Sequence record: PZ386948.1
Direction: 5' to 3' (one strand)
Length of the DNA: 64,000 nucleotides
Origin: a phage
Part shown: one piece after another, positions 1 through 64,000 of the stretch
Layout of the letters: each line of letters starts with the position of its first letter
Position numbering within the stretch: the stretch's first letter is position 1
Program-made: the position numbers and the translations under genes
The notes under the pieces: model-generated
Databases searched by the model: none
Told to the model about the DNA's origin: nothing
Seen by the model: only the letters and a program-made list of their open reading frames with translations

Positions 1-243
1 CATCCACAGTTCAACTAAAAGTTCTTTCTTATTTGTGCTGTTTATTAATTGACCTTTCTTTACATCACGAAATGGTTTGCCAAAAAGCCCAAATGTGATG
101 GCTTCTAACATAGTAGACTTACCACCGCCATTTCGGCCAGTAATAAGAGTTTTTTGAACCTTATCTAATTGAATGTCAACTCCATTTTGACCAACTGACA
201 TTATATTTTTATATTTTACTCTATTAAGTTTAAATGATTTCAT
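1..243 (-). CDS. 46: Recombination nuclease ATPase subunit gp46 (Rad50/SbcC-like), N-terminal 81 codons; gene runs off the window start
   Basis: Minus-strand ATG at 241-243 gives MKSFKLNRVKYKNIMSVGQ...GRNGGGKSTMLEAITFGLFGKPF (P-loop), open to position 1; lies downstream of gene 47 as in T4. Confidence 0.85.
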   Translation of the reverse strand, partial: MKSFKLNRVKYKNIMSVGQNGVDIQLDKVQKTLITGRNGGGKSTMLEAITFGLFGKPFRDVKKGQLINSTNKKELLVELWM

Positions 244-258
244 TTTGTATCCAATTGT

Positions 259-1113
259 TCACAATGAAGAAAATTCTTTAACTAAAGCCTGTAATGAAGC
301 CTCTATTGGATATCCATTCTTAACTAACATTTTCCTAAACATTACATGTTTAGGACGATTATATGATATCCACAATTCATACAATTTATCTTTATTATCC
401 CAATGATAGCCTTTTCGTCGAGATGCTATATGAGCTTTTCTAATCTCCGGATTTTTCCAACTAGCAGCTACTGAATTTGATATAGCTATTTTATATTCAG
501 GTTTTGATAAAGCAGCACGAACAGCCTTTTGGTGTTTAATTTTATTTTCTTCGTTATTAAACCATTCCCTTGAAGCCATTGAAATTTTTTGTTTTGTTTT
601 AAAATTATTTAATCTTTCTTTATTATCTTTCCTATTTTTTGCTACTGAAAAATATTTTAATGCCCTTTCTCTAGCAGCATTTCTATTTTGCGGATTTGAA
701 TAATACTGTTGAAGCCTTTTTGATATTGTGTCACTTACATCTTGTTTTATAAAACTATATTCAGCAGCTATTAAATCAACTTCGGCTAAAGATAAATTTT
801 TATATGTTTTTCCTGACATCATTCTATTTAAAGCATTTAGCATTTTTCCATTTTTACCTTTTGCTAATAAGAAGTGTGCTTTAAAATGATTAAAATGACT
901 TAAATTAACTAAATTCCATGTAGATTTTAAATATTCAGGAAATATTGATTTAGGAAGCACGTGGTGTGCTTCCGTTTTACCTGGAGTTTTAACAGTTGAA
1001 TTCACAGAAATAAAATTAATGTAAGACTTGGCGTCTTCTTCACTCAACGCTAATTTTTCAACTAATTCCTTTATTAAAAATTCATCATTAATGTCAAGTT
1101 TAAAATTCTTCAC
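259..1113 (-). CDS. Freestanding HNH-family homing endonuclease (mob-like)
   Basis: 284-aa ORF with HHVLPKS...NLVNLSHFNHFKAH motif; probable GTG start at 1113 with AAGGAA RBS; paralog of ORF 20989-21768. Confidence 0.8.
   Translation of the reverse strand: MKNFKLDINDEFLIKELVEKLALSEEDAKSYINFISVNSTVKTPGKTEAHHVLPKSIFPEYLKSTWNLVNLSHFNHFKAHFLLAKGKNGKMLNALNRMMSGKTYKNLSLAEVDLIAAEYSFIKQDVSDTISKRLQQYYSNPQNRNAARERALKYFSVAKNRKDNKERLNNFKTKQKISMASREWFNNEENKIKHQKAVRAALSKPEYKIAISNSVAASWKNPEIRKAHIASRRKGYHWDNKDKLYELWISYNRPKHVMFRKMLVKNGYPIEASLQALVKEFSSL
1079..1113. repeat. Imperfect 35-bp direct repeat, copy A (5' end of the HNH gene); copy B at 1282-1316
   Basis: aattcatcattaatgtcaag... vs aattcatcattaatgtcaaa...; first 19 nt identical, 28/35 overall. 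Confidence 0.7.
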
Positions 1114-1316
1114 AAAAGATTCCTTTTAATGTATCTTTTAGACCATTCTATCATATCATCATAATCTAAAAAGTATTCATCAAATTCAGCCATGCAAACA
1201 ACGCCTTGTGCTGCTTTTGATGTGATATAAATTATTCCAACATATCTAGAATCTTCTTCGGTGTAATCAATATTTGCTATGAATTCATCATTAATGTCAA
1301 ATGTCGAAAACTTCAC
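1110..1316 (-). CDS. Hypothetical small protein; N-terminus homologous to the HNH N-terminus
   Basis: ORF with probable GTG start at 1316 plus RBS (VKFSTFDINDEF... vs HNH VKNFKLDINDEF...); track ORF 1110-1373 is probably over-extended. Confidence 0.4.
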   Translation of the reverse strand: MKFSTFDINDEFIANIDYTEEDSRYVGIIYITSKAAQGVVCMAEFDEYFLDYDDMIEWSKRYIKRNLL

Positions 1317-1560
1317 AGTATGCATCCTTAATACAAGATACAGCCATATCTCGTAATGATTTAGGTGTGTCATTATCTAAAATGTTGAAGTTAAAAGATA
1401 CAGCCCAGTCAGTGCAGACTGTAACCTTTTTAATACAATTATCTTCAACCTCTAGCGGTTCAAACCAATATTCAATAATTTCTTTATGACCAATATCATC
1501 TTTTACTTCGCATTCAAAATGCTGACTCATCATAACATTTTTAAATTCATCAAAAGTCAT
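1297..1560 (-). CDS. Hypothetical protein
   Basis: 87-aa ORF; start overlaps the gp47 stop (translational coupling geometry). Confidence 0.45.
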   Translation of the reverse strand: MTFDEFKNVMMSQHFECEVKDDIGHKEIIEYWFEPLEVEDNCIKKVTVCTDWAVSFNFNILDNDTPKSLRDMAVSCIKDAYCEVFDI

Positions 1561-2576
1561 TGTGTTGCCTCTACATATAGCTGATTCGCATATTGAATAA
1601 GTGCTTCACGGTCAGAATCAGTGATGTCTGGAATTGCATTAATGTATTCTTCCATCAACGTCTGAAGAGATTGAACTTCAACTTCTTCACTTTCATCTGA
1701 CTCGACAGAGTTATCAATTTTTGACACAACTCGTAATGAATGCACAACTTTTTCTAGTTCAGATTCGAACTTCGTCAGATTTTTGTCTACCTCAGTTACT
1801 ATAACACGTACTGATAGATTTGTAAAATCTTTATAGTCAATTTTTCCTTTAAATGGATAATGAATTCTACGATGCCAGGTAGTATTGTTTGGAATAAATT
1901 CCATTCGTTCTGTTTCTGTATCAAACATCCAGAACCCACGAGGGTCATTCTCGTCACCTGCAGTTAGTGTCCATGGTGTCCCAATATATCTGACGTTAGC
2001 AGCCTCAGAGATAGTATGGAAGTGACCAGACCACACCTCTTTATAAGTCTTAAGGAAATCAGGTTCAAGACCGTGAGATTTCATTCCTTTATAAAAATAA
2101 AATCCATTCAGCTCCCAGTGACCAACACAAAAAGAAGCAGATGAAGTTTTGATGTGTTCAAGAATTTCACCAGTATTTTCTTCACACATCCAAGGAATTA
2201 AATCAATCAAACATCCGTCAAAATCTACTGTAGTAGGCTTATCATACACTTTAACATTAGGATATTTAGCCAAAAGCTCAGTAGAGGCATTTGGAGTTAA
2301 AGTATTTTTAAAGTGCATATCATGGTTTCCTACAACAGTATGTAGGGTAATACCAGCATCATCAAGCATTTGAACTATTTCACGAGCGAACTCCATAGTT
2401 TTATGTGTGATTGCTTTTCGCACATCAAAAATATCACCATATTGAATCCATACAGTAATTCCATTTTTCTTAGAATATTCTATCGCTTGCTTAATTCCAT
2501 CAATTTGAATACCGCGAATCCACTCATCATCGGCTTTAACGCCTAAATGCCAATCACCTAAATTTAAAATTTTCAT
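1557..2576 (-). CDS. 47: Recombination endonuclease subunit gp47 (Mre11/SbcD-like phosphoesterase)
   Basis: 339 aa; LGDWHLG...GDIFD...GNHD metallophosphoesterase motifs; T4 order a-gt/47/46. Confidence 0.9.
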   Translation of the reverse strand: MKILNLGDWHLGVKADDEWIRGIQIDGIKQAIEYSKKNGITVWIQYGDIFDVRKAITHKTMEFAREIVQMLDDAGITLHTVVGNHDMHFKNTLTPNASTELLAKYPNVKVYDKPTTVDFDGCLIDLIPWMCEENTGEILEHIKTSSASFCVGHWELNGFYFYKGMKSHGLEPDFLKTYKEVWSGHFHTISEAANVRYIGTPWTLTAGDENDPRGFWMFDTETERMEFIPNNTTWHRRIHYPFKGKIDYKDFTNLSVRVIVTEVDKNLTKFESELEKVVHSLRVVSKIDNSVESDESEEVEVQSLQTLMEEYINAIPDITDSDREALIQYANQLYVEATQ

Positions 2577-2737
2577 ATATCAAGAACCGTCATTGAAATG
2601 CAAAATAAAATTATTGAAATAAACCCATCTGGTGTGCTAAAGAACCCAATCCAACATGCTCTAGTGAATAGATAAAATGCAAGAAAAAGTATCACATATC
2701 CAAGAAATATCATTATATCAAACTCCGTATAAAGCTA

Positions 2738-2756
2738 AAGGGCCGAAGCCCTTTAT
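2738..2756. terminator. GC hairpin (aagggc-cgaa-gccctt) at the a-gt 3' end; possible terminator/attenuator
   Basis: Perfect 6-bp stem with CGAA loop followed by T-rich tract; overlaps the a-gt stop codon. Confidence 0.35.
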
Positions 2757-3955
2757 TTTGTAATAATGTCAAACTGTTCTTTAAAGCAGAAGCTTGAATC
2801 TTGATGCTGATACAAAAATTCATATGCTTTTTCTCGCTCACGGTCATAAAGAGCTCGGTCAGATGACAGTTCTTTAATACGTTCAAATGTTGATTCCATA
2901 TCATTTTCATCAAACCAAATGATACCGCTATCATGCGAGGTCAAAGGAGTATTATCAACACGGAATTTTAAATTTTCGCCAGTAGATTTCCAAAATACCG
3001 GAATTGTTCCACATGCACCAAGCTCGAGATGAGTATATTCTAAAGAACGTTGTAGATATTTTTTATCCAACTTACTCAACTGATAACCAAATCCGGATTT
3101 ACTCATACGTTCAAGCATTTCGCTATTTACATAACGGTCAAGAATTTGCGTTGGCAAATTAGGAGCAATTTTAATTTGGTCTACTTGATGAAGACGATAA
3201 TACTCGTATGGAATTCCTTTTTCTTTAATAGGAATGAACGCTGGAGAACGTTCCAGACCTTCCATAATAGTACTTAGTCCTGCAGGTTTAAGATGTTTTT
3301 CGTGAAAATCAAACATCTGATAAAAACCTTTCCATGTAGTCGTACGACCAATCCAACGGTTGATATTCATGTTAATTTCAGAAACATCTTTCCAGTAGGT
3401 TGACCGAACCTTCGCAATATCCATAGGAGGCTGAAAGTTATATACTGTCGGTGCTTCTTCAATATCATCAAACAGAGAAACTGTTTCTGGATACCATTCT
3501 TTCATCAGAACTTTATTAAAATCGCCATTATCAGAATGACTAAAAATAACATCAGCTCGACGAACAGTTTCTTCTAATCCCAAATTTCGGCGCAAAGAAA
3601 GAGAAGAATGGTCATGTTGATAAACTACAACACGAACAGAAGGTTTAATGTTATCAATAATTTTTTTATAGTTATTAATAGTGTCTTCTTCAACCGAAGT
3701 AGCAGGAACTGAATTGATAATTAGAATATCACAATCATTTACCAGCTTAAGTGTTTTATCATATTCTTTTGCCAATAAAACCGGAATTGAAAATGATTTA
3801 TAATCATGCGCGCAATTACGAGTAAATGATTTATCTTTAGCATAAACCAAAGTTACTTCATGACCATTTTTAATAAACCAATCACGTTGCTCAAGAGAAA
3901 ATTTAGTTACACCACAACCTTCAAGACCTCGAGCCATAAAAATACATACTTTCAT
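2753..3955 (-). CDS. a-gt: DNA alpha-glucosyltransferase
   Basis: 400 aa; MKVCIFMARGLEGCGVTKFSLEQRDWF... matches my recollection of T4 AGT; position between 55 and 47. Confidence 0.9.
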   Translation of the reverse strand: MKVCIFMARGLEGCGVTKFSLEQRDWFIKNGHEVTLVYAKDKSFTRNCAHDYKSFSIPVLLAKEYDKTLKLVNDCDILIINSVPATSVEEDTINNYKKIIDNIKPSVRVVVYQHDHSSLSLRRNLGLEETVRRADVIFSHSDNGDFNKVLMKEWYPETVSLFDDIEEAPTVYNFQPPMDIAKVRSTYWKDVSEINMNINRWIGRTTTWKGFYQMFDFHEKHLKPAGLSTIMEGLERSPAFIPIKEKGIPYEYYRLHQVDQIKIAPNLPTQILDRYVNSEMLERMSKSGFGYQLSKLDKKYLQRSLEYTHLELGACGTIPVFWKSTGENLKFRVDNTPLTSHDSGIIWFDENDMESTFERIKELSSDRALYDREREKAYEFLYQHQDSSFCFKEQFDIITK

Positions 3956-4370
3956 TTAATATCCTCTTTGTTTTGGTTTATTTTACCAAAAATTTATAAA
4001 GCAATATAGGAGCCGAAGCTCCTATCCACATAATACGCCATACAGAGACTCGTTAGAACTTTTAAATTTTATGCGCTTATATGTTATAGTTCCTTCTGCT
4101 TTAGCTTTATCATGAGACTCTTTAAAGCGTCTCATCATTTCCTCTTTAGAGGAACGAATTTTATTATAATCTATTTCAGAAGTCTGGATGTTCATCTTTC
4201 ACAGTTGCCACCATTTTTTGACTTGATAAGAATCAACCCACACTTTCATATTAGGGTCTGCTCTTACAATAGGAGGATTAACTTCTTTAATTGAACTATC
4301 ATGGTATTCTTTTTCAGAAATTTTCACACAAAGATGACCATTCAAAGATTCAGTAAATCCTGCATTAATT

Positions 4371-4688
4371 TTAAGACGCTTGAATTTTACGTGTGTAAGC
4401 ATCAATCATATCCTCAATTTGCGATCTAGTAGTCTTCCAAAGAATACTGATGAGTTCATCGTTATATGGCTGTTTTAGAATATCCCGACTTTTCTTGATA
4501 GCATATTCGTATTGAGCAAAATTATTGTTTTCAGCTGCGATCTGAGCGTGCTTATAAAGACGATTCAGTTCGCGTTTGTTTTTAGACAATAACTTATTTG
4601 CTTTTCTTTCTGCTTCAAGACGGTTCTTTTCTTCAATAGAAGAAATAAGCTTTTCCACTTCATCATTAATTTCGGGTTTATCAGTCAT
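4371..4688 (-). CDS. Hypothetical protein (coiled-coil, charged)
   Basis: 105-aa ORF in the minus-strand early gene run. Confidence 0.5.
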   Translation of the reverse strand: MTDKPEINDEVEKLISSIEEKNRLEAERKANKLLSKNKRELNRLYKHAQIAAENNNFAQYEYAIKKSRDILKQPYNDELISILWKTTRSQIEDMIDAYTRKIQAS

Positions 4689-4689
4689 A

Positions 4690-4908
4690 TTATTTCTCTA
4701 ATATAAAATAAAAATCATCATCTGTTAAATGATACCTGTAATTTAATTCTACACCATTAGATTTAAAAGCGGTATCATACGGATTTTCTGGATCAATATC
4801 AATGTCAAGAGCTAAAACTTCCCTGAGATACATTTTAAGTAAATAGGGAATAGCTTCAACTTCAGGTATTTCTTCCAAGAATCCGGAGAGGTTAATCGTT
4901 AGCCTCAT
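4690..4908 (-). CDS. Hypothetical protein
   Basis: 72-aa ORF immediately downstream of gene 55. Confidence 0.5.
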
Positions 4909-5449
4909 ATAAAAAATCCAAACTAGGAGAATCGTCTACAACACTTTTCTTTTCAGCCCCCGGTGTTCTATAGGTTGATTCTTCGTAATGCGTCATTTTA
5001 TCGTAAATGTCTTGAATAAAAGTTTCATCTACTAACGCAACCATATCGTCGTCACGGCTGTCATAGACATTGTGAACGAAGTAACTATATTTCTTTGCAA
5101 CTTCCTTACGTTCTTTTTTAATACGTTGGACGAATGCATTAAAACAAGCTTGAGTTATATACGCATGTGGGTTTTTATATTTCGTTTCATCAAAATTATG
5201 AAGCCCCTTAATAGAAGCTTCTATACCATCTGCAATCATTTCTTGTTTCCAAGACTGGGTGTATCCTGAAAAGTTGAAACGTTTAGATAAGCCTTCTGCA
5301 ATAAGCATAATGGCTAATCCGATAGTATCATTCTGACGAACTACTTTATTTGGGTCTTTATTATTTGCTAATTCTGTTTTCCAATCAATAATAGCTTGTA
5401 AAAGCTCTTTATTGTTTACGTAATTATATTTAGGCTTAGTTTCTGACAT
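4892..5449 (-). CDS. 55: Late-transcription sigma factor gp55
   Basis: [24 protein letters not shown]...; 185 aa from ATG at 5449 with RBS; track ORF starts 2 codons earlier at GTG. Confidence 0.85.
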
Positions 5450-5527
5450 TTTCACCTCTTAGCTCAATTCATAGATCTATTATATCATAATATTTGAAGA
5501 TCTATCTTAAAGCATAGAGGATATCAG

Positions 5528-5797
5528 TTATCTAAGTAAACAGTATGCTTGGAACACTTTATCCATCATCTTTTTAAATTCATGAATATCTATATAATGA
5601 CTAGTTAGATCAGCATGATATAAAAAGTCTAAAAACTTTTCATGTGTACTAACATATTCACTTTCATTTAATTCAGAAACATGACTTTCCCAATATCCAA
5701 CACCAGTCTTATTTGGGAAAAATGAAATTTTCATGTATTGGTCAACATAGAAAATGCCATAATTTTCAATAGTAATAGAAATATTAATAAATTTCAT
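5528..5797 (-). CDS. Hypothetical protein
   Basis: 89-aa ORF, tightly packed with neighbours. Confidence 0.5.
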   Translation of the reverse strand: MKFINISITIENYGIFYVDQYMKISFFPNKTGVGYWESHVSELNESEYVSTHEKFLDFLYHADLTSHYIDIHEFKKMMDKVFQAYCLLR

Positions 5798-6015
5798 ACA
5801 TTCATCAACTTAGCCGCTTCAAGAGCTGCATCTAGTGAATCAAATTGATCAACATATTCAATCAATTCGCCGTAATTGGCATATAACCACCATTGGCTAA
5901 ATTCATACTCAAGGATGAATCCGTTTCCTTCAATTTGAGTTAAACCAATGCCATTTGTATTTACTTCATATCCGGCAAGACGCAAATCGTTAATAAGAGC
6001 TTCGTTCATATTCAT
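5794..6015 (-). CDS. Hypothetical protein
   Basis: 73-aa ORF; overlapping start/stop with neighbours. Confidence 0.5.
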   Translation of the reverse strand: MNMNEALINDLRLAGYEVNTNGIGLTQIEGNGFILEYEFSQWWLYANYGELIEYVDQFDSLDAALEAAKLMNV

Positions 6016-6338
6016 ACCTTAGCAATTTTCAGGTCTGCAAATTTTTTCTTGCGTTGATTTTTCATGCGACGAATAGTTTTATCGGAAATTTCATGCTTTT
6101 GATAAGCTTTAGATTCTACGCCAAAAGCTTTAACATCAAATTCCGACAAGATATATTGAACCAGCAATTCACGGACAGTATTACGTCCAATCTTCTGATC
6201 ATTCTGTTTCATCGTCTGATGAAGCTCTTTTTCCCATTTATCCAAAATTTGAGGAGTTACAATATCGCCTTTTTCTAACAAAGAAACTACTTTATCATAT
6301 GCGTAAGAATTGATGGCGTTTTTAATTTGAATAGTCAT
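6012..6338 (-). CDS. Hypothetical protein
   Basis: 108-aa ORF. Confidence 0.5.
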   Translation of the reverse strand: MTIQIKNAINSYAYDKVVSLLEKGDIVTPQILDKWEKELHQTMKQNDQKIGRNTVRELLVQYILSEFDVKAFGVESKAYQKHEISDKTIRRMKNQRKKKFADLKIAKV

Positions 6339-6371
6339 ACATTATCCTCAATTACGTTAAAATTTTATTAT

Positions 6372-6393
6372 CCAAAAAGGGCCGAAGCCCTTA
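6372..6393 (-). terminator. Rho-independent terminator
   Basis: Minus-strand RNA forms aagggc-uucg-gcccuu followed by UUUUU. Confidence 0.6.
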
Positions 6394-6591
6394 GCTAAAC
6401 TTTTTGGCACCCTTCCAGCCTTCATACATCATTGCGGCTGATATTAATATTGCTCCTGAGCAACTTGAATATTTGTGATTCCAAAACCAGTTTAGAAAAA
6501 CTTCATCATCAATACCTTGGGCTATCATATTTTCAAAGAACTGACGACGAGATTCGGCAATTCGTTGTGATAATTTAGATTCAGGATTCAT
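6391..6591 (-). CDS. Hypothetical protein
   Basis: 66-aa ORF. Confidence 0.45.
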   Translation of the reverse strand: MNPESKLSQRIAESRRQFFENMIAQGIDDEVFLNWFWNHKYSSCSGAILISAAMMYEGWKGAKKFS

Positions 6592-6723
6592 TTAAATTTT
6601 CCAGTTACCGTTTTCATCAATAAATTTAATCCAGTCATTTACTGACCACTTAGTTGTATCGCCTTTTGGAGTAGCATTTAAAGTATATAGTCCTTGCTTA
6701 AAAAGCATTCGTTTGATATTCAT
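6592..6723 (-). CDS. Hypothetical small protein
   Basis: Internal ATG at 6723 with GAGGA RBS; track ORF 6592-6807 is likely over-extended. Confidence 0.35.
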   Translation of the reverse strand: MNIKRMLFKQGLYTLNATPKGDTTKWSVNDWIKFIDENGNWKI

Positions 6724-6730
6724 ATTTTCC

Positions 6731-7024
6731 TCAGCTATAACGATAACACTCGTTTGATTTACGTTTAGCAACTCGTTGAGAAGTATTATAATCAAAATCA
6801 TCGTCAATGTAAACAGATTTTTTCAACTTTCTTACTTCGCCGCGTAATTGACGATTTAGCTCATCTTTAACTTCTGAATCAATACCTTTCATTCTACGCC
6901 ATTTATCTGAGCGAAAAATGTTTTCAACCATATCTTTATGACTTACACCATCAGGAGCTTTACGCTTTCCGAAATAGTCATAATCACGCACTTTTAAGTC
7001 TTTACGACGATACGTTTTACCCAT
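6731..7024 (-). CDS. Hypothetical basic protein
   Basis: ATG at 7024 with AAGGAAA RBS (MGKTYRRKDL...). Confidence 0.45.
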   Translation of the reverse strand: MGKTYRRKDLKVRDYDYFGKRKAPDGVSHKDMVENIFRSDKWRRMKGIDSEVKDELNRQLRGEVRKLKKSVYIDDDFDYNTSQRVAKRKSNECYRYS

Positions 7025-7199
7025 GGAGTTTAATTTCCTTAGCAACTGAACTAAATACAGCACGATCACAAATCATACGTTTATGTAACTTGAGTATAAT
7101 ATAGCAAACTTCAAAACTATTTACATGAGTAACACGAACAGCATTACCATTAATGAGATAATACTGTCCCTTTTTAATTTCTTTATCAACCACAACCAT
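7017..7199 (-). CDS. Hypothetical protein
   Basis: 60-aa ORF with GAGG RBS, downstream of the promoter at 7228-7260. Confidence 0.45.
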   Translation of the reverse strand: MVVVDKEIKKGQYYLINGNAVRVTHVNSFEVCYIILKLHKRMICDRAVFSSVAKEIKLHG

Positions 7200-7227
7200 A
7201 TCAATTCCTCAAAGGTAATTCATATGT

Positions 7228-7260
7228 TAATAATACCACGGTTTGAACTTGTTGTAAACA
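7228..7260 (-). promoter_or_regulatory. T4-type early promoter
   Basis: Minus strand GTTTAC (7254-7259), 18-bp spacer, TATTAT. Confidence 0.5.
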
Positions 7261-7330
7261 ACTTTGTGAAAATTATTTTAGGGAATGATAAGAAAGGAAC
7301 GATAGCTTAGAATGGTAATATACAGAATGT

Positions 7331-7354
7331 GAGAAAGAAAGGCCCAGAGGGCCC
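7331..7354 (-). terminator. Rho-independent terminator after nrdH
   Basis: ggccc-aga-gggcc hairpin followed by U-rich tract on the minus strand. Confidence 0.55.
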
Positions 7355-7357
7355 GTC

Positions 7358-7666
7358 TTAATCTTCTATGATATCTCTATCATATCCAAGTGAAATGAGA
7401 GTTTCTTTGAAGTGTTTAATGTTCTTTTGTCTAGAATCATTAATGAAAATGACTGGATAACGAATGTTAAGAGATGTGAATCCAGCGCGTTTAGCAAGAG
7501 ATACAATCAGTGGACGATCATACTCAATCTTACCGTTATTTGTAAGAACTTTATAGAAAGTAAAAGGAGCATTGAGCTCCTTTAGAAGTTTTGTAACTGA
7601 TTGACATCCAGGACAACGACCTACTTCATCTGGAATTCCATAGACTTCAATCTTATTTTGTTTCAC
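7358..7666 (-). CDS. nrdH: Glutaredoxin-like protein NrdH
   Basis: 102 aa; CPGC redox motif near the N-terminus; adjacent to nrdG/nrdD. Confidence 0.7.
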   Translation of the reverse strand: MKQNKIEVYGIPDEVGRCPGCQSVTKLLKELNAPFTFYKVLTNNGKIEYDRPLIVSLAKRAGFTSLNIRYPVIFINDSRQKNIKHFKETLISLGYDRDIIED

Positions 7667-7668
7667 AA

Positions 7669-7881
7669 CTATTCCTTACTAAGAGCAGCATTCAGCTTGT
7701 TAGTAATTTTATCCAGACGCTCATTGAACTCACTAGAAGATAAGCCTTTTTCTGGAGAAATTAAGCTAATCACGAAAAATACAACAATAAAAGGAATAAG
7801 GAAAATAGCTCCAACTGCCATAAACAGAAAGAATGTTACAGTTGTAAGAAAATCAGCTAAACCTTTACGAAATTTATACAT
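7669..7881 (-). CDS. Small membrane protein
   Basis: 70 aa with one hydrophobic helix (FFLFMAVGAIFLIPFIVVFFVISLI). Confidence 0.5.
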   Translation of the reverse strand: MYKFRKGLADFLTTVTFFLFMAVGAIFLIPFIVVFFVISLISPEKGLSSSEFNERLDKITNKLNAALSKE

Positions 7882-7996
7882 ATTTTACCCTTAATTGATT
7901 AACCAAGCATTGATAAGCACTAAACTATACTGCGAATAAAATTCTGGACCAAAATGAAAAATCATATCATTTATAGTATCCATAATGTAATTCAAT

Positions 7997-8467
7997 TTAA
8001 TCATGTTTCCACACCCCATCGGTATTTGACCAAAGCCGCTGATTATCTGATCCTCTCCACAGCTTTTTGGTCGGAAGATTTTTCTCATACTTCCCATCAA
8101 TAATAACATCAACATATTTAAGCATTTCTAGTTGTTTAATATCTTCAAACTTATATCCTGTCCACAACCAAATGCTTTTATTTGGATAAAGATTTTTTAC
8201 TGTTTGAACAATGCAATGAATAACATCTCGATTATCAGGATAGAGAGGGTCTCCTCCAGTTATAGTTAATCCTTCTATATAATCATTATTCAAACATTCA
8301 ATTAATTGTTCTAGTGTTTCACCAGTAAATGGAATACCATTTCTAGCATTCCATGTTGATTTATTATAACACCCTTCGCATTTATGCAAACAACCTGTAA
8401 CGAAAAGAACGGCCCTGCATCCAGGGCCGTTCACAAAATCGCAAGGATAAAATCTATCATAATTCAT
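7997..8467 (-). CDS. nrdG: Anaerobic ribonucleotide reductase activating protein (radical SAM)
   Basis: 156 aa; CLHKCEGC radical-SAM cysteine motif; overlaps the nrdD stop. Confidence 0.9.
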   Translation of the reverse strand: MNYDRFYPCDFVNGPGCRAVLFVTGCLHKCEGCYNKSTWNARNGIPFTGETLEQLIECLNNDYIEGLTITGGDPLYPDNRDVIHCIVQTVKNLYPNKSIWLWTGYKFEDIKQLEMLKYVDVIIDGKYEKNLPTKKLWRGSDNQRLWSNTDGVWKHD

Positions 8468-10281
8468 TGGTGTTTAACCCTATGCATGATTTCTTTATTT
8501 TTACCGAGATTAAATCCGCGTTCGTTCGGATTTCCCAAATAACCACATGTTCTTCTTATTGTGTTCATCTTTTTAGGATCAGTTTCTCCACAAATAGAAC
8601 AAACAAATCCGTTTTCAGTAGGAGTCATTTCATGGGTACTTCCACATGTAAAACATTTATCTACTGGCATATTAACACCAAAATAATCTAAATGTTGTGC
8701 AGCATAATCCCATACGGCCTCAAGACCCTTTAAGTTATTTTTCATATCAGGAAGTTCAACATAAGAAATGTGACCACCTGTCGCAATGAAATGATATGGC
8801 GCTTCACGAGAAATCTTTTCAAACGGAGTAATATTTTCTTCTACTGAAACGTGGAAACTGTTAGTGTACCAGCCTTTATCGGTAACATCTTTTACACTTC
8901 CATATTTTTCTGTATCAAGTTTACAGAAGCGATAACAAAGGTTTTCAGCAGGAGTCGAATATAAACTAAAAGCAAATCCAGTTCTTTCAGTCCACTGTTT
9001 AAGATGAGCATTCATTTTAGTTAAAATTTCTTGTCCAATATCACGACCGACAAGAATATTCAATTCGTGAATACCAATGTATCCTAGGGACACTGAACTT
9101 CTACCGTTTTTAAATAACTCAATTATGTCGTCATCAGGTTTAAGACGAACCCCGAATGCACCTTCTTGGTAAAGAATAGGAGCAACAGTAGCTTTAACTC
9201 CTTTTAAGGAACTAATTCTACACATCAATGCTTCAAAACATAAATCCATTCGTTCATTGAACAATTCAACAAATTTCTGTTCATTGAATTGTGTTCCAAT
9301 ATAAGAATCTAACGCGATGCGAGGAAGATTCAATGTTACAACACCAAGATTATTACGTCCATCAAGAATTTCATTGCCAGTCGAATCTTTCCATACGCTC
9401 AAGAAACTACGGCATCCCATCGGAGAAACAGGAACAGATGAACCAGTGATAGCTTTATTGTTCTTAGCCGAAATGATGTCAGGATACATTCTTTTGCTTG
9501 CGCACTCTAAAGCAAGCTGCTTAATATCATAGTTCGGGTCGTCTTTATAAAGATTAACACCTTCTTCAACGAACATAACAAGCTTAGGGAAAATAGGAGT
9601 TATCCCATCACGACCAAGACCTTTAATACGATTTTTCAGAATTGCTTTCTGAATCATTCGTTCAGTCCAGTCAGTTCCCGTACCAAATGTAATTGTTACA
9701 AAAGGCGTTTGTCCGTTTGAACTAAAGAGAGTATTTACTTCATATTCATAAGCTTGGAATGCATCGTATACGTCTTTTTCTGTTTTAGATTGAGCATAAT
9801 TTAACGCATCAGCGATTTGCCATTTTTCTGCATCCTCAATATGTTTTGCATAGGTGCGTTTAACATAAGGAGAAAGTACTTTATCTACATTAGCAAAAGT
9901 CGTTCCGCCGTATTGATGGGAAGCAACCTGTGCAGTAATTTGTGCCATAATTGCAGTAGCAACACCGATTGATTTAGGAGTTTCAATCTGTGCATTACCA
10001 AGCTTAAATCCATTCTCAAGCATTCCTTTTAAATCTACTAAACAACAATTAGTAAATGGAAGAGCAGGGGAATAATCAATATCGTGGAAATGAATAATTC
10101 CGCTTTCATGCGCTTTCATAATAAAAGACGGGACCATATTTTTGGCAATGTGTTTAGACACAATACCAGCCATAAGGTCCCGTTGAGTTGGAAAAACACG
10201 AGAATCTTTATTAGCATTCTCGTTTAAAAGGTCTTTATTAGTTTTATGAATCAATCCTTCAATTTCTTTTTCAATTGTCAT
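8464..10281 (-). CDS. nrdD: Anaerobic ribonucleoside-triphosphate reductase, uninterrupted
   Basis: 605 aa; C-terminal glycyl-radical motif RRTCGYLG and Zn-ribbon cysteines; continuous ORF with no intron. Confidence 0.95.
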   Translation of the reverse strand: MTIEKEIEGLIHKTNKDLLNENANKDSRVFPTQRDLMAGIVSKHIAKNMVPSFIMKAHESGIIHFHDIDYSPALPFTNCCLVDLKGMLENGFKLGNAQIETPKSIGVATAIMAQITAQVASHQYGGTTFANVDKVLSPYVKRTYAKHIEDAEKWQIADALNYAQSKTEKDVYDAFQAYEYEVNTLFSSNGQTPFVTITFGTGTDWTERMIQKAILKNRIKGLGRDGITPIFPKLVMFVEEGVNLYKDDPNYDIKQLALECASKRMYPDIISAKNNKAITGSSVPVSPMGCRSFLSVWKDSTGNEILDGRNNLGVVTLNLPRIALDSYIGTQFNEQKFVELFNERMDLCFEALMCRISSLKGVKATVAPILYQEGAFGVRLKPDDDIIELFKNGRSSVSLGYIGIHELNILVGRDIGQEILTKMNAHLKQWTERTGFAFSLYSTPAENLCYRFCKLDTEKYGSVKDVTDKGWYTNSFHVSVEENITPFEKISREAPYHFIATGGHISYVELPDMKNNLKGLEAVWDYAAQHLDYFGVNMPVDKCFTCGSTHEMTPTENGFVCSICGETDPKKMNTIRRTCGYLGNPNERGFNLGKNKEIMHRVKHQ

Positions 10282-10751
10282 TTTAAACTCTTTCTAAGCT
10301 GCTTCTTAAATGAAGCTATTAATTGTGTTTTGGTGTCAGATTCATTATATTCAAATCCTCTTTGAAGCATCTCGGCCATCATTTCCTCTTTTCCTAAACG
10401 AGAAAATTCCTTTGTTTTATCTCCAACAAAGTTAGGGTGAATATTATTTTGGGTGTAATCGGATTTTAAATAAGTAAGTAAATTTTCTAACCATTCAAGA
10501 TAATCAACACCTTGTCCCTTTAAGCCAGAACGATTAAATTTGTGCTTCATTTGACCTTCTGCGGCATTACAGAGATTACAAAGCAATCCACGTACCTTTC
10601 CTGCTTTTGGTCCATTTAATTCATGGTCATGATCAAGATGATTAGCTTGAACATCAGGATTTAGTTCTCGTTGGCAAATTAAGCATTTACCGTTTTGTGC
10701 ATCATAAAATTTCTGTTTTTCTTCTTTATATAATTTGCCAGTCAATAACAT
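10278..10751 (-). CDS. 49: Endonuclease VII (Holliday junction resolvase)
   Basis: 157 aa; MLLTGKLYKEEKQKFYDAQNGKCLICQREL...HLDHDHEL matches T4 gp49 as I recall it. Confidence 0.9.
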   Translation of the reverse strand: MLLTGKLYKEEKQKFYDAQNGKCLICQRELNPDVQANHLDHDHELNGPKAGKVRGLLCNLCNAAEGQMKHKFNRSGLKGQGVDYLEWLENLLTYLKSDYTQNNIHPNFVGDKTKEFSRLGKEEMMAEMLQRGFEYNESDTKTQLIASFKKQLRKSLK

Positions 10752-10792
10752 AATAAACCCTTACCTTAAATAGATAAGGGTATTTATTATTT

Positions 10793-11278
10793 TCAAGTAT
10801 TGTAAAACATTTGATGCAATCGCTTATATTGCCGAATCTTTTGGTCAGAAAAAGAAATTTGGGTTTCAAGCCATTCAATATATTCTGCCGCAGCTTGCAT
10901 CAAATTTCCTTCATAGCCATCGTTATTTTCTTGTGCAGCTAATTTAGCTAATGCGTATGAAATACGTTCACCCTGAAAATCGGCTTTAGGCTTCTGAACA
11001 ACTTGATTAGTTCGCTCTACAACTTCTTCAATTTCGCCATTTTCGACTGATTCAGTATTCCACAAACACCAATACGTAATTGGCTTATCGTAGATGTTAA
11101 TAATCTTTCCATCAGAAAGTTCAATTTCAATAATTCCAGTATCAGGTTCTATATCATCTTCACATTCTTTTGCAAGTTCACGAACCTTAAAGACAGTACC
11201 TGCACTAAGTTCCGGCCAGTAATTACACAGCCCTGTATCAGCACGATTAATTCTAAACCACTTATCTACTGTAATCAT
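10793..11278 (-). CDS. pin: Protease inhibitor Pin-like protein
   Basis: 161 aa from ATG at 11278; position between 49 and nrdC as in T4. Confidence 0.6.
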   Translation of the reverse strand: MITVDKWFRINRADTGLCNYWPELSAGTVFKVRELAKECEDDIEPDTGIIEIELSDGKIINIYDKPITYWCLWNTESVENGEIEEVVERTNQVVQKPKADFQGERISYALAKLAAQENNDGYEGNLMQAAAEYIEWLETQISFSDQKIRQYKRLHQMFYNT

Positions 11279-11401
11279 GTCCCATCTCCATATCAATTAA
11301 GTCATTTATCGTTGGTTCATTATATACTGTTTCTTCATCAGTGTAAACCGGTTCTTCCGGCTCTGGCTCTACAGTTTCCCATCTAGCCGCCCACCAAGGT
11401 T

Positions 11402-11722
11402 TTATAGCGTAATCCATTCTCGTACTGTCTGAGTTACTACACGTTCATGGGGCTCGACTAGTTCAACAGTCGGAACTGCATAATACCAGTCAGAATGATA
11501 AGAACCTGACCGAGATTCATTTACCGCTACATGTACATTATGTTTTGGACTAAAGTAAACAAACTGACGATATTGGCATTTACCATCTTGCACCCAGTCT
11601 TCTATTTCGATAGGTTTAAGATAGTCGGAAAAATCGAAATCATAGTTTTCCGAAAATGCATCATGGTCTTCAATGATTTCGCTCAGAACTGCATCAACAT
11701 CTAATTTATTTTCAATAGTCAT
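11402..11722 (-). CDS. Hypothetical protein
   Basis: 106-aa ORF. Confidence 0.5.
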   Translation of the reverse strand: MTIENKLDVDAVLSEIIEDHDAFSENYDFDFSDYLKPIEIEDWVQDGKCQYRQFVYFSPKHNVHVAVNESRSGSYHSDWYYAVPTVELVEPHERVVTQTVREWITL

Positions 11723-11732
11723 TTTTCACCAA

Positions 11733-11903
11733 TTAATTTCGCAATTTATTAAGTTCTTCATAATCAATCCAGGATTCTAATCCTGATGGCAAATCACATT
11801 CAATTTCCCAAAGAAGTTCTTCAATTTTATGAAGACGATCTAGTTCTTCAGCAGGAATAGTAACCATTGACGGAGCTCTTGCTACATTAATATCGTAAAT
11901 CAT
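11733..11903 (-). CDS. Hypothetical small protein
   Basis: ATG at 11903 (MIYDINV...); track ORF begins earlier. Confidence 0.4.
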   Translation of the reverse strand: MIYDINVARAPSMVTIPAEELDRLHKIEELLWEIECDLPSGLESWIDYEELNKLRN

Positions 11904-11905
11904 AT

Positions 11906-12121
11906 TTACACCAGTTTGACCATACAATCGCCGTATTTCCACTTAGAAATAGACTTTTCACCATTAGAATAATAAACTTCAAGTTTAGCACGATTATTTT
12001 TAATTTGAATAACCTTTGCTGTCATCAAAGTTCCATACCCATAATAAACTGCAACTTCATCACCTACATATACAGCGCTTCCGCGGTAATCGTGAATATA
12101 GTCAGTTCCTTCGAGCATCAT
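11906..12121 (-). CDS. Hypothetical protein
   Basis: 71-aa ORF. Confidence 0.5.
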   Translation of the reverse strand: MMLEGTDYIHDYRGSAVYVGDEVAVYYGYGTLMTAKVIQIKNNRAKLEVYYSNGEKSISKWKYGDCMVKLV

Positions 12122-12381
12122 TTAAAATATTCTCGCAGTTGGTCAAATCCACCAATATGACTTCCATCAGGAGCAAATACCTGAGGCATTGTCAAGCCGA
12201 TTTGAGTATCACGACCTAGTTTAGTCAGAAGCTCAGCGATTTTCTCATCATCAAAAACACCTTTTTCCGGCATAATGTTGATAAATTCAAACGGCTGTTT
12301 CTTCACGGTCAAAAGACGTTTTGCATTATCGCAATACACACATTTATGAATGTTGCTATCATAACCATATACTTTAAACAT
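12118..12381 (-). CDS. nrdC: Thioredoxin/glutaredoxin
   Basis: 87 aa; CVYC redox motif; MFKVYGYDSNIHKCVYCDNAKRLL... Confidence 0.9.
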   Translation of the reverse strand: MFKVYGYDSNIHKCVYCDNAKRLLTVKKQPFEFINIMPEKGVFDDEKIAELLTKLGRDTQIGLTMPQVFAPDGSHIGGFDQLREYFK

Positions 12382-12382
12382 A

Positions 12383-12625
12383 TTATTCCTTAATTCCTAG
12401 TACTTGTTTAAAAGTCTCGTCGTAATCAAGACTTTGGCCCGTTTGTTCTTTATGTTTGTATATAATATCACTTACTTCTGATAGCATATTTTTATATGAA
12501 CGAGTTAAAGCAGATTTAAGCACGCTGTATCTATCAGGAAATTTACCATGTTCATTATAATAAGCTATTGCTAATTCATGGACTGCCTTTTCAGCAGCCT
12601 CCATATATTCTTTACGCTTGGTCAT
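12383..12625 (-). CDS. Hypothetical protein
   Basis: 80-aa ORF. Confidence 0.5.
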
Positions 12626-12627
12626 TT

Positions 12628-13017
12628 TTAATCCAAAATATTATTAGGCATTGGTTGAACACTCACAAGTTCTTTAAAGAACTCAGTAGAGTCAGGCAAT
12701 TTAACCATTTCCGGAGCATGCTTACTGAATTTATGTTTACATTGACGGCATTTATATTCAAGCTCTGGTTTACGCCAGTTAATCAATTGAACTTGTTCAG
12801 TACCGCATTCAGGGCAATTAGGAACGTTTTTAGAAGCTCTTTCACGTCGTTCAACCATAGCCATAATAGCATCCCATGCTGGAGGTTTAAAATCTAAATC
12901 GTCGCAGCCGTGAATCTTTCCACGCATTTCCATATCATCTTCCTCACCAGCCATAATAATTTTAATTAGACTAGAATTACTTGAAGCTGCAATATCTTCT
13001 AATAAACGCTTTTTCAT
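12628..13017 (-). CDS. Hypothetical protein with Zn-ribbon-like CxxC...CxxC
   Basis: 129 aa; CPECGTEQ...CRQCKHKF. Confidence 0.5.
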
Positions 13018-13940
13018 TTCAGTACCTCAATAGCATCACGTAAACCATTTGCTTTGGCGGTTAAAGCCTTAAGAACTTTAGTATGCTCTTCAATTTGTTT
13101 TTCAACTTCAATCAAACGAGCATTGAGATATTCGCGTTCTTCTTTCATAGTATCATTTCCATGATTAGATTTTGGTGTAGGTTTAAATTCACTAGGGTCC
13201 TTTAATTTAATAACAAATTTAGTTTCAAACAGTGAAAGACCATAATTCGTATTATCATCAAAGGATTTGACTACATCCATATCAGATAATAACACGCGCA
13301 AATTATAAGCCAAAGAACTAATAGTTTCATTGTGTTTATTAGCTTCGCGTGGTTTCATATACGGAAGATTTTTATATATCTCATGCGGAGCGCAAACGAT
13401 AATTGACAATTCAAATTGTCCATTCTGGGACGATGGAATGAATTTAGCCGTAACCCAGTCTTTTACATTCACATTAATAGTACGGTTATCACCATGACAA
13501 AACAGTCTACGAGAATGCTTAAAAAGCATATTCACGTTATTATTGAATTCGTGTGAAAATTCACTAGCAAATTTTTCTTTACTATCTTTAGAAAACCATT
13601 CTTCTAAATAAGTTCTTTTCACATCGTTAATAATATTAAATGTAACAACACTAGCATTTGATACATTAGTCTCAATGTAGCTTGGATACATAAATTTTTT
13701 AACATTATTAACAGCTATCACAGAAGATAGTAATCGGGAACGTTTGAACCACTCGAGCAAAGAACCAAGAGAATGTGAATACGCATTTTGTGTATCTTTA
13801 CAAATATGGTTTTCCCATCCAATATAGTCTAAAAAATCACGAAGAATATTATTGATTACTGCTCTGTGTCCTATCTGATAATCACGATGTTTAGTAATAA
13901 GACTGTCAAAATAATCAATATAATGTTTACGAGTTTTCAT
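13014..13940 (-). CDS. Hypothetical protein, paralog family member D (C-terminal coiled coil)
   Basis: 308 aa; shares SRLLS and C-terminal heptad-repeat tail with ORFs 13995-14993, 15051-16070 and 16079-16981. Confidence 0.6.
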   Translation of the reverse strand: MKTRKHYIDYFDSLITKHRDYQIGHRAVINNILRDFLDYIGWENHICKDTQNAYSHSLGSLLEWFKRSRLLSSVIAVNNVKKFMYPSYIETNVSNASVVTFNIINDVKRTYLEEWFSKDSKEKFASEFSHEFNNNVNMLFKHSRRLFCHGDNRTINVNVKDWVTAKFIPSSQNGQFELSIIVCAPHEIYKNLPYMKPREANKHNETISSLAYNLRVLLSDMDVVKSFDDNTNYGLSLFETKFVIKLKDPSEFKPTPKSNHGNDTMKEEREYLNARLIEVEKQIEEHTKVLKALTAKANGLRDAIEVLK

Positions 13941-13994
13941 GTTCTTCTCACTTGGTTAATGATTTATACTCCGAGCCATCCTTGGCTTTAAATT

Positions 13995-14993
13995 TTACTT
14001 AATTAACTGTAAAGCTTGTTCAAGACGATCCAAGCGATTGACAGATTCTTCCCAAATCCTTTTAGCCTGCTCATATTCTTTCTGCGCTTTATTAGAAATT
14101 TCTAGAACTTCTTTATAAGCTTTTTCTAATGCAATAACTTCTGGACGAATTTCTACCGGTTCAGGTGAATCATCAAGACATTCCATTAGTTCCTCAAGGG
14201 TAGTTTCTTCTTTAGGAGTATTCACAATTTCATCACATTTTTGTTGGTAAATTTCTTTACTAGTAGGTGAATAAGTACATTTCACTTCACGAAGACTAAC
14301 TACAATTTTATATCCTTCCCAACCGCATATATTCTTAAAAGGATATGTATGAATATTTTCTACTGTTTCCATACAGCCCAAAACCGCCTTTAATTGATAA
14401 GTTATAGTGCTAGCAATTGAGAAAAATTTATTAATATTCTTTTGGTTAGCGTTTGGTGTAAAAAATCCATAATTCACAAAAATAGCTACTTTATTTTCAT
14501 CAAGCTCATATTCTTTTACGATAATCATATCAGAAGCCAAAGGATGAATTTGACGATAATCGCCATAACATAATTTAGAAGCTGATTTTAGAATTTGTCC
14601 TTTGAAAAGTCTGAAATTACTAATCCAACGACGAGTAAAAATATTCTCAGGGGCTTCTTTATTAAGATGATAAGAATTAACATCACCGAACCAATTATAT
14701 CCTACTACATCTTTAGTTCGTTTAATTTCTTTCCCAAATTTACTAAGAATATCTCTGTTGACTAAGTATGAAAGAAGACGAGACCCTTTAAAGGTTTTCT
14801 TAATGTCATCTTTATCTACACGGCTAGAAATTTCACGAACTTCATGAATAAATTTGCCGGAAGAAACAATACTTGCATCAGTATTATTGAGCCATTGATT
14901 GATAATAGAAATCACACTATTCTTACTAGACATAGGTTTAACTTTATCATCAATAACGCTATTGAATGATTTGATATATTCGTTACGAGTCAT
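13995..14993 (-). CDS. Hypothetical protein, paralog family member C
   Basis: ATG at 14993 with GGAGG RBS; the track N-terminal extension overlaps the promoter. Confidence 0.6.
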   Translation of the reverse strand: MTRNEYIKSFNSVIDDKVKPMSSKNSVISIINQWLNNTDASIVSSGKFIHEVREISSRVDKDDIKKTFKGSRLLSYLVNRDILSKFGKEIKRTKDVVGYNWFGDVNSYHLNKEAPENIFTRRWISNFRLFKGQILKSASKLCYGDYRQIHPLASDMIIVKEYELDENKVAIFVNYGFFTPNANQKNINKFFSIASTITYQLKAVLGCMETVENIHTYPFKNICGWEGYKIVVSLREVKCTYSPTSKEIYQQKCDEIVNTPKEETTLEELMECLDDSPEPVEIRPEVIALEKAYKEVLEISNKAQKEYEQAKRIWEESVNRLDRLEQALQLIK

Positions 14994-15020
14994 AATAATC
15001 TCCTCAGTAGAAAGTAAGAA

Positions 15021-15050
15021 CATTATACCACATCCTTGTGGCAAAGTAAA
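15021..15050 (-). promoter_or_regulatory. T4-type early promoter
   Basis: Minus strand GTTTAC (15045-15050), 18-bp spacer, TATAAT (15021-15026). Confidence 0.65.
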
Positions 15051-16070
15051 CTAGTTCAGTGCATTTAGTGCATTGTTCAGTTTAGAACGTTGCTTCGTGA
15101 GATTTTTGACTTTTTCTTGAGCTTTTTCTAGCATCTTTTCAGCTTCTAGCACTTCATTGGTCGCTTTAACGAGTTCATCATCTACTGCCTTGATAGACTT
15201 CTCAATCGCATCCGCGTGCCATTTTTCAACAGGTTTAAGACTCGGATTTTCAATAGGAAGAAAATTCACTTTATTGAATTTCCATGCATCTTTATTACCT
15301 GAACTATACATCCAAAATTTAGGATCGTTTGATGAGTAATTAGATGAATTTAAGTTATCTTGCACTTCTTGCTTTTTCTCTTGCGGGACTTCGTCCTTTC
15401 TCAAAAAATCGTATTTAAATGAAACGATCATATCAAGTTCATATGTTGTTGTATGTTCCCAATTTCGCTCAAAACGAGGTAAAATCTTAGAATGAACAGC
15501 GGCAACAACATCCATATACTTAAATGCTTCTGTCAACTGCGATTTAAGGCATTCGCAAATTGAAAGAGAATTTTTTGTATTAGGTTTAAAGCTAATTCGT
15601 GCAGTTCTATTATTTTCTTTTAATGGTCTTACTTCCATCTGAAGAGTATAACCATCAAATTTCAGGTTCTTTAAGTTAATATCAGAACCTTTTAATCGAC
15701 TAGCCGTCGACAAAATTTGCTTTAATTGTTTACGGAATAGAGCAATAAATCTCCATTCAATACGATAATGATTTGGATTGAAAAATCCAGATGATAAATC
15801 GACCTTACTCTGACCAACACCTTGAACAAACAGAGGATTTTTATAATCAATAGTTTTACAGAAATCGGTGAGCTGCTCACGAGCAGTCATTTGTGTAATA
15901 TATCCCGCTTTACTAAAATGACGTAACCATTCACTGCTATTCATATACTTAAAGTGAATGGAACTATTAACTCTATCAGGGTCTAAATTATTTTGGCACA
16001 AAAATGTCATAACATCACGAGTATAGCTGGCATTACGAACCATATCTTCAATTTGAGAACGAGTTTTCAT
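15051..16070 (-). CDS. Hypothetical protein, paralog family member B
   Basis: 339 aa; QILSTASRL motif shared with member C (QILKSASKL); coiled-coil C-terminus. Confidence 0.6.
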   Translation of the reverse strand: MKTRSQIEDMVRNASYTRDVMTFLCQNNLDPDRVNSSIHFKYMNSSEWLRHFSKAGYITQMTAREQLTDFCKTIDYKNPLFVQGVGQSKVDLSSGFFNPNHYRIEWRFIALFRKQLKQILSTASRLKGSDINLKNLKFDGYTLQMEVRPLKENNRTARISFKPNTKNSLSICECLKSQLTEAFKYMDVVAAVHSKILPRFERNWEHTTTYELDMIVSFKYDFLRKDEVPQEKKQEVQDNLNSSNYSSNDPKFWMYSSGNKDAWKFNKVNFLPIENPSLKPVEKWHADAIEKSIKAVDDELVKATNEVLEAEKMLEKAQEKVKNLTKQRSKLNNALNALN

Positions 16071-16078
16071 AGTGTTCC

Positions 16079-16981
16079 TTAAGATTTAAGTAAATCAACA
16101 ATTTTAATTAATTTTTCACGCTCAGATTTAGCTTTACTACTCAATCCAGATAGTCTGAAAATTTCATCGTCATATTGTTGAATAGAAATATTCAGCTCTT
16201 CAATTTGCTTATTAAAATAATCAATTTGTTCAGAATGTTTTTCGTTACTACGAACTGGTACAGGTTTTGTAGGCAATTTAGTTGAACTGGATTCATCCGG
16301 GCGATAAATTAAAATACAACTTGAACCAATAGGGCATTTAGCACCAGATGAATATTCTAACGTTCCAGCTTCTTTTAAAACTTCAAAAGCTAAACAGAGA
16401 TGATGCCCCATATTAACATAATCTGTAGAGCGAGCTCTGATATAATAATCATCGCCGCGAATACTAAATTTAAAGCATTTAAGGTCTTCTGTATTATTGG
16501 TCTTAAAAATCATTTGTTTATCTAGACCTTTAGCTAATCGAGCGCCTAATGCTAATAATCGTCGTTGATTTTCCCACAAATCCGCAATCATTTGATCGAA
16601 TGATAATTTCGGCATTAGTCGACCATAAAGGTCATATCCTTTATTATAATTGCGAAGGATTTCACTCGCATTAATACGAGACAACGCTCCAATTTTATTA
16701 AGGGCTTTCATAATGCGATTAGATAAACCCATTCCAGACCCGTTTGTTCGTTGTAAATGTTTATCTAATCCAAACCCAATATCAACTTTAAATTTATCTA
16801 AAATTTCAGCATGAACATCTCTGTCAATAACATTCAAATCCAAAGTTGGGTTAAATCTATGAAAAAATTTATCTGGCTCTCCACGACGAAGTACAGTCCA
16901 TTCATTTAATTTTTTATTAACTAAAGATTTAATTACTGCATTGACATTATTAATTACTACTGACATATTTTTCTCACTCAA
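16079..16981 (-). CDS. Hypothetical protein, paralog family member A
   Basis: 300 aa; coiled-coil C-terminus. Confidence 0.55.
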   Translation of the reverse strand: MSEKNMSVVINNVNAVIKSLVNKKLNEWTVLRRGEPDKFFHRFNPTLDLNVIDRDVHAEILDKFKVDIGFGLDKHLQRTNGSGMGLSNRIMKALNKIGALSRINASEILRNYNKGYDLYGRLMPKLSFDQMIADLWENQRRLLALGARLAKGLDKQMIFKTNNTEDLKCFKFSIRGDDYYIRARSTDYVNMGHHLCLAFEVLKEAGTLEYSSGAKCPIGSSCILIYRPDESSSTKLPTKPVPVRSNEKHSEQIDYFNKQIEELNISIQQYDDEIFRLSGLSSKAKSEREKLIKIVDLLKS

Positions 16982-17382
16982 TTTTCAATTTTACTAAATA
17001 CACAGAATATGATGGAAAAGACTATATAAGCACAACACACAGATTGAACTAATACCATTCCAAAGAACCAAACAATATTATCAAACAATGTCTGTTTTAC
17101 GTCGAAAGGACGTAAACTTACAGTAATATTATCGCCTTTTTCTATTGATGAATACATCTCTGGTGAAATATATTCGCTAAATCTATAACCGTCATTGAGT
17201 TCATATACGGCAATAAACGATAAACTAGACCCCTTTCCTTGAGTTCCTGTAAGGGTATTAACTACAGTAACATCATAATCTTTATAATGCATATAATCAT
17301 TAATTGCGTAATAACCATATGCAACTACTACACATAAACAACATATCAATAAATTCAATCTTTTAATTATCAACTGTTTCAT
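16978..17382 (-). CDS. Membrane protein (N- and C-terminal TM helices)
   Basis: 134 aa; hydrophobic N- and C-terminal segments. Confidence 0.5.
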   Translation of the reverse strand: MKQLIIKRLNLLICCLCVVVAYGYYAINDYMHYKDYDVTVVNTLTGTQGKGSSLSFIAVYELNDGYRFSEYISPEMYSSIEKGDNITVSLRPFDVKQTLFDNIVWFFGMVLVQSVCCAYIVFSIIFCVFSKIEN

Positions 17383-17437
17383 AATAATCTCAATTAAAAG
17401 GGCTTAGAACCATTATACCATCCTTGGTATAAAGCGG

Positions 17438-17965
17438 TTATGCGAGTACCGTCTTTAACCGTTCTTCAAACTTCCGAAGAGTATTCTGGCGTTCAGCTCT
17501 TTGCTTTTTGTAAGTTTCAATACGCTCTGAAATGAGAGTGTATCGTTCATTTACTGATTCTTTCATAAAATCAGGAATTTCACGAGAAGCTTTAATCTCA
17601 TCAAATTTATCAATAACAGCTTGCTCTTCAGCAATTAAGTTATCATACATCAAAATATCTTTCTTGATGAACTCAATATCTTCTTGAGTTACACGAGATA
17701 ACTTAGATGCTTTATCCTTTTTGTACTGTTCGTTAGTATCACGAGACCAGTGTAATGTACGATTTTTATTCGTATTCTTGTAAATTTCTACAATACCAAT
17801 CTCATCAATAATAACGATCCAATTCCAACGAGATTTGTAAATTTGTCCTCCGTCAACCGTGATTTCACCTCCGATTGAGATGTCATTAAAGAACTTGCTT
17901 TGTGCTTCTGATTTAAATTTACCATCGTTGTAATTTACCAGGTTGAAAATATCTTTAGCGTTCAT
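17438..17965 (-). CDS. Hypothetical protein (coiled-coil C-terminus)
   Basis: ATG at 17965 with GGAGG RBS; track extension (..CGTIQLS..) is translated promoter sequence. Confidence 0.55.
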   Translation of the reverse strand: MNAKDIFNLVNYNDGKFKSEAQSKFFNDISIGGEITVDGGQIYKSRWNWIVIIDEIGIVEIYKNTNKNRTLHWSRDTNEQYKKDKASKLSRVTQEDIEFIKKDILMYDNLIAEEQAVIDKFDEIKASREIPDFMKESVNERYTLISERIETYKKQRAERQNTLRKFEERLKTVLA

Positions 17966-17989
17966 TTTGTGTTCCTCCGTAGTTGATAG

Positions 17990-18025
17990 TTGTATAGTAC
18001 CACAGAGGAACGGTCTTGTAAACAA
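17990..18025 (-). promoter_or_regulatory. Early-promoter repeat
   Basis: GTTTAC (18018-18023) plus the conserved TGTATAGTACCA block seen in several intergenic copies. Confidence 0.5.
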
Positions 18026-18340
18026 CTAAAAGAAACTTCTTTCACAATTTTTTCCACTGAACCACGCACTCACTGCTTTCTTAGTCTCAGGAGCAGTGTT
18101 ATCCATAAACCATTCAAAGGCAGCCTTTTTATGATTCTGGAGGTCTTCTCGGGCTTTAATCTGCTCACGGTCTATTAACACTAACATATGAGCCTTTCTT
18201 GTCACCATGGGCTTCTTATGATTTTTTGAATACTCCCAGTCATTTGTCCATCGCATTGTCGTTGCGAATTGAAATACAGCTTCTTTAATTTTAGTTTCGT
18301 AAATTTCACGAGCCTTTGAGTATAACATCATTACCTCCAT
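18026..18340 (-). CDS. Hypothetical protein
   Basis: 104 aa; GGAGG RBS before the ATG at 18340. Confidence 0.55.
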   Translation of the reverse strand: MEVMMLYSKAREIYETKIKEAVFQFATTMRWTNDWEYSKNHKKPMVTRKAHMLVLIDREQIKAREDLQNHKKAAFEWFMDNTAPETKKAVSAWFSGKNCERSFF

Positions 18341-18429
18341 TTACCAGTTTAATTCTAGTCATCTTTTTGATGGCAGTCCATATAATCTATTTCTGAACTG
18401 CCTTTTTATCTTAGAAGGCCTCTTATGAA

Positions 18430-19398
18430 TTATTTCAGAAGAGTAACCTCAGCGATTTCTTCCCAACCGTTTTTGTCGGTCATAATAAAGTCAGCAAGAT
18501 AAAGAGCAGTACGCAGTGAAACATTGCGTAAACGATTAACATTGACTTTCATCCATGATAATGCTTTATAAGTTTCTTCATCAGAAAGACCGCGCTTTTG
18601 CATCATGTCAGTTGAAAGAATAACATCTTCAACCCTGACCATAATTTCTTCATTAGTGTGAACACCCAAATCTAAATAAACTGAGCGGGACACTAATGCT
18701 TGTAAATGTGGAGCAAGTTTAGTACCACGGTCTAATTCGCGGTCAATATCAACGTTTGTGATAAAAACAATCGTTCCTTTAAATTCAAACTCACGCTCAA
18801 TGCCTTTTTCTTCTAAGTAAGAAGATGCAGTGCTCCAGCAGACTTTACGGGTCTCTCCGGTGTCCAGAGCAGCTTTCAGAAGATTAAGAATGTCCATATC
18901 AGAGAAAACATCCACATCATCAATCAAAAGGACAGAATTCTCTTCACGATTATTCCAAAGCTGTTCATAAAGACCGATACCAGAGATTTTACCATTAATG
19001 CTTTTATACTCAATGTATCCAATATCATTTGCTTTATTTAAAGCTTTATCTAAAGAATACGTTTTACCAATACCTGCTGCTCCCGAGATAATTAATGAAC
19101 GAATGTTTCCGTTAATAATACCATTCGTCATCATTCCCATAACATTAAATCTTTTATTAATGCGGGTTTTCATATCTTCATACGATTCTTTAACTTCTTC
19201 AACTTTTACACCATCATATGAAATGTCTGATTTGTAAACCCAAACACCGCGACGTTTACCGTCAATTTCAACAAAAACTTTACCATCTCCTTGTGCATCT
19301 ACCGGAGCATTATCTGGGAACCATTCGCCTAAGAGCTCAAAAGTTCCAGAGATTTCTTTACCGAAGTAGATACCCTTATTGATAGTTACAGTTTTCAT
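18430..19398 (-). CDS. AAA+/P-loop ATPase
   Basis: Walker A GAAGIGKT and Walker B VLLIDDVD; ATG at 19398 with GGAG RBS. Confidence 0.65.
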   Translation of the reverse strand: MKTVTINKGIYFGKEISGTFELLGEWFPDNAPVDAQGDGKVFVEIDGKRRGVWVYKSDISYDGVKVEEVKESYEDMKTRINKRFNVMGMMTNGIINGNIRSLIISGAAGIGKTYSLDKALNKANDIGYIEYKSINGKISGIGLYEQLWNNREENSVLLIDDVDVFSDMDILNLLKAALDTGETRKVCWSTASSYLEEKGIEREFEFKGTIVFITNVDIDRELDRGTKLAPHLQALVSRSVYLDLGVHTNEEIMVRVEDVILSTDMMQKRGLSDEETYKALSWMKVNVNRLRNVSLRTALYLADFIMTDKNGWEEIAEVTLLK

Positions 19399-19432
19399 TT
19401 TGTTCTCCAATTTCACATTTGTTTTGATAGGG

Positions 19433-19465
19433 TAATAATATCACACTACTACCCTGCTGTAAACA
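19433..19465 (-). promoter_or_regulatory. Early-promoter repeat
   Basis: GTTTAC (19459-19464), A/T -10, inverted repeat agggta/taccct around the -10. Confidence 0.5.
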
Positions 19466-19467
19466 AT

Positions 19468-19731
19468 TTATTTTAATGTTTGCCAAATTTTTACTGCTTC
19501 ACGACGAGATACTTCTACAGCTCCAAGTTCTACAGCTTTTTGGCGTCGCCGAGCGTGTAAGTCATAATGTTTAATGCGTTTATCTTGAAACCAAGAACGT
19601 TTCATTCCTATTGCTTCTGCCATTTCATGAAGCTCTTCAATATCTCCATCAGTGAACATATGACAATTTTTAGTTGGATGACCGCGAAGTTTCCATCCAT
19701 GATTCATTAAAACATCTACGTAAACTGTCAT
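19468..19731 (-). CDS. Hypothetical protein
   Basis: 87-aa ORF. Confidence 0.5.
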   Translation of the reverse strand: MTVYVDVLMNHGWKLRGHPTKNCHMFTDGDIEELHEMAEAIGMKRSWFQDKRIKHYDLHARRRQKAVELGAVEVSRREAVKIWQTLK

Positions 19732-19877
19732 TGATTCTTCTCCAAATAAGTTTCGATAATTTTCTGAGCGAGATAAACTGCATTATCTTCAGTTGCATCT
19801 TCTAAGAAACTTTCAAAACACTCTGAAATTTCTTCTGTGTCAATCAACTTTTTTACTTCAATTGGTGTAATTTTCAT
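19728..19877 (-). CDS. Hypothetical small protein
   Basis: ATG at 19877 (MKITPIEV...); track N-terminal extension is promoter sequence. Confidence 0.4.
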   Translation of the reverse strand: MKITPIEVKKLIDTEEISECFESFLEDATEDNAVYLAQKIIETYLEKNQ

Positions 19878-19911
19878 TTTGTTTTTCCGTTTAAGTGTTT
19901 GTTTTGATAGT

Positions 19912-19946
19912 TGTATAGTACCATAAAGCTTTATGCTTGTAAACAA
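19912..19946 (-). promoter_or_regulatory. Early-promoter repeat
   Basis: GTTTAC (19939-19944) plus the TGTATAGTACC block. Confidence 0.5.
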
Positions 19947-19964
19947 TTTTGTGAAAAATTTTTG

Positions 19965-19992
19965 AAATAAAAAAGGGAGCCCGAAGGCTCCC
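19965..19992 (-). terminator. Rho-independent terminator
   Basis: gggagcc-uucg-ggcuccc hairpin followed by UUUUUU on the minus strand. Confidence 0.7.
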
Positions 19993-19994
19993 TA

Positions 19995-21005
19995 TCATTT
20001 ATAATAACTTCGGTGGTTTTCAAGATAAACCCTCTCAAGGAAGTCATCCCAAAAACCCATGTCTACTTTTTGCTGCATACCGTTCTTAGAAGCTTCAGTA
20101 GATGCTGCTTCTACTTGATCGACCACATCTTCCAAAAACTCTTGAACCGTTTTAAATGGATGTTTACCCAACTTCACGTCGAGAATAAATGGAGCATCTT
20201 GGAGTGGATAAACCAAGTCACCAGTTTTGTAAATTTCCAATAGTTGGAGTCCACCACGGCAAGCATGACTCATAGCTTTCCAGTCAATACCTTCATTGGC
20301 TTCGGCCTTACGAGCACGTTCACCGTATTCAGCATCTAATTTGTTCAGTGACTGCTTAAGCTCAATAAGAGAAAGCGTTGTCTGATATTTACGACCCAAC
20401 ACTGTGTAAAACGTCTGTGGGCCTGTTTTCTCATGATTATGGAACACCCATTCACAGAATTCGTTTTCTGGAAGACGATGCTTAATATCTTCAACTTTAG
20501 TACGACGCTGCTTAATGGAACCGTCTTCTTGGTAATCAACCCATTGCTCAGGGATTTGATTAACTACTTTCAATACATCGCGTAATGCAGCCAAACGAGA
20601 ACCCTTAACGCCGTATTTAGAAGCTTGCTTACGGACATATCCTAAATAGGATTTCATGTTAGTCGTATAAAAACGAGAACGGTTGTCTTGAATAAACTTC
20701 CACACATCAGGCAAATCAGATTTAACCACTAACTCAGGTGGAGTGTGAAGCATATCTAACGCTACAGTTTCACCATCTGCTGCTAATTTAAAGAAATATT
20801 TAAGACTATACAATTCGTGGTCAATATCATCTTTAGTGTTTTTAGATGATGTGTTGTTAGTGTTTTTACTCATATGCTCTTTAACATTTCCGATAAGAAT
20901 ATCGCGAGCAGGAGGAACAAAAATTTCTTTAAAATCTACATCAGATTCTGGAGTAGAAGTTCCATAAAGATGACTACCAAAATAAGACTTAACTACAGTT
21001 TTCAT
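19995..21005 (-). CDS. Nucleotidyltransferase-fold protein (putative)
   Basis: GSHLYGTSTPESDVDF resembles the G[SG]-x-D-h-[DE] NTase signature; start codon ambiguous (21041/21020/21005); 5' end overlaps the HNH gene. Confidence 0.5.
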   Translation of the reverse strand: MKTVVKSYFGSHLYGTSTPESDVDFKEIFVPPARDILIGNVKEHMSKNTNNTSSKNTKDDIDHELYSLKYFFKLAADGETVALDMLHTPPELVVKSDLPDVWKFIQDNRSRFYTTNMKSYLGYVRKQASKYGVKGSRLAALRDVLKVVNQIPEQWVDYQEDGSIKQRRTKVEDIKHRLPENEFCEWVFHNHEKTGPQTFYTVLGRKYQTTLSLIELKQSLNKLDAEYGERARKAEANEGIDWKAMSHACRGGLQLLEIYKTGDLVYPLQDAPFILDVKLGKHPFKTVQEFLEDVVDQVEAASTEASKNGMQQKVDMGFWDDFLERVYLENHRSYYK

Positions 21006-21768
21006 TATTAGACCTTTCATAATCTTCATTAAATTGTACAATCAATCGATGATAATTAGATTTTGGATATCCTAATTTACTTATATAAGTTCCGAATGAC
21101 CCACGTTTAGGTCTATTTAATTTAATCCATAACTTATAAAGTAAGTCATAGTCTTGCCAATGTTTACCAGTTCTTTGTCTAATTTTAGATGAATTTGATT
21201 GTTTCTTTTTAGTTTCAAAATTATTCAAAGATTTTTTGACTGCAGCAGAGTGTTTTTCTTTAACTCCCGGTCGTTTAAAAGCAGCTTTCACCCCTTTAGA
21301 TATTTTTTCTTTAACTTCCGGTTTGTTTTGTGCTTCTAACTGGGATTCTGAAATTTTAGCCCTTATTTCAGGAAGACTTAATGTTATCGAACGTTTTTCT
21401 CTGTATTCATTAGACTTCCACATTTCTTTCATTGTATTAGAATGTATTTTTGAAAATTTTTCTCTAACTAACTGATATCCTCTTGAAGTTAATTTGAGAT
21501 TTCTTCCTAAAGAATCTTCTCCAAAATTATAAAATGACCACCATGCATAAATTAATCCAGGCGAATTATAATGAATTTTAGCTAAAAGCCAATGGGCTAT
21601 AAAATGCTCTCTAGCTGTTAATAAAACTAGATTATCAGAATCATCATTACCACCAATACAAGATGGAATAATATGATGCTTTTCCGTATAAAAATTTAAT
21701 TTAGATTTATCTAATTTTCTGAGTTTTCCTTTCTTAATTAAATTATTATATACTTTAGTATAATTCAT
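20989..21768 (-). CDS. HNH homing endonuclease, mobD-like by position
   Basis: 259 aa; EKHHIIPSCIGG...NLVLLTAREHFIAHWLLAK; C-terminal similarity to ORF 259-1113. Confidence 0.8.
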   Translation of the reverse strand: MNYTKVYNNLIKKGKLRKLDKSKLNFYTEKHHIIPSCIGGNDDSDNLVLLTAREHFIAHWLLAKIHYNSPGLIYAWWSFYNFGEDSLGRNLKLTSRGYQLVREKFSKIHSNTMKEMWKSNEYREKRSITLSLPEIRAKISESQLEAQNKPEVKEKISKGVKAAFKRPGVKEKHSAAVKKSLNNFETKKKQSNSSKIRQRTGKHWQDYDLLYKLWIKLNRPKRGSFGTYISKLGYPKSNYHRLIVQFNEDYERSNNENCS

Positions 21769-21842
21769 TGGTTTTTCGTCTCATTTAATTTTGCTTTGCA
21801 TTTATAACACATGTCTGTTCCACTTGAAATAAACATATTTCC

Positions 21843-22400
21843 TCACTTTGAAATCATAGTTGGAATGACAGAATCAAGATAAGTCTTTAGTGCAATAGCT
21901 TCGTCTTTGGTAAATGTGACAATATGTGCTCGAAAATCATCAATTTGACGAATAGTTAAGACATCTCCATCTTCATAACATTTTGATACGTTTAAAACAG
22001 TTTCATCATTCTGATTGCAAGCGTTAGTAATAATAGCATTGCAATTTTTAAACCATTTTAAACTATGTTTTCTTTCATTAGAATAATAAAAATATTTAAT
22101 CTTATCTATAAAACTATCCCAATGGATAACTGATAAACACATTGACTCACTTTTAATATTAAATCCTGGGCATGAAGAATAAAAATGAATTTTGTGCTCA
22201 TCATTGATGCTTACTATTTTATCAGTATAAGGATATTCAATTTGGGTTAAATGAATGATTTCACTAGGCGTAAAATATAGCATATCGTCTTCTTGTGTCA
22301 AACGATACATATTATTTACTTTTTCTATAGCTAATTCACCAAAAAGCGGACTAACTTCTAATACTAATCGTTTCATATTGATTCTCTTCGACTCACTCAC
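21843..22400 (-). CDS. Hypothetical protein
   Basis: 185-aa ORF. Confidence 0.5.
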   Translation of the reverse strand: MSESKRINMKRLVLEVSPLFGELAIEKVNNMYRLTQEDDMLYFTPSEIIHLTQIEYPYTDKIVSINDEHKIHFYSSCPGFNIKSESMCLSVIHWDSFIDKIKYFYYSNERKHSLKWFKNCNAIITNACNQNDETVLNVSKCYEDGDVLTIRQIDDFRAHIVTFTKDEAIALKTYLDSVIPTMISK

Positions 22401-22532
22401 AATTACATACTCCTTTGAATAATATCAATAATGTTGTTCACCAGATTATAAGTAAACATTGGATAATTATATTGAATCATCACATACACAACAAACAAAA
22501 CTTTCATTCTCTTCTCCTTGGAAGTTGACAAG

Positions 22533-22566
22533 ATTACTATACCATAACCTTGCCAACTTGTAAACC
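22533..22566 (-). promoter_or_regulatory. Early-promoter repeat
   Basis: GTTTAC (22560-22565) and TATAGT-like -10. Confidence 0.45.
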
Positions 22567-22567
22567 A

Positions 22568-22741
22568 TTAAATGGCGTTTTCAATAAAATTCTGAAGCTT
22601 TGTGTGAGCATCAACCATGATTTTCATTTCTTCTTTGGCGAAAGCTGTACCTCTTTCCCGAGAAGAACATTCATAGTCAGAAACTGCATTAGCATATTCT
22701 TCAATTAGTTTCATTAAAAACATCTGCTTTTCAGTTTTCAT
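22568..22741 (-). CDS. Hypothetical small protein (57 aa), below the ORF-track cutoff
   Basis: ATG at 22741 next to the upstream stop (coupled geometry). Confidence 0.3.
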   Translation of the reverse strand: MKTEKQMFLMKLIEEYANAVSDYECSSRERGTAFAKEEMKIMVDAHTKLQNFIENAI

Positions 22742-22925
22742 TATTCCACCTAATCATTTCAAGATATTGAACTAACTTAGCTTTAGATTTATCCAAATCC
22801 TTTTTAGCTGCTTCTATACCATCGTATGAATATCCTTCACAATGCTCAACTGCTAATTGATATGAATCTATTTCAATATCACGTGCTAATTTAATGATTT
22901 TTTCAAACTGTTCGCGTGTTAGCAT
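22731..22925 (-). CDS. Hypothetical protein
   Basis: 64-aa ORF. Confidence 0.45.
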   Translation of the reverse strand: MLTREQFEKIIKLARDIEIDSYQLAVEHCEGYSYDGIEAAKKDLDKSKAKLVQYLEMIRWNNEN

Positions 22926-22927
22926 AC

Positions 22928-23131
22928 TTACACTCTCGTATTATGATCGATAATTTCATCAAGAAACATATCTAACGCTTCTATAGCATTATCCACTTTA
23001 GTTTCAAAGTCTTTAATGCCTTTATTCGAAATACCCGATGAATACCAAGCAAAGTCAATCAGCTCTTCATCTGCTTTACGAATTGAAGCCACTAATTCCT
23101 TGATTTTATCTGCTTGCTCTATACTAATCAT
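22928..23131 (-). CDS. Hypothetical protein
   Basis: ATG at 23131 overlapping the upstream stop (TAATG). Confidence 0.4.
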   Translation of the reverse strand: MISIEQADKIKELVASIRKADEELIDFAWYSSGISNKGIKDFETKVDNAIEALDMFLDEIIDHNTRV

Positions 23132-23319
23132 TATTCCACCACATATGACAGAGAGAATATTGCACACGCCATGTGAGTTGCAACTTCATCACACATATCA
23201 TAACGTTTCTTAAGAAGTTCTACAAGTTCTTCACTAGTGACTTCATCCATGTCGACGAAAAAATCACCATTAATGATGACATAGATATTTCCTTCTTGAT
23301 TAAGTGCTTCAATTTTCAT
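23131..23319 (-). CDS. Hypothetical small acidic protein
   Basis: ATG at 23319 (MKIEALNQ...); track extension is promoter sequence. Confidence 0.4.
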
Positions 23320-23344
23320 GATGTTCTCCTCTTTATCCGATGGT

Positions 23345-23379
23345 TGTATAGTACCACAGCTCAAACGGAAAGTAAACCG
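23345..23379 (-). promoter_or_regulatory. Early-promoter repeat
   Basis: GTTTAC (23372-23377) plus the TGTATAGTACC block. Confidence 0.5.
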
Positions 23380-23385
23380 GTAAAA

Positions 23386-23409
23386 TGAAAAAAGTCTCCC
23401 GAAGGAGAC
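23386..23409 (-). terminator. Rho-independent terminator
   Basis: gucucc-uucg-ggagac hairpin followed by UUUUUU. Confidence 0.7.
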
Positions 23410-23414
23410 TAATG

Positions 23415-23801
23415 TTATTCGAGGGAAAGAAGATACTTACTCTGGTAAAACATTCCAGTAATATCATCTATCGTGCTTTGGATGGCTGGAGGCATTTCTT
23501 TATAAATGCTGTTAGATTGGTCTAGTATGTGATCAATCATTCTAATTGTGTCGGTAGGAAGTTTACTAGCATCTGGAATTGAAGGTGTGTATTTTCTACC
23601 AGAATACCCCAAATATTGCTCACCAAATTTATCAATCAAATCTGGCAACTCGGAGAAAATAAAATCGTATGCTTTGTGTCTAGCATAACTTTTAGTTTCA
23701 AAATGTGCAGAATGAAAATAAGCTTGTGCAGCCATTAATAAACCTAAGTATTCATCTGCCTTTGAAGGTTTTCCACTTTGTGAAAAGTCGCTGAATTTCA
23801 T
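23415..23801 (-). CDS. Hypothetical protein
   Basis: 128-aa ORF downstream of the rI-like gene. Confidence 0.5.
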
Positions 23802-24091
23802 TCAGTCTCCAATTTAATGTTCATAATTCTAGCGTATGATTGTGCCATCTCCGCGCCTCGCTCTATACATTCAAAATCGGAAGAGCACGGGTCATTTTTA
23901 TAAGTCGTTCGCATAAAACTATAGAACTGTTCAGATGATTCTACGCTTTTGTTTTCAAAAAGCATATAAACGTGTCTAATACCAGATTCCATAAATTTAT
24001 CAAAATGAGGATCGACATTCGCTTCAATTGGTGGAGATAAAGCAAACGCTAATCCTAGCATGGCAAATAGTGCCGTTGCTTTTAAGGCCAT
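23798..24091 (-). CDS. rI: Lysis-inhibition regulator RI-like (secreted)
   Basis: 97 aa with N-terminal signal/SAR-like segment MALKATALFAMLGLAFALSPPIEA; located just upstream of tk region as in T4. Confidence 0.7.
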   Translation of the reverse strand: MALKATALFAMLGLAFALSPPIEANVDPHFDKFMESGIRHVYMLFENKSVESSEQFYSFMRTTYKNDPCSSDFECIERGAEMAQSYARIMNIKLETE

Positions 24092-24103
24092 AAAGGCCTC
24101 CTA

Positions 24104-24316
24104 TCATTTTTGTCCTGTATTTACTTTATGCCGATGCACGGCCTTAACTTTATCAAGGTATTTTTCAAAATTTCGCAATCTAGTATAGTCTGCCGGAGAT
24201 TGGTTGAGTGATACTTCTCGACGCAAAGCTGAAATGATATTTCCAACTTCCCTACGAATTTCATCTAATTGAAGAACAGTAAGATTGCGAAGTTGCTTTT
24301 CAGTTAATTGTAGCAT
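24104..24316 (-). CDS. Hypothetical protein
   Basis: 70-aa ORF. Confidence 0.45.
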
Positions 24317-24358
24317 ATATACCCCTTTAGTTAGATAAACCTATTTATAACTTTTGCA

Positions 24359-24940
24359 CTAACCGAGCTTTTTAGTTAATTCATTCCAATGTTTTCTACA
24401 CAAAGAAACATAAATTTCATCACCAATACAGATTTGATTACCTTCTTTAACTGGTGTTCCATCTTCCATTAATCGAGCTGTCATAATAGCTTTTTTACCA
24501 CAATGACAAACTGCCTTTAGTTCAATAAGTTTATCTGCAATCGCCAAAAGTTCTTTAGAACCTTCAAATAATTTTCCAGCGAAATCAGTCCTTAGCCCAT
24601 AAGCCATAACAGGAACATTATATGTATCAACAATTCGACTTAATTGATGCACCTGTTTAGTTTTTAAAAACTGAGCTTCATCTACAAATACACAATGAAT
24701 ATCTTTTTGTGCTTCAGCCCATTTATAGAACTCAAAAATATCCATATCATCCGTAATAATATTCGCTTCCTGCTTAATTCCAATGCGAGAAACGACTTCA
24801 CAGACAGAATCACGAGTATCAATAGCAGGCTTAAGAACTAATACACCCATTCCGCGTTCTTTATAATTATGTGCAGCAGTCAAAAGAGAAGCAGATTTTC
24901 CAGCATTCATTGCTGCGTAAGTAAAAATTAAACTCGCCAT
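24359..24940 (-). CDS. tk: Thymidine kinase
   Basis: 193 aa; P-loop MNAGKS, C-terminal Zn-binding CHCGKKA...C; classic TK1-type. Confidence 0.92.
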   Translation of the reverse strand: MASLIFTYAAMNAGKSASLLTAAHNYKERGMGVLVLKPAIDTRDSVCEVVSRIGIKQEANIITDDMDIFEFYKWAEAQKDIHCVFVDEAQFLKTKQVHQLSRIVDTYNVPVMAYGLRTDFAGKLFEGSKELLAIADKLIELKAVCHCGKKAIMTARLMEDGTPVKEGNQICIGDEIYVSLCRKHWNELTKKLG

Positions 24941-24949
24941 ATCACCTTC

Positions 24950-25135
24950 TTAAAGCGTATTCACATAAGCTATTAATTCGTTTTCTTTCTTATCAAACCG
25001 ATCAGCAAATTCTTCTTGCTGATCGGGAGATAGCGGGCCGTATTCATCATAAAAGGTGTTTGCTTCTGTATGCTCATCTAGAAGTTCATGGATAAGCTCA
25101 AACAATTTATCTTTTTGTTCTTTACTCAGACTCAT
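24950..25135 (-). CDS. Hypothetical acidic protein
   Basis: 61-aa ORF. Confidence 0.45.
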   Translation of the reverse strand: MSLSKEQKDKLFELIHELLDEHTEANTFYDEYGPLSPDQQEEFADRFDKKENELIAYVNTL

Positions 25136-25301
25136 ATATTAATTTCCAGGAGTTTTAAAATAATTCGCTTTTGCTTAAATATTTCCATAGTTAAATGACC
25201 AGTATCTTTTTGACCGATTCCAATGGCAAAACCTTTATTGACAGCGAGTTCAATTAAATTATCAAGCTCACGTAACACTTCATATTGTAACTCAAAACTA
25301 T

Positions 25302-25529
25302 TCATTTCGGTTTACCTTCTTTAACGAAATCAGGATAAGGATAAAATCCTGAATAAAATCCTTCACCTTTATGATTGATGCATCCTTTATTAGAACAATA
25401 GCACCAATAATCGAAATCACAAGCCATTTCATCATTACATAAAGCAAAAACAACTGGCCATTCACACTTTTCGCAGTGGGCATTTTTAAGAATACTGGTT
25501 TGGCTCATAACCATGTAACCTTTAAACAA
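25302..25529 (-). CDS. Cysteine-rich small protein (possible Zn-binding)
   Basis: 75 aa containing 9 Cys/His-rich positions (CEKCEW...CDFDYWCYCSNKGCINH). Confidence 0.45.
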   Translation of the reverse strand: MFKGYMVMSQTSILKNAHCEKCEWPVVFALCNDEMACDFDYWCYCSNKGCINHKGEGFYSGFYPYPDFVKEGKPK

Positions 25530-25717
25530 TATTCTTCTACATGTTGTTTACGACCTTTCCTATCAATAAAGGTATATTCAACGAATGTTCCAATATAGTC
25601 TTTATCTACATCATGTGGACTATTAATTGGGCATTTAGTACGGCAAATGCGTTCCCATTGACGAATAATTTCCACTTTGTTTTTAGGATCAAACGGATGC
25701 GGGTAATGTACTTTCAT
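25505..25717 (-). CDS. Hypothetical protein
   Basis: 70-aa ORF. Confidence 0.45.
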   Translation of the reverse strand: MKVHYPHPFDPKNKVEIIRQWERICRTKCPINSPHDVDKDYIGTFVEYTFIDRKGRKQHVEEYCLKVTWL

Positions 25718-26168
25718 AATCCACCACTATTAAATCAATATCAGGAGTAAACATGTCGATTAATTTAGAAACCTTATCCCAATCGCCGCCAGCAATACCG
25801 CAACCTATGCGTGGAATGTAAATTACTGGTTTAAACAAAAGGGTTTCTGCCTGTAGATTTAATTCTATCATGCAGTTTACTAAAGCACCATAATCAAGAT
25901 TAGGACCCGGTTCGTATTGTGTATACAGGTTATAGCATATACCAAATCCCGTAGGACTATGTTTAAAAACAATAGACATATCGCCTAATTTATCACGAGA
26001 ACCGTACTCGGTAGTGGTTTTATCTATTTCTAAAATTTTGGGATAGGCTCTTGCTAATTGACCCGCTACGCCAGAGCCCATTGTGTGGAAGCAATTGCAC
26101 CCGTGCGCAATAATATTACCTTGAAGAAATAGGGCGACAATATCGCCCTTGATATATTTTACAATCAT
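25689..26168 (-). CDS. Macro-domain protein (putative ADP-ribose binding/hydrolase)
   Basis: 159 aa; GDIV...GNIIAHGCNC..MGSGVAGQLA...IPRIGCGIAGGDW, typical macrodomain motifs. Confidence 0.65.
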   Translation of the reverse strand: MIVKYIKGDIVALFLQGNIIAHGCNCFHTMGSGVAGQLARAYPKILEIDKTTTEYGSRDKLGDMSIVFKHSPTGFGICYNLYTQYEPGPNLDYGALVNCMIELNLQAETLLFKPVIYIPRIGCGIAGGDWDKVSKLIDMFTPDIDLIVVDYESTLPASV

Positions 26169-26506
26169 CTAGTACTCAATCCTCGATTATAAGAATCTAC
26201 TAAACGGTCAACCATTGAATGACAAGCGGCTTTATCTTTCTCCTCCGCAACTGAACATTCTAAAGTATTCCACTTTTTAGCATATCGTTTTAACAATGTA
26301 TCATTTTTATATCTGCTTGATTTATCTCTTTCTCCGTCTTTATATGCATATATTAATTTCTGCGCAAATTCAGCTTGGCATGCTTTATTTTTCCCACAAT
26401 AATCCGCGGCAGTACGGTTTACATACTCTCTAATTTCAGTATATGATGTATCTGCTAACGCAGAAAATGAAATTAATCCTATACATAAAACCAAAATTTT
26501 AGTCAT
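26165..26506 (-). CDS. Secreted small protein (signal peptide, conserved Cys)
   Basis: 113 aa; MTKILVLCIGLISFSALA signal peptide. Confidence 0.5.
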   Translation of the reverse strand: MTKILVLCIGLISFSALADTSYTEIREYVNRTAADYCGKNKACQAEFAQKLIYAYKDGERDKSSRYKNDTLLKRYAKKWNTLECSVAEEKDKAACHSMVDRLVDSYNRGLSTR

Positions 26507-27044
26507 TTACTATTTCCAAAAGTTTATTATTTTTAAGGTAATTAGCCTTTTCTAGGACTTCAGAAGCATATTTAGAACCAGCTTTAACATTCCATCCCGA
26601 ATTATAAGAGGATATTGCTTTTCTTATATCGCCCTTATGTATATTTAACCAATAAGAAAGTTCAATGTACGCCCAGGAAGCTGAATTGGATCGTTTATTC
26701 AACATTCTTTTTATTTCAGCATCGGTCATATTATAACCAAGTTCCTTAACTCTTGCTCGCATAGTAGGCAAATAATTTTGGAACATTCCATAAGCGTGAT
26801 GCTTTGGTTTAGATTTTAAATTAACTCCGCCAGAGCTTTCTTGCCATAAAATAGCAGCCATTATATGACCTAATCCGCTCTTGTGGATATTTTTGTGTGT
26901 TTTATATTTTCCATCCTTAGAAAATTGTTCCCCGAATTGATACGCGTAACGCATGTTATCGAGTTGGACATTACTGAAAGTATGCTCGGAGCTATGTGCC
27001 ATCATTGAAATGGCCAATAGACCAGCGAGTAGTGCTTTTCTCAT
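26499..27044 (-). CDS. Secreted lytic-transglycosylase-like (SLT domain) protein
   Basis: 181 aa; signal peptide plus ILWQESSG catalytic-Glu motif. Confidence 0.55.
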   Translation of the reverse strand: MRKALLAGLLAISMMAHSSEHTFSNVQLDNMRYAYQFGEQFSKDGKYKTHKNIHKSGLGHIMAAILWQESSGGVNLKSKPKHHAYGMFQNYLPTMRARVKELGYNMTDAEIKRMLNKRSNSASWAYIELSYWLNIHKGDIRKAISSYNSGWNVKAGSKYASEVLEKANYLKNNKLLEIVND

Positions 27045-27051
27045 GCTTACC

Positions 27052-27513
27052 TCATTGAGTTTTAATTACTGCTTTAGAAGCCTTTCCTGGTAAACGACGA
27101 CTGTTAATAATTGCCATCCTACATTGAAGTGACGGGTCTTTGAACTTCGCATTAGGTTTACAAACTGTAAATCCAAGCCAAAGATTTCCATCTGTGATTT
27201 CTAAACGTCCAGGACGGTATTCAACCCCATCAATAAAATCCTCGTCAATGTCAGGACGCGGAGGCATACTCAGGAATTCATTAACTTCTAAAACATGGTC
27301 TTTTATTTTGTGGAATAATTCAAAAACATATGTCTCATCAATCTCCCGTTGAATTGCACGATCAAGAAGATGCTGAGAATATTTTAGATGAAACGATGAG
27401 ACCCCTGCTGCTTTTGATGCCTCACGAATCTCATTGTTAATTTGACGAAACTCCGACTCAAAGTGACGACGAAGCTTATTTCGACGGATAAAAACTTCTG
27501 TGTTGATAGTCAT
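27052..27513 (-). CDS. regB: RegB-like endoribonuclease
   Basis: 153 aa at the T4 regB position with its own early promoter; assignment from memory of size/position. Confidence 0.6.
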   Translation of the reverse strand: MTINTEVFIRRNKLRRHFESEFRQINNEIREASKAAGVSSFHLKYSQHLLDRAIQREIDETYVFELFHKIKDHVLEVNEFLSMPPRPDIDEDFIDGVEYRPGRLEITDGNLWLGFTVCKPNAKFKDPSLQCRMAIINSRRLPGKASKAVIKTQ

Positions 27514-27538
27514 GTTATTCTCCTCTTAACTGATAGAA

Positions 27539-27572
27539 AAATTATACCACAGTCAAGAGGAAAAGTAAACAG
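27539..27572 (-). promoter_or_regulatory. T4-type early promoter
   Basis: GTTTAC (27565-27570), 18-bp spacer, TATAAT (27541-27546). Confidence 0.65.
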
Positions 27573-27851
27573 TTATTCTTTAAATCTAATCAATTTATTC
27601 ATAGACTTTGAAACTTCTGCACGGACCTCATGAAGGTTTTTGAGCTGTTCAAGACGTTGCTCATAGTAAGCAATTTCATCTTCTTCAAGACAGTCCTGTG
27701 AATCTTCTTTAAGATAACGTGCATAGTCCTGAAAAGCTTTACGGACTACTTCCTGGAAGTCATCAAGACTTTGAATTTTCTTAGGAGCAGCAGACACACG
27801 ACGAGGGGCAGTATAATACTCATAACCAAACCCTGCGCTTAATTGAGCCAT
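27573..27851 (-). CDS. Hypothetical protein
   Basis: ATG at 27851 overlapping the upstream stop (TAATG). Confidence 0.45.
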
Positions 27852-28117
27852 TAGTATTTTTCCTCTGGTTGGAACACAGCACGACAAGCCCACATACTGG
27901 CTTCTTTGAGTTTCGTTTTAGCAATAGCTAAATGATCGAGGCTTTCAGCGTAATTCTTCGCGAGTTCAAAGTCTTCGCAATTATCTAGTGCTTCCCAGAA
28001 TTCATCATATAAAGCATCAAAGATAAGTCCTAAACGAACTTCAGCGTCTTTAATAGCATTTACTTTACCGATTTTTTCGTCGGTATGTGGCTTATAACCT
28101 TTAATATCTTCAATCAT
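27851..28117 (-). CDS. Hypothetical protein
   Basis: ATG at 28117 with GAGGAAG RBS. Confidence 0.45.
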
Positions 28118-28331
28118 ATTTGACTTCCTCACCAGTACATAAATCGTATTCAACTAAACGAATAGGTTCATGAATGCCATATCCTTGAACAGAAATTTCT
28201 GTCGTAGGATAAATTCCATTAATATCACCCATGTTCCATGCTTCGTTAAATTGCTGTTCGCCTGAATTACTAAACCACTCGGCGAAAGCATTTAGCACAT
28301 CTTCAGAACCTTCAATAATTATCTTTGCCAT
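28110..28331 (-). CDS. Hypothetical acidic protein
   Basis: 73-aa ORF; start overlaps the GrcA-like stop. Confidence 0.45.
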   Translation of the reverse strand: MAKIIIEGSEDVLNAFAEWFSNSGEQQFNEAWNMGDINGIYPTTEISVQGYGIHEPIRLVEYDLCTGEEVKYD

Positions 28332-28693
28332 TACAAACTCTCGGTGAAGGTACGAGCGATAACGTCGCGCTGCTGTTCCGGAGTCAGAGAGTTAAAGCGA
28401 ACTGCATAACCGGATACACGGATGGTCAGCTGCGGATATTTTTCCGGATGCTTAACTGCATCTTCCAGAGTTTCACGACGCAGAACGTTAACGTTCAGGT
28501 GTTGACCACCTTCAATTTTAACTGTAGGCTGTTGCTCAATTTCAATTTCACGGGCATGCAAACCATAGAAAATTTCTGGGTCTACAAAAGAGTCCTCTTT
28601 AAAGGTTTTAGAGACAATAATTCGTGCTTGAATACCATCTTCAAAATAAATAGTACCTTTATGTGTGCCTTCAAGAATTTGATATGCTTTCAT
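28331..28693 (-). CDS. Autonomous glycyl-radical cofactor (GrcA/YfiD-like; T4 Y06I-type)
   Basis: 120 aa; C-terminus ...[33 protein letters not shown] carries the glycyl-radical RVSGY motif; 3' half is GC-rich. Confidence 0.85.
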
Positions 28694-28699
28694 ATAACC

Positions 28700-29029
28700 T
28701 CAATTAGAAAATAAATTTATCCAAGATTGTTCTTTAATTAAAAATGGCTCAGAATCATATGCCATTAAACTCTGTGTGATTAGTCCTTTAAAAGGCCCAT
28801 CAATAAATTCCATGGTAAAATATGGAATTTTATTCATTAGCCGTGCATTAGGAGCCGTGCACAAAACTCTGCATCCTTTGAATACGCCTTTTTGTAATTT
28901 GTATTGCTTGGGATAAAATTCGCTCAAAATGTTATTTTTTGCCAAAATTTCAAAATGATTCACCAATTTATTTTTAATAGTTTTTGGCGAAAAATAAAGA
29001 TATTCGAAAAGCTGAGTGTCTGTCATCAT
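28700..29029 (-). CDS. Hypothetical protein
   Basis: ATG at 29029 overlapping the upstream stop (ATGATGA). Confidence 0.45.
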   Translation of the reverse strand: MMTDTQLFEYLYFSPKTIKNKLVNHFEILAKNNILSEFYPKQYKLQKGVFKGCRVLCTAPNARLMNKIPYFTMEFIDGPFKGLITQSLMAYDSEPFLIKEQSWINLFSN

Positions 29030-29565
29030 TGCATTCCGATTACGAAAAACTGTGGACGAGTAATACCACCAATGCAACATTTAATATTACAGCAGCAGTG
29101 TACAGTGTCAATATGGACACTATAAATCTTATCCATATCAGGAGATTTGACAGGCTCATCAATTATATACAAAATTCGCGAAAGCGATAAACCTCTGAAC
29201 TTGCTTCCTTTATTACCAATAAAACTGCGCACAGAATCAGTAAATAAACGAAAACGTATATCATCATTAGAATAACGCGAAAATTCCTTTTTAATATTAT
29301 CTGCGGAAATTTTAGCGTAAGCTGAAGTATTAGAAAGAACAATAACTGTTCCACCGTCATACAACCAATTAGCGGCAAAATTAGTTACTGCAGTTGATTT
29401 ACCAGATTGACGCCCACCATCTAGTCGAAGTGTACAATACTGTTTAAGTAAGTCTTCAAATGGCGGGATATATTCGTTTTTACAAATTTCTTCTACTCTA
29501 GCATCAGAATGGTGTGTAAAAGCATTCATCAGGGATAGATAAGGACCAGTTAAAAATGTTCTCAT
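29026..29565 (-). CDS. P-loop NTPase
   Basis: Walker A GGRQSGKST and Walker B ILYIIDEP; start codon uncertain (29565 preferred). Confidence 0.5.
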   Translation of the reverse strand: MRTFLTGPYLSLMNAFTHHSDARVEEICKNEYIPPFEDLLKQYCTLRLDGGRQSGKSTAVTNFAANWLYDGGTVIVLSNTSAYAKISADNIKKEFSRYSNDDIRFRLFTDSVRSFIGNKGSKFRGLSLSRILYIIDEPVKSPDMDKIYSVHIDTVHCCCNIKCCIGGITRPQFFVIGMQ

Positions 29566-29710
29566 TTTGTTCTCTCTAGGTTTGGGCCATTCCATGGCGC
29601 ATGAATTGTCCATTTCTGTATTTACCCATTACCGCACTTGGGCTCGACCTTATTACAGGTTGGCGGGAATCCCTCACAGAATCATGAGGTCCAGGTTATT
29701 CCCATGTTAT

Positions 29711-30127
29711 TTAAATGTAAATATTTTTGCCGTAATACTTATACCAGTGTGGCTTCATTAAAATTTTTTCATCGAGTCGTTGTTGACTCAACTTAATAGC
29801 TGATTTGCATGGATTATAATCATTTTTCCATTCTACTGGAATATCGCTGATGTCAGGAACTTCAGTATCTTTTATACTGAACCCGCGTTTTAAGCATTCC
29901 GTTATAATGTCCGATTGACGCTTTCGCAAAAATTCTAACTTATCGTAAAAGAAAGTAACATGACCAGAACCTAAAATAAATTTAGAAGATATTTTAAAAT
30001 CTTTAACGCGCTTACCGTTTGCCACATGCTTACGAACTATACCAAAAACACGCGGCAATTCACGGTATTCTGCGATTAAATGTTGATCAGCAAGTTCAGA
30101 TACTAAAGTCAAATTAATACGAGTCAT
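29711..30127 (-). CDS. denV: Endonuclease V (pyrimidine-dimer DNA glycosylase)
   Basis: 138 aa; [39 protein letters not shown]..., roughly 75% identical to my recollection of T4 DenV. Confidence 0.9.
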
Positions 30128-30150
30128 TTTATCCCTCCAAGTAACTGTGA

Positions 30151-30183
30151 ATATACTATCACAATTCTAGGAGAAAGTAAACA
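30151..30183 (-). promoter_or_regulatory. T4-type early promoter upstream of denV
   Basis: GTTTAC (30177-30182), 17-bp spacer, A/T-rich -10. Confidence 0.5.
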
Positions 30184-30186
30184 ACT

Positions 30187-30717
<531 letters not shown>

Positions 30718-31158
30718 TTAAAAGAGGCTGTTCATTATTCGGTAAAGTGAAGGACCCATCACATATTGCCACTGAGTACGAGGAATAAGGGCAAAAGCAT
30801 CCATCTCTGGAATCATAACACCATCTTTATTTTCAAAATAAGACTCGCAATGGCAATTTCTGAACATCTCATGCTCTACTGGAATCGTATAATAAAATAA
30901 CTGTAAGTCTTTATTACTAGAATATTTAAATACACCTAGGTCTTCTAGAAGGTCTGGATTATAATTGCTAAAACCGGTCTCTTCTAAGCATTCTCTTTTT
31001 GCAGCTTCCAGTGCATTCAAATCAGAACTTTCTACGCGGCCCTTTGGAATATCCCAGCGATGTGCCATCATTCCAGGCTTACGAGAACCAGTAACCCGAC
31101 CCATAAATAAATCTTTATCTTCTGTCATAAAGATAATACCAGCTGATAGTGTTTTCAT
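30718..31158 (-). CDS. nudE: Nudix hydrolase
   Basis: Nudix box GRVESSDLNALEAAKRECLEETGF; ATG at 31158 with AGGAAA RBS (track starts at 31173). Confidence 0.8.
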   Translation of the reverse strand: MKTLSAGIIFMTEDKDLFMGRVTGSRKPGMMAHRWDIPKGRVESSDLNALEAAKRECLEETGFSNYNPDLLEDLGVFKYSSNKDLQLFYYTIPVEHEMFRNCHCESYFENKDGVMIPEMDAFALIPRTQWQYVMGPSLYRIMNSLF

Positions 31159-31346
31159 TTTAATTTCCTGCATTCAGTGATAAAGTTATTTAAATTTTGA
31201 GTATATTTCTTTTCATCAAAAATCTTTTGTTGTCTGCGTAAACGCCATGGCATTTCAATGAACATACGCCATATTCCTGATAATACTGCTGCTGTAAAAA
31301 TATTAACAAGTATAGTTAAAAGAACCCAATCTCCTATTCTGTCCAT
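31155..31346 (-). CDS. Small membrane protein, tandem paralog set (..ECRKLK tail)
   Basis: 63 aa; one TM helix; C-terminal tail related to the two ORFs upstream. Confidence 0.45.
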   Translation of the reverse strand: MDRIGDWVLLTILVNIFTAAVLSGIWRMFIEMPWRLRRQQKIFDEKKYTQNLNNFITECRKLK

Positions 31347-31644
31347 TGGATTTTTTTATAAAAAAGTAAAATACGAACGATGATATAGGAAGACTAATGA
31401 TATACCACAGAAGAACCTTCTTATCTGTGAACCAATCAGCATTCGTTAACTTAGCGCGACCGTTTTGAATACATACGAACTTATCATCTGTTACAGTAAA
31501 TGGCTTAGCTGCTTGATATCCCATTCTAAACTCCCTAATCAACAAATTTTTCATATCTTCGGAACAACCATTCCAGTCAACTCTATCAACTGAAATGCCA
31601 TCATCCCCATCATCTAAATCATACCAGCGAGTTTTTAAAATCAT
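31303..31644 (-). CDS. Hypothetical protein with C-terminal TM helix
   Basis: 113-aa ORF. Confidence 0.45.
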   Translation of the reverse strand: MILKTRWYDLDDGDDGISVDRVDWNGCSEDMKNLLIREFRMGYQAAKPFTVTDDKFVCIQNGRAKLTNADWFTDKKVLLWYIISLPISSFVFYFFIKKSNGQNRRLGSFNYTC

Positions 31645-32003
31645 TTAATTTTCCTACAATCACTCACAAACTCTTTCATTGACTCATTTTCAATATAAGA
31701 CATGTAGCTATTATATTCTTTTAATTGTATTTTGTAATCTTTTTTTCTTTGCCAATTTATTTTAAAATTATCATAATGAAAATATAAAATGATACCAAAG
31801 AATGAAAACAATGAAATAATTTTAGTATAACAAAGCTCACTCCAAACTTCTGTTATATTTACTGTGCCGTCGATGTTTAAAATAAGACAGTCAATTAACA
31901 ATCCAAAAAGACTACCTGCAAGAGCTGCAGCCAACGCCACAGCAAAAATTAAAAATGACTCAGAAAACGAATATTTGACTTTATTTAGTTTTGGCTTTTG
32001 CAT
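31641..32003 (-). CDS. Membrane protein, tandem paralog set
   Basis: 120 aa; two TM helices; tail ...MKEFVSDCRKIK. Confidence 0.5.
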   Translation of the reverse strand: MQKPKLNKVKYSFSESFLIFAVALAAALAGSLFGLLIDCLILNIDGTVNITEVWSELCYTKIISLFSFFGIILYFHYDNFKINWQRKKDYKIQLKEYNSYMSYIENESMKEFVSDCRKIK

Positions 32004-32398
32004 CGTGATTCCTTAACAAATTTCATAATTTCATCAAATTCATACGCAGCAAGTTTAAGCTGATGTTCCTTTTTAATCTTTTTACACTGTGCTTTCCAAT
32101 CACGCACGCGTTTACGATAATGCCTTCCTTGATACCAGTATCCTACCCAATTTACGGGTACTAATAAAAGTGGAACTATTAATGGAAGAATTAGCATTAA
32201 CACAAGTATTTCGCCAGAATCAATATCAGTCATAACATCTAAAACACCTCCAATAATCAATAGAATTACAAATGATATGAGTATAACAGGACCTATTAAC
32301 ACATCAGTAGAAATTATCTGACGCTTTAATTCATACTTCAACGGTTTACTTGGAAGGTATAGTGATGGCTTTGACATATTCTCTACATTCCTTAACAA
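31985..32398 (-). CDS. Membrane protein, tandem paralog set
   Basis: 137 aa; two TM helices; tail ...IMKFVKESRCKSQN. Confidence 0.5.
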   Translation of the reverse strand: MLRNVENMSKPSLYLPSKPLKYELKRQIISTDVLIGPVILISFVILLIIGGVLDVMTDIDSGEILVLMLILPLIVPLLLVPVNWVGYWYQGRHYRKRVRDWKAQCKKIKKEHQLKLAAYEFDEIMKFVKESRCKSQN

Positions 32399-32960
32399 AT
32401 TTTTCTAGTAATAAATCACTTTCAAAATTGGGATTTTCTACAAATTTATCAAAAAGATCATCAACAATAGTTAAGATATTCTTTTTACTAAGAATACGTT
32501 TATTTTCATGCTTCGTTTCAGAATCAACTATAAGAGTAAAGAAATATTTCTTGCCCTGAAATTTTACAGTAGTATCAATATAAAATAAATTTGACTTTTG
32601 TAAATTACGTTTAAACCATGCGTCACTTAAACTATAAACACCGAGATAATCAAAATCGTCGTTTAAATAACAAACCGTCCATTCAGGAGAAATGAAATCA
32701 GTAAATTCAACATCAAAATCACACGTCAATGAATGAATTGATTCAATACTGTTAATGAGTATTCCAGGACGTATTAAAGACTTTTTACCTCTAGAAAATC
32801 TTCCGGAAAGGCTTTCATCAGTTTCATATGAAGACCCCCAATAGTAATTACGTCCTTCTGCCATGCGTTTAAGAGCATTTAGTAATTGGTCTGGAACATC
32901 AACCTGTCTTTGGAACTCTTCAAACATTGAATTGAAATCACTTTGCATTTTCATTTTCAT
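32346..32960 (-). CDS. Hypothetical protein
   Basis: 204-aa ORF with GGAG RBS. Confidence 0.55.
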   Translation of the reverse strand: MKMKMQSDFNSMFEEFQRQVDVPDQLLNALKRMAEGRNYYWGSSYETDESLSGRFSRGKKSLIRPGILINSIESIHSLTCDFDVEFTDFISPEWTVCYLNDDFDYLGVYSLSDAWFKRNLQKSNLFYIDTTVKFQGKKYFFTLIVDSETKHENKRILSKKNILTIVDDLFDKFVENPNFESDLLLEKFVKECREYVKAITIPSK

Positions 32961-32974
32961 TCCTATTTACTCCA

Positions 32975-32996
32975 AGTATAAGGGGCCGAAGCCCCT
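32975..32996 (-). terminator. GC hairpin (aggggc-cgaa-gcccct), weak terminator
   Basis: 6-bp stem with CGAA loop; U-tract imperfect. Confidence 0.4.
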
Positions 32997-33001
32997 TATC
33001 A

Positions 33002-33595
33002 TTATTTCAGAGAATTAATGTATTCCTGAACATCGGCAGAGGTAGTTTCAACCCCAGAAATATTACCGTTAAAGGTTTCAACTCGAGCAAGGGTATCTTC
33101 AATATCAACCTTAGTCAGTGCTGCAATTTCAACTACATCATCAGCAGTACTAATTCCAAGGGCATTTGCTGCACGAGTTTCACGGATATATTCCAATTTA
33201 ACTGCAAGTTCTTGGCGAGCATCATCCAATTCAACTACTTTCTTGGCGATTTCAATTCGCATTTCAGCATAACCATCAGCTTTAGTAGTCAACTGTTCAG
33301 CTGTTCGACGATATAGCAAGCCGAGTTTAGCATGCATTGTTACATCTTGACTTTCAGAAAGAAGCTTGCGAATTTCACGCTCTTTTGATTCGGCCTGTCG
33401 ATTCTTTTCGACAATAAGTTCACGAATACGTTTTTCTTCATTAATAGATTTAACAGAAGCAGTTTTTAGATCTTTAATTTTATCAAGTAGTTTTGCTGCT
33501 GCAGCAGTATACTGTTCTTCGACAGATAGATTTTTAGCCATAGCAGAACCAAGTTTAGTGCGAATAAACTCAACAATTTTCTTCAGTGTGTTCAT
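33002..33595 (-). CDS. Coiled-coil protein of unknown function
   Basis: 197 aa, highly charged with heptad-like periodicity; AAGGAAA RBS. Confidence 0.55.
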
Positions 33596-33638
33596 AGTAT
33601 TTCCTTAGGTTGATTAAGATTTAAAATCCGTGAGAGTA

Positions 33639-33815
33639 TTATACTCCGGATAGTTTGTAAACTATTTCAACATCGCCTTTTGCTGCTTTATAACCTTCAG
33701 CCCAAGATATAACCGAGTTTTTATCTGAAGATTCAAATTCTGGCATTGGGCTTTCGCCAATGTTCACGCAGTATGTTTCTTCATTTTCGTCGAACCAAAT
33801 AATTAAAGTAGTCAT
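33639..33815 (-). CDS. Hypothetical small protein (58 aa), below the ORF-track cutoff
   Basis: ATG at 33815 with GGAG RBS: MTTLIIWFDENEETYCVNIG... Confidence 0.35.
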   Translation of the reverse strand: MTTLIIWFDENEETYCVNIGESPMPEFESSDKNSVISWAEGYKAAKGDVEIVYKLSGV

Positions 33816-33883
33816 TTATTTCTCCGTTTCTGTATTTGTTTTGATAAGTCTATAATAACACCGTCCTTGGTGTTTGTACACAA

Positions 33884-34147
33884 TTATTTCATATTATTGA
33901 AATATTCTTCTGCGATTTCGTCGTTATCATGGTAAACTTTAGAAGACAGTTTAACATAACCTTCAGCAGTGAACATGTTAATCACAACCTTTACAGTATA
34001 CCACTGACCATCTTCATTACCCATTACTGCGTAAGTTTCAAACATCGGATGGTCAGGACCGATAACTTTAATATCATTCACTGTACGACCGAAATCTTCT
34101 GAAACACATTTCATAAAGAAGTTGAACAGCTCACCGTAATTATCCAT
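33884..34147 (-). CDS. Hypothetical protein
   Basis: ATG at 34147 (MDNYGELF...); track extension is promoter sequence. Confidence 0.5.
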   Translation of the reverse strand: MDNYGELFNFFMKCVSEDFGRTVNDIKVIGPDHPMFETYAVMGNEDGQWYTVKVVINMFTAEGYVKLSSKVYHDNDEIAEEYFNNMK

Positions 34148-34187
34148 TTCATTCTCCAAGTTGTTTTCTGTATCAGTAGTTGATAGT

Positions 34188-34221
34188 TGTATAGTACCAT
34201 GGAAGGACAAGGATGTAAACC
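34188..34221 (-). promoter_or_regulatory. Early-promoter repeat
   Basis: GTTTAC (34215-34220) plus the TGTATAGTACC block. Confidence 0.5.
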
Positions 34222-34352
34222 GTTTTGTGAAAAAATTTTTAAAAAGTTTTGGGGAATTCTAGGGCAGGAAGGGGAAATCAAAGGATAGGATAATATATTA
34301 TAAAGGGTAGAAACTAAATGATGTCTAGAGAGGCCTGGAAAGGCCTAGATAC

Positions 34353-34380
34353 CAAAAAGCCCCAACCTTTCGGTCGGGGC
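34353..34380 (-). terminator. Rho-independent terminator, copy 1 of an identical 31-bp element
   Basis: gccccgacc-gaaa-gguuggggc hairpin followed by UUUUU; identical to 34909-34939. Confidence 0.7.
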
Positions 34381-34388
34381 TAAGAATG

Positions 34389-34862
34389 TTATTTGATTTG
34401 TTTAGCAGACCAAATGCGATCTTTAATAATTTTTTGGATGTCTTCAACATACACAAGAGAGTGAGCATGTGGATTATCTTTGAAACTATAAGCACGAGCT
34501 AGTTTTTGGCCTTCAGTTTTGATTACTAAAAGCTCTTTAAGGATAGCTTCATATTTGGAGATAATTCCTTTAACAATATTTTTTTCTTGTGCAGCTTTAG
34601 GATCTGCTTTAGGAGCAGGTTTACCCGAAGCCTTTGCAAAAGCAGCGCCAGTAGCAACTAAACTTTTCCAGGCCATACTAACTGCATTTCCCGTAAATCC
34701 TTCCGCTTTCATGTCGCGTGCGAACTGGAATCGCGATTCATCAGAAGCATCTTTATAAGAATATTTACCCGCTGCAATGGCTGCTTTTGCGACAGCTTGA
34801 ATTTCGGTGCTAGATGCTTCATTTAACACCGCTTCATTTAAAAATTGAGTATATGATTTCAT
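34389..34862 (-). CDS. Internal-protein-like protein with capsid-targeting sequence
   Basis: 157 aa; N-terminus MKSYTQFLNE|A resembles the T4 IP targeting sequence MKTYQEF... with an LxE cleavage motif. Confidence 0.6.
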   Translation of the reverse strand: MKSYTQFLNEAVLNEASSTEIQAVAKAAIAAGKYSYKDASDESRFQFARDMKAEGFTGNAVSMAWKSLVATGAAFAKASGKPAPKADPKAAQEKNIVKGIISKYEAILKELLVIKTEGQKLARAYSFKDNPHAHSLVYVEDIQKIIKDRIWSAKQIK

Positions 34863-34898
34863 CTTATTTCCTGTTTTAATTCGTGGTTTTAATATACT

Positions 34899-34906
34899 TA
34901 TTTATA
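34899..34906 (-). promoter_or_regulatory. Late promoter (TATAAATA) for the IP-like gene
   Basis: Exact TATAAATA on the minus strand about 37 bp upstream of the ATG. Confidence 0.55.
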
Positions 34907-34907
34907 C

Positions 34908-34935
34908 TAAAAAGCCCCAACCTTTCGGTCGGGGC
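34908..34935 (-). terminator. Rho-independent terminator, copy 2 of the identical 31-bp element
   Basis: Same hairpin as 34353-34380 with U-run. Confidence 0.7.
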
Positions 34936-34941
34936 TAAGCC

Positions 34942-35235
34942 TTGCGGCAACCTTGTCGGGGTTCCACCTGCTAAGGCAAGTGTTTGTACGAAACGCCGGG
35001 ATTCGAACCCGGTTATTAAGCAGTTGACGCTACTCAATATTTTTAAAAGGCCATATCTCGACCATATCCGAACGTTCCGTCAAAAACGCTACTCGGCTTA
35101 CGGCAAAGATATTTCCTCGAATCGATAATTCGGTGCGCCGTTTCTGCTGTGATGTAAGAGGGCATCAATAAACGCAAAGATTATTAACGCAATTCCTTAC
35201 TCAGGGAACATCAGTCCGACGACTTACCGGTAGCG
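34942..35235 (-). ncRNA. Structured GC-rich non-coding region, candidate stable small RNAs (T4 rnaC/rnaD-like position)
   Basis: No ORF; tRNA-like T-arm CCGGGTTCGAATCCCGG on the minus strand; sits between tRNA-Arg and the terminator as species 1/2 RNAs do in T4; boundaries approximate. Confidence 0.35.
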
Positions 35236-35245
35236 ACCCGGTTTC

Positions 35246-35596
35246 TTAATATTCTTTTAAAGCATCAATCTGTTTACGGCGTTCACGCCATAAATCAATT
35301 GCTTCATACGCGGATTCAACATTTCGAATTGGACGGCATTTATATAAAGATTTGTGATTTTGATATTGCGTAGATAACGGAATTTTATCTAAAAGGTCTT
35401 TACGTTCAAAGTATTCGTAACCATCTAAGCCAAATGAACGATTTTTGAGAAATTGCCAATGACCAAATTCGTTTTGAATATAAATATAATCCGCATGTTG
35501 ATAAAGTAAATTAATTTCACGAAATGAGATATGTTTTTCATATTCATTGAAGTAAAATGTTAAATCATGAACTACTAAATAAACATTACCTTTCAT
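35246..35596 (-). CDS. Hypothetical protein
   Basis: 116 aa with GAGG RBS, immediately downstream of tRNA-Arg. Confidence 0.5.
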   Translation of the reverse strand: MKGNVYLVVHDLTFYFNEYEKHISFREINLLYQHADYIYIQNEFGHWQFLKNRSFGLDGYEYFERKDLLDKIPLSTQYQNHKSLYKCRPIRNVESAYEAIDLWRERRKQIDALKEY

Positions 35597-35614
35597 ATTT
35601 TCCTCACTTATAAT

Positions 35615-35690
35615 TGGTCGAGGCAGTAGGGATCGAACCTACGACCTAGGACTTAGAAGGTCCTTGCTCTTCCTTCTGAGCTATGCCCCG
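35615..35690 (-). tRNA. tRNA-Arg (anticodon UCU)
   Basis: Manual cloverleaf: acceptor CGGGGCA/TGCCTCG, anticodon loop CTTCTAA, T-arm GTAGG-TTCGATC-CCTAC, 3' ACCA. Confidence 0.8.
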
Positions 35691-35694
35691 TAAT

Positions 35695-35781
35695 TGGGGT
35701 GACCGATGGGAGTCGAACCACCCGAGTCGCAATGACAATGGATTTACAGTCCACACCGCTACCTCTACGGGATAACTCCCC
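35695..35781 (-). tRNA. tRNA-Tyr(GUA)-like class II element, probably degenerate
   Basis: Canonical anticodon arm GTGGA-CTGTAAA-TCCAT, long variable arm, TTCGACT T-loop and 3' CCA, but acceptor and T stems pair poorly. Confidence 0.4.
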
Positions 35782-35794
35782 TTAATTCTTAATT

Positions 35795-35869
35795 TGGTGG
35801 CCCTGGGTGGAATTGAACCACCATCTGGCGATTATGAGTCGCTTGCTTGAACCTTCCAGCTACAGGGCC
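35795..35869 (-). tRNA. tRNA-Ile/Met (anticodon CAU)
   Basis: Acceptor GGCCCTG/CAGGGCC, anticodon loop CTCATAA, T-arm GGTGG-TTCAATT-CCACC, 3' ACCA. Confidence 0.75.
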
Positions 35870-35870
35870 T

Positions 35871-35946
35871 TGGTGCTGATTGACGGAATCGAACCGCCGA
35901 CCTTCTCATTACAAGTGAGTTGCTCTACCTACTGAGCTAAATCAGC
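35871..35946 (-). tRNA. tRNA-Thr (anticodon UGU)
   Basis: Acceptor GCTGATT/AATCAGC, anticodon loop CTTGTAA, T-loop GGTTCGATTCC, 3' ACCA. Confidence 0.8.
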
Positions 35947-35951
35947 AAAAC

Positions 35952-36041
35952 TGGCGGAGGCGATAGGATTTGAACCTATGAGTCGCCGGAGCGACTGCCG
36001 GTTTTCAAGACCGGTGCATTAAACCACTCTGCCACGCCTCC
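35952..36041 (-). tRNA. tRNA-Ser (anticodon UGA), class II
   Basis: 90 nt; acceptor GGAGGCG/CGCCTCC, anticodon loop CTTGAAA, long variable arm, T-loop GGTTCAAATCC, 3' GCCA. Confidence 0.8.
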
Positions 36042-36047
36042 AAATAT

Positions 36048-36698
36048 TTATATATTGTTAATTTGATTTAGAATTCTTTTTGCTTGAGTATGACTTACGC
36101 CAATATGCTTAGCATATTTAGACAATTCGCCACGTTTAGAAAAATCATATAATTTAGAAATTTCTATTCTTCTTTTTCTTTCATCCGCAGAAACTTTTGC
36201 TTCGTTTGCTTTTGCTATTTTACGTTTAGCTTCTTGAGAATGAGTTTTACCAGCAAAGCCATTCTTCATTAATCCATTTGAAGACCATCCTTTTAATTTT
36301 CCGTTAGAATGTGCCTTTTTAACACCCAATGAAATTAATTCGCGTTGCTGATCTGTCATAGGATAATTATTTATATGATCCCATCCACCTTCACCTCCAA
36401 GTTTTAAATTATACACATCTGGTCTATTTAAAAACTCTTCTGTGACAATATTTTTCTCGGCTTCAAGCATAGATTCTTTATCGTCAAAATACTCTAATAT
36501 TTCTTTAGAAAAATTTTCTATACCATATTTATCTTGGGCTCTTTTTAATAATTTACCAGAACCCATATATCCATCATCTAAATTTTCGGTAGAATGCACA
36601 CCAATATAAATTTTATTATTAATTTTATTTGTTATTTTATAAAGATAAAAATGCATATCAGTCCCTAATAAAGAACTGAGCGTCTCACGACGAGTCAT
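36048..36698 (-). CDS. segB: GIY-YIG homing endonuclease (SegB-like, within the tRNA cluster)
   Basis: 216 aa; N-terminal GIY-YIG module (YLYKITNKINNKIYIGVHST...GYMGSGKLLKRA); lies between tRNA genes as segB does in T4. Confidence 0.75.
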   Translation of the reverse strand: MTRRETLSSLLGTDMHFYLYKITNKINNKIYIGVHSTENLDDGYMGSGKLLKRAQDKYGIENFSKEILEYFDDKESMLEAEKNIVTEEFLNRPDVYNLKLGGEGGWDHINNYPMTDQQRELISLGVKKAHSNGKLKGWSSNGLMKNGFAGKTHSQEAKRKIAKANEAKVSADERKRRIEISKLYDFSKRGELSKYAKHIGVSHTQAKRILNQINNI

Positions 36699-36702
36699 AA
36701 AT

Positions 36703-36776
<74 letters not shown>

Positions 36777-36781
36777 AAATT

Positions 36782-36868
36782 TGGTGCGAGAAGTGGGACT
36801 CGAACCCACAAGGAAATCATTCCGCAGCATTTTAAGTGCTGTGCCTTTACCAATTTGACCATTCTCGC
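36782..36868 (-). tRNA. tRNA-Leu (anticodon UAA), class II
   Basis: 87 nt; acceptor GCGAGAA/TTCTCGC, anticodon stem-loop CAGCA-CTTAAAA-TGCTG, long variable arm, T-loop GGGTTCGAGTCCC, 3' ACCA. Confidence 0.8.
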
Positions 36869-36874
36869 GCTATA

Positions 36875-37507
36875 TTATTTATTACGTGAAAAAGACTGTT
36901 CTATCAATTCTGGACACTTTCGTTCTATCCATTTTCTAGCTTTTTGTGGGCTTATACCTATTATTTTAGCAGCTTTACTAACCCATCCAAATTTAGAATA
37001 ATCGATTTTAACTAATTCTTCGTAAATTTCATCAGTTAAAATCTTTTCATTAATATTTACCAGTAAATGATATAATTTATTATCATTAGCAATTTTAATG
37101 AATCTTTTATAGTTTCCGCCTTTACTTAAACCTAATGAAGTAATTGCAGATGATATAGTAGCCGAATTTAATAGTGCGTTTAAAATTTCTTCATCACTAA
37201 CATTATAACGCTTTTTATTATTTTTAATATTTTTACCAGCAAAAGTATCAGTTTGCGAATGGCAGTTTGGACATAATAATCTTAAATTTGATTTAAGATG
37301 ATTTTTGTTATTTCCATCAATATGGTCTAATTGCAGAACAATATGCTTATTTTGCCATTTTGAAATTTTACAAATTGCACACTCATATGGAAAAATATTT
37401 TCTTTTATTATTTTGTCTTTCAGCTTTCCTGTACTAAAATTTGGATGTTTTCCTTCAAAAATTTCAGCTAATTTAGTATCCATAATATGATTCCCAATTA
37501 TTAACAA
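36875..37507 (-). CDS. HNH homing endonuclease
   Basis: 210 aa; LQLDHIDGNNKNH...LRLLCPNCHSQTD (HNH with Zn-binding Cys); stop abuts tRNA-Leu. Confidence 0.75.
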   Translation of the reverse strand: MLIIGNHIMDTKLAEIFEGKHPNFSTGKLKDKIIKENIFPYECAICKISKWQNKHIVLQLDHIDGNNKNHLKSNLRLLCPNCHSQTDTFAGKNIKNNKKRYNVSDEEILNALLNSATISSAITSLGLSKGGNYKRFIKIANDNKLYHLLVNINEKILTDEIYEELVKIDYSKFGWVSKAAKIIGISPQKARKWIERKCPELIEQSFSRNK

Positions 37508-37582
37508 AGGCTCTCTAACAAGAACCCTTGATGATAGAGGGTATTAATCAGTGCGGTATGAGTTAATAATAACAAATAATTC

Positions 37583-38098
37583 TTAAAGCAAATTAAACAT
37601 TTTAACGGTCGGCAAAACAATTTCTTTTTCTATATAAGAGTATTTAACACTCTCAACTACACGCAAAAAATCATAATCATAATACTCAGAAGCATTACCT
37701 AAAATATTAATAAGTCCTTCAAGCACTTTATTACCATTCACAAAGAATAAGTCAAATACGCGTTCTTCGTCTTCTTCGGATTTATTACCAAGGTCAACTT
37801 CTATATCAAAGACCTTTTTAATGAATTCTGGATAAAGTTGTTCTGAGAACAGTCCTTCAACCAAGTATTCATAAATAAAAAGCGATTGCTCGCTGAACAA
37901 GCCATTACCACAATAACGTTCAGCTTTAGTACTAGAATGTCTACTTTTAAACTTCTTTAAAAGATATTGAAATTGTAAGATTTCATGCTCTTCTACGCCA
38001 AACAGTGTTTTAGTTTTATAGTTGTCACCATCATTTTCCCAGGTAGTGACATCAATTACGTAACCCTGTGGAATTGTAGTACCTAAACAAATATTCAT
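37583..38098 (-). CDS. Hypothetical protein
   Basis: 171-aa ORF. Confidence 0.5.
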   Translation of the reverse strand: MNICLGTTIPQGYVIDVTTWENDGDNYKTKTLFGVEEHEILQFQYLLKKFKSRHSSTKAERYCGNGLFSEQSLFIYEYLVEGLFSEQLYPEFIKKVFDIEVDLGNKSEEDEERVFDLFFVNGNKVLEGLINILGNASEYYDYDFLRVVESVKYSYIEKEIVLPTVKMFNLL

Positions 38099-38388
38099 TT
38101 GCTCACCATATTAATGTAAGTATATTCAATACATTCAAGACCCAAAGGATTCTTGAAAATATCATATTCAAGAGGACCTTTTTCTGTTTCAATAAAGAAA
38201 TCAAAATTTACTGTATTAAATTTACGGTCTTCCTTCACTAATTTAACCTGAGAAGATGAACGGTCAATGTAAACCTTTTCAACTTCAAAACATGTTAAAA
38301 CGCCATAATCATCAATCAAGGCTTTAGCCGCGTCTTGATCATATTTATATCCATTTTCAATTGACGATACTTTAGCATAAAGAATCAT
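38095..38388 (-). CDS. Hypothetical protein
   Basis: 97-aa ORF. Confidence 0.5.
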   Translation of the reverse strand: MILYAKVSSIENGYKYDQDAAKALIDDYGVLTCFEVEKVYIDRSSSQVKLVKEDRKFNTVNFDFFIETEKGPLEYDIFKNPLGLECIEYTYINMVSK

Positions 38389-38390
38389 TA

Positions 38391-38771
38391 TCAGCCTTCA
38401 TCAACAATAGTATGAGTGTGGGCATTTACAATTTGCCACCAATCAAAGCGATTAGAACCACACATCGGTTTGTTTTCATTTTCTTTGATAATATCACGAA
38501 GTTCATCTTCGGTAGCGGCTTTCGCGATTAAATCAGCATATCCACCGCGAGGATAATAATTATCACCTGCAAAAAGTAAAAAGTTCGGTTTAATATTATT
38601 GAACTCTTCAAGAGTAATAACTTTTCCTGTCGGTTGAACAATCTCTACATATTTATATCCTAATTTTTGAGCAGCATCTACTGCTTCAAGCAAAGTATCA
38701 TGAGCCCATCCAATTTGACAACCTGGCTTTTCAGATGGATTAGCCTGATAATCCGCGTACACTTTATACAT
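38391..38771 (-). CDS. Hypothetical protein
   Basis: ATG at 38771 (MYKVYADYQ...); track start is further upstream. Confidence 0.5.
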   Translation of the reverse strand: MYKVYADYQANPSEKPGCQIGWAHDTLLEAVDAAQKLGYKYVEIVQPTGKVITLEEFNNIKPNFLLFAGDNYYPRGGYADLIAKAATEDELRDIIKENENKPMCGSNRFDWWQIVNAHTHTIVDEG

Positions 38772-38772
38772 T

Positions 38773-38958
38773 CTATTCACCTTTAGAAATTTTATCCATA
38801 ACGATAGCAATTAAACCAATTAAAAATGCTACTACAAGTGAAAAAACATTTTCTGCTGTAGTTAATAATCCGCATATAAATCCAACAAACATTGAAAAAC
38901 TAAAAGCAGAAGCAGAAATTGCAATAGCAACATTTCGAATTAATTCACAACGTTTCAT
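38773..38958 (-). CDS. Small membrane protein (two TM helices)
   Basis: ATG at 38958 (MKRCELIRNVAIAISASAFSFSMFVGFICGLL...); track extension is promoter sequence. Confidence 0.45.
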   Translation of the reverse strand: MKRCELIRNVAIAISASAFSFSMFVGFICGLLTTAENVFSLVVAFLIGLIAIVMDKISKGE

Positions 38959-38984
38959 TTTATTCTCCTCAGTAGCTGATAGGG

Positions 38985-39018
38985 TAATAGTATCACTACT
39001 AAAACCCAATGTAAACAA
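38985..39018 (-). promoter_or_regulatory. Early-promoter repeat (IP-array type)
   Basis: GTTTAC (39011-39016), 18-bp spacer, TACTAT; shares about 50 bp with copies at 39279, 39645 and 39975. Confidence 0.55.
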
Positions 39019-39019
39019 T

Positions 39020-39244
39020 TTATTCAACGCCAGCGGCTTTCAAAAGTTTCTTAAGATTGGCAACACCTTGAGCAGAAAATGTGACCTTGCCACCTTTTTC
39101 ACTGATAGAACCAACCAATTTAGCAAGTTTATCATTAGGAATTTTTTTAAAATCAGCCAATGTTCCATCAAAGGTTTTTGAAACAAAAGGCAGTTCGTCT
39201 TCGCGTCTTTTAGCTTCTACAATAAATTCTTGATATGTTTTCAT
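39020..39244 (-). CDS. Internal-protein-like protein (capsid-targeting sequence MKTYQEF)
   Basis: ATG at 39244 with RBS; N-terminus MKTYQEFIVEAKR resembles the T4 IP targeting sequence. Confidence 0.6.
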   Translation of the reverse strand: MKTYQEFIVEAKRREDELPFVSKTFDGTLADFKKIPNDKLAKLVGSISEKGGKVTFSAQGVANLKKLLKAAGVE

Positions 39245-39278
39245 TTTAGTTTCCATTTGAGTGTTTGTTTTGATAGGG

Positions 39279-39312
39279 TAATAGTATCACTACTAAAACC
39301 CAATGTAAACAA
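39279..39312 (-). promoter_or_regulatory. Early-promoter repeat (IP-array type)
   Basis: GTTTAC (39305-39310), 18-bp spacer, TACTAT (39281-39286). Confidence 0.55.
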
Positions 39313-39328
39313 CTTTGTGAAAAATTTA

Positions 39329-39616
39329 TTACAAAAGATTTTTAGCAATAATCTTGAGATGTGCCGCAGAAATGTGTTTAGCTTTAAACAACGCAGTTTC
39401 TTCAGCAGGAGAGATAACGATTGTAGCACCATCCTTTTTAGCAGACCACCCATCGCCTAGGTAAACAGTACCTTTGATTTCTTCGCCATCAACCAGACTA
39501 ATCATTGGTTTACCTTCTCGTCCTTTATTTGCTTTAATAACTTCAGAAGTAAGAGTAGCTTCGGTAATAGTAGAAACCGGGGTAGTTGTAGAAGTAAATT
39601 CTTTGAAAGTTTTCAT
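39329..39616 (-). CDS. ipI: Internal protein I-like
   Basis: 95 aa; N-terminal MKTFKEF targeting sequence with a likely ITE|A cleavage site; position next to 57B as ipI in T4. Confidence 0.65.
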   Translation of the reverse strand: MKTFKEFTSTTTPVSTITEATLTSEVIKANKGREGKPMISLVDGEEIKGTVYLGDGWSAKKDGATIVISPAEETALFKAKHISAAHLKIIAKNLL

Positions 39617-39644
39617 TTTATTTTCCTAATTAATTTTGATAGGG

Positions 39645-39678
39645 TAATAGTATCACAACTAAAACCCTATGTAAACAA
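39645..39678 (-). promoter_or_regulatory. Early-promoter repeat (IP-array type)
   Basis: GTTTAC (39671-39676), TACTAT (39647-39652), flanked by inverted repeat ataggg/ccctat. Confidence 0.55.
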
Positions 39679-39688
39679 CTTTGTGAAA

Positions 39689-39946
39689 TTATTTTAAATC
39701 TTCTAATCGTTTCTTCATCTTAGAACCGTTCTTAGCGATTTCGCCTGCATCAGAGCATAATGCTAAAAGCGCTTTAACTTTAGTTTGGTCTCCTTTAAAA
39801 GATGAAGGATCAACAGCAGCAGCAAGTTCTTTAATACGAGAGAAAAGACGCTCAGCTTCAGCTAAAGCCATTCCAAGCTTTACTTCCATACCGCGGGAAG
39901 ATTCAGTAATAGTAGTTTTTGTAGCAAACTCTTTGAAAGTTTTCAT
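39689..39946 (-). CDS. Internal-protein-like protein (MKTFKEF)
   Basis: 85 aa; first ~7 codons and upstream leader near-identical to the ipI-like gene. Confidence 0.6.
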   Translation of the reverse strand: MKTFKEFATKTTITESSRGMEVKLGMALAEAERLFSRIKELAAAVDPSSFKGDQTKVKALLALCSDAGEIAKNGSKMKKRLEDLK

Positions 39947-39974
39947 TTTATTTTCCTAATTAATTTTGATGAGG

Positions 39975-40008
39975 TAATAGTATCACTACCTCATCAGTAT
40001 GTAAACAA
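39975..40008 (-). promoter_or_regulatory. Early-promoter repeat (IP-array type)
   Basis: GTTTAC (40001-40006), TACTAT (39977-39982), flanked by perfect 9-bp inverted repeat gatgaggta/tacctcatc. Confidence 0.55.
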
Positions 40009-40018
40009 CTTTGTGAAA

Positions 40019-40703
<685 letters not shown>

Positions 40704-40704
<1 letters not shown>

Positions 40705-41429
40705 TATAGTACCTTTAGTGTATTTTTAATTTTAGAAAAAAGTTCTTCAAGAGAACCATCGTTTGTAATTACTAAATCGCCATCACGAATTGGCAATCCA
40801 GCTTCTGTAATATGTGTATCATTGGATTTTTGACCAGGACGAACTACATGAATTACTGTAGCACCCATCGCCCTAGCCGCATCCATTTCATGATCTTGAC
40901 GGGTATCAGGAACGATATAATAATCATAACCTGAGTTAAATTTATCAAGATAATCTAAAGCAAATAATTTTACCCAGTACATGCGGTCGAAGTTATTAAC
41001 AATCAAATCCGTACCTAGGGCTTGCATCAGACGACGGACTGACCATTGATCTTCAATATTATTTATAACGTCAATAATCTTGTTAAATGCTACGGAATTA
41101 ACTGATTCTTGTCCTTCGTCATCAAAAACAAACACACCCTTAATTGGGCTTTTACCGTTAAGATAGCAAAATGCTTGTTCCATAATCGTGATTACTTCTG
41201 ATTTAGTCAGATTTAAATTAGTCTCACGATCATAGTCAATTCCTTCAAACTCTTTACGAGTTAAGCAAGGATAGTCAGTGTTTGCTGCAAATACTCCCCA
41301 TGCATAAGCCAATGCATCCTTAATAGGACCAGCAAGTTGGTATTTAACTGCAGAATAATTGCTCATGATAAAATCAGCAGTAGTATCTTTTCCACTACGC
41401 TTTACACCGCTTAAAAAGATTAGTTTCAT
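40704..41429 (-). CDS. 1: Deoxynucleoside monophosphate kinase gp1
   Basis: 241 aa from ATG at 41429 with GGAG RBS; MKLIFLSGVKRSGKDTTADF P-loop. Confidence 0.9.
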
Positions 41430-41478
41430 GTGTTTCTCCTCAAATTTAATTAAGATTATAACACACAAAACTGAAGCA

Positions 41479-42009
41479 TTAAACTTCTGCTATAATTTTA
41501 CCATCTTTTTCTACTTGAAAATACGTATAAGGAATCGTAGCTGTACATACTAAAGCCGGGTCTGAATCTTCTGTGTAGCTAAATTCTACTTCAGATAGGT
41601 CAGAAACCCAAGGCTTATAAAAATTTATTGACATCACGATTTCAGTTTTGCTATTATCTAAGATGTAAAGCGTAATGTACTCAGGACCTGTTTTTTGGGC
41701 AGTATTTTCACCTGTAAGATAGTTGCTAGTTCCTAGCATCCATTCATACATTCCTATCCACGACTTAAGTTCTTCATCAACTATAAATCTCACAATGAGT
41801 GGATCATACTCAAATGTAACACCTGGACGTTGTGCTCTACCCAGTCCAAACGGCCCAGTCACGGTATCAGTAACAGGTATTCTAATTCCTGGAATAGGAA
41901 CTGACTGAGCATTTAAAGTAAAAGCAGATGTAGTATTACTATGTGGTATTGATACTACAAAGTTAGTTGTATTTGCTTGGTTAAAAATTTGTTGCAGAGC
42001 TTGCGACAT
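41479..42009 (-). CDS. 3: Tail completion / sheath stabiliser gp3
   Basis: 176 aa from ATG at 42009 with GAGGAA RBS (MSQALQQIFNQ...); T4 order 1-3-2-4. Confidence 0.8.
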   Translation of the reverse strand: MSQALQQIFNQANTTNFVVSIPHSNTTSAFTLNAQSVPIPGIRIPVTDTVTGPFGLGRAQRPGVTFEYDPLIVRFIVDEELKSWIGMYEWMLGTSNYLTGENTAQKTGPEYITLYILDNSKTEIVMSINFYKPWVSDLSEVEFSYTEDSDPALVCTATIPYTYFQVEKDGKIIAEV

Positions 42010-42115
42010 ATATTCCTCATAATGCTTTATAACTGTTGGTGGTATAATGGGTCTAAGTCCCTTCCATTCAATTCCATTTAGAACAAACAACAGAAAAGAA
42101 TGGAAGATAATAGAA

Positions 42116-42940
42116 TTAGATATTTGACCAGACTTTGTTTGCAGAGAAACGTTTTCCTTTTGAAACGAACTGCTGAAGTGGCATCAACACAACGTTCGCC
42201 CAGTCTTTCGGGGCGATTTCAACAAGGCTACCCATAATATTACCAGGTATATATGCCTTAATCATTTGGTCTGCACCCCTAAATCCTTTCACTTGACTCC
42301 AATCAATTTTTAATTTCGTTTTATTAGTAATAGTAGGTGTATTTGCATATTGCTTTAAAAGCTCTTCTAGGAATTGCTGACGAGCTTTAGGTGGAATATA
42401 GTGCAAGTTTAATCCGTACATTAAATTATGCTTACCTAAACCAAGGTAAATTATCAAAGGAAATTTATCCCAGTAAGGAAGAGTTTCCTTGTGTTTAGCA
42501 TCATAAGCAAAAGCATATATTCGTCCCGGCTGCGGGCGAACAACTTTATGTCCTTTTACTTGCTTAATAGTTTCAGCAAACCATTTTCTGGTTTTATTAT
42601 TAATTGCTGCACCTTCATTACGAATTTTATCACGCAATGTTTGTCTGAATGAATTTATCATAAGCAGTTGTCTTTCTTGCTTATTGAGCTTATTCATTGG
42701 TTTTGATTCAAGCTTTTGAATCTTTTCAGCCGTTTTAATTCCTGAAGCATATTTTGACATTGCCGAAGTAAACGTAGAGTATTTGATTCCTCTTTCTTCA
42801 GCAAATTGCTTTCCTGTCATTCCTTTTGCTTTGGCCTTTTTATATTCAAGACCTATCTGAATCCATTTCTTTTCGTTTAATGATTGCTTAACCTTTGGAA
42901 CTTGGGGAGTGCTTTCATTAATTATTTGAAAAATAGCCAT
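42116..42940 (-). CDS. 2: DNA end-protector protein gp2
   Basis: 274 aa, basic protein; position and size as T4 gp2. Confidence 0.8.
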
Positions 42941-43392
42941 TATGCCCCCTTAAAGCCAAGAGCTCGTAATCCATCTTCTGTTAAAATTCTAAATTTTATT
43001 CCACGCTTTTCAGCTAAAGATTGTGCTGCTTTCCATTTGTCGGTGTTAACAGACCAGGTATAAATTTCATTCATAAATCTTTTCTTCGCTGCGGTTGTTA
43101 GATGCGCCGGTTTAACTGGTGGTTGTGTTTCTTTTTTAGGTTTTATTTCAATAAAAAATTCTTGTCCAGAAGAATCTTTCATCCAAATATCCATGAAGTA
43201 TCTACGTTTTTTCCCTTCTGCATTACAAAAATAAGGAATTACTGCTGTTTCACTACCCCATGCAATAATTTCTGGATTTTTATCTAACCATTCAAAAAAG
43301 AATTTTTCCCAATTTGATCTATACGTAATTTTTTTAGGGTCACCTCTATACTTTGATATATTTTTAGGAACCCATTTTCCAGAATATGCCAT
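42940..43392 (-). CDS. 4: Head completion protein gp4
   Basis: 150 aa; stop overlaps the gp2 start; divergent from gene 53. Confidence 0.8.
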
Positions 43393-43403
43393 TGGATTCT
43401 CCT

Positions 43404-43411
43404 TATAAATA
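43404..43411 (+). promoter_or_regulatory. Late promoter (TATAAATA) for gene 53
   Basis: Exact TATAAATA 28 bp upstream of the gp53 ATG, followed by AGGAGG RBS. Confidence 0.65.
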
Positions 43412-43418
43412 GATAATA

Positions 43419-43426
43419 TATTTATA
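43419..43426 (-). promoter_or_regulatory. Late promoter (TATAAATA) for gene 4, divergent
   Basis: Exact TATAAATA on the minus strand 27 bp upstream of the gp4 ATG. Confidence 0.6.
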
Positions 43427-43439
43427 AACAGGAGGGCCC

Positions 43440-44030
43440 ATGCTCTTTACATTTTTTGATCCGATTGAATATGCGGCCAAAACGGTGAATAAAAACGCGC
43501 CGACTATTCCTATGACAGATATTTTTAGAAACTATAAAGACTATTTTAAACGCGCTCTTGCGGGATACCGCTTACGTACTTATTATATCAAAGGTTCACC
43601 ACGCCCGGAAGAATTAGCAAATACTATATATGGAAATCCACAGTTGTATTGGGTTTTATTGATGTGTAATGATAATTATGACCCGTATTATGGATGGATT
43701 ACTTCACAAGAAGCAGCTTATCAAGCATCTATACAAAAATACAAAAATGTAGGTGGAGACCAAATAGTATATCATGTGAATGAGAACGGTGAAAAATTTT
43801 ATAATTTAATATCATACGATGATAATCCATATGTTTGGTATGATAAAGGCGATAAAGCTAGAAAATATCCTCAATATGAAGGAGCACTTGCTGCGGTCGA
43901 TACGTATGAAGCTGCTGTTCTTGAAAATGAAAAACTTCGTCAAATAAAAATAATAGCAAAATCAGACATCAATTCATTTATGAACGACCTTATACGTATA
44001 ATGGAGAAATCTTATGGAAATGATAAGTAA
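43440..44030 (+). CDS. 53: Baseplate wedge protein gp53
   Basis: 196 aa; first late gene preceding gene 5. Confidence 0.85.
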   Translation: MLFTFFDPIEYAAKTVNKNAPTIPMTDIFRNYKDYFKRALAGYRLRTYYIKGSPRPEELANTIYGNPQLYWVLLMCNDNYDPYYGWITSQEAAYQASIQKYKNVGGDQIVYHVNENGEKFYNLISYDDNPYVWYDKGDKARKYPQYEGALAAVDTYEAAVLENEKLRQIKIIAKSDINSFMNDLIRIMEKSYGNDK

Positions 44031-45741
44031 TAACCTTAATTGGTTTGTTGGTGTTGTTGAAGATAGAATGGACCCATTAAAATTAGGTCGTGTTCGTGTT
44101 CGTGTGGTTGGTCTGCATCCACCTCAAAGAGCACAAGGCGATGTAATGGGTATTCCAACTGAAAAATTACCATGGATGTCAGTTATTCAACCTATAACTT
44201 CTGCAGCAATGTCTGGAATTGGAGGTTCTGTTACTGGTCCGGTAGAAGGAACTAGAGTCTATGGTCATTTTTTAGACAAATGGAAAACTAACGGAATTGT
44301 CCTTGGCACGTATGGTGGAATAGTTCGCGAAAAACCTAATAGACTTGAAGGATTTTCTGATCCGACTGGACAGTATCCTAGACGTCTAGGAAATGATACT
44401 AACGTATTAAACCAAGGCGGAGAAGTAGGATATGATTCGTCTTCTAATATTATCCAAGATAGCAATCTAGACACTGCGATAAATCCTGATGATAGACCAC
44501 TATCAGAGATTCCAACTGATGATAATCCAAATATGTCAATGGCTGAAATGCTTCGCCGCGATGAAGGATTAAGACTAAAAGTTTATTGGGATACTGAAGG
44601 ATATCCGACAATTGGTATTGGTCATCTTATCATGAAGCAGCCAGTTCGTGATATGACTCAAATTAATAAAGTTTTATCAAAACAGGTTGGTCGTGAAATT
44701 ACCGGAAATCCAGGTTCTATTACAATGGAAGAAGCGGTAACTTTATTTGAACGTGATTTGGCTGATATGCAAAGGGATATTAAATCACATTCTAAAGTAG
44801 GACCAGTCTGGCAAGCTGTCAACCGTTCTCGTCAAATGGCATTAGAAAATATGGCGTTTCAGATGGGTGTTGGCGGTGTAGCTAAATTTAACACAATGTT
44901 AACTGCTATGTTAGCCGGAGATTGGGAAAAAGCATATAAAGCCGGTCGTGATTCATTGTGGTATCAACAAACAAAAGGCCGTGCATCCCGTGTTACCATG
45001 ATTATTCTTACGGGGAATTTGGAATCATATGGTGTTGAAGTGAAAACCCCAGCTAGGTCTCTATCAGCAATGGCTGCTACTGTAGCTAAATCTTCTGACC
45101 CGGCTGACCCTCCTATTCCAAATGACTCGAGAATTTTATTCAAAGAACCAGTTTCTTCATATAAAGGTGAATATCCTTATGTGCATACAATGGAAACTGA
45201 AAGCGGACATATTCAGGAATTTGATGATACTCCTGGGCAAGAACGATACAGATTAGTTCATCCGACTGGAACTTATGAAGAAGTATCACCGTCAGGAAGA
45301 AGAACAAGAAAAACTGTCGATAATTTGTATGATATAACCAACGCTGATGGTAATTTTTTGATAGCCGGTGATAAAAAGACTAACGTCGGTGGATCAGAAA
45401 TTTATTACAACATGGATAATCGTCTTCACCAAATAGATGGAAGCAATACAATATTTGTACGTGGCGATGAAACTAAGACGGTTGAAGGTAATGGAACTAT
45501 CCTAGTTAAAGGTAATGTTACTATTGTAGTTGAAGGTAATGCTGACATCACAGTTAAAGGAGATGCTACCACTTTAGTTGAAGGTAATCAAACTAATACA
45601 GTAAATGGAAATCTTTCTTGGAAAGTTGCTGGGACAGTTGATTGGGACGTTGGTGGTGATTGGACAGAAAAAATGGCATCTATGAGTTCTATTTCATCCG
45701 GTCAATACACAATTGATGGATCGAGGATTGACATTGGCTAA
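44014..45741 (+). CDS. 5: Baseplate hub / cell-puncturing protein gp5 with lysozyme domain
   Basis: 575 aa; OB-fold N-terminus, internal lysozyme domain (MAEMLRRDEGLRLKVYWDTEGYPTIGIGHL, paralog of e), C-terminal VxGxxxxx beta-helix repeats. Confidence 0.95.
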   Translation: MEMISNNLNWFVGVVEDRMDPLKLGRVRVRVVGLHPPQRAQGDVMGIPTEKLPWMSVIQPITSAAMSGIGGSVTGPVEGTRVYGHFLDKWKTNGIVLGTYGGIVREKPNRLEGFSDPTGQYPRRLGNDTNVLNQGGEVGYDSSSNIIQDSNLDTAINPDDRPLSEIPTDDNPNMSMAEMLRRDEGLRLKVYWDTEGYPTIGIGHLIMKQPVRDMTQINKVLSKQVGREITGNPGSITMEEAVTLFERDLADMQRDIKSHSKVGPVWQAVNRSRQMALENMAFQMGVGGVAKFNTMLTAMLAGDWEKAYKAGRDSLWYQQTKGRASRVTMIILTGNLESYGVEVKTPARSLSAMAATVAKSSDPADPPIPNDSRILFKEPVSSYKGEYPYVHTMETESGHIQEFDDTPGQERYRLVHPTGTYEEVSPSGRRTRKTVDNLYDITNADGNFLIAGDKKTNVGGSEIYYNMDNRLHQIDGSNTIFVRGDETKTVEGNGTILVKGNVTIVVEGNADITVKGDATTLVEGNQTNTVNGNLSWKVAGTVDWDVGGDWTEKMASMSSISSGQYTIDGSRIDIG

Positions 45742-46270
45742 TATACTTCCAATGAGCGCTGATTTAGGAGAATCCATGGAAGGTTCTTCTATCGACGTCA
45801 CCTTTACCGCTCAATTAGAAACAGGTGAAACGTTAGTATCTATAAATATAACTAGTTACGAAGAAACTCCTGGGGTTTTAGTAGAAGAAAATCGCTTATA
45901 TGGAACATATGAATCTGTGTTTGGATTTGGAAATGACGCGTTGAAATATCGTTTAGGCGATGAATTTAAAACTGCTGCTTCATGGGAAGAACTTCCTACT
46001 GATTCTGATACTCAGTTGTATTTGTGGAAAGCTCCTCAAAATCTCCAGAAGACATTCACTTACGAAGTAACATTAATATATGACTACCAAGAACAAAGTG
46101 AATCTGGAGGTTCTGGCAGTAATTCTAGGTCATCTTCTGATACTACTGAACCGACGGATCCTCCTGCTCCAGTAAGAAAAACTCTCGTTAAAAATTATAC
46201 TAAAACTATAGTTGGAAATTGGAGTCGTTGGGCTAATAAATTAAGAAGCTATGTGTATGAGAGGTCATAG
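45713..46270 (+). CDS. Hypothetical protein (gp5.1-like position)
   Basis: 185-aa ORF between gene 5 and 5.4. Confidence 0.6.
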
Positions 46271-46564
46271 ATGTCAGGATTAAGTTATGATAAATGTGTT
46301 ACTGCTGGTCATGAAGCATGGCCTCCAACAGTTGTGAATGCTACACAAAGTAAAGTATTCACTGGAGGAATTGCTGTTCTCGTAGCAGGTGATCCAATTA
46401 CAGAACATACAGAAATTAAAAAGCCATATGAAACACATGGCGGAGTGACACAACCCAGAACTTCTAAGGTATATGTCACTGGAAAGAAAGCTGTTCAAAT
46501 GGCTGATCCAATATCATGCGGTGATACTGTGGCTCAGGCATCATCTAAAGTATTCATTAAATAG
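46271..46564 (+). CDS. 5.4: PAAR-repeat spike-tip protein gp5.4
   Basis: 97 aa; small Cys/Gly-containing protein directly after the gene 5 region. Confidence 0.8.
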
Positions 46565-46572
46565 GATTTAAA

Positions 46573-48555
46573 ATGGCAAATACCCCTGTAAATTATCAAT
46601 TAACAAGAACAGCAAATGCTATTCCCGAGATATTCGTCGGGGGTACGTTTGCTGAAATAAAACAAAATCTCATTGAATGGCTTAATGGCCAAAATGAATT
46701 TTTGGATTATGATTTTGAAGGCTCAAGATTAAACGTTCTGTGTGACCTTTTAGCTTATAATACATTGTACATTCAACAGTTTGGTAATGCTGCTGTGTAT
46801 GAAAGCTTTATGCGTACTGCTAACTTACGAAGTTCAGTTGTTCAAGCTGCACAAGATAACGGATATTTACCTACTTCAAAATCCGCTGCGCAGACCGAAA
46901 TTATGTTAACATGCACCGACGCATTGAATAGGAATTACATTACTATTCCTCGCGGAACTCGCTTTTTAGCATATGCAAAAGATACTTCTGTTAATCCATA
47001 TAACTTCGTTTCTACCGAAGACGTTATTGCTATTCGTGATAAAAATAACCAATATTTTCCGCGTTTAAAATTGGCCCAGGGACGTATAGTAAGAACTGAA
47101 ATCATTTATGATAAATTAACACCTATTATCATTTATGATAAAAATATTGATAGAAACCAGGTTAAATTATACGTTGATGGAGCAGAATGGATTAACTGGA
47201 CAAGAAAGTCAATGGTTCATGCTGGTTCTACATCGACAATTTACTACATGCGTGAAACTATTGATGGAAATACTGAATTCTATTTTGGTGAAGGTGAAAT
47301 TTCTGTTAATGCTTCTGAAGGAGCTTTGACCGCTAATTATATCGGAGGTCTTAAACCTACTCAGAACTCTACGATTGTTATTGAGTACATCAGTACTAAT
47401 GGTGCTGACGCGAACGGAGCAGTCGGATTTTCATACGCAGATACATTAACAAATATAACTGTCATCAATATTAATGAAAATCCAAACGATGACCCAGATT
47501 TTGTTGGGGCAGATGGCGGCGGTGATCCAGAAGATATTGAGCGTATCCGCGAATTGGGTACTATTAAACGCGAAACCCAGCAACGCTGCGTAACTGCGAC
47601 TGACTATGATACATTCGTTTCAGAGAGATTTGGTTCTATTATTCAAGCAGTTCAGACTTTCACTGATTCTACTAAACCTGGTTATGCATTTATTGCTGCT
47701 AAACCTAAATCAGGTCTGTATTTAACTACCGTACAGCGTGAAGATATTAAAAATTATCTCAAAGACTATAATTTAGCTCCTATTACGCCATCAATTATTT
47801 CTCCTAATTATCTTTTTATTAAGACTAATTTAAAAGTCACATATGCTTTAAATAAACTGCAAGAATCCGAGCAGTGGCTTGAAGGTCAAATAATTGATAA
47901 AATTGATCGCTATTATACCGAAGATGTAGAAATTTTTAACTCGTCTTTCGCTAAATCTAAGATGTTGACATATGTAGATGATGCAGATCATTCTGTCATT
48001 GGTTCATCAGCGACTATTCAAATGGTTCGTGAAGTACAAAACTTCTATAAAACGCCTGAAGCGGGTATTAAATATAATAATCAAATAAAAGATCGTTCTA
48101 TGGAATCTAATACGTTTTCATTTAATTCTGGACGAAAGGTTGTAAATCCTGATACTGGTTTAGAAGAAGATGTATTATATGATGTTCGTATAGTATCAAC
48201 AGACCGAGATTCTAAAGGAATTGGTAAAGTTATTATTGGTCCATTTGCTTCTGGCGATGTTACAGAAAATGAAAACATTCAGCCGTATACAGGCAATGAT
48301 TTTAATAAATTAGCAAATTCTGATGGACGTGACAAATATTATGTTATCGGTGAAATAAATTATCCAGCTGACATGATTTATTGGAATATCGCTAAAATTA
48401 ATTTAACATCTGAAAAATTTGAAGTTCAGACTATTGAATTATATTCTGACCCAACCGATGATGTTATCTTTACTCGCGATGGTTCACTGATTGTATTTGA
48501 AAATGATTTACGTCCGCAATACTTAACTATCGATTTGGAGCCTATATCACAATGA
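46573..48555 (+). CDS. 6: Baseplate wedge protein gp6
   Basis: 660 aa; gene order 5-6-7-8. Confidence 0.9.
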   Translation: MANTPVNYQLTRTANAIPEIFVGGTFAEIKQNLIEWLNGQNEFLDYDFEGSRLNVLCDLLAYNTLYIQQFGNAAVYESFMRTANLRSSVVQAAQDNGYLPTSKSAAQTEIMLTCTDALNRNYITIPRGTRFLAYAKDTSVNPYNFVSTEDVIAIRDKNNQYFPRLKLAQGRIVRTEIIYDKLTPIIIYDKNIDRNQVKLYVDGAEWINWTRKSMVHAGSTSTIYYMRETIDGNTEFYFGEGEISVNASEGALTANYIGGLKPTQNSTIVIEYISTNGADANGAVGFSYADTLTNITVININENPNDDPDFVGADGGGDPEDIERIRELGTIKRETQQRCVTATDYDTFVSERFGSIIQAVQTFTDSTKPGYAFIAAKPKSGLYLTTVQREDIKNYLKDYNLAPITPSIISPNYLFIKTNLKVTYALNKLQESEQWLEGQIIDKIDRYYTEDVEIFNSSFAKSKMLTYVDDADHSVIGSSATIQMVREVQNFYKTPEAGIKYNNQIKDRSMESNTFSFNSGRKVVNPDTGLEEDVLYDVRIVSTDRDSKGIGKVIIGPFASGDVTENENIQPYTGNDFNKLANSDGRDKYYVIGEINYPADMIYWNIAKINLTSEKFEVQTIELYSDPTDDVIFTRDGSLIVFENDLRPQYLTIDLEPISQ

Positions 48556-51500
48556 CAGTAAAAGCACCTTCAGTCACTAGTCTCAGAATTTCCAAGTTAT
48601 CCGCAAATCAGGTGCAAGTACGCTGGGATGACGTTGGTGCTAATTTCTACTATTTTGTAGAAATCGCTGAGACAAAAACAGACTCGGGGGAAAATCTCCC
48701 GAGTGATCAATATCGTTGGATTAATTTAGGATATACAGCAAACAATAGTTTCTTTTTTGATGATGCTGATCCACTAACATCATACATCATTAGAGTAGCT
48801 ACAGCTGCACAAGATTTTGAGCAATCTGATTGGGTTTATACGGAAGAGTTTGAAACTTTTGCTACGAATGCTTACACATTTCAAAACATGATTGAAATGC
48901 AATTAGCCAATAAATTCATTCAGGAAAAGTTTACTCTTAACAATTCTAATTATGTCAATTTTAATAATGACACTATAATGGCTGCATTGATGAATGAATC
49001 GTTCCAATTCAGCCCATCATATGTTGATGTTTCATCAATCAGTAATTTTATTATTGGTGAAAATGAGTATCATGAAATACAAGGTTCCATTCAGCAAGTA
49101 TGTAAGGATATTAACCGAGTTTATTTAATGGAATCAGAAGGGATTCTATATCTTTTTGAGCGTTATCAACCCGTGGTTAAAGTATCTAATGATAAAGGAC
49201 AAACCTGGAAAGCTGTAAAGCTCTTCAATGACCGTGTAGGATATCCTTTATCTAAGACAGTATATTACCAATCTGCGAACACTACATACGTTCTAGGATA
49301 CGACAAGATTTTCTATGGCCGCAAATCTACTGATGTTAGATGGTCAGCCGATGATGTCAGATTTAGTTCACAGGATATAACATTCGCTAAACTTGGCGAC
49401 CAATTACATCTAGGATTTGATGTAGAAATTTTTGCCACTTACGCGACTTTACCAGCGAATGTATATCGTATAGCTGAAGCCATTACTTGTACGGATGATT
49501 ATATCTATGTTGTCGCCAGAGACAAAGTTAGATACATAAAAACGAGTAATGCACCTATAGATTCTGATCCATTATCTCCAACATATTCGGAAAGACTTTT
49601 TGAACCTGATACCATGACTATAACCGGAAATCCTAAAGCAGTATGCTATAAAATGGATTCTATTGGTGATAAAGTTTTTGCTCTTATTATCGGTGAAGTT
49701 GAAACATTAAATGCTAATCCTAGAACGTCAAAAATAATTGATTCTACTGATAAAGGAATATATGTTTTAAATCATGACACAAAAACGTGGAAAAGAGTTT
49801 TTGGCAACACTGAAGAAGAAAGAAGACGTATTCAACCTGGGTATGCGAATATGTCAACTGATGGTAAATTAGTTTCTCTATCTTCGAGTAATTTTAAATT
49901 TTTAAATGATAACGTTGTTAATGACCCTGAAACTGTAGCAAAATATCAGTTAATCGGTGCCGTTAAATATGAATTTCCTCGTGAATGGTTAGCTGATAAG
50001 CATTATCATATGATGGCATTTATAGCAGATGAAAAGTCTGATTGGGAAACTTTTACGCCTCAGCCAATGAAATACTACGCAGAACCGTTCTTTAATTGGT
50101 CTAAAAAATCTAACACACGCTGTTGGATAAACAACTCTAATAGAGCTGTAGTAGTTTATGCTGATTTAAAATACACTAAAGTTATAGAAAATATTCCGGA
50201 AACATCACCAGATAGATTAGTTCATGAATACTGGGATGATGGTGATTGTACGATAGTAATGCCAAATGTTAAATTCACGGGATTTAAAAAATATGCGTCT
50301 GGGATGCTTTTTTATAAATCTTCTGGTGAAATAATTTCTTATTATGATTTTAACTATCGTGTGAGAGATACAGTAGAAATTATTTGGAAGCCGACTGGAG
50401 TATTTTTAAAAGCATTTTTACAAAACCAAGAGCATGAGACTCCTTGGTCGCCAGAAGAAGAGCATGGATTAGCTGACCCTGATTTAAGACCATTAATTGG
50501 CACAATGATGCCTGATTCTTATTTGTTGCAGGATTCGAATTTTGAGGCATTTTGTGAAGCATATATTCAATATCTTTCTGACGGATACGGAACTCAGTAT
50601 AATAATTTACGAAATTTAATTCGTAATCAGTATCCACGAGAAGAGCATGCGTGGGAATATTTGTGGTCAGAGATATATAAAAGAAACATTTATTTAAATG
50701 CTGACAAACGTGATGCTGTTGCAAGATTTTTTGAATCACGTAGTTATGATTTTTATTCTACTAAAGGAATTGAAGCATCATACAAATTTCTTTTTAAAGT
50801 TCTTTATAATGAAGAAGTTGAAATTGAAATTGAATCTGGAGCTGGTACTGAATATGATATAATCGTTCAATCTGATTCTTTGACTGAGGATTTAGTAGGA
50901 CAAACGATTTATACAGCTACAGGAAGATGTAATGTTACTTATATAGAAAGAAGTTATTCTAACGGTAAATTGCAATGGACCGTGACTATACATAATCTTT
51001 TGGGGCGTTTAATAGCAGGGCAAGAAGTTAAAGCAGAAAGACTTCCTAGTTTTGAAGGCGAAATTATTCGTGGGGTTAAAGGAAAGGATTTGCTTCAAAA
51101 TAATATAGACTATATTAATAGAAGTCGATCATATTATGTAATGAAAATTAAATCCAATTTACCTTCTTCTCGTTGGAAATCTGACGTTATTCGTTTTGTT
51201 CATCCAGTAGGATTTGGATTTATAGCAATCACGCTTTTAACTATGTTTATTAATGTCGGTTTAACTCTTAAACACACAGAGACAATAATTAATAAATATA
51301 AAAACTACAAATGGGATTCTGGATTGCCTACTGAATATGCTGATAGAGTAGCTAAATTAACTCCAACTGGCGAAATTGAACATGATTCAGTAACAGGAGA
51401 AGCAATTTATGAACCTGGCCCAATGGCTGGTGTAAAATATCCTCTTCCTGATGACTATAATGCTGAAAATAATAATTCAATATTTCAAGGTCAATTGCCT

Positions 51501-51650
51501 TCTGAACGACGCAAGTTAATGAGTCCTCTATTTGACGCATCTGGAACAACATTTGCACAATTTAGGGATTTAGTTAATAAACGTCTAAAAGATAATATAG
51601 GAAATCCAAGAGACCCTGAAAATCCAACACAGGTTAAAATAGATGAATGA
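48552..51650 (+). CDS. 7: Baseplate wedge initiator gp7
   Basis: 1032 aa. Confidence 0.9.
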   Translation: MTVKAPSVTSLRISKLSANQVQVRWDDVGANFYYFVEIAETKTDSGENLPSDQYRWINLGYTANNSFFFDDADPLTSYIIRVATAAQDFEQSDWVYTEEFETFATNAYTFQNMIEMQLANKFIQEKFTLNNSNYVNFNNDTIMAALMNESFQFSPSYVDVSSISNFIIGENEYHEIQGSIQQVCKDINRVYLMESEGILYLFERYQPVVKVSNDKGQTWKAVKLFNDRVGYPLSKTVYYQSANTTYVLGYDKIFYGRKSTDVRWSADDVRFSSQDITFAKLGDQLHLGFDVEIFATYATLPANVYRIAEAITCTDDYIYVVARDKVRYIKTSNAPIDSDPLSPTYSERLFEPDTMTITGNPKAVCYKMDSIGDKVFALIIGEVETLNANPRTSKIIDSTDKGIYVLNHDTKTWKRVFGNTEEERRRIQPGYANMSTDGKLVSLSSSNFKFLNDNVVNDPETVAKYQLIGAVKYEFPREWLADKHYHMMAFIADEKSDWETFTPQPMKYYAEPFFNWSKKSNTRCWINNSNRAVVVYADLKYTKVIENIPETSPDRLVHEYWDDGDCTIVMPNVKFTGFKKYASGMLFYKSSGEIISYYDFNYRVRDTVEIIWKPTGVFLKAFLQNQEHETPWSPEEEHGLADPDLRPLIGTMMPDSYLLQDSNFEAFCEAYIQYLSDGYGTQYNNLRNLIRNQYPREEHAWEYLWSEIYKRNIYLNADKRDAVARFFESRSYDFYSTKGIEASYKFLFKVLYNEEVEIEIESGAGTEYDIIVQSDSLTEDLVGQTIYTATGRCNVTYIERSYSNGKLQWTVTIHNLLGRLIAGQEVKAERLPSFEGEIIRGVKGKDLLQNNIDYINRSRSYYVMKIKSNLPSSRWKSDVIRFVHPVGFGFIAITLLTMFINVGLTLKHTETIINKYKNYKWDSGLPTEYADRVAKLTPTGEIEHDSVTGEAIYEPGPMAGVKYPLPDDYNAENNNSIFQGQLPSERRKLMSPLFDASGTTFAQFRDLVNKRLKDNIGNPRDPENPTQVKIDE

Positions 51651-52647
51651 TTCAAGTGTTATCTATCGTGCGATAGTTACTTCAAAATTTAGAACAGAAA
51701 AAATGTTGAATTTTTATAATTCAATTGGGAGTGGTCCGGATAAAAACACTATCTTTATCACATTTGGAAGATCAGAACCGTGGTCATCAAATGAAAATGA
51801 GGTGGGCTTTGCCCCACCTTATCCAACCGATTCTGTATTAGGCGTAACTGACATGTGGACGCATATGATGGGAACAGTAAAAGTTCTTCCATCAATGCTT
51901 GACGCTGTTATTCCTCGCAGAGATTGGGGAGATACTAGATATCCGGATCCATACACATTTAGAATTAACGATATTGTAGTGTGTAACTCAGCTCCTTACA
52001 ACGCTACTGAATCAGGCGCAGGCTGGTTAGTATATCGTTGTTTAGATGTTCCTGATACCGGAATGTGTTCAATAGCATCTTTAACTAATAAGGATGAATG
52101 CCTCAAATTAGGCGGAAAATGGACTCCTTCTGTTAGGTCAATGACTCCTCCTGAAGGTCGAGGAGATGCGGAAGGAACAATCGAACCTGGAGACGGATAT
52201 GTTTGGGAATATCTTTTTGAGATTCCGCCCGATGTATCTATAAATAGATGCACAAATGAATATATCGTAGTTCCTTGGCCTGAGGAATTAAAAGAAGATC
52301 CAACTAGATGGGGGTATGAAGATAATCTCACTTGGCAACAAGATGATTTTGGATTAATTTACCGGGTTAAGGCAAATACTATCCGTTTTAAAGCATATTT
52401 AGATTCAGTTTACTTTCCTGATGCTGCATTGCCAGGAAATAAAGGATTTAGACAAATATCAATAATCACAAATCCTCTTGAAGCTAAAGCTCATCCAAAT
52501 GACCCAAATGTTAAAGCTGAAAAGGATTATTATGATCCAGAAGATTTAATGAGGCATTCGGGCGAAATGATTTATATGGAAAATAGGCCACCTATTATCA
52601 TGGCAATGGATCAGACAGAAGAAATCAATATTCTGTTTACATTTTAA
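51643..52647 (+). CDS. 8: Baseplate wedge protein gp8
   Basis: 334 aa. Confidence 0.9.
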   Translation: MNDSSVIYRAIVTSKFRTEKMLNFYNSIGSGPDKNTIFITFGRSEPWSSNENEVGFAPPYPTDSVLGVTDMWTHMMGTVKVLPSMLDAVIPRRDWGDTRYPDPYTFRINDIVVCNSAPYNATESGAGWLVYRCLDVPDTGMCSIASLTNKDECLKLGGKWTPSVRSMTPPEGRGDAEGTIEPGDGYVWEYLFEIPPDVSINRCTNEYIVVPWPEELKEDPTRWGYEDNLTWQQDDFGLIYRVKANTIRFKAYLDSVYFPDAALPGNKGFRQISIITNPLEAKAHPNDPNVKAEKDYYDPEDLMRHSGEMIYMENRPPIIMAMDQTEEINILFTF

Positions 52648-52652
52648 ATTAA

Positions 52653-52676
52653 GGGAGCCCATGGGCTCCCTTTTTC
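52653..52676 (+). terminator. Rho-independent terminator after gene 8
   Basis: gggagccc-atg-ggctccc hairpin followed by TTTTT. Confidence 0.65.
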
Positions 52677-52678
52677 TT

Positions 52679-52686
52679 TATAAATA
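52679..52686 (+). promoter_or_regulatory. Late promoter (TATAAATA) for gene 9
   Basis: Exact TATAAATA 25 bp upstream of the gp9 ATG. Confidence 0.65.
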
Positions 52687-52710
52687 CTATAAACTCATAA
52701 GGAAACCGCT

Positions 52711-53577
52711 ATGTTCATTCAAGAACCAAAGAAATTGATTGATACCGGCGAAATTGGTAACGCTTCTACTGGTGATATCTTATTCGACGGTGGTAATAAA
52801 ATTAATAGTGATTTTAACGCAATTTATAATGCGTTTGGCGATCAGCGTAAAATGGCAGTAGCAAATGGCACTGGAGCAGATGGTCAAATTATCCATGCTA
52901 CTGGATATTATCAAAAACACTCTATTGCTGAGTATGCAACTCCAGTAAAAGTTGGCACTAGACATGATATTGATACCTCTACTGTAGGTGTTAAAGTTAT
53001 CATTGAAAGAGGAGAACTTGGCGATTGTGTTGAATTCATTAATTCTAATGGATCAATATCAGTTACTAATCCTTTAACGATTCAGGCTATTGATTCAATT
53101 AAAGGTGTTTCAGGTAATTTGGTAGTAACTACTCCATATAGTAAAGTTACTTTACGCTGTATTTCATCTGATAATTCTACGTCGATTTGGAATTATTCTA
53201 TTGAAAGCATGTTTGGTCAAAAGGAATCACCAGTTGAAGGTACGTGGAATATTTCTACATCTGGATTAGTTGACATTCCATTGTTTCATCGCACTGAATA
53301 TAACATGGCTAAATTGTTAGTTACATGCCAGTCAGCAGATGGAAGAAAAATTAAAACAGCAGAAATAAATATTCTTGTGGATATTGTTAATTCAGAGGTC
53401 ATTTCTTCTGAATATGCTGTCATGCGAGTTGGGAATGAAACCGAAGAAGACGAAATCGCTAATATTGCATTTAGTATTAAAGAAAATTATGTAACGGCGA
53501 CTATAAGTTCTTCAACTGTCGGTATGAGAGCAGCAGTTAAAGTTATCGCTACGCAGAAAATCGGGGTGGCTCAATAA
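52711..53577 (+). CDS. 9: Baseplate protein gp9 (long tail fibre socket)
   Basis: 288 aa. Confidence 0.9.
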   Translation: MFIQEPKKLIDTGEIGNASTGDILFDGGNKINSDFNAIYNAFGDQRKMAVANGTGADGQIIHATGYYQKHSIAEYATPVKVGTRHDIDTSTVGVKVIIERGELGDCVEFINSNGSISVTNPLTIQAIDSIKGVSGNLVVTTPYSKVTLRCISSDNSTSIWNYSIESMFGQKESPVEGTWNISTSGLVDIPLFHRTEYNMAKLLVTCQSADGRKIKTAEINILVDIVNSEVISSEYAVMRVGNETEEDEIANIAFSIKENYVTATISSSTVGMRAAVKVIATQKIGVAQ

Positions 53578-55382
53578 TGAAACAAAATATTAATATCGGT
53601 AATGTTGTAGATGATGGTACCGGTGACTACCTGCGTAAAGGTGGTATAAAAATAAATGAAAACTTTGATGAGCTTTATTACGAGCTTGGTGACGGTGATG
53701 TTCCATATTCAGCTGGTGCCTGGAAAACTTATAATGCTTCATCAGGACAAACATTAACAGCAGAATGGGGAAAATCATATGCCATTAACACTTCATCTGG
53801 AAGAGTAACTCTACAACTTCCTAAAGGAACCGTTAATGATTATAATAAAGTAATTAAAGCTAGGGATGTATTTGCAACATGGAATGTTAATCCAGTTACT
53901 CTAGTAGCCGCTTCTGGTGATACTATTAAAGGATCATCGTCATCAGTTGAAATTAATGTTCAATTTAGCGATTTAGAATTAGTTTATTGTGCTCCAGGAC
54001 GTTGGGAATATGTCAAAAACAAACAAATTGACAAAATTATTAGTTCAGATATTAGTAATGTAGCACGTAAAGAATTTTTAGTCGAAGTTCAAGGACAAAC
54101 AGACTTTTTAGATGTTTTCCGTGGAACTAGCTATAATGTTAATAACATCCGAGTAAAACACCGCGGTAATGAATTATATTATGGCGATGTATTTAGTGAA
54201 AACAGTGACTTTGGCTCTCCTGGGGAAAATGAAGGAGAATTGATTCCTCTTGATGGATTTAATATTAGGTTAAGACAGCCTTGTAATATTGGTGACACTG
54301 TTCAAATTGAAACATTTATGGATGGTGTATCACAATGGAGAAGTTCATATACAAGACGCCAAATAAAAGTACTGGATTCAAAACTAACATCAAAGACTTC
54401 TTTAGAAGGAAGCATTTATGTTACTGATTTATCAGCGATGAAATCAATTCCATTTTCTGCATTTGGATTAATTCCTGGTGAACCCATTAATCCTAACTCT
54501 CTTGAGGTTCGTTTTAATGGAATTTTACAACAACAAGCTGGAACAGCCGGATATCCTCTGTTTTTGTGTGAAGGTGCTAATTCAGATACGCAAGAAGGAT
54601 GTATATCTCTTGGTGGTGAATGGAAGGAATCGAATACAGATTATTCTATAGAATATGAAGATGGAAAACCTGTCAGTCTTTTATTTGATAGAAAATTTGA
54701 ATCCGGTGATATAATCGTTATAACATGGTTCAATAATGATTTAGGAACTCTTTTAGAAAAAGATGACATTATTGAATTAACTGATGACCGTTATGTTAGT
54801 AAAGGATCATCTACTGAAGTTACTGGTGATGTAGCCTTAACAGATTTTGATAAAATCGGTTGGCCAAATGTTGAAAAAGTTGATTCTTATACTAGAACGT
54901 ATAATTCAATATCATCTATTTTCGACAGCATTTATCCTGTTGGTTCAATTTATGAAAATGCTATAAATCCAAATAATCCAGTGACTTATATGGGATTTGG
55001 TTCATGGAAATTATTTGGTAAAGGGCAGGTTTTAGTAGGATGGAATGATGATGTTACAGATCCAAACTTTGCATTAAACAATAATGATTTAGATTCTAGC
55101 GGAAATCCTTCACATACCGCCGGTGGAACAGTTGGTACAACATCAGTAACGCTTGAAAACGCAAATCTTCCTGCGACTAAAACTGATGAAAGAGTTTTAA
55201 TTGAAGACGAAAATGGATCAGTTATTATTGGAGGATGTCAATATGACCCAGACGAAACTGGTCCTATATATACAAAATATCGTGAAGACTACGCAACAAC
55301 AAACTCTTCACATACTCCTCCTACTAATATTAGTAATATTCAACCGTCTATTACTGTATACCGTTGGATAAGGATTGCATAA
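53577..55382 (+). CDS. 10: Baseplate wedge protein gp10
   Basis: 601 aa. Confidence 0.9.
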
Positions 55383-56041
55383 TGAGTTTACTTAATAATA
55401 AAGCGGGAGTTATTTCCCGCTTAGCAGATTTTCTTGGTTTTAGAACTAAGAAAAATGATATTTCGGTTATGAATAATCAGCCGGTAGGCGCTGTAACAAT
55501 TTCACAAATAGCAAAAGGTTTTTATGACCCAAATGTAGAATCTGCTATCAATGATGTTAGAAATATGGCAGAGCAACAGGTTGGAGCTGTATTAATTAAT
55601 ATAAGCGGCGTATCTCCTACTGGAGTGCAACAAACAGACTATTGGTCATTTGAAGGAACTGTTACTGATACTTCAGCCAAACCAGGTGACCCAGTTATTG
55701 TTAACATGTTTGGTATTCCAGTTAAAGCTACTAACGGAATGACTTCAATTGAATTTACCAGTGCCGTTAGAATAGCTCTACAGGAAATGGTTGCAAAATT
55801 TATTGCAATTGATTCATTTGAAGACCATCCTACCATAGGAAATAAAATACAAGTTAAGTATTTAGATAACCAAGAACATATCTTAGAGCAATACTCTGAT
55901 AAAGGAATTACTTTCAAGCAAGAAATAATTTCTCCTTCTAAACCTGGATATGGAACTTGGCAATTATTAGGTGCGCAAACTGTCACGTTAGATAGTCACA
56001 CACAACCTACAGTATTTTATTATTTTGAGAGAATAGCATGA
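55382..56041 (+). CDS. 11: Baseplate wedge protein gp11 (short tail fibre attachment)
   Basis: 219 aa from the ATG overlapping the gp10 stop (TAATG); track ORF begins 6 codons upstream. Confidence 0.85.
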
Positions 56042-57621
56042 GTAATAATACATATCAACACGTTTCTAATGAATCTCGTTATGTAAAATTTGATCCAACT
56101 GGTACAAATTTTCCGGAAGAGATTACTGATGTTCAGGCTGCTATAGCAGCCATTTCTCCTGCTGGCGTAAATGGAGTTCCTGATGCATCGTCAACAACAA
56201 AGGGAATTTTATTTCTTGCCACTGAACAGGAAGTTATAGATGGAACTAATAATACCAAAGCAGTTACACCAGCAACGTTGGCAACAAGATTATCATATCC
56301 AAATGCTACCGAAGAAGTTTATGGACTTACACGTTATTCAACAGACGATGAAGCTGTAGCTGGTGTTAATAATGAATCATCTATAACTCCGGCTAAATTT
56401 ACTACAGCAATTAATCACATTTTTGATACACGAATTTCTTCTGAAAGTTCACTTGGCGTTATTAAGTTATCATCTCTACCGCAAGCATTAGCTGGTGCAG
56501 ATGATACTACTGCAATGACTCCATTAAAAACGCAGCAGTTAGCTATTAAATTAATTGCGCAAATTGCTCCTTCTGAAACCACAGCTACCGAATCGGACCA
56601 AGGTGTTGTTCAATTAGCAACAGTAGCGCAGGTTCGTCAGGGAACTTTAAGAGAAGGCTATGCAATTTCTCCTTATACGTTTATGAATTCATCTGCTACT
56701 GAAGAATATAAAGGCGTAATTAAATTAGGAACACAATCAGAAGTTAACTCGAATAATGCTTCTGTTGCTGTTACTGGTGCAACTCTTAATGGTCGTGGTT
56801 CTACAACGTCAATGAGAGGCGTAGTTAAATTAACTACAACTGCCGGCTCACAGAGTGGAGGTGATGCTTCATCAGCACTAGCTTGGAATGCTGACGTTAT
56901 CCATCAAAGAGGCGGTCAAACTATTAATGGAACACTCCGCATTAATAACACGCTTACAATAGCTTCAGGTGGAGCAAATATTACCGGAACAGTTAACATG
57001 ACCGGTGGTTATATTCAAGGTAAGCGTGTCGTAACACAAAATGAAATTGATAGAACTATTCCTGTCGGAGCTATTATGATGTGGGCCGCTGATAGTCTTC
57101 CTAGTGATGCTTGGCGTTTTTGTCATGGCGGAACTGTTTCAGCATCAGATTGTCCATTATATGCTTCTAGAATTGGAACAAGATACGGCGGAAGTTCATC
57201 AAATCCTGGATTACCTGATATGCGCGGTCTTTTTGTTCGCGGCTCTGGTCGCGGCTCTCACTTAACAAATCCAAATGTTAATGGTAATGACCAGTTTGGT
57301 AAGCCTAGATTAGGTGTAGGTTGTACTGGTGGATATGTTGGTGAAGTACAGAAACAACAGATGTCTTATCATAAACATGCTGGCGGATTTGGTGAGCATG
57401 ATGATTCTGGAGCATTCGGTAATACCCGTAGATCAAATTTTGTTGGTACACGTAAAGGACTTGACTGGGATAACCGTTCATACTTCACCAATGACGGATA
57501 TGAAATTGACCCGGCATCACAACGAAATTCCAAATATACATTAAATCGTCCTGAATTAATTGGAAATGAAACACGTCCATGGAACATTTCTTTAAACTAC
57601 ATAATTAAGGTAAAAGAATGA
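56038..57621 (+). CDS. 12: Short tail fibre protein gp12
   Basis: 527 aa; Gly/Ser/Thr-rich fibre repeats. Confidence 0.9.
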
Positions 57622-57630
57622 GGATTACAA

Positions 57631-59088
57631 ATGATTGAATTAAAAGAGTTACCTTTTGTTGATAGCGTTCCTGACGAAGGTCAGGAACGTATTTCATGGA
57701 TTAAAAATGGTGAAGAAATATTAGGAGCTAGTACTAAGTATGGAAATGATGGATCAATGAATAGACCAATTGTTTCCGTGTTTAAAAACGTCGAAGTTCT
57801 TGATGAAAATGTGGGAATTCTTAAAACTGCCATTGAAACATCACAGAAAGATATTAAAACAATTCAAGGAGTTTTAGATGTATCAGGAGATATAGAAGCA
57901 CTATCGCAGATCAGTGTTAATAAAAATGACATATCGAATTTAAAGACACTTACCAGTGAACACACTGATATATTAACTGGAACTAATAATACAGTTGACA
58001 AAATTATTGCTGATATAGGTCCATTTAATGATGAAGAAAACTCTGTTTATAGAACAATTAGAAATGATTTATTGTGGATTAAACAGGAATTAGGACAATA
58101 TTCTGGCCAAGACATTAACGGTCTTCCTGTTGTTGGTAATGCTAGCACAGGAATGAAACACAGAATAATAACAAATAGTACATTATTATCTTCACAGGGC
58201 ATTCGTTTAAGCGAATTAGAAAATAAATTTACTGAATCTGACGTAGGATCATTAACTGTTGAAGTTGGTAAATTACGTGATGAACTTGGTAATAAACCAG
58301 TAGATTTTGGGCCAAATATTTATAATAGATTAAACACCATAGATGATAAACAAACTTTAATAATTTCTGATATAGCAGAAATTAAATCTTCTATTGGATA
58401 CCCAGAAAATGTTTCTATAATAACAGAAATTAATAATAACAAAAGTAGCATTGAAGCTATTAATAATGAATTAAATCAGAGTGAAGGTGTTAAACAGCGC
58501 TTAACGGCTATTGAAACTTCTATAGGTTCAGATGATATTCCTTCTAGTATTAAAGGAAAAATTAAAAATCACACAACTTCTATTGAGTCTTTAAACGGAA
58601 TTGTTGGTGAAAACACTTCGTCTGGTTTAAGAGCGAATGTTTCGTGGTTAAATCAAATTGTTGGAACTGACTCCAGCGGAGGACAACCGTCTCCTTCTGG
58701 ATCTCTATTAAATAAAGTTTCAGTGCTTGAAGGAGAAGTTTCAGTTTTAAACAATAATGTTCAAAATATACAAGTTGAAATAGGAAATAATAGAACAGGA
58801 ATTAAAGGTCAAGTTATTGAACTTACTTCACTTATAAATGGAAATAATCCTGACGGATCAACTGTTGAAGAACGAGGATTAACTAATTCTATAAAAACGA
58901 ATGAAACCAACATTGCGGCAGTCACACATGAAGTAAATACAGCTAAAGACAATATATCCTCTTTACAGAGCAGCGTTCAAGCTCTACAAGAAGCAGGTTA
59001 TATTCCTGAAGCTCCAAAAGATGGCCAAGCTTACGTTCGTAAAGACGGCGAATGGGTACTACTTTCTACCTTTTTATCACCAGCATAA
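57631..59088 (+). CDS. wac: Fibritin (whisker antigen control)
   Basis: 485 aa; long coiled-coil repeats; C-terminal foldon-like [27 protein letters not shown]. Confidence 0.95.
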
Positions 59089-59091
59089 CAT

Positions 59092-59107
59092 GGGGCCGCA
59101 AGGCCCC
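59092..59107 (+). terminator. GC hairpin after wac (ggggcc-gcaa-ggcccc), weak terminator or stabiliser
   Basis: Perfect 6-bp stem with GNRA-type loop; no immediate U-run. Confidence 0.35.
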
Positions 59108-59119
59108 AAAGGATTTTAA

Positions 59120-60822
<1,703 letters not shown>

Positions 60823-60863
60823 TAAATATTATAAACTAATTAAAGCCCAGATTAGGAGAAATC

Positions 60864-64000
<3,137 letters not shown>

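Follow-up and report, generated by a model that had tools for sequence, protein, structure and literature searches.

The GC-rich, highly structured DNA downstream of tRNA-Arg in this phage almost certainly contains, as judged from sequence and gene order, the Tequatrovirus orthologues of two small stable RNAs of phage T4, rnaD (species 2) and rnaC (species 1). The window, by which we mean the whole 64,000-nucleotide stretch that was analysed (sequence record PZ386948.1), is a segment of a T4-like (Tequatrovirus) phage genome. Knowledge of both RNAs in T4 dates from the 1970s, and the finding is thus the re-identification of an element described some 50 years ago; what is new here is comparative detail of its structure, together with an annotation gap, since most of the ~800 related GenBank records leave the element unannotated or cover it with a 'hypothetical protein' CDS, and Rfam holds no model for it. 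The best overall explanation of the region, and one that we consider very probable, is that it comprises the rnaD and rnaC orthologues, followed by a conserved 3′ trailer and then the tRNA-operon terminator (Table 1), taken together with the mechanism proposed below.

In T4 (NC_000866) rnaD is annotated at 71053–71171 and rnaC at 70908–71046, directly after tRNA-Arg. In a three-way alignment the sequences match almost base for base from the 5′ hairpin of rnaD up to and including the terminator, and both RNAs are homologous to their T4 counterparts over their full length. The rnaC sequence is identical to T4 at 137 of 139 nt (98.6% over 139 nt by BLAST), leaving two substitutions in the phage under study, while rnaD (99.1% over 116 nt by BLAST) differs by one G deletion and in its first 3–4 nt, the latter because the RNA here is preceded by an ORF's stop codon and not by tRNA-Arg. 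Each RNA is 100% identical to its equivalent in phage Aplg8, where these exact stretches are labelled 'rnaD, species 2 RNA' and 'rnaC, species 1 RNA'. Strand, T-arm and the order rnaD–rnaC–trailer–terminator are shared with T4, as are the 5′ hairpin, basal stem and type-A apical domain of rnaD. The sequence-only reading had suggested a counterpart of T4 rnaC/rnaD and had proposed alignment with the T4 sequences as a check; the T4 alignment, the BLAST identities and the Aplg8 annotation together support that suggestion across the whole unit. The Rfam search that it also proposed is uninformative as to identity, because Rfam 15 has no family for rnaC or rnaD, and nothing in the region reaches threshold.

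The same reading had described positions 34942–35235 as GC-rich, rich in stems and free of any credible ORF, all of which holds. Their G+C content is 0.469, compared to 0.347 for the whole window (47% versus 35% for 35249–34908 on the minus strand), and the 345-nt unit as a whole folds far better than its dinucleotide shuffles (z = -6.07). The minus strand contains no ATG-started ORF for ~340 nt between a 116-aa ORF and an intrinsic terminator, and only three ORFs of at least 25 aa overlap the interval, all short (44–81 aa) and all with TTG or GTG starts. It could be argued from these overlapping ORFs, and from the many GenBank records that place a 'hypothetical protein' CDS there, that the region encodes a small protein. 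We rejected this reading as vanishingly improbable, since none of the ORFs starts with ATG, variation among relatives tracks base pairing with stems preserved through changes on both sides, and the products established in T4 by RNA sequencing and northern blotting are RNAs. The interval itself requires adjustment at both ends: the unit begins at about 35249, so that the rnaD 5′ hairpin starts 14 nt outside it, and its final 45 nt (34986–34942) belong to the conserved 3′ trailer, outside both annotated RNAs.

Table 1. Features of the rnaD/rnaC unit and its surroundings (positions in the window)
Feature	Positions	Strand	Basis or remark
tRNA-Arg(TCT), final tRNA of the operon	35615..35690	-	ARAGORN, Rfam
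116-aa ORF (phrog_3355) between tRNA-Arg and rnaD	35246..35596	-	T4 lacks it
rnaD (species 2 RNA), 118 nt	35132..35249	-	position of T4 71053-71171, sequence identity
A/U-rich 6-nt spacer GAAUUA from rnaD to rnaC (rnaC 5′ leader)	35126..35131	-	alignment
rnaC (species 1 RNA), 139 nt as annotated in T4	34987..35125	-	T4/Aplg8 identity, covariance model
rnaC acceptor-like stem, 5′ strand CGAUUCG	35118..35124	-	pairs with 34995-34989 (CGUUUCG)
rnaC arm I, D-arm position, 70-nt irregular hairpin	35048..35117	-	fold, covariation
Arm I apical loop UUGACG	35078..35083	-	complementary to arm II loop
A-rich single-stranded linker UUAAAAAU, arm I to arm II	35040..35047	-	unpaired in MFE fold
rnaC arm II, anticodon-arm position, 10-bp stem and 6-nt loop CGUCAA (35029-35024)	35014..35039	-	compensatory changes
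rnaC T-arm CCGGG-UUCGAAU-CCCGG, CCGGGTTCGAATCCCGG	34996..35012	-	read directly from sequence
rnaC acceptor 3′ strand CGUUUCG and conserved tail U-A-C-A-A	34984..34995	-	30-sequence alignment
Conserved 3′ trailer, two main hairpins and a short third	34937..34983	-	fold, retention in relatives
Intrinsic terminator, 10-bp G+C-rich stem, GAAA loop, U tract	34908..34936	-	sequence, Aplg8 annotation
Short ORF, 53 aa	34876-35037	-	non-ATG start
Short ORF, 81 aa	34883-35128	+	non-ATG start
Short ORF, 44 aa	35043-35177	-	non-ATG start

The unit occupies the 3′ end of a tRNA transcription unit. ARAGORN and Rfam identify tRNAs for Leu, Gly, Ser, Thr, Met(CAT) and Arg(TCT) on the minus strand at 36868–35615, and after tRNA-Arg the order on that strand is 116-aa ORF, rnaD, rnaC, trailer and terminator. 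Thus rnaC lies on the tRNA-operon strand, 3′ of rnaD and 5′ of the operon terminator, and rnaD lies on the same strand between tRNA-Arg and rnaC, despite the ORF. The earlier placement of the element downstream of tRNA-Arg was right as to order, with the correction that the two do not abut directly: in T4 rnaD starts 1 nt past tRNA-Arg, whereas here the ORF (35596–35246) intervenes and its stop codon abuts the rnaD 5′ end. The tRNA-region cluster of the window also contains GIY-YIG and HNH genes, and a chimeric Tyr/His pseudo-tRNA lies close by.

At the other end, the strong terminator predicted in the sequence-only reading is present as AGCCCCGACCGAAAGGTTGGGGCT followed by TTTTT at 34936–34913(-), with 10 pairs of which 7 are G-C. 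This G+C-rich hairpin with its U tract on the transcribed strand has the form of an intrinsic (Rho-independent) terminator, and the homologous site in Aplg8 is annotated as a terminator. A second, identical copy lies at 34381–34358; this copy and an extra ORF downstream distinguish the surroundings of the unit from those in T4. The trailer that precedes the terminator forms two main hairpins (CACUUGC/GCAGGUG and AACC-CCGACAA-GGUU) followed by a short GCC-GCAA-GGC hairpin, and trailer and terminator together fold with z = -4.12.

The minimum free energy (MFE) structure of rnaC (-50.2 kcal/mol, z = -4.55, with none of 200 shuffles as good) is a four-way junction of an acceptor-like stem, arm I, an 8-nt linker, arm II and a T-arm, the last two separated by one nucleotide. 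For comparison we aligned 30 distinct rnaC homologues from at least eight Tevenvirinae genera, represented in GenBank by Tequatrovirus, Gaprivervirus (VR7), Karamvirus, Kanagawavirus, Moonvirus, Gelderlandvirus and Marfavirus, with further homologues from Edwardsiella phage PEi20, Citrobacter phage Ursula and IMG/VR contigs; RB69 (Mosigvirus) was left out of this alignment. Standard pairs occupy 97.6% of cells across the 30 sequences, compared to 33–45% if partners are slid by 1–3 columns, both-sided changes occur in 17 of the 34 pairs, and the covariation score observed was reached by none of 500 shuffles. The rnaC secondary structure, a tRNA-like four-way junction, is therefore supported by covariation. 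A covariance model (R1) scores the rnaC of this phage at 159 bits and detects a single copy in the window.

Each element of the junction contributes to this pattern. In the acceptor-like stem, pair 3 changes from A-U to G-C in 20 of the 30 sequences and the other four pairs are invariant, as is a tandem U-U mismatch (UU/UU) at positions 4–5. Arm I keeps a length of 70–72 nt in every clade although its identity drops to ~63% in several; all five pairs of its apical stem covary, as do 8 of the 21 pairs in the divergent class. Compensatory changes are found in nine of the ten pairs of arm II, the loop of which (CGUCAA) is invariant apart from a co-varying U to C change, and four positions of the linker UUAAAAAU are invariant. 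The tRNA-like T-arm noted in the sequence-only reading, CCGGGTTCGAATCCCGG at 35012–34996(-), is confirmed, with a middle stem pair that appears as G-C, U-A and A-U among the homologues, and a T-loop that is canonical in most clades and reads UGCAUGC in the CIP9/Q7622 (Kanagawavirus) clade. In the tail, U138, C140 and A141 are invariant; it is U-A-C-A-A in most clades and U-C-C-A-A, equivalent to a tRNA-type NCCA end, in the Marfavirus clade.

One alternative is that rnaC and rnaD are decaying tRNA relics, or passengers of homing endonucleases, with no function. Endonuclease-driven exchange is concentrated in this region, with GIY-YIG and HNH genes in the cluster and a chimeric Tyr/His pseudo-tRNA nearby, homing by SegB is documented (PMC2330249), and rnaD, rnaC and the trailer come and go in the manner of cassettes. 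However, 17 pairs with compensatory changes alongside invariant unpaired nucleotides, the 99% identity between T4-type and RB69 rnaC (87% for rnaD), and the presence of the element in at least eight genera argue against decay, and we consider this explanation improbable.

The resemblance of rnaC to a canonical tRNA (RF00005) is confined to part of the molecule. A seven-position acceptor is stacked coaxially on a 5-bp T-stem whose loop is UUCGAAU (UUCRANY in general form) within a four-way junction, with covariation in both stems. In addition, rnaC is located in operons and slots typical of tRNAs, and the tail encoded in one clade resembles NCCA. It differs in that the 70-nt arm I replaces the D-arm, a 10-bp stem with a 6-nt loop replaces the anticodon arm with its 7-nt loop, and the acceptor carries the invariant tandem U-U mismatch and is followed by an encoded UACA tail in the phage under study (UCCA in the Marfavirus clade). 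ARAGORN calls no tRNA or tmRNA in 34900–35250, RF00005 has no match in the rnaC/rnaD region even at E ≤ 10, and no Rfam family covers the region either at gathering thresholds or at E ≤ 10, where only chance matches to isrK (16.5 bits) and anti-hemB (14.3 bits) appear. The tRNA-like domains of tmRNA and of YrlA, a bacterial Y-like RNA, offer a parallel to the role proposed below for rnaC, since these non-decoding RNAs mimic acceptor and T-arm to engage tRNA-handling proteins; however, rnaC has neither a tag reading frame nor pseudoknots like those of the former, and it is without the long terminal stem of the latter, its own ends being the acceptor stem itself. In YrlA that long terminal stem is the Ro-binding site. 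The tmRNA and YrlA models find nothing in 34300–37200 at E ≤ 10, apart from a chance permuted-tmRNA match of 14.7 bits lying over the tRNAs.

The loops of arms I and II, UUGACG and CGUCAA, are complementary at six of six positions in all 30 distinct sequences, and remain so even in the clades where divergence elsewhere in arm I is greatest (~63% identity). Five sequences, from Marfavirus-type Klebsiella phages, carry a joint change to UUGGCG/CGCCAA. The predicted duplex energies of the matched loops are -5.5 and -7.6 kcal/mol, compared to -0.4 kcal/mol for one mismatched combination. We think it somewhat more probable than the contrary, on the basis of this conservation, that the two loops form a kissing contact within one molecule or between two. 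The contact is suggested rather than proven, since the covariation amounts to a single evolutionary event; as a separate point, a G-U intermediate would preserve the pairing. An intramolecular kiss would require a sharp bend in arm I, because arm I spans ~26 bp and arm II 10 bp. Two 6-nt loops with full Watson-Crick complementarity are also found in HIV TAR-TAR* and ColE1 RNA I/RNA II; in rnaC, by contrast, both loops lie in one RNA, and their pairing, unlike that in the two known systems, is deduced only from conservation and one covariation event.

These conserved loops bear on a second alternative, namely that rnaC, rnaD or both act in trans by base pairing with host or phage mRNAs through the A-rich linker and loops of rnaC or the CACAGCNGAAAC segment of rnaD. 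The two RNAs have been termed 'small regulatory RNAs' (PMC9697503), both contain invariant unpaired stretches, and the rnaD apical domain varies among phages as a target-matching module might. On the other hand, the two most conserved loops of rnaC are complementary to each other and not free, and 5,426 E. coli genomes contain no similar or complementary stretch, bearing in mind that blastn is weak for short seeds. No target is known, and according to reviews a trans-acting sRNA was never characterised in T4 (PMC3014915). We therefore regard this explanation as unlikely, though less so than functionless decay.

The structure of rnaD is partly supported by covariation. It begins with a 5′ hairpin (ACCGG/CCGGU), followed by a long irregular stem closed by GUCGUCG/CGGCG-AC and a variable apical domain; on its own it folds only marginally better than shuffled sequences (z = -1.64). 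In a consensus fold derived from 16 distinct homologues, neither the 5′ hairpin nor the basal stem varies, and five pairs covary. Among the same 16 sequences the apical domain is represented by at least four unrelated sequence types, each of which can still form a hairpin. A pairing of GAAACG in rnaD with the rnaC 3′ strand CGUUUC, used in the MFE fold of the whole precursor, was set aside, since phages without rnaC also retain GAAACG in their rnaD.

The components of the unit occur independently of one another. In IME08 (Dhakavirus) and several T4-like IMG/VR contigs rnaD is followed directly by the trailer and rnaC is absent, while in VR20 a CDS takes the place of rnaC and the trailer follows that CDS; rnaC is therefore dispensable in some lineages. 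Conversely, the Karamvirus, Kanagawavirus, Moonvirus, Gelderlandvirus and Marfavirus phages have rnaC with no detectable rnaD beside it. The trailer is also kept in RB69 (Mosigvirus), where the covariance model and BLAST revealed an unannotated rnaD–rnaC–trailer unit with identities to the window of 99.3% for rnaC, 96% for the trailer and 87% for rnaD, which indicates that rnaC is under strong constraint.

Beyond these examples, megablast with the region matched 763 phage records, nearly all T4-like, and the rnaD/rnaC unit is carried by 806 T4-like phage records. Two sequence patterns were applied to IMG/VR, GCGTCAAC...GGTTCGAATCC with 10 loci and TTCGAGGA...GGCGTTYCGT with 113 loci, the latter mostly chance matches; among the pooled loci of this stage nhmmer recognised 28 real rnaC homologues, on T4-like contigs wherever this could be judged. 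Two of the 10 loci from the first pattern (L012 and L015) were discarded as chance-like, without homology to rnaC, as were five metagenome matches lacking the conserved rnaC 5′ acceptor strand, and about half of the matches to a pattern for the rnaD 5′ hairpin in IMG/VR arose by chance inside unrelated coding sequence. The metagenome scan yielded only T4-like contigs and no new clade. Scanning 185,579 genomes of bacteria and archaea revealed no homologue, and none of 5,426 complete E. coli genomes gave a blastn match, so that nothing points to an origin in a host or prophage.

In Karamvirus and Gelderlandvirus rnaC occupies a slot between tRNA-Trp and tRNA-Gly, only a few nucleotides from either (this slot holds rnaC in fGh-Ecl01, CW742, Melville and KaAlpha), and in CIP9 and Q7622 it follows tRNA-Met; the equivalent of the 5′ leader follows tRNA-Trp or tRNA-Met in these genera, and the distance from rnaC to the flanking tRNAs is 3–6 nt. 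This bears on a third alternative, in which the unit acts only in cis, as a structured operon end that shields the tRNAs from 3′ exonucleases or guides their processing, the stable RNAs being by-products. Conservation of the trailer hairpins even where rnaC is absent would fit such a role, as would a location always at the 3′ operon end before the terminator, as counted for this explanation; however, the rnaC of Karamvirus, Gelderlandvirus and Moonvirus is internal to the tRNA cluster and not at its 3′ end. Furthermore, the terminator hairpin would suffice for protection by itself, and the invariant loop sequences and U-U mismatch exceed the needs of a protective structure. A purely cis-acting unit is in our view also unlikely, slightly more so than base pairing in trans.

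We favour instead a model in which the unit would be transcribed as the tail of a polycistronic tRNA precursor, from which rnaC would be excised by the tRNA-processing enzymes of the host, through cleavage by RNase P at the 5′ end and through trimming at the 3′ end, because it offers these enzymes a coaxial acceptor/T-arm unit. In T4 both RNAs are presumed to be cut from a ~1.75-kb precursor that also holds eight tRNAs and segB (PMC2330249). The location of rnaC in tRNA slots, the short spacers and the NCCA-type tail support excision by the tRNA-processing machinery, which we consider likely, while the UGCAUGC T-loop of the CIP9/Q7622 clade speaks against an absolute requirement for enzymes specific to the T-loop. 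Once released, rnaC would accumulate as a stable RNA by virtue of its compact folding. Published data for T4 place RNAC and RNAD among the late RNAs on the basis of RNA-seq and confirm RNAC by northern blot (PMC9697503).

What rnaC and rnaD do after processing can be suggested only tentatively. Papers from 2010 to 2025 describe their function as unknown (among them PMC3014915 and PMC9697503), and we found no paper assigning one to either; nor did we find anything on rnaC or rnaD in the literature on phage tRNA-like decoys, or anything relevant under the names 'species 1 RNA' and 'p2Sp1'. In our model rnaC would be non-decoding, since the 6-nt loop in the anticodon position is complementary to the arm I loop and probably kisses it, and the invariant U-U/U-U mismatch and UACA tail depart from the end of a chargeable tRNA. 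Its role may instead be to mimic a tRNA and so to occupy or titrate a factor that binds tRNAs, such as a host defence nuclease targeting tRNA or a tRNA-handling enzyme, with rnaD as an independent host-interaction module, its invariant base being the active part and its swappable apical domain tuning fitness in particular hosts. This combination is possible, although we hold it with less than even confidence. A more specific version, in which rnaC is a dedicated decoy, its acceptor/T-arm half read as a tRNA and its anticodon-loop-like UUGACG loop locked by the kiss onto a codon-like CGUCAA loop, that binds and neutralises a host defence factor targeting tRNAs, or triggers or blunts sensing by it, and rnaD a second RNA affecting host range, is doubtful, and we know of no RNA anti-defence factors of this kind described for T4-like phages. 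Against these readings, T4 mutants from which the tRNA region has been deleted remain viable in laboratory hosts, and, as noted above, some lineages do without rnaC.

The comparative model does, however, supply features that can be tested, including the tRNA slot, the U-U mismatch, the complementary loops, the modularity of the unit and the hypervariable apex of rnaD. A role in interactions with the host is plausible given the existence of defence systems that target tRNAs together with a convergent mutation in rnaD: in a 2025 evolution experiment with the T4-like phage BW1, the same rnaD SNP arose in all lines evolved on the E. coli host ECOR34 (PMC12685909). This convergence and the existence of at least four types of apical domain both favour a host-specific role for rnaD.

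The identity of acceptor pair 3 of rnaC (window positions 35122 and 34991 in A3, the alignment of distinct rnaC homologues) correlates with the presence of rnaD. The aligned sequences from Tequatrovirus and Gaprivervirus, the two genera with rnaD detected upstream of rnaC, have an A-U pair at this point (3' strand CGUUUCG), while genera carrying rnaC with no detectable rnaD nearby have G-C (CGUUCCG). The CGUUUC of rnaC is complementary to an invariant GAAACG close to the rnaD 3' end, and these two segments are paired with each other in the minimum free energy (MFE) fold of the whole precursor. The link between pair identity and rnaD may nevertheless be simply a matter of shared ancestry. A second variant affects the T-loop, which in the CIP9/Q7622 clade (loci L003, L018, L045, L099 and L112; Kanagawavirus where classified) reads UGCAUGC, including the palindrome GCAUGC, rather than UUCGAAU; this clade retains the acceptor stem with its U-U mismatch, as well as the two loops that complement each other.

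The features surrounding the unit, and two from other phages, are listed in the table. The T4 late-promoter motif TATAAATA occurs immediately upstream of tRNA-Ser, and the series Ser-Thr-Met(CAT)-Arg-ORF-rnaD-rnaC could be transcribed from it late in infection; such transcription would fit the assignment of T4 RNAC and RNAD to the late-RNA class (PMC9697503). The ORF of this series, for which no Pfam match was found, ends with a stop codon that adjoins the rnaD 5' end; T4 has no counterpart and many relatives have one. Beyond the unit, the same motif and a 157-aa ORF are flanked on either side by identical terminator copies. T4 lacks the stretch between the copies, which has the look of a cassette, either gained here by insertion or lost from T4 by deletion between the repeats.

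Coordinates of features (window unless another phage is named)
Feature	Coordinates	Strand	Place
SegB-like GIY-YIG gene, phrog_314	36048-36698	-	between tRNA-Gly and tRNA-Ser
HNH gene, phrog_14736	36875-37507	-	upstream of tRNA-Leu
Late-promoter motif	36045-36052	-	immediately upstream of tRNA-Ser
Chimeric pseudo-tRNA	35691-35794	-	tRNA-Tyr fused to tRNA-His
116-aa ORF, phrog_3355 (function unknown)	35246-35596	-	between tRNA-Arg and rnaD
24-nt terminator hairpin, two identical copies	34358-34381; 34913-34936	-	
Late-promoter motif	34906-34899	-	between terminator copies
157-aa ORF, phrog_2280 (function unknown)	34862-34389	-	between terminator copies
rnaD-rnaC-trailer unit, unannotated	RB69 (L175, NC_004928) 24079-24423	-	
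127-aa CDS	VR20 (L006) 1739-2122		in place of rnaC, between rnaD and conserved trailer

The pseudo-tRNA consists of the 5' two-thirds of tRNA-Tyr(GTA) fused to the 3' end of tRNA-His within the T-loop sequence GGTTCGACTCC, which is common to both tRNAs. Compared with the related phage Aplg8, the locus has lost the Tyr 3' end, the whole of Asn and most of His by deletion. ARAGORN made no call for it, and its Rfam tRNA score of 22.7 bits lies below the gathering score of 29. The tRNA cluster of the window also holds two homing-endonuclease-type genes, the GIY-YIG gene standing at the site of tRNA-Pro in T4 and the HNH gene at that of tRNA-Gln; neither tRNA was found in the window.

Among about 800 related GenBank records, rnaD and rnaC mostly lack annotation or lie under 'hypothetical protein' CDS calls.

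Follow-up and report, generated by a model that had tools for sequence, protein, structure and literature searches.

The 87-nt tRNA-like element lying between two tRNA genes of the phage DNA analyzed here is very probably the scar of a single 269-bp deletion between 11-nt T-loop repeats of tRNA-Tyr and tRNA-His. It constitutes a hybrid tRNA pseudogene (35695-35781, minus strand), composed of a tRNA-Tyr(GUA) 5′ part and a tRNA-His(GUG) 3′ part. The window, that is, the whole stretch of 64,000 nt that was analyzed, matches Shigella phage CM8 (Tequatrovirus, MK962750) at 100% identity, and the phage's GenBank record carries no annotation between tRNA-Met and tRNA-Arg. This assignment provides a precise annotation for the unannotated 104-nt gap in the genomes of CM8 and of Enterobacteria phage vB_EcoM_IME339 (hereafter IME339).

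A tRNA-Tyr-like element with mispaired stems

ARAGORN called six tRNA genes in the window, all on the minus strand: tRNA-Leu (36868-36782), tRNA-Gly (36776-36703), tRNA-Ser (36041-35952), tRNA-Thr (35946-35871), a tRNA with anticodon CAT (35795-35869), and tRNA-Arg(TCT) (35615-35690). The last two genes, which were also identified with Rfam, border a 104-nt interval where the program made no call. Assignment of the CAT tRNA to Ile2 or Met follows the annotation of others (tRNA-Ile2-CAT in the relative Ozark). Read along the minus strand, the interval consists of a 13-nt spacer (AATTAAGAATTAA, 35794-35782), the element itself, whose sequence from 35781 to 35695 is GGGGAGTTATCCCGTAGAGGTAGCGGTGTGGACTGTAAATCCATTGTCATTGCGACTCGGGTGGTTCGACTCCCATCGGTCACCCCA, and a 4-nt spacer (ATTA, 35694-35691) that equals the native spacer between tRNA-His and tRNA-Arg. 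This analysis thus confirmed, at the exact coordinates and on the minus strand, the preliminary description of a class II tRNA-Tyr(GUA)-like element flanked by tRNA-Ile and tRNA-Arg.

All the features from which this likeness had been deduced are indeed present, namely the anticodon arm, a long variable arm, a TTCGACT T-loop, and a terminal 3′ CCA. The anticodon arm (GUGGA-CUGUAAA-UCCAU) is canonical, with all five pairs formed around a 7-nt loop that displays the anticodon GTA at 35747-35745. The proposed mispairing in both the acceptor stem and the T stem was equally evident. In the canonical register, only three out of seven pairs can be formed in the acceptor stem, which therefore falls short of a regular 7-bp helix followed by a discriminator base, and the T stem retains three out of the five canonical pairs around a 7-nt loop. 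The corresponding values in intact tRNA-Tyr are 7/7 and 5/5. At default settings, ARAGORN did not call any tRNA at the element, and the Rfam tRNA model (RF00005) scored it at 22.7 bits (E = 0.13), below the gathering score of 29. Both results support the earlier view of a defective rather than a working tRNA gene. Other Rfam families produced chance-level matches to the element only, mostly as opposite-strand mirror images of tRNAs.

Comparison with relatives and the deletion junction

When relatives were searched with a 541-nt query, many close ones, among them KIT03, AR1, RB18, Ozark, teqhad, and FelixPlatter, matched in two pieces, with ~268 extra bases in between. The gene order at this site in the close relatives is Ile-Tyr-Asn-spacer-His-Arg, and alignment to KIT03 revealed that the element tracks tRNA-Tyr as far as the T loop and the 3′ end of tRNA-His from there on. 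The Ile-Arg interval of the window (104 nt) equals that of Ozark (373 nt) minus 269 nt, and is otherwise base-identical to it. The break could lie at any of 12 equivalent cut points inside GGTTCGACTCC, a perfect direct repeat of 11 nt. This sequence corresponds to a T-stem/T-loop motif common to the Ozark tRNA-Tyr and tRNA-His genes, and its sole remaining copy in the window (35709-35719, minus strand) marks the deletion junction, where the Tyr prefix and the His suffix overlap.

On either side of the junction, the parentage of the element is exact. The Tyr-only segment (element nt 1-62; 35720-35781, minus strand), encompassing the acceptor 5′ strand, the D arm, the anticodon arm, the long variable arm, and the first three nucleotides of the T stem, is identical to Ozark tRNA-Tyr (L007 1220-1281) and differs from its KIT03 counterpart solely at nt 41. 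The His-only segment (element nt 74-87, CATCGGTCACCCCA; 35695-35708, minus strand) matches the tRNA-His 3′ end of both KIT03 and Ozark without a difference, and contributes the T-stem 3′ strand, the acceptor 3′ strand, the discriminator C, and CCA. The whole element can thus be written as nt 1-73 of tRNA-Tyr plus the last 25 nt of tRNA-His, with 11 nt in common, such that nt 63-87 are His-identical. The tRNA likeness of the element is therefore no chance match, since these two parts reproduce intact Tyr and His genes.

The preliminary description had suggested a comparison with the tRNA-Tyr genes of other large myoviruses, and the outcome was twofold. Apart from the KIT03 difference at nt 41, the first 73 nt of the element, including the variable arm, are identical to the tRNA-Tyr(GUA) genes of Tequatrovirus members (Ozark, L007 1220-1306; KIT03, L001 1819-1902; T2L). 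Full-length identity was not found: the last 14 nt are replaced by His sequence, which differs from intact tRNA-Tyr at nine of these 14 positions and entails the loss of A73. Conversely, the last 25 nt match Ozark tRNA-His(GUG) (L007 1500-1575) throughout the T loop, the 3′ strands, C73, and CCA, and are followed by the same 4-nt spacer to tRNA-Arg, whereas the first 51 nt of that gene, with both its anticodon (GUG) and its 5′ acceptor strand, are missing from the element. The stretches CCCAT and CGGTCAC fail to pair because they come unchanged from tRNA-His, as its T-stem and acceptor 3′ strands, and face 5′ strands of tRNA-Tyr.

What the deletion removed comprises the 3′ end of tRNA-Tyr, the whole tRNA-Asn gene, the 114-nt Asn-His spacer, and tRNA-His from its first nucleotide to nt 51. 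ARAGORN calls the intact Tyr, Asn, and His genes of Ozark, whose Rfam scores are 30.3, 74.1, and 65.1 bits, respectively. The two parent genes thus belong to one cluster, the junction lies in sequence common to both, and the interval between the repeats is exactly the one lost. The compared sequences demonstrate the loss of exactly one repeat copy together with the DNA between the two direct repeats.

These findings also bear on the idea of a degenerate or decaying tRNA gene put forward in the preliminary description. Its first half stands, as the element is a defective version of tRNA-Tyr, and resemblance to a tRNA-Tyr with a damaged 3′ third is what gradual decay by point mutations, with no rearrangement, would predict. 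Nonetheless, all the differences from tRNA-Tyr are concentrated in the last 14 nt, where the 3′ strands are those of an unmutated tRNA-His, and the absence of the Asn gene, the spacer, and the 5′ part of tRNA-His is likewise exact. The exact match of a Tyr prefix and a His suffix refutes gradual decay, which is almost certainly wrong as an explanation. This case advises caution, in that relatives should be compared before 'degenerate tRNAs' in arrays are regarded as products of slow decay or as novel RNAs.

Inspection of the relatives yielded further observations on this region. A unit made of the spacer and tRNA-His is present between Asn and Arg in KIT03 (L001 1981-2178) and absent from ESh24 (L004 781-789), and the boundaries of this presence/absence coincide with tRNA 3′ ends (CGCCAAAT... 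versus ...CCCCAAT). By this sequence pattern, gain and loss appear to affect entire tRNA units and to take place at CCA-A(A)T junctions. A palindrome, GTGACAACTGTCAC, and a TTGACG...TTGAAC stretch occur in the 114-nt Asn-His spacer. The Ozark tRNA-His (L007 1499-1575) has a G1:C72 pair and C73, and T is encoded at position −1, so that the extra G−1, typical of E. coli tRNA-His, is not encoded.

Occurrence of the junction and possible fold of the RNA

We searched 50,697 phage records with a 46-nt probe spanning the junction, and it was fully covered only in CM8 and IME339. At least ~177 other phage records match the His side of the probe only, which identifies His genes whose T-loop is exactly GGTTCGACTCC; the substrate for such a deletion is therefore common. 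Searched as exact patterns, 32 and 28 nt of junction sequence had no match in either IMG/VR or the JGI metagenomes, and a control pattern for intact Tyr matched six IMG/VR contigs. Within a spread sample drawn from the 831 matching records, the two main arrangements were Tyr-Asn-His-Arg and Tyr-Asn-Arg, in addition to T4-like clusters with segB.

In IME339 (MH051915.1), the hybrid (L005 653-740) resides in a cluster with the order Gln-Leu-Gly-Pro-Ser-Thr-Ile-hybrid-Arg. No endonuclease ORF was found in this cluster, where ARAGORN placed the Gln-Leu-Gly-Pro-Ser genes back to back. IME339 and CM8 are distinguished by Tyr position 41 and by their alleles of the gene lying downstream of tRNA-Arg. 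The IME339 hybrid also ends differently (GGTCCCCCCCA versus GGTCACCCCA in CM8) by virtue of two changes, A to C and one extra C, and a 161-nt query revealed this 3′ variant to be private to IME339. Sharing of the junction by the two phages is no proof of common descent, because any deletion between these repeats yields the same junction; both independent recurrence and recombinational spread are possible. CM8 and IME339 were both propagated on E. coli BL21.

The occurrence data further allow an assessment of whether the junction might be an assembly or sequencing artefact, CM8 truly having intact Tyr-Asn-His genes from which 269 bp were lost in silico. tRNA genes do contain common repeats, just two records hold the junction, and the run of seven C at the IME339 3′ end is suspicious. 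However, an 11-nt repeat is far below assembler k-mers or read length, and the same junction was recovered in two genomes from different laboratories and species and in different cluster contexts. We therefore regard an artefact as highly unlikely.

We also considered whether the RNA could fold otherwise. With thresholds lowered to 90% (-ps90), ARAGORN reported a marginal tRNA-Tyr(gta) cloverleaf in a shifted register, which appeared neither at default settings nor at 95%. A valid cloverleaf in a different register, the finding that the preliminary description had set against its own reading, was thus obtained only marginally and at the most permissive of these settings. In the shifted register, the T stem GGUGG/CCAUC is fully paired (5/5) and closes an 8-nt T loop, the acceptor stem GGGGAGU/GGUCACC forms five out of seven pairs, with G.A and G.G mismatches and one G.U pair, and CCA follows the CM8 stem directly, with no discriminator base. 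RNAfold assigned to the best alternative register of the hybrid pairing probabilities of 0.00 for the acceptor stem and 0.002 for the T stem, compared with ~0.99 and ~0.95 in intact Tyr, all these values being derived from nearest-neighbour folding, which ignores the tertiary contacts and base modifications that stabilize tRNAs.

A hybrid that still works as a non-canonical class II tRNA in the shifted register, decoding Tyr codons or charged with some amino acid, would be in line with the tRNA-Tyr(gta) report at 90% and its fully paired T stem. It would also accommodate the private changes of IME339, which raise the shifted-register acceptor to six out of seven pairs and restore a discriminator C (C73) followed by CCA. 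Yet neither the CM8 nor the IME339 version is called at default or 95% thresholds. The acceptor is further weakened by its two mismatches and the G.U pair, CM8 offers no discriminator, and A73, which E. coli TyrRS requires, is gone from the hybrid. Together with the restriction of the junction to two phages among 50,697 phage records and its absence from IMG/VR and the JGI metagenomes, these data make a working tRNA very unlikely. As for the IME339 changes themselves, they could be due to either a sequencing error in the C run or selection on the hybrid. It is similarly very improbable that the hybrid is not inert, that is, that its shifted fold is under selection for recovery of an acceptor end and serves as a tRNA of non-canonical type or a Tyr anticodon-arm decoy against host tRNA-targeting defences.

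The preliminary description had further proposed a tRNA-derived regulatory RNA or a processing signal within the polycistronic transcript. An RNA of this kind, or a decoy, would be kept under selection, for instance, as a Tyr anticodon stem-loop that baits an anticodon nuclease, and both the intact anticodon, D, and variable arms and the location of the element within a transcribed tRNA operon would suit such a role. The proposal nevertheless found no support, since the minimum-free-energy fold of the element has no extra stability over shuffled sequence (z = −0.66), conservation extends to two phages at most, and no Rfam family matches beyond the weak tRNA hit. The deletion fully explains the sequence, which renders selection for a regulatory function extremely unlikely.

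Origin of the deletion, fate of the transcript, and related systems

The hybrid pseudogene very probably derives from an ancestor with the order Ile-Tyr-Asn-114-nt spacer-His-Arg, which many relatives have kept. For the molecular route of the deletion, unequal homologous recombination, slipped replication, and a double-strand break followed by single-strand annealing between the repeats are all plausible candidates. Once the Tyr 5′ acceptor strand lay opposite the His 3′ acceptor strand, neither the acceptor nor the T stem would form. The T4 tRNA cluster is transcribed as a single precursor (PMC2330249), and the hybrid would likewise still be transcribed within a polycistronic tRNA precursor. 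As the ATTA spacer ahead of tRNA-Arg is the native His-Arg one, RNase P is predicted to keep cutting at the 5′ end of that gene; at the hybrid, where no acceptor/T-stem stack can form, it is predicted to miss the 5′ end. The CAT tRNA upstream would consequently receive a trailer of ~105 nt instead of 13 nt, to be removed by endo- and exonucleolytic trimming, while the hybrid would act as a ~100-nt Ile-Arg spacer that is not aminoacylated and is probably degraded. This model makes the hybrid, most likely, a pseudogene that is transcribed but inert. The net effect on CM8 is that Tyr, Asn, and His, three tRNAs of the phage, were lost in one step, which is probably tolerated because the tRNA region of T-even phages, non-essential in T4, is dispensable in laboratory hosts (PMC2330249).

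A double-strand break could in principle be provided by a homing-type nuclease such as SegB. T4 SegB recognizes GGTTCRANTCC and cuts near CCAR at tRNA 3′ ends, with a preferred site in T2L tRNA-Asn and weaker sites in other tRNA genes, Tyr included (PMC2330249). The repeat GGTTCGACTCC fits this published motif, and CM8 encodes a SegB-like GIY-YIG protein between tRNA-Gly and tRNA-Ser (ORF 36698-36048, minus strand). Its N-terminal catalytic portion (117 aa) is 83% identical to T4 SegB, whereas the C-terminal half is unrelated (weak NUMOD3 match), and its target site may therefore differ. This unrelated C-terminal domain, the presence in KIT03 of the same SegB-like gene beside intact Tyr-Asn-His genes, and the lack of any such gene in the IME339 cluster all weaken the idea of a SegB-type break as the trigger of the deletion, which we deem unlikely. 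The SegB-like ORF occupies the site of tRNA-Pro in T4 and Ozark, and no tRNA-Pro remnant was found there.

Rearrangements of this kind have precedents. McClain and Foss, writing in Cell in 1984 (38:225), are said to have described T4 hybrid tRNA genes, products of unequal recombination or of deletion in the tRNA cluster. Those hybrids and that of CM8 are alike in phage group and cluster, and in that the 5′ part of a gene is joined to the 3′ part of one downstream at a common sequence with loss of the intervening genes. The T4 examples were reportedly selected laboratory mutants, whereas the CM8 hybrid is a natural, unannotated one in a sequenced isolate. Its two partners, Tyr and His, are both absent from T4, and, unlike the T4 hybrids, it would be unable to form the acceptor or T stems. 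The finding is thus an ordinary one, a new unannotated instance of a type of rearrangement already described in T4.

Spontaneous deletions flanked by direct repeats are also known from T4-like phages, most of their 5′ borders being located in tRNA genes, and those recovered as ToxIN escape mutants, under selection to evade abortive infection, cover 6.5-10 kb (PMC5449768). The CM8 deletion shares with them the short direct repeats as bounds and conserved tRNA-gene sequences as recombination hot spots; however, it is only 269 bp long and has no known selection behind it. It offers a natural example of phage tRNA repertoires being reshaped by deletion, with the universally conserved T-loop motif serving as the hot spot.

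The window's tRNA cluster is, judged by sequence, of the T2L type and not of the T4 type. The CAT tRNA resembles T4 tRNA-Ile over only ~20 nt, and blastn found no match between the tRNA-Arg genes of the window and T4. tRNA-Gln is missing from the window, where homology to KIT03 ends after the first seven Gln nucleotides (TGGGAAT, 37496-37490, minus strand). An ORF (36875-37507, minus strand; 203-210 aa) extends from this point up to 6 nt ahead of tRNA-Leu; it is named "HNH endonuclease" in the CM8 record, has no Pfam match, and occurs in the same arrangement in Ozark.

Kinship of the element with the small non-tRNA RNAs of the T4 cluster, rnaC (species 1) and rnaD (species 2), was discarded, as their sequences are unrelated to it and their homologues lie elsewhere, within 35246-34987. 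An E-value search of 35000-37500, which covered all but the final 13 nt of rnaC (34987-34999), returned no Rfam family for these homologues. Both are ~99% identical to T4, with rnaC at 35125-34987 and rnaD at 35246-35132 on the minus strand, and the first base of rnaD is the last stop-codon base of a 116-aa ORF (35246-35596).

Follow-up and report, generated by a model that had tools for sequence, protein, structure and literature searches.

A gene for an HNH endonuclease has displaced the tRNA-Gln gene at the upstream edge of the tRNA array of a T4-group phage. An earlier sequence-only reading had named the gene as a candidate for this role, and the replacement is seen directly when genomes with and without the gene are aligned. 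The gene is real and well defined, and its sequence and pattern of variation suggest that it encodes a homing endonuclease that is probably active. We regard it as fairly likely that the enzyme is a free-standing HNH homing endonuclease resembling F-TflIV of phage T5, with a target that overlaps tRNA-Gln or the junction between tRNA-Gln and tRNA-Leu.

Exchange of tRNA-Gln for the HNH gene

The analyzed window is a stretch of 64,000 nt of phage DNA (PZ386948.1). Its positions 35000-39000 are 100% identical to Shigella phage CM8 (NC_054939 / MK962750), a Tequatrovirus of the T4 group, in whose record the gene is already labeled 'HNH endonuclease' (YP_010075939). ARAGORN identified six same-strand tRNA genes, in the transcription order Leu(UAA), Gly, Ser, Thr, Met(CAU), and Arg. 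An open reading frame was found on the minus strand at 36875-37507, with the stop codon TAA at 36875-36877. As proposed, it ends 6 nt from tRNA-Leu: the spacer TATAGC (36869-36874, minus strand), which represents the 3′ junction of the replacement, separates the stop codon from tRNA-Leu(UAA), located directly downstream at 36782-36868 (minus strand) according to both ARAGORN and the alignment.

The extent given earlier for the gene (36875-37507) was correct for the reading frame, but not for the start codon TTG at 37507. The true start is the ATG at 37483, because the PHROG profile, the RefSeq annotation, and the homologs P0002-P0004 all begin there; the match to PHROG 14736 starts at residue 9 of the mechanically called frame. 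Thus, the gene occupies 36875-37483 (minus strand) and encodes 202 aa. The first eight codons of the mechanical frame (37484-37507, minus strand) are intergenic sequence that is also present in HNH-less phages. This spurious 5′ extension comprises the end of the intergenic region, a remnant of tRNA-Gln, and a 6-nt leader, CATATT.

In T4, where a tRNA-Gln gene had been expected at the array's upstream edge, it was confirmed to be there. Both T4 and AR1 carry tRNA-Gln directly upstream of tRNA-Leu and lack the HNH gene, whereas CM8 and ACG-C40 carry the HNH gene upstream of tRNA-Leu and lack tRNA-Gln. The four-way alignment revealed that these genomes have in common about 107 nt of upstream intergenic sequence (37497-37603, minus strand) as well as the whole of tRNA-Leu. 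In the HNH genomes, the common upstream region is followed by TGGGAAT (37490-37496, minus strand), i.e. nucleotides 1-7 of tRNA-Gln, which form the 5′ strand of its acceptor stem, and then by CATATT, the reading frame, and TAATAT. Downstream, identity restarts 1-3 nt ahead of tRNA-Leu, and the AGC end of the spacer (1-3 nt) equals the final two bases of T4 tRNA-Gln plus the 1-nt spacer between Gln and Leu. In terms of size, approximately 65 nt of tRNA-Gln body were exchanged for an HNH cassette of approximately 620 nt. Since the 7-mer TGGGAAT persists in the HNH genomes, tRNA-Gln was present first; the reverse direction, i.e. insertion of tRNA-Gln into an HNH site, is ruled out by the exactness of this 7-nt remnant. 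Possibly, the remnant has acquired a new role: its GGGA, at Shine-Dalgarno distance about 9-12 nt ahead of the ATG, may have become the ribosome-binding site of the HNH gene.

The upstream intergenic region, common to HNH-plus and HNH-minus phages, is probably the promoter region for the HNH gene and the tRNA array. It contains an element like a T4 middle promoter (TGCTTTA at 37584-37590, a 12-nt spacer, and TATTAT at 37566-37571, minus strand) and a hairpin (37524-37542, minus strand). The reading as a middle promoter rests on the match to the published MotA-box consensus and on a promoter annotated at the homologous place in phage Lutter; a sigma-70 promoter scan of the upstream region did not flag the element.

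A phage collection was searched with a chimeric query that combined the CM8 junction-HNH-junction segment with both types of tRNA-Gln body. By this query, the HNH allele, with junctions identical to those of CM8, was found in 64 records. The empty allele (intergenic region, tRNA-Gln, and tRNA-Leu) was intact in 448 records of the collection; both numbers include RefSeq/GenBank duplicates and therefore do not represent independent genomes. The HNH share amounts to about 12.5%, or about one in eight records. Within the genus, the combination that would have contradicted the proposed displacement, the HNH gene together with tRNA-Gln, did not occur in any of the 60 records listed of the 64. All 60 have a single matching place, so that tRNA-Gln is absent record-wide. 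Taken together with the junction alignment, this demonstrates that the HNH allele displaced tRNA-Gln. The record BYEP02, which matched with two pieces at two places and was therefore considered as a carrier of both genes, lacks tRNA-Gln; instead, 77 bp with the promoter-like element and the hairpin are duplicated in tandem just upstream of the HNH gene (L011, 1860-2010). The records T4_ev151 and T4_ev240 ('evolved T4') were considered as a gain of the HNH gene in the laboratory and dropped, as no paper on their origin was found.

We also noted further peculiarities of the array and its surroundings. CM8 has 6 tRNA genes, compared with 10 in AR1, KIT03, RB18, and ACG-C40. Between tRNA-Arg and tRNA-Met(CAU), CM8 shows a gap of 104 nt (35691-35794), at which these four phages carry tRNA-His, tRNA-Asn, and tRNA-Tyr. 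The tRNA-Arg gene is unusually divergent (minimum 75% identity). A second homing-endonuclease gene of the array, encoding a GIY-YIG SegB-like protein, is located at 36048-36656 (minus strand; 36048-36698 by another delimitation), where it replaces tRNA-Pro between tRNA-Gly and tRNA-Ser; segB of T4 sits elsewhere. The N-terminal ~117 aa of the CM8 protein are 83% identical to T4 SegB and its C-terminal half is unrelated, so the gene looks like the product of a swap of the DNA-binding domain combined with a new insertion site. Outside the array, collinearity of the window with NC_054939 extends to about 40000, and window position 40200 corresponds to locus position 9175, not 8201. Compared with the window at about 39330-40300, NC_054939 (L001, 7330-9277) has a 974-bp tandem duplication (IpI, Ip5, and a truncated 57B), which is absent from the window. 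At 39216-40034, a 123-nt direct repeat occurs three times (identity 61-100%, spacings of 366 and 330 nt), and its copies coincide with the 5′ ends of three successive genes, namely two genes for small internal proteins starting with MKTFKEF and 57B.

The HNH protein and its relation to known systems

The identification as an HNH protein is not due to chance, since the PHROG family phrog_14736 ('HNH endonuclease') matches across the entire length, end to end, with E = 6e-124. The complete HNH motif with paired cysteines that had been read from the sequence is present (CPNCHSQTD), and an alignment of 18 homologs completed the zinc-bound DH...N...H set. In this alignment, C35, C38, H54, N66, C71, P72, N73, C74, and H75 are invariant (202-aa numbering) and D53 is nearly so. 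The protein thereby displays the core features of the HNH / His-Me finger fold (group 1, PF01844-like), i.e. C35-x2-C38, D53-H54, N66, and C71-P-N-C74-H75. The Pfam HNH match scored 17.3, below the gathering score of 21.4, and structure searches returned weak matches to HNH and helix-turn-helix (HTH) domains. The AlphaFold model (pLDDT 86, pTM 0.42) has a small beta-beta-alpha core (strands 51-54 and 67-70, then a helix at 72-75 in the AF2 model), followed by two three-helix bundles. The predicted layout thus consists of an N-terminal helical module, the HNH core, and two HTH-like three-helix modules (approximately aa 97-134 and 151-189).

The further claim that the C-terminal region binds DNA is weakly suggested by these bundles, by sub-threshold Pfam HTH matches, and by local similarity to the SegB-like neighbor. 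In particular, aa 161-184 of the HNH protein and aa 185-208 of the SegB-like protein are identical at 12 of 24 residues (E = 2e-4), and the C-terminal ~90-110 aa of both proteins match phrog_16521. Although their nuclease folds are unrelated, the two proteins of this array may have a DNA-binding module in common.

The nearest characterized relative of the protein is F-TflIV of phage T5 and its nearest functional analogue is SegB of T4. The homology to T5 hegA/F-TflIV (34.7% identity over aa 16-184, E = 5e-15) covers the nuclease and the downstream domains, and members of this family reside in tRNA arrays in CM8, in T5, and in 74 of 80 relatives from IMG/VR. In T5, hegA/F-TflIV directly follows tRNA-Ile in the tRNA region; it differs from the CM8 gene in the phage family that hosts it (Demerecviridae), in its tRNA neighbors, and in the length of its product (227 aa vs. 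202 aa). F-Tfl enzymes reportedly nick their substrates. The activity of F-TflIV, an HNH endonuclease from the T5 tRNA region, has been assayed (Akulenko et al. 2004, cited in PMC2330249 and PMC5714182).

SegB of T4 has its preferred site within the T2L gene for tRNA-Asn, which T4 lacks, and secures near-100% inheritance of its own gene; the site contains the T-loop motif GGTTCRANTCC, and homing strips the rival of tRNA genes (PMC2330249). The CM8 gene resembles segB as a free-standing nuclease gene in the tRNA array of a T-even phage, with the same logic and the same locus, and its product shares the C-terminal HTH-like stretch with the SegB-like protein of CM8. Nevertheless, SegB has a GIY-YIG fold, to which the HNH fold is unrelated, and the position within the array differs. 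Moreover, SegB introduces double-strand breaks with 2-nt 3′ overhangs, whereas phage HNH homing enzymes often nick. Searches of the HNH protein against Pfam and PHROG for a GIY-YIG match returned HNH families only. Having no GIY-YIG domain, the protein does not belong to the SegB type, although it may work like SegB.

According to the T4 literature, mob genes are generally present in Tequatrovirus genomes. MobA-E of T4 are likewise free-standing HNH homing endonucleases of T-even phages and their genes are distributed sporadically, but none of these genes is located in the tRNA array. MobE acts on nrdB, and MobE-type enzymes promote homing of themselves and of neighboring DNA (PMC2790892); the Mob HNH enzymes of T4 have been described as nickases (PMC13096335). 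Membership in the Mob family was rejected by an indirect test, as tblastn with the HNH protein (E ≤ 1e-5) hit 239 records only (80 from Escherichia phages), a number far below the several hundred records of Tequatrovirus in the collection. In mycobacteriophages, HNH genes embedded in tRNA clusters have been proposed to generate diversity of the tRNA repertoire (PMC6409571). That statement is made at the level of gene content, unlike the junction-level case of CM8, and the searched literature held neither a junction-level one-for-one replacement of a tRNA in mycobacteriophages nor a link to the CM8 HNH family. No paper on a CM8-type HNH gene or on the tRNA-Gln swap was found, which is weak evidence given that few subscription journals were covered.

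Proposed target and mobility of the HNH gene

We propose that in an ancestral Tequatrovirus the array began with tRNA-Gln, whose body was then replaced by a cassette consisting of the reading frame and ~12 flanking nucleotides. During co-infection with an HNH-less relative, the enzyme would bind DNA by its C-terminal HTH modules and nick or cut the rival's DNA at a target that overlaps tRNA-Gln or the tRNA-Gln/tRNA-Leu junction. Recombinational repair would then proceed through homology in the ~107-nt upstream intergenic region and in tRNA-Leu, copying the HNH gene in and deleting tRNA-Gln. The HNH-bearing genome would itself be immune because the target sequence is gone. Transcription would probably start from the array's own upstream promoter, and the HNH mRNA would be freed from the tRNA precursor via RNase P processing at tRNA-Leu. 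We place the target at tRNA-Gln or at the Gln/Leu junction because plus and minus genomes show just one consistent difference by which self could be told from non-self, the body of tRNA-Gln; T4 SegB, with its site in tRNA-Asn, offers a precedent. Cleavage and homing are activities that we infer from such comparisons of sequences.

Homologs in other genera have also taken the place of tRNA genes. A large protein database contained homologs with 68% (P0002) and 58% (P0003 and P0004) identity, all of them in T4-like contigs and at the syntenic place, in the order gp2, gp3, gp1, 57A, 57B, trna.4-.2, HNH, and the tRNA array. Compared with the Marfavirus Klebsiella phage PhiKpNIH-6, the 68% homolog, on a Marfavirus-like contig, lies 14 nt after an intact tRNA-Gln and replaces an 83-nt tRNA-Asn gene together with the short spacer before it. 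The two 58% homologs, on Roskildevirus-like contigs, replace tRNA-Gln and ~100 nt of tRNA-like sequence compared with Erwinia phage Cronus. That the closest homolog outside the genus coexists with an adjacent tRNA-Gln is a point against the proposed model. The Marfavirus- and Roskildevirus-like loci (L005-L007) as well as those of distant full-length relatives (L025, L027, and L028) are all situated inside tRNA arrays.

Several details of these loci deserve mention. The tRNA-Gln beside the Marfavirus-like HNH gene (L005, 3911-3986) has a G-to-A exchange in the T-loop (GGTTCAAGTCC) as its sole difference from PhiKpNIH-6, and no exact match to this allele was found across phage records and isolates. 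It was considered as an immunity mutation; a single SNP in a single contig is not evidence for that. The 9 nt following this tRNA-Gln (CCAATTAAA) resemble the sequence after tRNA-Gln in Cronus (CCAATGATTAAA), a likeness that hints at transfer between genera via tRNA-Gln homology. In Cronus itself (L012, 1520-1619), the ~100 nt after tRNA-Gln, for which ARAGORN made no tRNA call, hold a T-loop-like GGTTCGACCCC, and the region is possibly a decayed tRNA. The 19 nt from position 1620 of this locus equal the final codons and the stop of the L006 HNH reading frame, so that either this frame may read into flanking DNA or Cronus may retain a scrap of a former HNH gene.

A scan of IMG/VR with the single protein returned no close relative; with an alignment-based scan, 80 relatives were gathered. 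At least one tRNA within 1.5 kb was present for 74 of the 80, and 51 had a same-strand tRNA no more than 100 nt from the reading frame. In 28 of the 80, a tRNA started within 20 nt of the stop codon or overlapped it. Ten of these 28 tRNAs are tRNA-Leu(UAA), compared with a background of 7.8% (binomial p = 3e-5, a value that is optimistic since the loci are phylogenetically non-independent, making the enrichment a lead), and 20 belong to class II (Leu, Tyr, and Ser), compared with a background of about 25%. We also observed a short subfamily (~140-155 aa; L042, L045, L054, L056, L059, L062, L071, L083, and others), which has an extra N-terminal HTH and ends right after the HNH motif CPNCHSQT.T..GKN. 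Several reading frames of this subfamily overlap a class II tRNA gene (Leu or Tyr) by up to tens of nucleotides, their stop codon falling within the start of the tRNA gene.

In many distant relatives the gene directly borders the 5′ end of tRNA-Leu(UAA), so the recognition site could be anchored there rather than in tRNA-Gln. The element would then be of the same type, but it would recognize either the 5′ portion of the class II tRNA gene for Leu(UAA) or a stretch across the Gln/Leu boundary; the landing pad would be directly upstream of tRNA-Leu(UAA), and tRNA-Gln would have been lost only because it is 1 nt away. The same arrangement exists in CM8, 6 nt from tRNA-Leu(UAA), and the Leu-abutting proteins of IMG/VR, being 26-67% identical to each other with at least three domain layouts, do not form one recent clade. 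However, reading frames wedged in tight tRNA arrays necessarily abut tRNAs, none of the three closest homologs (58-68%) is followed by tRNA-Leu and all are tied to the tRNA-Gln locus, and tRNA-Leu, which does not differ between HNH-plus and HNH-minus genomes, could not by itself confer immunity. We therefore consider this placement of the target unlikely.

A target overlapping tRNA-Gln or the Gln/Leu junction thus remains the preferred reading, and the variation among Tequatrovirus genomes bears on whether the gene still moves. Besides the presence/absence polymorphism at one fixed locus with identical junctions, as expected for a homing endonuclease, the distribution of the gene is untied to the backbone and its divergence lies below that of the flanking genes. 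This was observed in a sample of 11 HNH-plus and 7 HNH-minus genomes. Mean identity was 98.8% among HNH copies, compared with 92.7-97.7% for flanking protein genes, and flank identity was equal for plus/plus, plus/minus, and minus/minus pairs. The backbones that carry the HNH gene differ in the presence or absence of a 171-aa upstream reading frame and in whether they contain a T4-type segB, the SegB-like gene, or neither. The HNH reading frame is intact in all 11 copies, and its variable codons comprise 16 with synonymous changes only and 5 with replacements; the codons for CPNCH vary only synonymously. The protein is under purifying selection. Furthermore, 64 records match the entire protein at 95% identity or more.

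None of the SNPs in eight flank segments (~2.2 kb aligned) separated plus from minus genomes, and no co-conversion tract was visible in the natural flanks of the 18 sampled loci. The homing claim cannot rest on co-conversion for this reason. The pattern fits a functional gene moving between backbones, although much the same would be seen if a stable insertion were shuffled by frequent general recombination. Recombination in T4 is very frequent, and the gene could be a stable passenger, a once-mobile nuclease that no longer homes and is shuffled by general recombination, with the loss of tRNA-Gln a one-off accident. Its status as a minority allele, which is not sweeping, would agree with this. 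We nevertheless judge it improbable, and more so than an anchor in tRNA-Leu, in view of the purifying selection, the conservation of the entire protein across the 64 records, the low diversity compared with flanking genes, the repeated replacement of tRNAs by homologs in other genera, and the family-wide residence in tRNA arrays.

Finally, SegB has recently been reported to drive rearrangement or amplification of the tRNA array when host defenses that target tRNAs exert pressure, and one could imagine that the HNH nuclease is likewise kept mainly for the benefit of the phage, either by excluding markers of competitors or by driving such changes of the array, with selfish homing secondary; the array of CM8 is indeed heavily remodeled (two nuclease genes, and no Gln, Pro, His, Asn, or Tyr) and the protein is under purifying selection, but this explanation, which is compatible with the homing model, appears very improbable because the HNH site shows no sign of amplification, the only duplication seen being the 77 bp of promoter region in BYEP02, and because a phage that loses a tRNA more probably suffers than gains from it.

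Consequences for phage tRNA sets

The locus provides a natural, junction-resolved example of how selfish nuclease genes remodel the tRNA sets of phages. The exchange of one tRNA gene for one nuclease gene occurred at least three times in the HNH family and once more for the SegB-like gene. Current concepts are unchanged, as the principle was set by SegB, the F-Tfl enzymes of T5, and the HNH genes of mycobacteriophage tRNA clusters.

The tRNA-Gln genes themselves are dimorphic. In HNH-less Tequatrovirus genomes, tRNA-Gln(UUG) exists as two alleles that are identical except for a fully compensated swap in the anticodon stem (TAGCA/TGCTA vs. CTGGA/TCCAG; L002, L003, and L020-L024). A similar dimorphism, centered on the anticodon stem with a few further differences, was found in Marfaviruses (TCCGG/CCGGA vs. 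CCGGA/TCCGG; L008, L111, and L112). Such variants could have arisen by escape from a nuclease that attacks either the gene or the tRNA itself. A broader scenario may be considered, in which the CM8 gene belongs to a widespread clade of HNH homing endonucleases specialized on phage tRNA arrays. Its members would recognize the DNA of tRNA genes, either tRNA-Gln or class II genes at their 5′ edge, as with tRNA-Leu(UAA); each would take the place of a single tRNA gene as it spreads, and the clade would be a main driver of turnover of the tRNA repertoire in phages. The dimorphism of tRNA-Gln could then reflect escape at the target site. We offer this scenario tentatively and with more doubt than confidence.

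The HNH enzyme would be a simple candidate for a sequence-specific nickase or cutter of modified T-even DNA. Phage tRNAs counter host defenses that cut tRNAs, and therefore gain and loss of tRNA genes driven by nucleases could alter host range. The loss of tRNA-Gln in about one in eight Tequatrovirus records may matter for therapeutic phages.

Follow-up and report, generated by a model that had tools for sequence, protein, structure and literature searches.

The window analysed here is a stretch of 64,000 nucleotides of phage DNA (sequence record PZ386948.1). On its minus strand three small genes are clustered between gene 57B and a trna.4-like gene, and a copy of the same promoter block is found at each gene boundary. 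The features are, from the upstream to the downstream end of the cluster:

40019..40477, minus strand: gene 57B, Acb1-family (Pfam Acb1, 7.5e-60; named 57B in CM8, RB14 and T4)
39947..40018, minus strand: block 4, the 57B-to-Ip5 intergenic cassette (promoter 39977-40006; arms 39967-39976 and 39987-39996)
39689..39946, minus strand: Ip5 internal head protein gene, 85 aa (phrog_3499, 1.2e-48; Ip5 in GenBank for CM8 and RB14)
39617..39688, minus strand: block 3, the Ip5-to-IpI intergenic cassette (promoter 39647-39676; arms 39639-39645 and 39664-39670)
39329..39616, minus strand: ipI, 95 aa, the IPI* precursor (identity to PDB 2JUB; Pfam PF11634, 7.3e-54)
39245..39328, minus strand: block 2, the IpI-to-Ip8 intergenic cassette (promoter 39281-39310; stem 39276-39279 and 39298-39301)
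39020..39244, minus strand: Ip8 internal virion protein gene, 74 aa (phrog_8765, 2e-25; Ip8 in GenBank for CM8)
38959..39019, minus strand: block 1, the Ip8-to-trna.4 intergenic cassette (promoter 38987-39016; stem 38982-38985 and 39004-39007)
38773..38958, minus strand: trna.4-like small membrane protein gene (phrog_1692, 6e-35)

Gene 57B and the trna.4-like ORF, the latter with the position and the start of T4 trna.4, are the conserved flanks of the IP locus on its upstream and downstream side, respectively.

The three ORFs that had been read as starting with MKT(F/Y)(K/Q)EF were all found on the minus strand, and the original prediction that they encode internal proteins was borne out by several lines of evidence. 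Shigella phage CM8 has the same sequence over 38700-40231 (100% identity), and its GenBank annotation names the genes Ip8, IpI and Ip5. Residues 20-95 of IpI are 100% identical to mature T4 IPI* (PDB 2JUB), and this middle protein matches Pfam IPI_T4 (7e-54). The three internal proteins match PHROGs 8765, 4363 and 3499, those of Ip5 and Ip8 being 'internal virion/head protein' families, and a Pfam search gave no family match for Ip5 or Ip8. The N-termini, MKTYQEFIVE in Ip8, MKTFKEFTST in IpI and MKTFKEFATK in Ip5, all have an aromatic residue at position 4 (Y or F) and at position 7 (F), and are of the capsid-targeting sequence (CTS) type of T4-type internal proteins. The CTS has been described as resembling MKTYQEFIAE with positions 4 and 7 as the key residues (PMC9026906), and MKTFKEF is the predicted CTS of Ip5. 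An (I/L)-x-E motif for the gp21 prohead protease is present as IVE at residue 10 in Ip8, ITE at 19 in IpI and ITE at 15 in Ip5. The mature IpI of the solved structure begins at residue 20, right after this ITE, and for Ip8 cleavage is predicted to occur after E10.

The genes are homologous to named Ip families and, as in T4 and RB14, are located between 57B and trna.4. The locus is the hypervariable 'IP1' locus of a Tequatrovirus (T4-like phage). According to later papers that cite it, the report by Repoila, Tetart, Bouet and Krisch (1994, EMBO J 13:4181) describes Ip genes of the T-even IP1 locus with a conserved leader, flanked by conserved promoter-containing intercistronic blocks. The likeness to our locus lies in the 57B-trna.4 position, the conserved N-terminal leader and the repeated intergenic blocks. 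The gene names IpI, Ip5 and Ip8 are used in GenBank relatives and the middle gene is T4 ipI itself; we found nothing substantive that sets the locus apart, although the combination Ip5-IpI-Ip8 is uncommon. The locus is real, was correctly read from the sequence and is already known, as it was described in 1994 and in 2010-2014. A scan of the window for the CTS pattern did not reveal a second IP locus (ipII/ipIII type). When viral contigs were scanned for the CTS-codon pattern mostly unrelated AT-rich contigs were retrieved, and the T4-like ones alone were informative.

A repeat search showed four copies of a 45-nt unit, with 98, 93 and 78% identity to the reference copy. A repeated GTTTAC-N18-TACTAT block had been predicted in three copies; the block itself stands while the count does not, as the fourth copy, preceding the trna.4-like ORF, lies within the very segment that had been read. 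The block is equivalent to TTTACA-N17-TACTAT with a TG-extended -10, and in a promoter scan the four sites each score 9/12 with the TG and are all on the gene strand. A block pattern with 24 specified bases had four exact matches at the locus and one match with two mismatches at 19431-19466, as compared to 0.00 matches in 100 shuffles, which places the block count far above chance. The T4 early promoter has been described as 'UP/-35/TGn/-10' (PMC2988021), and all four blocks have GTTTAC(A), a 17-nt spacer, TGn, a TAnnAT -10 and an A/T-rich stretch upstream (AAAATAATTTCACAAAGTT).

Comparison of blocks 3 and 4 showed 24/25 identical positions upstream of the -35. Within the promoter 23/30 positions are identical, and all 7 differences fall in the 5' arm of an inverted repeat. 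From the -10 to codon 10 the identity is 55/62; two of the differing positions lie in the 3' arm and the others in codons 6-10, which agrees with the earlier remark that the leader and first codons of IpI and Ip5 are nearly identical. In their intergenic sequence the two blocks differ almost exclusively in the stem arms, where a change in one arm is compensated in the other. Starting ~19 nt ahead of the -35 and running across the hairpin arms as far as the Shine-Dalgarno, block 4 is identical to the T4 sequence upstream of ipI; in the T4 57B-to-ipI block an additional A stands in front of the ATG. All four blocks are strong T4 early promoters, each with an inverted repeat lying over it whose arms flank the -10.

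In block 4 the arms are TGATGAGGTA and TACCTCATCA (plus strand, 39967-39976/39987-39996) and embrace GTGATACTAT, and in block 3 they are ATAGGGT and ACCCTAT (plus strand, 39639-39645/39664-39670), with an inner TAGT/ACTA pairing with the -10. Copies 1 and 2 have a weaker inverted repeat than copies 3 and 4, consisting of a GGGT/ACCC stem and an inner TAGTA/TACTA, the latter located at 39282-39286/39291-39295 in block 2. As sense-strand RNA the MFE was -13.2 kcal/mol for block 1 (z -1.56), -16.9 for block 2 (z -2.61), -15.9 for block 3 (z -2.66) and -17.4 for block 4 (z -3.35). Rfam gave 0 matches at E <= 1 over 38300-40800. The original prediction saw covarying inverted repeats in the copies at 39645 and 39975. 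Both repeats are real and complementary; the covariation within the window did not hold, since the stems of blocks 3 and 4 occupy different registers relative to the -10 and cannot be compared column by column. True covariation appears only once related phages are added.

Among related phages, inverted repeats are conserved in the homologous promoters, where the stems that embrace or overlap the -10 of IP-locus promoters have ~14 different sequences. The hairpin register varies among the relatives, and the same point of the block is always straddled. No single consensus structure accounts for all IP-locus promoters, as their stems are spread over at least four registers, and we instead used a half-swap permutation test together with two register-specific alignments. 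For 20 cluster representatives the native mean MFE was -9.43 vs. -5.85 +/- 0.53 after permuting the 3' halves, and the native value was reached by 0 of 20000 permutations. In the register-specific alignments, for which the registers were assigned to sequences by the analyst in a way that favours the tested structures, double-sided changes were seen in 8 of 12 pairs in one register and 4 of 13 in the other. The corresponding covariation scores were 0.322 and 0.187, as compared to 0.202 and 0.080 for shuffled alignments (0/500) and at most 0.142 and 0.104 when the alignments were slid. An alignment of promoter copies, proposed earlier as a way to quantify covariation, did therefore show it with the relatives included. 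As swapping of the 3' halves destroys the fold, and ~14 different stems are found at this position, these comparisons support that the promoter hairpin is kept by selection, in agreement with the original suggestion of a selected hairpin. The hairpin is not essential, given that chimeras whose stems are broken occur in nature.

The same data bear on what the inverted repeat may be. One of the options first put forward was an operator, at which a dimeric phage or host regulator would shut off the early promoters, and the dyad symmetry does have its centre at the -10, so that a protein bound there would keep RNA polymerase out. We find this extremely improbable, as the arms are wholly different between copies and phages (GATGAGGTA, ATAGGGT, AGGTCTATAG, GATGGGATAA, AGGGCTAT) with the complementarity kept, and the register relative to the -10 shifts. 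Divergent arms with kept complementarity are the signature of a nucleic-acid helix and not of a protein-recognition site, and the operator reading was rejected on this covariation evidence.

Strong hairpins (MFE <= -8) were found at 23 of 29 IP-locus promoters vs. 37 of 176 other early promoters (Fisher p = 2e-9), i.e. an odds ratio of 14-fold in the same phages. Such an enrichment is difficult to reconcile with functionless palindromes that arise as by-products of quasi-palindrome correction, where intrastrand template switching produces perfect arms without selection. T4 is the classic system for quasi-palindrome-templated mutation, and the many perfect stems with few intermediates as well as the persistence of broken chimeras in nature would fit such an origin. 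On the other hand, the stems also persist at the same place in lineages with 57B proteins only 74-85% identical, and altogether we judge a functionless origin to be very unlikely.

A hairpin under selection at an early promoter recalls the PeSL elements (Arbiol et al. 2010, PMC2839356; Comeau et al. 2014, PMC4122927), which likewise combine an early promoter and a stem-loop in intergenic, hyperplastic regions. At the IP locus the early promoter and a stable stem-loop (MFE -13 to -17 kcal/mol) lie in one repeated intergenic element between co-directional genes and, as at PeSLs, insertions, deletions and replacements between close relatives are associated with these elements. A stem-loop over the -10 is a described PeSL subclass (PMC2839356), and the PST/T4 PeSL consensus TTTACW-N17-TAYWAT (PMC4122927) fits the TTTACA-N17-TACTAT of our blocks. 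The PST stem-loops are placed just upstream of the promoter (PMC4122927, figure 3 legend), whereas the stems here embrace the -10. The PeSLs of RB49 and phi1 have a perfect sigma-70 consensus (TTGACA/TATAAT) and G-run/C-run stems, one of which was shown to terminate. The IP-locus blocks differ from these in having the T4 early-promoter consensus (-35 GTTTAC, -10 TACTAT) and weaker, AT-richer stems without U-tracts. As they are not homologous to the RB49/phi1 elements, we class the blocks with the T-even IP-locus elements of Repoila 1994 and regard them as PeSL-like in the way they work. This is in line with the description of PeSL-like elements on T4 early promoters of T-even IP loci as 'analogues', not homologues (PMC2839356), and the blocks are the T-even analogue of the published PeSL elements.

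In T4, ipI RNA is classed as early and the upstream 57B and 57A as middle, and the IP proteins accumulate late (PMC9697503 supplement). The only late promoter-like motif nearby is TATAAATA, upstream in gene 1 (41060-41067), and a motif scan found no late promoter motif within the IP intergenic regions, so late expression probably needs read-through past the hairpins. This speaks against the hairpins being efficient rho-independent terminators that would make each IP gene a strictly monocistronic early unit. Terminators of this kind (WebGeSTer, TransTermHP) are marked in the GenBank record of SA21RB over the early promoters on both sides of ipI, and an RB49-type PeSL stem-loop was as strong a terminator as rrnB T1 in a lacZ reporter (PMC2839356). 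The stems here are rich in A and T and, as Arbiol et al. also remark (PMC2839356), weaker than the RB49 stems, and a terminator scan gave no site at any of the four blocks. Instead of the G+C-rich hairpin and following U run of an intrinsic terminator, the tails after the hairpins (CAAAAUUAAUU, CAAAACAAAC, CAGCUACUG) are A-rich and have no U-tract, and a U-rich tail is found on neither strand. The missing U-tract makes efficient intrinsic termination doubtful, and strictly monocistronic units seem unlikely to us. A literature search on T4 transcription start or terminator mapping that mentions ipI gave nothing useful.

As a U-tract is missing, our best guess is that the hairpin acts as an attenuator or a 3'-end barrier in read-through RNA. 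The promoter would fire immediately after infection, for which the early class of T4 ipI RNA, with the same block but for one A, gives indirect support, and its own transcript, starting inside or after the 3' arm, would not contain the hairpin. A complete hairpin would form only in read-through RNA, initiated at the previous block or at TATAAATA of gene 1, where it may attenuate transcription and/or be a barrier to 3'-exonucleases, thereby insulating each cassette. A 3' stabiliser/terminator of the upstream transcript was the second option first put forward, and such a reading has also been favoured for PeSL elements (PMC2839356).

Compared to T4, two insertions and no others are present in the window, at 39620-39948 and at 38976-39269. 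Each consists of one gene and one block, is one repeat period long and has its ends in blocks. Chimeric blocks are found in RB14 and in three further relatives (L011, L017 and L130), and CM8 carries a tandem duplication; the insertions and the natural chimeras agree well with the cassette shuffling proposed earlier. Ip5, IpI and Ip8 are each a self-contained cassette of leader, gene and repeated regulatory block. The near-identical stretches of ~45-120 nt, present at all gene boundaries, would offer homology to the very active recombination of T4, which could insert, delete, duplicate and swap IP cassettes, and such swapping would let the phage adapt to hosts that differ in their type IV (GmrSD-type) restriction enzymes. 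We consider this account as a whole, with the IP1 locus, the promoter/hairpin cassettes, the hairpin role in read-through RNA and the recombination-driven swapping, to be probable.

Possibly, the inverted repeats act instead as DNA, as extruded hairpins or cruciforms or as template-switch substrates at replication or recombination intermediates, so that breakage and rejoining are targeted to the cassette boundaries, e.g. by a structure-specific nuclease, in an integron-like array possibly involving mini-circles. The ends of the insertions, of the duplication and of the chimeras do fall inside the blocks, the shifting register still straddles the same block point, and there is no termination U-tract. 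In addition, PeSL mini-circles were detected in RB49/phi1 and site-specific exchange was raised (PMC2839356, PMC4122927). Homologous recombination across 45-120 nt repeats would, however, give the same junctions without any hairpin, and selection for evolvability alone is a weak force for keeping ~14 stems intact. In only 12 of the 20 representatives did the sense strand have a better fold than the antisense. Interior mismatches of intact stems are G.U over A.C by ~6 to 1 on the sense strand (G.T in the DNA), which, although the events are few and non-independent, is more in keeping with a single-stranded sense molecule than with a symmetric cruciform. A role at the DNA level is in our opinion improbable, and its furthest form is quite doubtful, namely that the hairpins are structure-specific recombination sites, the IP locus being an integron-like exchanger without integrase from which IP genes are excised as small circles and re-inserted at structure-compatible blocks, with arm compensation kept for cassette mobility.

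By analogy only, the cassettes resemble those with integron attC sites in having small promoter-proximal adaptive genes, imperfect inverted repeats and a structure conserved over sequence. Unlike integrons, the IP locus has no integrase, no evidence of site-specific recombination and one promoter per cassette, and homologous recombination between the IP-locus repeats is sufficient.

Returning to cassette swapping by homologous recombination, its significance lies in what the genes encode. Internal proteins are injected together with the phage DNA to disarm the type IV restriction enzymes of the host, and a different GmrSD is blocked by each of Ip1, Ip2 and Ip3 (PMC12373910). IPI* is injected and inhibits GmrS/GmrD, a type IV restriction enzyme (PMC3012670). 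Of the three products here, it is only for the middle one, through its identity to T4 IPI, that occurrence of the processed form in virions and its injection are established. The IpI of our locus is identical to this characterised inhibitor (PMC3012670; PMC12373910). For Ip5 and Ip8, which have no Pfam match, the likeness to IPI* consists of the capsid-targeting leader and the locus. The cassette architecture explains the quick swapping of counter-defence genes in T4-like phages, and IP swapping bears on host range and on the choice of phages for therapy; none of this is new. Among 775 matching phage records the query coverage was at least 80% in 12, and all three genes were present only in T4_ev240 and CM8.

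The window genome is a Tequatrovirus (T4-like) and the locus is the IP1 hypervariable locus of T-even phages. Sequence comparison showed 100% identity of Shigella phage CM8 to window 38700-40231 and 97.8% identity of Escherichia phage T4_ev240 to 38769-40500. The genes lie in the following transcription order:

Genes of the locus
40474-40704, minus strand: 57A
40019-40477, minus strand: 57B, matching Pfam Acb1
39689-39946, minus strand: Ip5 ORF, N-terminus MKTFKEFATK
39329-39616, minus strand: IpI ORF (middle), N-terminus MKTFKEFTST
39020-39244, minus strand: Ip8 ORF, N-terminus MKTYQEFIVE
38773-38958, minus strand: trna.4-like membrane protein, downstream of the three small ORFs
thereafter, minus strand: trna.3- and trna.2-like ORFs, then the tRNA cluster

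57B, directly 5' of the internal-protein (IP) cassettes, matches Acb1 (anti-CBASS) at 7.5e-60, and thus two kinds of counter-defence gene adjoin here. The tRNA cluster (Arg, Met, Thr, Ser / Gly, Leu; 35615-37507, minus strand) is split and flanked by homing-endonuclease-like ORFs at 36048-36698 and 36875-37507, the latter an HNH endonuclease in the CM8 annotation.

All three small ORFs with MKT(F/Y)(K/Q)EF-type starts were found where the original prediction had placed them, and their assignment as internal proteins was supported. The middle ORF is 100% identical over residues 20-95 to mature T4 IPI*, whose structure is solved (PDB 2JUB), and matches Pfam IPI_T4 at 7e-54; as the mature N-terminus is known, this confirms cleavage of IpI after ITE at residue 19. 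The outer ORFs match PHROG 'internal virion/head protein' families, are named Ip8 and Ip5 in the CM8 and RB14 annotation, and both have aromatic residues at positions 4 and 7 plus an I-x-E motif, the determinants of targeting and processing (PMC9026906). Ip8 also has an in-frame upstream ATG (39244-39256, minus strand) giving METKMKTYQEF, a feature shared by relatives (METKMKTF, MEIKMKTY); because this ATG falls within the Shine-Dalgarno-like TGGAAAC, translation likely begins at 39244 and MKT stays N-terminal.

The motif GTTTAC-N18-TACTAT (equal to TTTACA-N17-TACTAT, with TG before) is present on the gene strand at 39977-40006, 39647-39676 and 39281-39310. The predicted promoter block was thus found before all three IP genes, while the copy number had to be corrected to four, as another motif (38987-39016) precedes trna.4. 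A repeat search returned a 45-nt unit in four copies (98, 93 and 78% identity to the reference), and a 123-nt repeat is shared at 88% identity by 39582-39704 and 39912-40034. A block pattern of 24 fixed bases gave four exact matches in the locus, 0 in 100 shuffles, and one further match with 2 mismatches at 19431-19466. Each block carries a strong early-promoter consensus. Block 4, ahead of Ip5, has its match in the T4 57B-to-ipI block; block 3, ahead of IpI, resembles the T4 ipI-to-trna.4 block. Promoter activity is supported indirectly: T4 ipI, which has the same block in front of it, yields RNA of the early class, and the RNAs of 57B and 57A further upstream are of the middle class (PMC9697503 supplement).

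The -10 of the fifth copy (19431-19466, minus strand) is enclosed by a stem of its own, AGGGTAGTA/TATTACCCT (-12.9 kcal/mol), and the copy drives an ORF of ~322 aa (18430-19416, minus strand; P-loop motif GAAGIGKTY) and no IP gene, so the cassette is not confined to the IP locus. Conversely, several more distant relatives (stretches L006, L015, L017, L019, L021 and L022 (~3956)) have no promoter block ahead of the first IP gene, whose ATG comes at the 57B stop (..TAAAATG). Some IP genes are likewise coupled to the IP gene before them (gaaTAAAATG), so that some can do without the cassette promoter.

On the sense strand the four blocks fold into a hairpin centred on GTGA/TACTAT (-13.2, -16.9, -15.9 and -17.4 kcal/mol; z-scores -1.6 to -3.4). 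Blocks 3 and 4 agree at 24/25 positions upstream of the -35 and at 23/30 in the promoter, where the seven mismatches all fall in the 5' arm. Between the -10 and codon 10 they share 55/62 positions; two of the changes there are in the 3' arm and the others in codons 6-10. The intergenic differences are hence limited to the arms and are complementary, as predicted. Covariation had been read as a sign of a selected hairpin; selection was upheld by the comparative tests below, but column-wise covariation inside the window was not, since the two stems are in different registers and one replaces the other stem for stem.

The comparison covered 25 loci around 57B homologues and additional T4-like stretches from pattern scans. 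In these relatives ~14 unrelated stem sequences embrace or overlap the -10 upstream of IP genes and trna.4:

Stem pairs at the -10 (others besides)
TGATGAGGTA/TACCTCATCA; GATAGGGTA/TACCCTATC
AGGTCTATAG/CTATAGACCT; GATGGGATAA/TTATCCCATC
AGGGCTAT/ATAGCCCT; AGGGTTAT/ATAACCCT
ATAGGGT/ACCCTAT; GGGCT/AGCCC; TAGTGT/ACACTA
AGGGTGTAGT/ACTATACCCT; TATAATACCACA/TGTGGTATTATA

The inverted repeats are thus conserved as structure in homologous promoters. An operator around the -10 is an unlikely explanation, because the arm sequences differ between copies yet their complementarity is kept. In a half-swap test, sequences were anchored on the -10, reduced to 20 cluster representatives and their 3' halves permuted; mean MFE was -9.43 kcal/mol for native pairs vs -5.85 +/- 0.53 for permuted ones, and 0/20000 reached the native value. 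Two register-specific alignments showed both-sided changes at 8/12 and 4/13 pairs, with covariation scores above all 500 shuffles and every slid control; the registers were assigned by the analyst, which favours the tested structures, a weakness the half-swap test is free of. Finally, strong hairpins occur in 23/29 distinct IP-locus promoters vs 37/176 other early promoters (Fisher p = 2e-9), and among ~18 minus-strand early-promoter-like sites in the window only the four blocks and the 19435 copy fall below -11 kcal/mol. Taken together, the three tests (half-swap, register alignments, enrichment) support selection on the structure.

The conserved helix overlaps the early promoter. The start of transcription would lie within the 3' arm, ~7 nt after TACTAT; only RNA reading through from upstream would therefore contain the full hairpin, which may there work as an attenuator, as a block to 3'-exonucleases or as both, insulating each cassette. 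On whether the helix matters in RNA or in DNA the evidence is mixed: on the sense strand, G.U outnumbers A.C by ~6 to 1 among interior wobble pairs, but in no more than 12/20 representatives is the sense-strand fold the better of the two strands. We doubt that the hairpins are efficient intrinsic terminators, as none of the four blocks has a U-tract following the hairpin and late IP synthesis probably needs read-through: IP proteins accumulate late (PMC9697503 supplement) and the only late promoter-like site nearby, TATAAATA (41060-41067), is upstream, in gene 1. The trna.4 leader (38959-38975) has the Shine-Dalgarno GAGGAG, with GGAG within, and the three IP leaders (39617-39640, 39947-39970, 39245-39262) have AGGAAA or TGGAAAC, without GGAG. 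T4 RegB cuts early mRNAs at GGAG, and the lack of this motif in the IP leaders would fit IP mRNAs having to stay translatable late.

The finding is real and was read correctly, but it is already known, having been both annotated in sequence records and published as a concept. Repoila et al. (1994), as cited in later papers, identified at least ten Ip genes by signal sequence. Arbiol et al. (PMC2839356) defined promoter-early stem-loop elements (PeSLs), counted a stem-loop over the -10 among their most frequent layouts, and demonstrated that RB49-type elements act as promoter and terminator. Homology is the sole defining feature of these that the blocks here lack, and the T-even elements are, in the original authors' own wording, analogues of PeSLs (PMC2839356). 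The PST/T4 PeSL promoter consensus is TTTACW-N17-TAYWAT (Comeau et al., PMC4122927), and in the SA21RB GenBank record terminators and early promoters are annotated as overlapping on either side of ipI.

The proposed cassette shuffling was also substantiated, with cassette-sized insertions and deletions. Global alignment with T4 gave three blocks (97.7-98.5% identity), between which lie exactly two window insertions, each one repeat period long:

Insertions relative to T4
39620-39948: Ip5 plus one block
38976-39269: Ip8 plus one block

Chimeras in RB14, L011, L017 and L130 combine a 5' arm of one block type with a 3' arm of another, and CM8 has a tandem duplication of truncated 57B'-Ip5-IpI that is absent from the otherwise identical window. 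Exchange thus occurs inside the blocks. The CM8 duplication (L001, NC_054939, 3490-4721, compared with window 39329-40477) has its junction just past an Ip8-type leader (..caaaacaaacactca|gtacttgtgc..) and is either a real cassette recombination product or an assembly artefact. Natural chimeric or slipped blocks (L017 ~4677-4760, L002 ~2325, L011 ~4245, L130 ~3490) fit an exchange within the loop or the -10. In some natural chimeric blocks the differing arm types leave a broken hairpin, and in L017 the '-10 plus 3' arm' is tandemly duplicated (gatactattacctcatcaa, twice).
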